DNA of 10,085 bases from positions 1 to 10,085 of the forward strand of contig NZ_BCZP01000051.1 in the NCBI RefSeq assembly GCF_001598795.1. Reading direction: 5' to 3'. The DNA comes from Delftia acidovorans NBRC 14950. Its GTDB lineage: Bacteria; Pseudomonadota; Gammaproteobacteria; Burkholderiales; Burkholderiaceae_C. Positions 1 to 10,085 of the stretch are shown in pieces. The notes under the pieces are model-generated. The model was not told the DNA's origin. It worked only from the letters and a program-made list of their open reading frames with translations, and made no database searches. Made by a program: the position numbers and the translations under genes. Each line of letters starts with the position of its first letter. Positions within the stretch are counted from its first letter, which is position 1.

Positions 1-120
1 CTTGCTGGCGTGCTGGGCTGCCAGTGCGTGGGCGTCGGCCAGCGCGAAGGCGTGGCGCAGCGCGTAGTGCCAGTCGCTGGCCCAGTGGTGGTCGCTGTCA
101 ACGGTGGCAGATGACGACAT
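1..120 (-). CDS. hypothetical early-left phage protein, N-terminal part only (gene runs off the left edge)
   Basis: ATG at 120 on the minus strand with GGAG 9 nt upstream. The frame is open to position 1 (MSSSATVDSDHHWASDWHYALRHAFALADAHALAAQHASK...). Third codon positions are almost all G/C. It overlaps the end of the upstream gene by 23 nt. No family recognised. Confidence 0.45.
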   Translation of the reverse strand, partial: MSSSATVDSDHHWASDWHYALRHAFALADAHALAAQHASK

Positions 121-226
121 AGGGCCGGTCTCCGAATTGCTCCTGTGCCCAGGTGCATGCGTCTTGCGTGCAGGCGCCGACGAATTGCTGCTGCGTGCAG
201 CCGCATTTGATGGTGAAAGTGCGCAT
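98..226 (-). CDS. small Cys-rich hypothetical protein (42 aa)
   Basis: This is an internal Met of track ORF 98..421(-): MRTFTIKCGCTQQQFVGACTQDACTWAQEQFGDRPYVVICHR. GGAG lies 4 nt upstream of the ATG at 226, which sits 13 nt after the stop of the upstream gene. GC3 is high. Five Cys plus one His suggest metal binding (inference). Confidence 0.45.
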   Translation of the reverse strand: MRTFTIKCGCTQQQFVGACTQDACTWAQEQFGDRPYVVICHR

Positions 227-239
227 GTGACTCCAGTGA

Positions 240-473
240 TCAGAGGGATGGCAGTTCCAGCGGGATCTGCTGGAGCTTGGTTGAGGCGGGCGCATCAGCC
301 GCACTGGCCTTGCGGCTGCGGCGCTTGGGTGGAGTGGCAGCAGCTGCAGCGCTGGCCAGCTGCTCGCGCGCCCTGGCGAAGGTCTGGGCCACGTTGGTGT
401 GTTCGCTGCGACGGTAGACAAAGGCCTGATCGGTGATCGGCGTGGAGGTGCGGGTGATGCGGGCGAGTTGCAT
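240..473 (-). CDS. hypothetical early-left phage protein (77 aa)
   Basis: This is an internal Met of track ORF 240..593(-): MQLARITRTSTPITDQAFVYRRSEHTNVAQTFARAREQLASAAAAATPPKRRSRK.... GGAG lies 6 nt upstream of the ATG at 473. GC3 is very high. No family recognised. Confidence 0.6.
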   Translation of the reverse strand: MQLARITRTSTPITDQAFVYRRSEHTNVAQTFARAREQLASAAAAATPPKRRSRKASAADAPASTKLQQIPLELPSL

Positions 474-490
474 GTGGGTCTCCGGCATGC

Positions 491-516
491 AAACGGCCCG
501 CTCAGTGGCGGGCCGT
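491..516 (-). other. 10-bp perfect stem-loop overlapping the stop codon of the 502..753 gene
   Basis: AACGGCCCGC-TCAGTG-GCGGGCCGTT. On the minus strand it is followed by TGCATGCC, with no real U-tract. It is therefore more likely an attenuator or RNA-stability hairpin than a canonical intrinsic terminator. Confidence 0.4.
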
Positions 517-753
517 TGGTTGGTCAAAGAAGGTGGTGCCGCACCAGGCGTAGAGCAGCATTCCGCTGTGCCGGGCCTCGTCCAGTGCCGCATATCCCGC
601 GTTGGTCAGCAGCGCGCATGCGCTCCAGATCAGGGGTTCGCCGGCGCCCTCGCGTTCCATCACGGCGCCTTCGGCCAGGTCGCGGAAGTAGGTGGCCAGC
701 CAGAACGGGCCGGCAGGGGTTGGCGGCGGTGTCTCGGGATACGGCGGGCTCAT
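502..753 (-). CDS. hypothetical phage protein, paralogue B of a tandem pair (83 aa)
   Basis: This is an internal Met of track ORF 502..855(-): MSPPYPETPPPTPAGPFWLATYFRDLAEGAVM...ARHSGMLLYAWCGTTFFDQPTARH. Its ATG overlaps the TGA of the upstream gene as ATGA (750-753). It shares the FWLxxYxxDLAE and SG(L/M)LLYAW(P/C)GTTFFD motifs with the 750..1091 product. Confidence 0.65.
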   Translation of the reverse strand: MSPPYPETPPPTPAGPFWLATYFRDLAEGAVMEREGAGEPLIWSACALLTNAGYAALDEARHSGMLLYAWCGTTFFDQPTARH

Positions 754-1091
754 TGGTGCTGCGTGCCCGCGTCGAAAAACGTGGTGCCGGGCCAGGCATA
801 GAGCAACAGGCCCGAATCCCTGGTGTGTCGGGCTGATTGAGCCATCTTGTCCCAAAGCTGGATCGATGCGCTATTGGCGGCCATTTCGGTGATGCGATCC
901 ACTTTGGGCCCTTTGGTTGTGTTGAGCTTGTCGTAGAGCGCTTTCATGGCAACTTGCTCCGCGAGGTCGATCAAATAGGCGGAAAGCCAGAAGTTGGGAT
1001 GACTGGTTTCAAGCCAATCCGGATAGGCCATGCATAGGTGTTCGGCCTTCGGTTTGCGAAGTGGGCGACGCGATGGGGTGGCGTTTGCCAT
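750..1091 (-). CDS. hypothetical phage protein, paralogue A of a tandem pair (113 aa)
   Basis: This is an internal Met of track ORF 750..1220(-): MANATPSRRPLRKPKAEHLCMAYPDWLETSHPNFWLSAYLIDLAEQVAM...RDSGLLLYAWPGTTFFDAGTQHQ. GGAG lies 7 nt upstream of the ATG at 1091. An alternative start is the ATG at 1031 (MAYPDW...), which aligns with the start of paralogue B. Confidence 0.65.
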   Translation of the reverse strand: MANATPSRRPLRKPKAEHLCMAYPDWLETSHPNFWLSAYLIDLAEQVAMKALYDKLNTTKGPKVDRITEMAANSASIQLWDKMAQSARHTRDSGLLLYAWPGTTFFDAGTQHQ

Positions 1092-1342
1092 GGCAGATCT
1101 CCAGTGGTGGGCGAGACGAATAAAAAGGCCGGTGCCGCGTGGCGGCTGCGTGGGCGAGATGGCTGGTGGTTGCGAAGTGAGAAGCCCAGGCCCGGCGAAA
1201 AGATGGCTTGAGGTGATCAAAAACTAGCTGATGCGTGCGCTGCATTGCATTTGGACTTCTTACGGTTCCAACTACACGCGGGAGGGCTGGTCGTGGGTAT
1301 CGCCTCTATCGAGGTTGAGCGCGCGCGACGGCGACAAGGGTC

Positions 1343-1723
1343 ATGACCACAAAGGAATGGATTGAGATAAGCATCCAGCTCGCATCGTTGATTGCCACGG
1401 CCTGGGTTGGCGTGAGTTCAATCAAGCTGCAACGAACCCAGATCAGCGCCGCCAAGGCCGCAGAGCAAGCGGCGGAGACGCCTACGATCCAGAGATGGAA
1501 GTGGTTCAAATCACGTGCTGGTGGTTTCGCGTTCATGTGGCTCCCGTCTGTCGCATGGTTGGTCTATGCAAGCGTGCAGGCAGCGCCTGTCACCCGTTTC
1601 ACGTTGCTCCAGTTCTCGCTGCTAACCATCTGGTTCCTGGCTTACGCGGAGATGGTTGTGGTCTTTGCGTTTGCTGCAGCGCTATCACCCCTGCGGTTCT
1701 TGCAAGAGGCCTCGCCGAAGTAG
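1343..1723 (+). CDS. small multi-pass membrane protein (126 aa), function unknown
   Basis: The ATG at 1343 is preceded by AAGGG. Three hydrophobic stretches are present: IEISIQLASLIATAWVGVSSI, GGFAFMWLPSVAWLVYASVQAA and FTLLQFSLLTIWFLAYAEMVVVFAFAAAL. GC3 is about 70 percent by eye, higher than the antisense ORF 1306..1536. Confidence 0.6.
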   Translation: MTTKEWIEISIQLASLIATAWVGVSSIKLQRTQISAAKAAEQAAETPTIQRWKWFKSRAGGFAFMWLPSVAWLVYASVQAAPVTRFTLLQFSLLTIWFLAYAEMVVVFAFAAALSPLRFLQEASPK

Positions 1724-1803
1724 GCGAAAAGAAGGCCGCATGTGCATCCAAAGGCGGGTGCTTGAGAGGGCGGATGCGCGGCGTCAAACCGAAGCGCCCT
1801 GCA

Positions 1804-1822
1804 ACCCAAGACGCTTGGGTTT
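1804..1822 (+). terminator. weak hairpin downstream of the membrane-protein gene
   Basis: ACCCAAG-ACG-CTTGGGT followed by only TT. The stem is short and the tail is poor. Confidence 0.25.
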
Positions 1823-1831
1823 GGGCAAGCA

Positions 1832-1860
1832 GTAAAGAAAAAGCCCGCAGAAGCGGGCTT
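1832..1860 (-). terminator. rho-independent terminator of the nuclease-fold gene
   Basis: On the minus strand the sequence reads AAGCCCGC-TTCT-GCGGGCTT followed by TTTTCTTTACT. It begins 24 nt after the stop codon at 1884. Confidence 0.75.
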
Positions 1861-1883
1861 GATCGACTTATCGAGAGACGTAG

Positions 1884-3041
1884 TTACTCAGACTTGCGCT
1901 TGAAGTTTTCGTCGTTTTTGCAGAAGAGAAGCGTGTCGTTGATGATGCCTGCCAAGCGCAGGAGGTTTTCTGGTTTTTCCAGCACGACTGTATCGCCAGC
2001 TCCCATGGTCATGCGCGCGCGATTGATTTCTTCTTTGTGTGCCGCCGACAATGTGATGCCAAATTGCACCGTGGGTGTTTTCTTGTCGCCCCAGTACCGG
2101 ACAAGCCAGCGATTCGTTTTTCCTTGGTACAGGACCGCGTAGTAGCTCTCTGTGTCGCGCCCCTGCAGATCTTCGCCTGGAAGCAGATCGGCGATGGTGT
2201 CGAACAGCTTTCGTTCATTTGCTGTCGTGACAATCTTGGGGTTTATTGGGTCCACTATCGGTGCGTCTGGATCCTGGATCTCCGCGAGGATGACCGGATC
2301 GGGGGCGGGATCAGGCGTCTTGTTGAGCGATGTAGCCACCAGGGCGCTTACGGAGTGGGCCAGCGCTTGCTTGACGATGGGCTGCATCTGTTCTAGGAAG
2401 CGAGCCGTGAACGTCCTCTGGATGTTGGCCCTGCCGGCAACATAGCGCACAAAGTCCGTGTCACATTCTTTGAGTATGTCGCCGATGGTGTCTCGGAATG
2501 CGCTCAGATAGATGCTCTCTTCGGCGAGCGCGCGGAGGGCGTCGGGTTGAAACTGGTCATGATGGAAGCGCAGCAGCTGCTCTGCAGCATCGTCGGTGGG
2601 CTTGTCCAGATGCAAGGTCAAGAACGGCTTGTCGTCCATGATGTTCTTGTTCACGAGGTCGGTGAAAAACCTCCACTCCCTGCCGTTCGTGATGGCCGAA
2701 ATGGCCACTTCAGGCGTAGCGTTGTAATAGCGGGACAGCTGTGGGCAATGGTTGTTCAGGTTCTGACTGCAAGCCTTTGCCTCAATGAACATGACGGGGA
2801 GGCCGTTAGAGAAGAGTGCGTAATCCACGCGCTCCCCTGCCTTTGCTCCCGGAAAGTCTGCAATGTGCTCAGCCCGAACCTTGGTTGGGTCGAATGCACT
2901 GAATCCAAGAATGTCAAGTAGTGGAAGTATGAGTGCCTGCTTTGTCGTTTCTTCTGTGGTACAGAACTCCGAAACCTTCTTTATGTGCTCTGTGTGCGCC
3001 AAAACGCGCTGTTTAAATGCTTCCACCCTGTCTACTCCCAT
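1884..3041 (-). CDS. HsdR-N-terminal-like (PD-(D/E)xK nuclease fold) domain protein with an uncharacterised C-terminal module; candidate phage-borne defence or exclusion factor
   Basis: The long ORF is 1884..3068(-). The N-terminal region is ...TEETTKQALILPLLDILGFSAFDPTKVRAEH...GERVDYALFSNGLPVMFIEAKA...QLSRYYNATPEVAISAITNGREWRFFTD. It matches my memory of the 'type I restriction enzyme R protein N terminus' (HSDR_N-type) domain, with a D...E-x-K core (VDY / IEAK). A Pro/Asp-rich linker (PDPAPDPV...DPDAPIVDP) follows, then a C-terminal module of about 100 aa (RDTESYYAVLYQGKTNRWLVRYWGDKK...). The start is uncertain: ATG 3041 (chosen), TTG 3068, or GTG 3026 (GGGAG 8 nt upstream). None has a strong SD. 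The gene is markedly more AT-rich than its flanks. Confidence 0.85.
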   Translation of the reverse strand: MGVDRVEAFKQRVLAHTEHIKKVSEFCTTEETTKQALILPLLDILGFSAFDPTKVRAEHIADFPGAKAGERVDYALFSNGLPVMFIEAKACSQNLNNHCPQLSRYYNATPEVAISAITNGREWRFFTDLVNKNIMDDKPFLTLHLDKPTDDAAEQLLRFHHDQFQPDALRALAEESIYLSAFRDTIGDILKECDTDFVRYVAGRANIQRTFTARFLEQMQPIVKQALAHSVSALVATSLNKTPDPAPDPVILAEIQDPDAPIVDPINPKIVTTANERKLFDTIADLLPGEDLQGRDTESYYAVLYQGKTNRWLVRYWGDKKTPTVQFGITLSAAHKEEINRARMTMGAGDTVVLEKPENLLRLAGIINDTLLFCKNDENFKRKSE

Positions 3042-3105
3042 TGAAATGAAATGCAACGATCGTAGCAAAACAATTAATGCAAAGAGGAAATGACGTGGAA
3101 TGAGT

Positions 3106-3139
3106 GGAGGCCTCTTTGCAGCCCTGCGCGGAGGCCTCC
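3106..3139. other. composite perfect stem-loop built on the self-complementary decamer GGAGGCCTCC
   Basis: GGAGGCCTC (3106-3114) pairs with GAGGCCTCC (3131-3139). The inner stem is GCAG-CC-CTGC (3118-3127). There is no U-tract on either strand. It lies in the 5' region upstream of the nuclease-fold gene. On the minus strand it contains AAGGAGG with no start codon at a usable distance. Confidence 0.5.
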
Positions 3140-3175
3140 TTCAGTCGTTACCGCGCCACGACTGATGGGCGCCAC

Positions 3176-3204
3176 TTGATAGTGGGCAAGCCCTGTAGCG
3201 TCAA
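3176..3204 (-). promoter_or_regulatory. candidate sigma70-type promoter that could drive the nuclease-fold gene independently of PL
   Basis: Minus strand: TTGACG (3204-3199), 17 nt spacer, TATCAA (3181-3176). This is a motif match only. Confidence 0.3.
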
Positions 3205-3320
3205 CACGCGCCACGCAGCGCGCTCGACCAGGGAGGGCCAGATTTCGCGCACTTCCTGGTCTGCAGGCGCGGGGTCGGGTGCAGGGCGCTTTCTACAAAG
3301 TGGCGCCTTGGGTATCCAGC

Positions 3321-3355
3321 AACAGAGAGAAAGACCGAGGGACGTGCCCTCGGTC
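3321..3355 (-). terminator. intrinsic terminator about 40-70 nt downstream of the PL-like promoter
   Basis: Minus strand: GACCGAGGG-CACGT-CCCTCGGTC, a perfect 9-bp stem, followed by TTTCTCTCTGTT. Confidence 0.6.
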
Positions 3356-3399
3356 GATGCCGTGGTGCCCGGCGCTGCCGGTTGGGGCGGCGCCGGATG

Positions 3400-3429
3400 A
3401 TTGTAAACACGTTTACATAAACGGTGCAA
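3400..3429 (-). promoter_or_regulatory. PL-like leftward early promoter with embedded operator
   Basis: Minus strand: TTGCAC (3429-3424), 18 nt spacer, TACAAT (3405-3400). The -10 hexamer is the outer half of the TGTAAACACGTTTACA palindrome. The module is near-identical in layout to the promoter in front of the cro-like gene. Confidence 0.6.
3402..3417. promoter_or_regulatory. repressor operator (OL-type), TGTAAAC-AC-GTTTACA
   Basis: 7+7 bp perfect inverted repeat. The same half-sites occur in the perfect 18-bp palindrome at 4123-4140. Confidence 0.65.
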
Positions 3430-3434
3430 ATGAT

Positions 3435-3452
3435 TTGTAGATGAATTTACAA
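3435..3452. promoter_or_regulatory. second, degenerate operator-like site
   Basis: TTGTAGATGAATTTACAA matches TTGTAAACATGTTTACAA at 13 of 18 positions. The outer TTGTA...TACAA arms are conserved. Its centre is 34 bp from the 3402-3417 site. Confidence 0.4.
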
Positions 3453-3673
3453 AATCGGATTTTCCCAATCCAAAAAAATTCCCTTGTGAAGCGTGTTGGG
3501 GTGCGGCTATGATTCAGATATGTATGGAAACACAGTACTCTCGAGCGAGGCTGAAGAGCGAACGCTCGTCAGAGTACGCGGCGCGAACGAGGCCGAAGTG
3601 GGGGTCGAAGTGTGTTTGAGCGAACTGACGCGCCAGGGCGTGAAGGCCCTAATTTTCCCCAACGAGGAACTGC

Positions 3674-4078
3674 TTAGGACTTGGCGGCTGCGTCTTGCAG
3701 CACTTGCATGATGGCAGTGCTGGCAGCGTTGAAAGCTTTTGCGCGACTCAGCTTGTCGGACTGCGAGATCATGTCGAAGAGCACCGCCAACTCTACTGCA
3801 GCCGGGGATAGTTCTGTGGGAGCGTTGATCGCTGGCGGCTGGTCCATCTGGCCTTCACCGGTCAGTAGCCATCTCGAATTCACCTTGAGATAGGCGGCAA
3901 CTTTTTCATGCGCCTCGGTGCGCAGCTTTTGGTCCCGCCCCTTGGCGTTCGTCAGGATCATGCCAATGTTCTGAACGGACGTGCCTGCCGCGGCAGCAAC
4001 GTCCTTACGCTCGATCTCACGCCCAAGCGCCTCTGATCGCTTCTGCATGGCTTGTAGTAGGCGTTCCCCATAGAGCAT
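3674..4078 (-). CDS. cI-like phage repressor, HTH (XRE/Cro-C1 type), 134 aa, no S24 peptidase domain
   Basis: MLYGERLLQAMQKRSEALGREIERKDVAAAAGTSVQNIGMILTNAKG...VAAYLKVNSRWLLTGEG is a typical HTH followed by the WLLTGEG motif. AAGGTG lies 4 nt upstream of the ATG at 4078. The gene is divergent from a cro-like gene, and palindromic operators lie between them. Confidence 0.85.
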   Translation of the reverse strand: MLYGERLLQAMQKRSEALGREIERKDVAAAAGTSVQNIGMILTNAKGRDQKLRTEAHEKVAAYLKVNSRWLLTGEGQMDQPPAINAPTELSPAAVELAVLFDMISQSDKLSRAKAFNAASTAIMQVLQDAAAKS

Positions 4079-4099
4079 GGCGCACCTTAATCCCTAATA

Positions 4100-4115
4100 T
4101 GTAAATTTGGTTGCC
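4100..4115. promoter_or_regulatory. degenerate operator-like site in the cI/cro intergenic region
   Basis: TGTAAATTTGGTTGCC matches the TGTAAACATGTTTACA core at 11 of 16 positions. Its centre is 24 bp from the perfect operator. Confidence 0.3.
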
Positions 4116-4141
4116 TCAGTTCTTGTAAACATGTTTACAAT
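4111..4141 (+). promoter_or_regulatory. PR-like rightward early promoter
   Basis: TTGCCT (4111-4116), 19 nt spacer, TACAAT (4136-4141). The -10 hexamer is embedded in the operator palindrome. It ends 5 nt before the ATG of the cro-like gene, which implies a leaderless or near-leaderless mRNA. Confidence 0.55.
4123..4140. promoter_or_regulatory. repressor operator (OR-type), perfect 18-bp palindrome TTGTAAACATGTTTACAA
   Basis: Perfect dyad symmetry. It lies between the divergent cI-like and cro-like genes and overlaps the -10 of the rightward promoter. Confidence 0.8.
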
Positions 4142-4146
4142 GAGGT

Positions 4147-4359
4147 ATGAAAAAAGATCACGCTATAGCGCTGCTGGGCGGTACGGCCAGGAAGGCCGCT
4201 GAAGCGATGGGCTATCGCGCAGTTCAAACCATCTACTTGTGGCCCGACGAACTGCCACAGGCGACCGCCGATCGTGTGATGGGCGCTGCCGCGCGGATCT
4301 CAAAGTCGGTAAGTGAAGGGTTGCCAACGTTCAGCAACCAGGAGGTGGCCCATGGCTGA
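4147..4359 (+). CDS. Cro / YdaS-like DNA-binding protein (70 aa)
   Basis: MKKDHAIALLGGTARKAAEAMGYRAVQTIYLWPDELPQATADRVMGAA... resembles the prophage Cro/YdaS family pattern (AI..LGG...A..LG....V..W......P...A). It is the first gene divergent from the repressor. Confidence 0.8.
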   Translation: MKKDHAIALLGGTARKAAEAMGYRAVQTIYLWPDELPQATADRVMGAAARISKSVSEGLPTFSNQEVAHG

Positions 4360-4579
4360 GATCCGCTCCCATCTCGATCACTACGCACCGGCCTCGTTGC
4401 GCGGTGTGACAGCTGTCAAAGACGGCTGGATCTGCATGTCGTTCAGCCAGGCAGGGCAGGTGGTTCGATTGCGTCTGCCCGTTGAAGATGCCCGGCATTT
4501 GGCCGGCTTCGTCGGCCCGTTCGGTTCCCAGTTGTCGGGTGAATCCTGCCGCGCCACCGATTTGACGGAGGGGCTGTGA
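4352..4579 (+). CDS. hypothetical early protein (75 aa)
   Basis: This is an internal Met of track ORF 4313..4579. AGGAGG lies 6 nt upstream of the ATG at 4352. It overlaps the cro-like stop by 8 nt (ATGGCTGA). GC3 is about 75 percent by eye. Confidence 0.65.
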   Translation: MAEIRSHLDHYAPASLRGVTAVKDGWICMSFSQAGQVVRLRLPVEDARHLAGFVGPFGSQLSGESCRATDLTEGL

Positions 4580-4764
4580 TGCGTGCCTATATTTGGTTTT
4601 CCCTGGTGATCTGCGCTCTTTGTGTATGCGGTCGGGCTATTTGGCTGGCACGCGGAGAGTTCCCTCGGCGCACGGCTGGCCAGGCCGTAGTGGATCTGAT
4701 TTTTGATTTGGTGATGGCTGGCTGGGCTCTGGGTTTGCTGCTGCAAGGAGGTGCCCATGCTTGA
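4579..4764 (+). CDS. small two-helix membrane protein (61 aa)
   Basis: MRAYIWFSLVICALCVCGRAIWLARGEFPRRTAGQAVVDLIFDLVMAGWALGLLLQGG. GGAGG lies 7 nt upstream. The ATG overlaps the preceding TGA (TGATG). GC3 is only moderate. Confidence 0.5.
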   Translation: MRAYIWFSLVICALCVCGRAIWLARGEFPRRTAGQAVVDLIFDLVMAGWALGLLLQGGAHA

Positions 4765-5368
4765 AGAACTGCGCCGAGAACTGTTCCGATGCCAGGCGCG
4801 AGCGCTGTGGCTGCGCTCGCTGGCGGTGGCTGATCCACTTCTCAGCGCGCGGCTGCAGGCAGAGTCCAGCCTTGCATTTCTTCGTGCAACGCAAGGCGAA
4901 TGTCCTCTGGACTCATTGAGCGGACATCCCGGGGCAGCCAGTGATATTTCTGGATCCATTCCTCCAAGCTTGGGGAGGTCGCCAATGGCTGAGCCCATGT
5001 CCCTCGAAGAGCTCGCCGCAGCTTTGAAGACGGTCGGAAAGTGGCGCGAGGGCCTGACATACAAACAATTCAGGACGCTTGAAAGCGCAGGCTTGATGTC
5101 GCTGCGGGCGTGGGGTCTGGGTTTGGCGGAGTTCGAAGCCATCGACCCTATTGATGGTGAGCCTGCCCCGCAGACGATGGATGACGCGTTCGCGCTTCTC
5201 CGGCGGTTGGTAGATCGCACTGACCTGAGCCCGATGGGGGTGGTGCATGCCTTTACAGCTGGCAGTCTGGCCGGCTCCATTCTGGCTGCAGAGTTTCCTG
5301 CGTTGTTGGCACATCGAGTCGAGGGGCATGCCGCCTTCGCTGCAGGGCAGGAGGCAGCCCATGGCTGA
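4757..5368 (+). CDS. hypothetical early protein (203 aa; possibly only the C-terminal 127 aa from ATG 4985)
   Basis: AAGGAGG lies 5 nt upstream of the ATG at 4757. Codon position 1 is G-rich and exceeds position 2 in GC in the 3' two-thirds (MSLEELAAALKTVGKWREGLTYKQFRTLESAGLMSLRAWGL...). The stretch from about 4880 to 4984 has low GC3. A second GGAGG-N6-ATG occurs at 4985. Confidence 0.5.
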   Translation: MLEELRRELFRCQARALWLRSLAVADPLLSARLQAESSLAFLRATQGECPLDSLSGHPGAASDISGSIPPSLGRSPMAEPMSLEELAAALKTVGKWREGLTYKQFRTLESAGLMSLRAWGLGLAEFEAIDPIDGEPAPQTMDDAFALLRRLVDRTDLSPMGVVHAFTAGSLAGSILAAEFPALLAHRVEGHAAFAAGQEAAHG

Positions 5369-5423
5369 TCAAACCCTTCGTGTTGTGCTTGTTGGCCAGA
5401 CAACGCTGCTAGCCGACCTCGCG

Positions 5424-5642
5424 CTACTTGCTGAAGCGGCCAAAGGATCGCTTGAGGTCCGCGAGGCTCTTGTCTACTTTCTTCATGGAGCTGTCGAGAC
5501 TGCGGGCGTCGATATCCAGTGTGGTTCCACAACCCTGGCAGGTGAGCTTCGGGTTGAGGCGAAGCTTCCCAATCGTCTCGCGTCGCTCGCGGCGGCACTT
5601 CGGGCAATTGATCGTGATGGCCTGTGAGTCCAAGAGTCCCAT
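5424..5642 (-). CDS. zinc-ribbon protein (72 aa), CPKC-X20-CQGC
   Basis: MGLLDSQAITINCPKCRRERRETIGKLRLNPKLTCQGCGTTLDIDARSLDSSMKKVDKSLADLKRSFGRFSK. AAGGAGG lies 9 nt upstream of the ATG at 5642. GC3 is about 80 percent by eye, against about 55 percent for the antisense + ORF 5361..5627. The ORF could extend to GTG 5714. Confidence 0.55.
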   Translation of the reverse strand: MGLLDSQAITINCPKCRRERRETIGKLRLNPKLTCQGCGTTLDIDARSLDSSMKKVDKSLADLKRSFGRFSK

Positions 5643-5726
5643 TTTGTCCGCCCTCCTTGGCGTAGTTGGTGGTGGTGTGAGAGCTTCCATCGTACCCAAG
5701 GCAGGGGCGGACACCTGTTTTCCCCC

Positions 5727-5975
5727 TCATGCCACCACTCTTGCAGAGATGCCCCGCAGCTGTGAAATCACTTCCGGCGGCGCACTCCCGGACTCCTGCA
5801 TGCGCTGGCAGCACAGTTCGCTCCAGCGGGCCAGCGCGGCCGCGCTGAATCCGGCTCGGCCTTCGCCCTCCAAGACTTCGAGCATCTGGCCCAGGAACAG
5901 CTCCAGGGCCTGCGCCCATTGGGGGCTGCCGATGTTGTCTGCTGTGGGCGTTGCGGGTGCTGTGCTGTGGGTCAT
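5727..5975 (-). CDS. hypothetical small acidic protein (82 aa)
   Basis: MTHSTAPATPTADNIGSPQWAQALELFLGQMLEVLEGEGRAGFSAAALARWSELCCQRMQESGSAPPEVISQLRGISARVVA. GC3 is high, and position 1 GC exceeds position 2 GC on this strand. The co-phased + ORF 5428..6003 is Ser/Arg/Pro-rich junk. No SD precedes the ATG at 5975. It ends 85 nt before the zinc-ribbon ATG, in the same frame and orientation. Confidence 0.5.
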   Translation of the reverse strand: MTHSTAPATPTADNIGSPQWAQALELFLGQMLEVLEGEGRAGFSAAALARWSELCCQRMQESGSAPPEVISQLRGISARVVA

Positions 5976-6002
5976 GTCGTTGGCTCGCAAGGGGTTGTGC
6001 TG

Positions 6003-6533
6003 ATGAGTGCAACTTTCTCAGTTGGCATCGCCCCTGGCTATGTCGAAAGTGAGCCTCAAGCCGACATTGCCGCCGGCATGGACGTGCTCGACGCGGCTTA
6101 CCTGATCGCACAGACCAGCCAGGGCGGCATCAAGGCCCTGGCGGTGCGCATGGGCATCAACGCCGGCACGCTGCAGCACAAGCTCAACACCAACAACGAT
6201 ACCCACCACCTGACGCTGCGCGAATCCGTGCGGCTGCAGGTGGTGACGGGCAATGCAGCTGTGCTGCATGCCATGGCCAGCGAACTCGGCTACGAGTGCC
6301 GGCGCACCCTGCCAGACCAGGCCGAGGGCGATCCGGTGGAGGCCTTCATGCATTTCCAGTCCGCCGTGGCGGAGGTCACACGCGCAGCAGCTGATGCGCA
6401 CCGCCAGCCGTCGCGCAATGCGGTGCGGCGGCTTGACCGCCAGGTGCAGGAACTCACGGTCATGGCGCAGTACCTGGCCCGCTCGGCACAGCAGCGCCTG
6501 GCTGCCACCCCTGGAGGTGGCAATGCGTATTGA
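6003..6533 (+). CDS. phage CII-like regulatory protein (phage 186 CII / CP76-type)
   Basis: ...GGIKALAVRMGINAGTLQHKLNTNNDTHHLTLRESVRLQVVTGNAAVLHAMASELGYEC... parallels the 186 CII segment that I recall as GMNVQTLRNKLNPEQPHQFT. AAGGGG lies 8 nt upstream of the ATG at 6003. An alternative start is ATG 6078, because the first 17 or so codons have low GC3. Confidence 0.65.
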   Translation: MSATFSVGIAPGYVESEPQADIAAGMDVLDAAYLIAQTSQGGIKALAVRMGINAGTLQHKLNTNNDTHHLTLRESVRLQVVTGNAAVLHAMASELGYECRRTLPDQAEGDPVEAFMHFQSAVAEVTRAAADAHRQPSRNAVRRLDRQVQELTVMAQYLARSAQQRLAATPGGGNAY

Positions 6534-7383
6534 TATCAAGCCTGAAGGAGGTGCCCGATACAAGCGTGCCCTGGCCGGCCTGGATGGTGGGCAGATTGCT
6601 CAGGCCACGGCCGAGGCCATCAACATGGGTGCGGGCCGCGTCAAGAATTCCATGCGCTCTGAAATGCAGAGCGTTTTTGACAGACCCACAGGCTACGTGC
6701 TGCAGTCCGTGCAGGTGGTCAAGAAGGCCACGGCCGGCGATCTCAATGCGCTGGTGGCGCCTACCTACATGGGCGGCAAGGGTGTGGACCCGCAGCAGAT
6801 CCTCGCCGCGCAGGAGGACGGCGGCCGGCGCCGTGACAAGCGAAGTGAGGTGGCTCTGCGGCGCGCCGGGATTCTTCCTAACGAATATCAGACTGCAATT
6901 CCAGCCGACAGGTACGGCGGGCCGTATCCGGGTACTGATGATGGGCGCGGCAATCTCAAAGGCTCGGTGCTGGTCCAACTTATCGCGTATTTCCAAGCGT
7001 TTGGCGAGCAGGGTTACAGGGCAAATATGTCCCAGGGCCGCAAGAACGCTCTGCACCAGCGCGGTGGCAAGGGCGTTCGGTTCATGGGGCCTGTGAAAGG
7101 CATCCGGTTCATCGTCGCATATGGCCCCCTGCGCGGCGGCGCCCGGACCACGGCGCGCGGCGAGTACGACCAACGCGTATCCAACTTGGGCCCAGGCATC
7201 TGGGCCATTTCGGGTACGGGCGGCGCTGACGTGCGCGCGGTGCTGATGTTCGTACGCAGCGGCAACTACAAGCCCCGCATCAGCCTGGAAGCGGTGCGCA
7301 AGCGCTCGGGCGTCGATGAGCTGATTCCCCGCTGGGTCCGTGGCCGCGTCTACGACGCATTCAAGAAAGCCAGTCAGGGCTGA
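6523..7383 (+). CDS. hypothetical protein (286 aa), Gly/Arg-rich, family not recognised
   Basis: This is an internal Met of track ORF 6253..7383. GGAGG lies 5 nt upstream of the ATG at 6523. It overlaps the CII-like stop by 11 nt. GC3 is high throughout (MRIDIKPEGGARYKRALAGLDGGQIAQATAEAINMGAGRVKNSMRSEMQSVFDRPTGYVLQS...). Confidence 0.75.
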   Translation: MRIDIKPEGGARYKRALAGLDGGQIAQATAEAINMGAGRVKNSMRSEMQSVFDRPTGYVLQSVQVVKKATAGDLNALVAPTYMGGKGVDPQQILAAQEDGGRRRDKRSEVALRRAGILPNEYQTAIPADRYGGPYPGTDDGRGNLKGSVLVQLIAYFQAFGEQGYRANMSQGRKNALHQRGGKGVRFMGPVKGIRFIVAYGPLRGGARTTARGEYDQRVSNLGPGIWAISGTGGADVRAVLMFVRSGNYKPRISLEAVRKRSGVDELIPRWVRGRVYDAFKKASQG

Positions 7384-7412
7384 CGGCCCGGCTGATATCA
7401 GGAGAGATAGAC

Positions 7413-7754
7413 ATGCAACACACCACCCATCAGGTGACCTCGCATGACACCAAGGCGGATTCGTTCTCTGCCATTGGCAATGCCACGCGGGTGCGCCTCA
7501 ACGAGCGGCTGTACAGCAGCCTGGCCGAGGCCCACCGCCGGGGGCAGCCCGCCCTGAGCCGGCGCGAGCTGCGGGACTTTCACAACGAGTGCACCGGCGA
7601 ATGGCTGGAGATCTCCAGTGTGGCCAGCACGGTGAATGCGCTGGTCGCGGCCAAGCGGGTGGAAGAGGTGGCGGCGCGGGCCTGCTCCCTGCCGCCGCAT
7701 CGCCTGGTCAAGCCTGTGCGCTGCCGCCTGCAGCAGGCCACGTTGACGGACTGA
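7413..7754 (+). CDS. hypothetical protein (113 aa), possible winged-helix DNA-binding protein
   Basis: GGAGAG lies upstream of the ATG at 7413. GC3 is very high. The ...LSRRELRDFHNECTGEWLEISSVASTVNALVAAKRVEEV... pattern is compatible with an HTH or winged-helix fold. That is inference only. Confidence 0.7.
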   Translation: MQHTTHQVTSHDTKADSFSAIGNATRVRLNERLYSSLAEAHRRGQPALSRRELRDFHNECTGEWLEISSVASTVNALVAAKRVEEVAARACSLPPHRLVKPVRCRLQQATLTD

Positions 7755-7778
7755 ATTGATATCGAAGGTTGAGCAGGC

Positions 7779-8849
7779 ATGAATCACTACCCCCACCACA
7801 TCGGCGACTTCAACACCGCGACACGGCACTTGTCACGGCTGGAGCGTGCCATCTACCGTGACATGCGTGACATGTACTGTGACACCGAGGCAGCGTTGGA
7901 CGGCTCCAGCTTCGATCTGCTGGCGCGGCGACTGCTGTGCCGGTCACCGGAAGAGATCGATGCCCTGCAGTTCGTGCTGGCCGAGTTCTTCACGCTGCTG
8001 CCCGATGGCCGATATCAGAACGACGAATGCGAGCAGATCGTGGCCCAGTTCCGCCAGCAGCAGGAGGGGCGCGAAGAGGTCAAGAGCAACGAACATCTGC
8101 GGCAAAGGCGCAGCAGGGCTAGGCGTAGCGCTATCTTTTCTGCTCTTCGTACTCTGGGTGTCGTACCCGCTGCCAAGACCAAGGCGGCAGAGCTGATGGC
8201 CCTGTGCCGTCAGCATGGGATCGTCGTGACAGACACCAGTGTCACGCTCAATGGAATGGATTGGCTGGCTGCTGATACGGACAATGTCACGCCGCGTCAC
8301 GGTGATGTCACGGGTGGTGTCACGCCTCGTCACGGCGATGACACGGGTAACCAGAACCAGAACCAAAACCAATACATACCCCCCAACCCCCCTGCAGGGG
8401 GGGCGAACGGTGGGTTGGCTATCGCCACAGCGCTTGCAGGCAGCTTCCCGGAGCATCGGCGCACCCGGTTGGTGGACGTGGCCGACGCCGTGGCCGATGC
8501 CATCGCCCGTGGCGACGTGACGGCCGAGGAGCTGCTGGCTGCCGCTGAGCAGCAGCGTGGACTGCTGGCGGCGAAGGATGGCAAGGCCTGCCCCAGTCTG
8601 CTGCGCTGGGTGCGTGAGCAGCGTTGGAAGGACGTGGTGATGCTGGCATCTGCGGCTGGCGAGGGGCAGCAGCCCGACAACTGGGCAGACACGCGCAGCG
8701 GCGTCGAGGGCATGGCGGCTAGCCTGGGCATGCCGGGCTACGACGACTGGTGCGATGCGCGAGCGGGGCAGGGCCTGCGGCGAGCGTTCGCGGACTACGA
8801 GGCGGCAGTGCATGCGCTGCTGGCCGAGCGTCAGGGGGTGTCGGCATGA
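7779..8849 (+). CDS. DUF1376 (YdaU-like) phage replication protein
   Basis: The N-terminus MNHYPHHIGDFNTATRHLSRLERAIYRDMRDMY... is the characteristic DUF1376/YdaU opening (Y.HHIGD........L...E...Y..L...Y). It has a low-complexity repeat linker (VTPRHGDVTGG / VTPRHGDDTGN / NQNQNQNQ). It sits downstream of the cro- and CII-like genes, as in the Rac prophage ydaS-T-U order. Confidence 0.8.
   Translation: MNHYPHHIGDFNTATRHLSRLERAIYRDMRDMYCDTEAALDGSSFDLLARRLLCRSPEEIDALQFVLAEFFTLLPDGRYQNDECEQIVAQFRQQQEGREEVKSNEHLRQRRSRARRSAIFSALRTLGVVPAAKTKAAELMALCRQHGIVVTDTSVTLNGMDWLAADTDNVTPRHGDVTGGVTPRHGDDTGNQNQNQNQYIPPNPPAGGANGGLAIATALAGSFPEHRRTRLVDVADAVADAIARGDVTAEELLAAAEQQRGLLAAKDGKACPSLLRWVREQRWKDVVMLASAAGEGQQPDNWADTRSGVEGMAASLGMPGYDDWCDARAGQGLRRAFADYEAAVHALLAERQGVSA
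7857..7874 (+). repeat. tandem 9-bp direct repeat CGTGACATG x2 (part of the GTCACG/CGTGAC motif cluster 1)
   Basis: CGTGACATG occurs at 7857-7865 and again at 7866-7874. A third GTGACA lies at 7879-7884. GACACGG (7820-7826) and GTCACGG (7832-7838) lie just upstream in the opposite orientation. Confidence 0.7.
8286..8351 (+). repeat. tandem 33-bp direct repeat, each unit carrying three G(T/A)CACG motifs at about 10-12 bp spacing (iteron-like array)
   Basis: Unit 1 is GTCACGCCGCGTCACGGTGATGTCACGGGTGGT (8286-8318). Unit 2 is GTCACGCCTCGTCACGGCGATGACACGGGTAAC (8319-8351). About 27 of 33 positions are identical. Motif starts are at 8286, 8296, 8307, 8319, 8329 and 8340. Extra copies lie at 8241 (direct) and 8225 (inverted). 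Confidence 0.8.
8349..8372 (+). repeat. hexanucleotide microsatellite (AACCAG)2(AACCAA)2, the A-richest stretch of the gene
   Basis: Read directly from the sequence. It encodes NQNQNQNQ. Confidence 0.85.
8387..8402. repeat. perfect 16-bp palindrome CCCCCCTGCAGGGGGG
   Basis: Read directly from the sequence. It lies immediately downstream of the iteron-like array and the A-rich hexamer repeat. Confidence 0.85.
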
Positions 8850-8998
8850 CGGTGCGCACCCTCATCGGCGCGGCGGCGCCCCTCTCGATGTGCTTAAAAA
8901 ATAGGCAGGATCGCGGGTCCTTTTTGGCCCCCTTGGAAGCGGGTAATTCGAGCCGCGCTCTCGGACTGTTGCGCAACCTTCCTAAGGGGGTTAAGTGA
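8846..8998 (+). CDS. possible micro-ORF (50 aa) bridging the replication and terminase genes
   Basis: The ATG overlaps the replication-gene stop (ATGA, 8846-8849). Its TGA overlaps the GTG start of the small terminase (GTGA, 8995-8998). GC3 is fairly high. However, the stretch also looks intergenic: it has an A6 run, a hairpin plus T5, and a long inverted repeat. Confidence 0.3.
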   Translation: MTVRTLIGAAAPLSMCLKNRQDRGSFLAPLEAGNSSRALGLLRNLPKGVK

Positions 8999-9537
8999 AG
9001 GTCCTGCCTTACTTTGATGCTCCTATTTCGCAAGCAGAATTTGCGGCTTTGATCGGTGTCAGCGAGGCCCGCGTGAGCCAGCTGGTGAGCGAAGGCGTGA
9101 TCGTCCGGGGCGATTCGGGCCACGAATGGCTGCTCGCCTACTGCGCGCGCCTGCGCGACCAGGCTGCGGGCCGTGCCTCGGCCGGTTTGGGTGGCCTGGA
9201 CCTGGTCCAGGAACGTGCGGCGCTGGCGCGTTCGCAACGTGTGGCCCAGGACCTGAAAAACGCTGTCTCCAGTGGCGAATTCGCGCCCATCGGTGCTTTG
9301 GCGGACGTGTTGGGTCTGGCCAGCTCGGCCGTGGTGGACCGCATGGACCAGATCGAGGGCCAGTTGCGCAAGGCCTGCCCGGATCTGCCCGAGGATGCCC
9401 GCGTCACGGTGCTGCGCGTGCTGGCCGATGCCCGCAATGAATGGATTCGGGTCACGTCCAAGCTGATCGGCGAGCGCGTGGCGGCCATGGCCGAGGCGCC
9501 CGACGAGGATGAGCTGGACGAGGAGGCCGCATTTTGA
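8995..9537 (+). CDS. terminase small subunit, lambda Nu1-like
   Basis: The N-terminal HTH is ISQAEFAALIGVSEARVSQLVSEGVIV. The segment ERAALARSQRVAQDLKNAVSSGEFAPIG parallels lambda Nu1 ERHRLTRAQADAQELKNARDSAEVVETA. The start is GTG at 8995 with AAGGGGG 4 nt upstream. A gpA-like gene follows directly. Confidence 0.8.
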   Translation: MKVLPYFDAPISQAEFAALIGVSEARVSQLVSEGVIVRGDSGHEWLLAYCARLRDQAAGRASAGLGGLDLVQERAALARSQRVAQDLKNAVSSGEFAPIGALADVLGLASSAVVDRMDQIEGQLRKACPDLPEDARVTVLRVLADARNEWIRVTSKLIGERVAAMAEAPDEDELDEEAAF

Positions 9538-10085
9538 GCGTACCCCTGTCGAGAGAGGCGATTTCCGCAATCCAGGCCGCCGCGCAGCTGGGCCTGTCCA
9601 GCCTGCGGGCCGACGCACCGCAAACACTGTCCGAATGGGCAGCCGACCACTTCCTGCTGGCCGGAGAATCCAGCCACCAGAAGGGCGGTTGGGTGGCCTG
9701 GCCGTTCCAGATCGGAATCTTGGACTTCATGTCCGATGACCGCATTGAGGAGCTGGCCGTCAAGAAGTCCAAGCGCGTCGGCTACTCGAAAATGATCACG
9801 GCCTTCGTCTGCTACAACATCGCGCACCGCCGCCGAAAGCAGGCGCTGTGGCAGCCCACGGACGACGACCGTGACAGCTTCGTCAAGACCGAGATCGAGC
9901 CCCTGCTGGACAGCAAGGACGGCGTGCCCTCGGTGATCGCGGCCCGCAAGCAGGGCAGCCGGGTCGAAGAGACCATCAAGTACAAGCCGTTCCGCGACAG
10001 CGTGCTGCATTTGCTGGGCGGCAAGGCGGCGCGGGCCTACCGCCGTATCACGGTGGCCGTGGCCATCCTGGACGAATGGACGGCT
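9534..10085 (+). CDS. terminase large subunit, lambda gpA-like (N-terminal 184 codons; continues past window end)
   Basis: The frame is open from 9513 to the window end. The start is TTG at 9534 with AGGAGG 7 nt upstream, overlapping the Nu1-like stop. WPFQIGILDFMSDDRIEELAVKKSKRVGYSKMITAFVCYNIAHRRRKQALWQPTDDDRDSFVKTEIEPLL parallels lambda A LPFQRAIMNAMGSDYIREVNVVKSARVGYSKMLLGVYAYFIEHKQRNTLIWLPTDGDAENFMKTHVEPTI. Confidence 0.9.
   Translation, partial: MSVPLSREAISAIQAAAQLGLSSLRADAPQTLSEWAADHFLLAGESSHQKGGWVAWPFQIGILDFMSDDRIEELAVKKSKRVGYSKMITAFVCYNIAHRRRKQALWQPTDDDRDSFVKTEIEPLLDSKDGVPSVIAARKQGSRVEETIKYKPFRDSVLHLLGGKAARAYRRITVAVAILDEWTA

Follow-up and report, generated by a model that had tools for sequence, protein, structure and literature searches.

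The analysed window, a stretch of 10,085 nucleotides from Delftia acidovorans NBRC 14950, carries a mosaic cassette of about 1.6 kb next to a prophage immunity module. The single gene of this cassette encodes a 380 amino acid protein that is predicted to be a catalytically competent single-chain DNA endonuclease, and we consider it somewhat better than an even bet that the cassette is a single-gene, restriction-like prophage defence nuclease. By sequence comparison the protein is an ordinary member of the PHROG 4225/COG4748 family and not a new protein. The features of the locus are as follows.

1343 to 1723, plus strand: gene for a 126 amino acid membrane protein, convergent with the cassette (codon-position divergence)
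1841 to 1860, minus strand: intrinsic terminator of the nuclease gene (terminator scan)
1884 to 3026, minus strand: nuclease gene, 380 amino acids, GTG start preceded by GGAG, in agreement with the 380 amino acid NCBI protein
3027 to 3310, minus strand: cassette-specific upstream region (sequence reading, repeats and alignment with locus L109)
3333 to 3355, minus strand: PL-leader hairpin with T-rich tract, terminator-like (terminator scan; fold z-score -3.7)
3401 to 3452, minus strand: OL/PL, with operators at 3402-3417 and 3435-3452
3674 to 4078, minus strand: cI-type repressor, 134 amino acids (matches to phrog_8, phrog_2328 and phrog_4)

The nuclease gene encodes a member of a large protein family

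The large minus-strand open reading frame predicted in an earlier note on this DNA proved to be a real gene, its product scoring 55.5 bits against the Pfam HSDR_N model (PF04313) and so passing the gathering score of 25.1 bits. The start codon was revised from the TTG at 3068 given in that note to the GTG at 3026, where all homologues and the NCBI protein begin. The in-frame ATG at 3041 was likewise dropped as a start in favor of this GTG on the basis of the homologue alignment; residue numbers of the nuclease domain (aa 25-140, D73 and others) are counted from that ATG. The protein matches phrog_4225 ('endonuclease') with an E-value of 1.2e-126 from residues 16 to 386, covering profile positions 2-357 of 357, and does not differ from that family in size or layout. 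Homologues are conserved over a full length of 380-390 amino acids and have the same three-domain layout. Clustering of the family at 50% identity leaves about 3769 representatives, and the patterns searched in IMG/VR retrieved 220 relatives. The NCBI annotation of the protein reads 'type I restriction endonuclease' or 'HsdR N-terminal domain-containing', and one JGI homologue is called 'predicted type IV restriction endonuclease', which we take to be the label of COG4748. In the literature searched, members of PHROG 4225/COG4748 have no experimental description, and neither expression nor phenotype has been reported for any of them. Searches of phage records with the whole window (megablast) gave no match, and a PDB sequence search with the nuclease protein returned chance matches only. 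No model of PADLOC-DB v2 fits the nuclease, the best being REase_MTase_IIG at an E-value of 0.015 and 11.4 bits, which was counted against a defence reading.

The nuclease combines an HsdR-type head with a C-terminal alpha/beta domain

Domain boundaries were assigned from Pfam, family alignments and an AlphaFold2 model.

2622 to 2969, minus strand: PD-(D/E)xK domain of HsdR_N type, aa 25-140 (Pfam HSDR_N, 8.9e-15)
2322 to 2621, minus strand: helical connector, aa 141-240 (AlphaFold2 helices 166-191, 195-204 and 213-239)
2247 to 2321, minus strand: variable Pro/Asp-rich linker, aa 241-265 (pLDDT below 50 at aa 239-255)
1887 to 2246, minus strand: C-terminal alpha/beta domain, aa 266-385 (model pLDDT 89.9, pTM 0.83)

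The D...E-x-K signature of the HsdR N-terminal fold, already read from the letters in the earlier note, is present. D73 (2823-2825) lies in a V72-D73-Y74 motif encoded at 2820-2828, and E87-A88-K89 (2775-2783) in an I86-E87-A88-K89 motif encoded at 2775-2786. They are followed by a QxxxY motif (Q101..Y105), a RecB-family motif that has been described in HsdR (PMC2475608). The catalytic triad and QxxxY are 100% conserved in an alignment of 133 sequences comprising the query, cluster representatives at 50% identity and nine phage proteins, with the full set of invariant residues consisting of E30, K34, E58, D73, E87, K89, Q101, Y105 and G120. Foldseek searches with the nuclease model identified the Type IIG enzyme BpuSI (3s1s, E-value 7e-3) and EcoR124I HsdR (2w00/6h2j, E-values 0.035-0.1) at probabilities of 0.9-1.0, though these E-values are weak. 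NCBIfam HsdR models reach only 15-21 bits on the nuclease against cutoffs of 284-729 (TIGR00348, 15 versus 284 bits; PRK11448, 20.6 versus 729 bits). A Pfam scan of the 380 amino acid protein detected neither a helicase nor a methylase domain, in line with the absence of both that had been noted. The Delftia nuclease has its PD-(D/E)xK core and RecB-type QxxxY motif in common with EcoR124I HsdR and BpuSI, whereas the SF2 translocase, methyltransferase and specificity subunit are missing from the Delftia protein, which possesses a 120 amino acid alpha/beta domain instead. As judged from its sequence, this is an HsdR-N-type nuclease that stands alone and lacks both motor and methylase.

The connector is kept throughout the family alignments, and the 167-column match to BpuSI may, given its length, reach into it. 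The linker forms the most gapped and least conserved block of the family alignment and is disordered in the model, as expected from the Pro/Asp linker described in the earlier note. That note had also called the C-terminal module novel. This holds in so far as the C-terminal 120 or so amino acids have no Pfam family in the query and none recurring in 30 diverse relatives, but the domain recurs throughout a family that is very large and already known, and lies inside PHROG 4225. A PDB search with a profile of the domain yielded chance matches only, and a word-indexed search with the domain alone recovered fragments of the same family and no other architecture. The best structural matches, covering the whole domain at TM-scores of 0.5-0.63, are the 'double-wing' C-terminal DNA-binding domain of T4 MotA (1kaf/5jlt, E-value 2e-3, TM-score about 0.5) and YdhG/DUF1801 (TM-score about 0.6). 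With identities of 13-17% and E-values of 2e-3 to 0.15 they are marginal and hold at the level of the fold only; neither the Pfam scan of 30 relatives nor the PDB profile search revealed a sequence-level link to MotA or YdhG. Matches in BFVD include MotA, Alc, DUF5655 and DUF1828 proteins. No modified-base reader of the SRA, YTH or Mrr_N type was matched by Pfam in the C-terminal domain of the query or of the 30 relatives. The C-terminal domain is a putative module that most likely serves DNA binding or target recognition. Conserved residues of the domain in the 133-sequence alignment are T273, E276, Y300 and R315.

The nuclease gene forms a mosaic cassette downstream of a repressor-controlled promoter

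The proposal of a discrete cargo cassette beside the immunity region is supported by mosaic breaks on both sides, which delimit a segment of about 1682-3310. On the left, DNA homology with six Comamonas/Delftia prophages ends at 1681; these prophages share only the membrane gene with the window, and their own cargo consists of Peptidase_C92, HicB, an HNH-like protein and unknown proteins. On the right, homology with the JL40 prophage ends at about 3305-3320. This prophage shares its cI (78% identity), operators and PL leader with the window, while its cargo is different and the nuclease is absent. The right-hand boundary was set by alignment with locus L109, in which the OL/PL layout is identical. 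A sibling locus, L012, was dropped for this boundary because its cI is unrelated to that of the window. The AT-richness on which the cassette had originally been singled out is confirmed as the lowest 1.8 kb stretch of the window (55.1% GC against 61.5% for the window) but is modest, since the whole of 750-4360 lies at 55-60% GC.

The AT content of the block peaks just 5' of the nuclease start codon, as had been suggested for its own upstream region. This upstream region also holds a 16-bp palindrome at 3106-3139 and, by eye, a consensus-like candidate promoter (TTGACG at 3204-3199, a 17 nt spacer and TATCAA at 3181-3176), while the promoter scan called none on the minus strand here. The nuclease cassette may have its own promoter, for which this element is a candidate. 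At the other end, the terminator at 1841-1860 reads AAGCCCGC-TTCT-GCGGGCTT followed by TTTCTTT. A terminator at this edge had been predicted and does serve the nuclease gene, but the supposed sharing with the convergent membrane gene is not demonstrable as the T-tract is present on the minus strand only. The one Rfam match, to RF02278, falls on the terminator and is sub-threshold (22.9 bits, with the gathering score at 50), and equivalent terminators lie behind the homologues in L013, L014, L017 and KpF5. As in other morons, the cassette is inserted between backbone genes, is absent from close relatives and ends in a terminator of its own.

The immunity module next to the cassette consists of cI divergent from cro with an operator in between. 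The operator TGTAAACAYGTTTACA is present both at 3402-3417 and at 4124-4139 (chance expectation, 0.01 matches), and the PL promoter comprises TTGCAC (3427-3422), an 18 nt spacer and TACAAT (3406-3401). A hairpin at 3369-3396 precedes the terminator-like element at 3333-3355, which belongs to the immunity module rather than to the cassette and is conserved in the JL40 prophage of the same immunity type. The PL-like promoter had been described as cut off from the early-left genes by the block, and it indeed lies upstream of the cassette under repressor control. This arrangement differs from lambda, where rex lies between cI and PL while the Delftia nuclease gene is downstream of PL. It could accordingly be transcribed only after induction, which was counted against a defence reading.

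Many relatives of the nuclease occupy the slot beside the phage repressor

Sixteen contexts from five phyla were examined, and in most of them the relative is located directly after the repressor gene on the same strand. Immediate placement 3' of a repressor, or of a repressor and an ImmA-type protease, was found in KpF5, Javan316, EG-TP1, Juicebox, ANDSL2_ph1, FNU_1P, L013, L017 and L026, and the same general layout in P7.1 (unannotated) and CWou-2020a (regulators further upstream). Repressor-adjacent relatives belong to phages of Proteobacteria, Firmicutes, Actinobacteria and Fusobacteria. In locus L017, 30 nt separate the repressor gene from the nuclease. Roughly half of the 80 best IMG/VR loci carry a repressor-type or ImmA-type gene directly upstream, an estimate obtained by reading 35 cluster representatives; a PHROG census found phrog_4 'transcriptional repressor' in 12 of these 35 clusters. 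The IMG/VR census was built on an alignment of close homologues and is consequently biased towards proteobacterial relatives. The slot beside the repressor had been named as a home for defence or exclusion genes, and the context of the relatives is as expected for a lysogeny-associated gene of this kind. A further relative, located beside Abi_alpha, HigB and a PLD-family gene, was likewise counted in favor of a defence reading. Other relatives are found elsewhere in phages, after Q-like antiterminators, NinG or tail genes, or represent solitary chromosomal genes; these placements were counted against the defence reading.

Lambda rexAB and P22/Rac sieB are defence genes in the repressor-side slot. 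The Delftia nuclease lies in the same hypervariable slot as these genes and as bstA of Salmonella BTP1. In two of its relatives, L017 and KpF5, the lambda rex order of repressor, gene, terminator and OL/PL is reproduced exactly. BstA is a proven defence protein encoded 3' of the prophage repressor cI with its own terminator (PMC8585504). The Delftia nuclease is unrelated to Rex and BstA, with no KilA-N domain and no Rex homology in Pfam and PADLOC searches. Solitary modification-dependent (Type IV) enzymes such as Mrr are also single chains made up of a PD-(D/E)xK domain and a putative DNA-binding domain of small size, and they too have no methylase linked to them, which accounts for the tolerance of a nuclease on its own. 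However, the domain order is reversed, with the head of the Delftia nuclease at the N-terminus, and no known modified-base reader domain was detected in it by Pfam. The single-gene cassette presents a solitary nuclease with no cognate methyltransferase, as is characteristic of Type IV systems.

A defence role of the nuclease and its alternatives

The favored reading, a restriction-like defence nuclease, would work as follows. A self-contained cassette with its own upstream region and terminator occupies the hypervariable slot that adjoins the immunity module. Its product is built from an HsdR/RecB-type PD-(D/E)xK head, a helical connector, a flexible linker and the C-terminal alpha/beta domain. 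Produced in the lysogen, it would most likely defend its host against incoming foreign DNA, chiefly that of superinfecting phages, with the C-terminal domain selecting a target and the nuclease head cutting it. Since no cognate methylase is linked, the target may be modified DNA or another non-self feature. The family is probably a prophage defence gene because temperate phages of many bacterial groups keep it in the same spot. A more specific version, in which the C-terminal domain reads a non-self feature (for instance a modified base or a structure peculiar to phages) and thereby licenses the nuclease, making PHROG 4225/COG4748 a widespread single-protein prophage immunity nuclease, is put forward tentatively and is rather less likely to hold than not.

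The gene could instead be the first of the PL early-left transcript and encode a lytic-cycle nuclease, made only after induction or infection, for instance for host DNA degradation, recombination or replication processing, or counter-defence. In the window, L013 and L014 it follows the operator-controlled PL on the same strand, the early-left genes come after it and the scan called no convincing promoter of its own. The copies in L017 and KpF5, however, lie upstream of PL, directly 3' of the repressor and with a terminator in between, and those of Gram-positive phages sit inside the repressor/ImmA/integrase lysogeny module. In the window itself, terminators flank the gene on both sides (3355-3333 and 1860-1841). 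As the JL40 prophage, a sibling with the same immunity module, does without it, the nuclease is an accessory and does not belong to the core early functions. Taken together, a lytic role appears unlikely.

Abortive infection or addiction offers another explanation, under which a toxic nuclease would be held inactive in the lysogen until a phage cue perceived by the C-terminal domain leads to destruction of cell and phage DNA. The slot is that of the abortive-infection protein BstA, the relative mentioned above adjoins Abi_alpha and HigB, and the copy of a Porphyromonas phage follows HicAB. The conserved acidic and aromatic residues of the C-terminal domain, listed above as T273, E276, Y300 and R315, could line a pocket for a ligand instead of a surface for DNA. 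IS1 interrupts two of three E. coli copies, which hints at a cost, but three copies are too few for an argument from toxicity. The neighbors of family members vary from locus to locus, so there is no linked antitoxin or partner, and no trigger is in evidence. We regard this explanation as quite improbable.

The membrane gene belongs to the prophage backbone

The convergent 126 amino acid open reading frame had been put forward as a gene, and its divergence from homologues bears this out (0.47-0.54 at third against 0.12-0.18 at first and second codon positions). It encodes a protein with about three hydrophobic segments (approximately aa 6-26, 60-79 and 87-114) whose homologues form seven clusters, the named ones all from Delftia or Comamonas. 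The earlier note had allowed for a Rex-like two-component system of a nuclease-fold sensor or effector and this membrane protein, an idea that draws on the adjacency and convergence of the two genes and on the analogy with lambda RexA and RexB. In the six sibling prophages, however, the membrane gene keeps the same slot beside entirely different cargo. DNA homology spans exactly 1343-1681 and is limited to the membrane gene itself, the gene is confined to Comamonadaceae and no comparable gene lies beside the nuclease at the homologue loci examined outside the Delftia prophage. This lack of co-occurrence effectively refutes the pairing, which we consider very improbable, and on sequence grounds the membrane gene is conserved Comamonadaceae prophage backbone, not a partner of the nuclease.

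Decay of a Type I system to a truncated, functionless hsdR, as the NCBI protein names and a Pfam match to the HsdR N-terminus only might suggest, is refuted by family-wide conservation and gene contexts, with full-length homologues, an invariant active site, a specific C-terminal domain in place of the motor and, in the adjacency survey that the earlier note had named as a possible refutation, no hsdM or hsdS next to family members in any of the contexts examined (Pfam-annotated loci and annotated phage records), and has a negligible chance of being correct.

Implications for prophage-encoded defence

Taken alone, the Delftia window is a modest finding, since both the family and the type of slot are known and the gene is an ordinary example. 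If the restriction-like defence reading is right, the gene represents a candidate one-gene anti-phage nuclease that current catalogues (PADLOC v2) have missed, present in temperate phages of no fewer than five bacterial phyla and usually wired to the repressor. A C-terminal domain that has no Pfam family would gain a function, and the list of cargo in the repressor-side hotspot, comprising Rex, SieB and BstA, would be extended by a nuclease. Should the more tentative model of a C-terminal domain that licenses cleavage also be true, the family would represent a hitherto undescribed design of restriction enzyme, which temperate phages have spread via the slot beside their repressor.

A mosaic cassette lies beside the prophage immunity region

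A lambdoid prophage in Delftia acidovorans CP066006.1 contains the window sequence unchanged; Pfam annotation there places integrase, C5-methylase and early-left genes on one flank of the region and cro, a CII-like gene (Phage_CP76), a DUF1376 replication gene, terminase and portal on the other. The AT-rich block described in the earlier note (1306-3100) is the lowest-GC 1.8-kb stretch (55.1% vs 61.5% for the whole window), but its surroundings are also low, with 55-60% across the entire 750-4360 region. On the left, six Comamonas/Delftia prophages (L007-L012) share DNA with the window exactly over the gene of a 126-aa membrane protein (1343-1681), and homology resumes only at ca. 5400. On the right, the Comamonas testosteroni JL40 prophage (L109) has the same immunity module (cI 78%, cro 69% identity), operators and PL leader and lacks both the nuclease gene and the membrane gene; DNA homology to the window stops at ca. 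3305-3320. These two independent comparisons (left 1681, right ca. 3310) indicate that ca. 1682-3310 represents a discrete mosaic segment consisting of one gene with its terminator and ca. 280 nt of upstream DNA, in agreement with the previously proposed cassette beside the immunity region.

Between the membrane gene and the repressor, the six siblings carry Peptidase_C92, HicB with a small partner, an HNH-like protein and several unknowns. The sibling slot beside the repressor is a small hotspot of uncharacterised cargo. Across the siblings including L109, the repressor-side slot also contains a vWA-like protein, a lipoprotein and HNH-like proteins, and several 290-380-aa slot proteins match nothing in Pfam or PADLOC.

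Cargo slots of sibling prophages
L007, 6159-6860
L008, 5869-6697
L009, 4001-4847
L010, 2015-3112
L011, 6244-7377
L012, 861-2617
L109, 5790-8201

The 126-aa ORF at 1343-1723 on the + strand is a true gene as judged by its divergence from homologues (0.47-0.54 at third codon positions, 0.12-0.18 at positions 1 and 2), and its product, the small membrane protein noted earlier, has about three hydrophobic segments. No Pfam, PHROG or PADLOC match was found for it. In the window and L007-L012 the gene is a conserved landmark bordering a hypervariable cargo slot and is always oriented against the early-left operon; PL consequently cannot transcribe it and it would need its own promoter. The protein could itself confer superinfection exclusion.

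The nuclease gene is located downstream of PL between two terminators

The main regulatory features around the cassette are as follows.

4124-4139, operator TGTAAACAYGTTTACA, between cI and cro
3435-3452, weaker operator copy
3402-3417, operator TGTAAACAYGTTTACA
3427-3401, - strand, PL-type promoter (TTGCAC, 18 nt, TACAAT)
1841-1860, - strand, terminator of the nuclease gene

The promoter is assigned as PL-type based on its overlap with an operator. Just beyond it, in the - strand leader at 3320-3400, two hairpins are predicted, one at 3396-3369 and a terminator-like one at 3355-3333 (z-score -3.7). The position of PL together with the hairpins at 3355-3333 and 1841-1860 places the nuclease gene downstream of PL, bracketed by two terminators. 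The strong terminator formerly thought to be shared by two convergent genes is present, but has a T-tract on the - strand only. A consensus-like TTGACG, 17 nt, TATCAA element at 3204-3176, where a promoter-scanning tool made no call, could be the gene's own candidate promoter.

The leader element CACGGCATCGACC and its hairpin are kept in the JL40 prophage (L109 5690-5790), which has the same immunity type, so the leader belongs to the immunity module. The unrelated PL leaders of two further prophages, L013 and L014, have the motif CAACCGGCAGC in common; their hairpins have GNRA loops and show one compensatory pair change. The PL leader element could serve in antitermination, in the manner of nut or put sites, or as an attenuator. 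Upstream of the nuclease gene, a 16-bp near-perfect palindrome (GGAGGCCTCTTTGCAG/CTGCGCGGAGGCCTCC, 3106-3139) with two copies of GGAGGCCTC could bind a regulator or form a structure in the mRNA. A sub-threshold match to Rfam RF02278 (Betaproteobacteria toxic small RNA; 1835-1880, - strand; 22.9 vs 50 bits, E 0.14) overlaps the terminator hairpin and is probably due to chance. The PR-type -10 element TACAAT ends 6 nt ahead of the cro ATG at 4147 (window 4124-4147), so the cro mRNA may be leaderless or nearly so. A 72-aa GTG-start ORF (3493-3711, + strand), antisense to the cI-PL interval and overlapping the 3' end of cI, is called as a gene in two assemblies (L005, L006) and has a sigma-70-like site nearby (3484-3513); no family match was found and it is doubtful as a real gene.

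The nuclease belongs to a large family with a conserved active site

The large - strand ORF is a real gene assigned to 1884-3026, because homologues all begin with M-x-E/D-F-K aligning with the GTG at 3026, GGAG is located 8 nt upstream and the NCBI protein has 380 aa. The suggested HsdR N-terminal-type domain is recovered by Pfam HSDR_N (8.9e-15; 55.5 bits vs a cutoff of 25.1), with the VDY...IEAK motif corresponding to D73 (2823-2825) and E87-x-K89 (2775-2783), numbered from the in-frame ATG at 3041. As previously stated, the protein contains no helicase or methylase domain, and NCBIfam HsdR models fall well short of their cutoffs (15-21 vs 284-729 bits). Four parts can be told apart in the AlphaFold2 model (mean pLDDT 80): the alpha/beta nuclease domain at the N-terminus leads into a helical connector, which is followed by a disordered segment (aa 239-255) and then by a compact C-terminal domain (pLDDT > 90). 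In an alignment of 133 sequences (the query, 123 representatives of 50%-identity clusters and nine phage proteins), E30, K34, E58, D73, E87, K89, Q101, Y105 and G120 are invariant. D..ExK and QxxxY form the RecB-family signature described for EcoR124I HsdR (PMC2475608), and Foldseek places the N-terminal part on both EcoR124I HsdR and the Type IIG enzyme BpuSI. The strictly conserved active site argues for a working nuclease and against a decayed hsdR.

The C-terminal module has no Pfam family in the query or 30 diverse relatives, and no PDB sequence relative was found. While unassigned in this sense, it is not peculiar to this protein, being kept across the family and within the PHROG 4225 profile, with T273, E276, Y300 and R315 at least 83% conserved in the same alignment. 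Modelled alone (pLDDT 89.9, pTM 0.83), it adopts an alpha, four beta strands, alpha, beta, alpha topology. In structure it most closely resembles the T4 MotA C-terminal DNA-binding domain (1kaf, 5jlt; E 2e-3 to 8e-2, TM ca. 0.5) and YdhG/DUF1801 (TM ca. 0.6), and matching viral models include MotA homologues, a protein named Alc, and DUF5655 and DUF1828 proteins.

Sequence searches indicate that the nuclease is not an orphan. PHROG 4225 ('endonuclease') matches end to end (1.2e-126), a word-indexed search returned more than 1300 close relatives and an exhaustive HMMER search 3769 cluster representatives at 50% identity (E up to 1e-3). Relatives include the name 'predicted type IV restriction endonuclease', which we take to be the COG4748 label. 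The enterobacterial version is present in 3 of 5426 complete E. coli genomes with two of the three copies interrupted by IS1, which may hint at a fitness cost, the numbers being too small to conclude.

Nuclease homologues frequently follow repressor genes

The strongest evidence on function comes from comparative gene context. Among temperate phages that were cultured or induced, the nuclease gene directly follows the repressor, or the repressor and an ImmA-type protease, on the same strand.

Contexts of nuclease homologues
Klebsiella KpF5: repressor-adjacent, annotated regulators
Streptococcus Javan316: repressor-adjacent, annotated regulators
Enterococcus EG-TP1: repressor-adjacent, annotated regulators
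Corynebacterium Juicebox: repressor-adjacent, annotated regulators
Acetoanaerobium ANDSL2_ph1: repressor-adjacent, annotated regulators
Fusobacterium FNU_1P: repressor-adjacent, annotated regulators
Lacticaseibacillus P7.1: similar layout, less clear (record unannotated)
Clostridium CWou-2020a: similar layout, less clear (HTH regulators further upstream, small hypothetical gene between)
Porphyromonas phage: after HicAB
Kynurenine-pathway locus: solitary
Prophage remnant: at the edge
One relative: adjoins Abi_alpha, HigB and a PLD-family gene

Three other prophages of Burkholderiales (L013, L017 and L026) likewise have the gene directly after the repressor on the same strand, with 30 nt separating the two in L017. 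The order repressor, gene, terminator, OL/PL in L017 and KpF5 exactly matches the lambda rex position. In L013 and L014, as in the window, the order is instead repressor, terminator, PL, leader, gene, terminator. In 73 of the best 80 of 220 IMG/VR loci, at least one of the two ORFs nearest upstream lies on the same strand and encodes 100 aa or more. About half of these 80 loci have a gene of the repressor or ImmA type there, based on our reading of 35 cluster representatives, and a PHROG census found phrog_4 'transcriptional repressor' in 12 of the 35 clusters. The rest follow Q-like antiterminators, NinG, tail/baseplate genes or lipoproteins, which are classic moron positions. The gene of BstA, a proven defence protein, lies in this slot too, after the repressor, and the BstA study describes the cI-to-N interval as a mosaic hotspot (PMC8585504).

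The nuclease may protect the lysogen

On balance, we favor a single-gene, restriction-like nuclease carried by prophages to protect the lysogen. Target choice would fall to the C-terminal domain; with no linked methylase, the enzyme would need to discriminate by DNA modification or another non-self cue. A PL-driven lytic nuclease would fit the local position downstream of PL but is unlikely given the repressor-coupled arrangements in other phages and prophages and the accessory distribution of the gene. A toxic nuclease acting in abortive infection is also unlikely. A Rex-like pair with the 126-aa membrane protein, the partnership considered earlier, is highly improbable and refuted by the lack of co-occurrence: six siblings keep the membrane gene beside other cargo, which settles the partner question and points to a backbone gene restricted to Comamonadaceae rather than a companion of the nuclease. 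A Type I restriction remnant, which homologues always adjoining hsdM/hsdS would have indicated, is ruled out by family-wide conservation and by gene context, no hsdM or hsdS being found near homologues in any context examined.

Within a large family that already has a name, the nuclease is an ordinary member, and its phage slot is of a known kind. Since PADLOC v2 has no model for it and literature searches found no functional paper on the family, the family-level pattern represents a reasonable lead for defence-system discovery, though not one surprising in kind.
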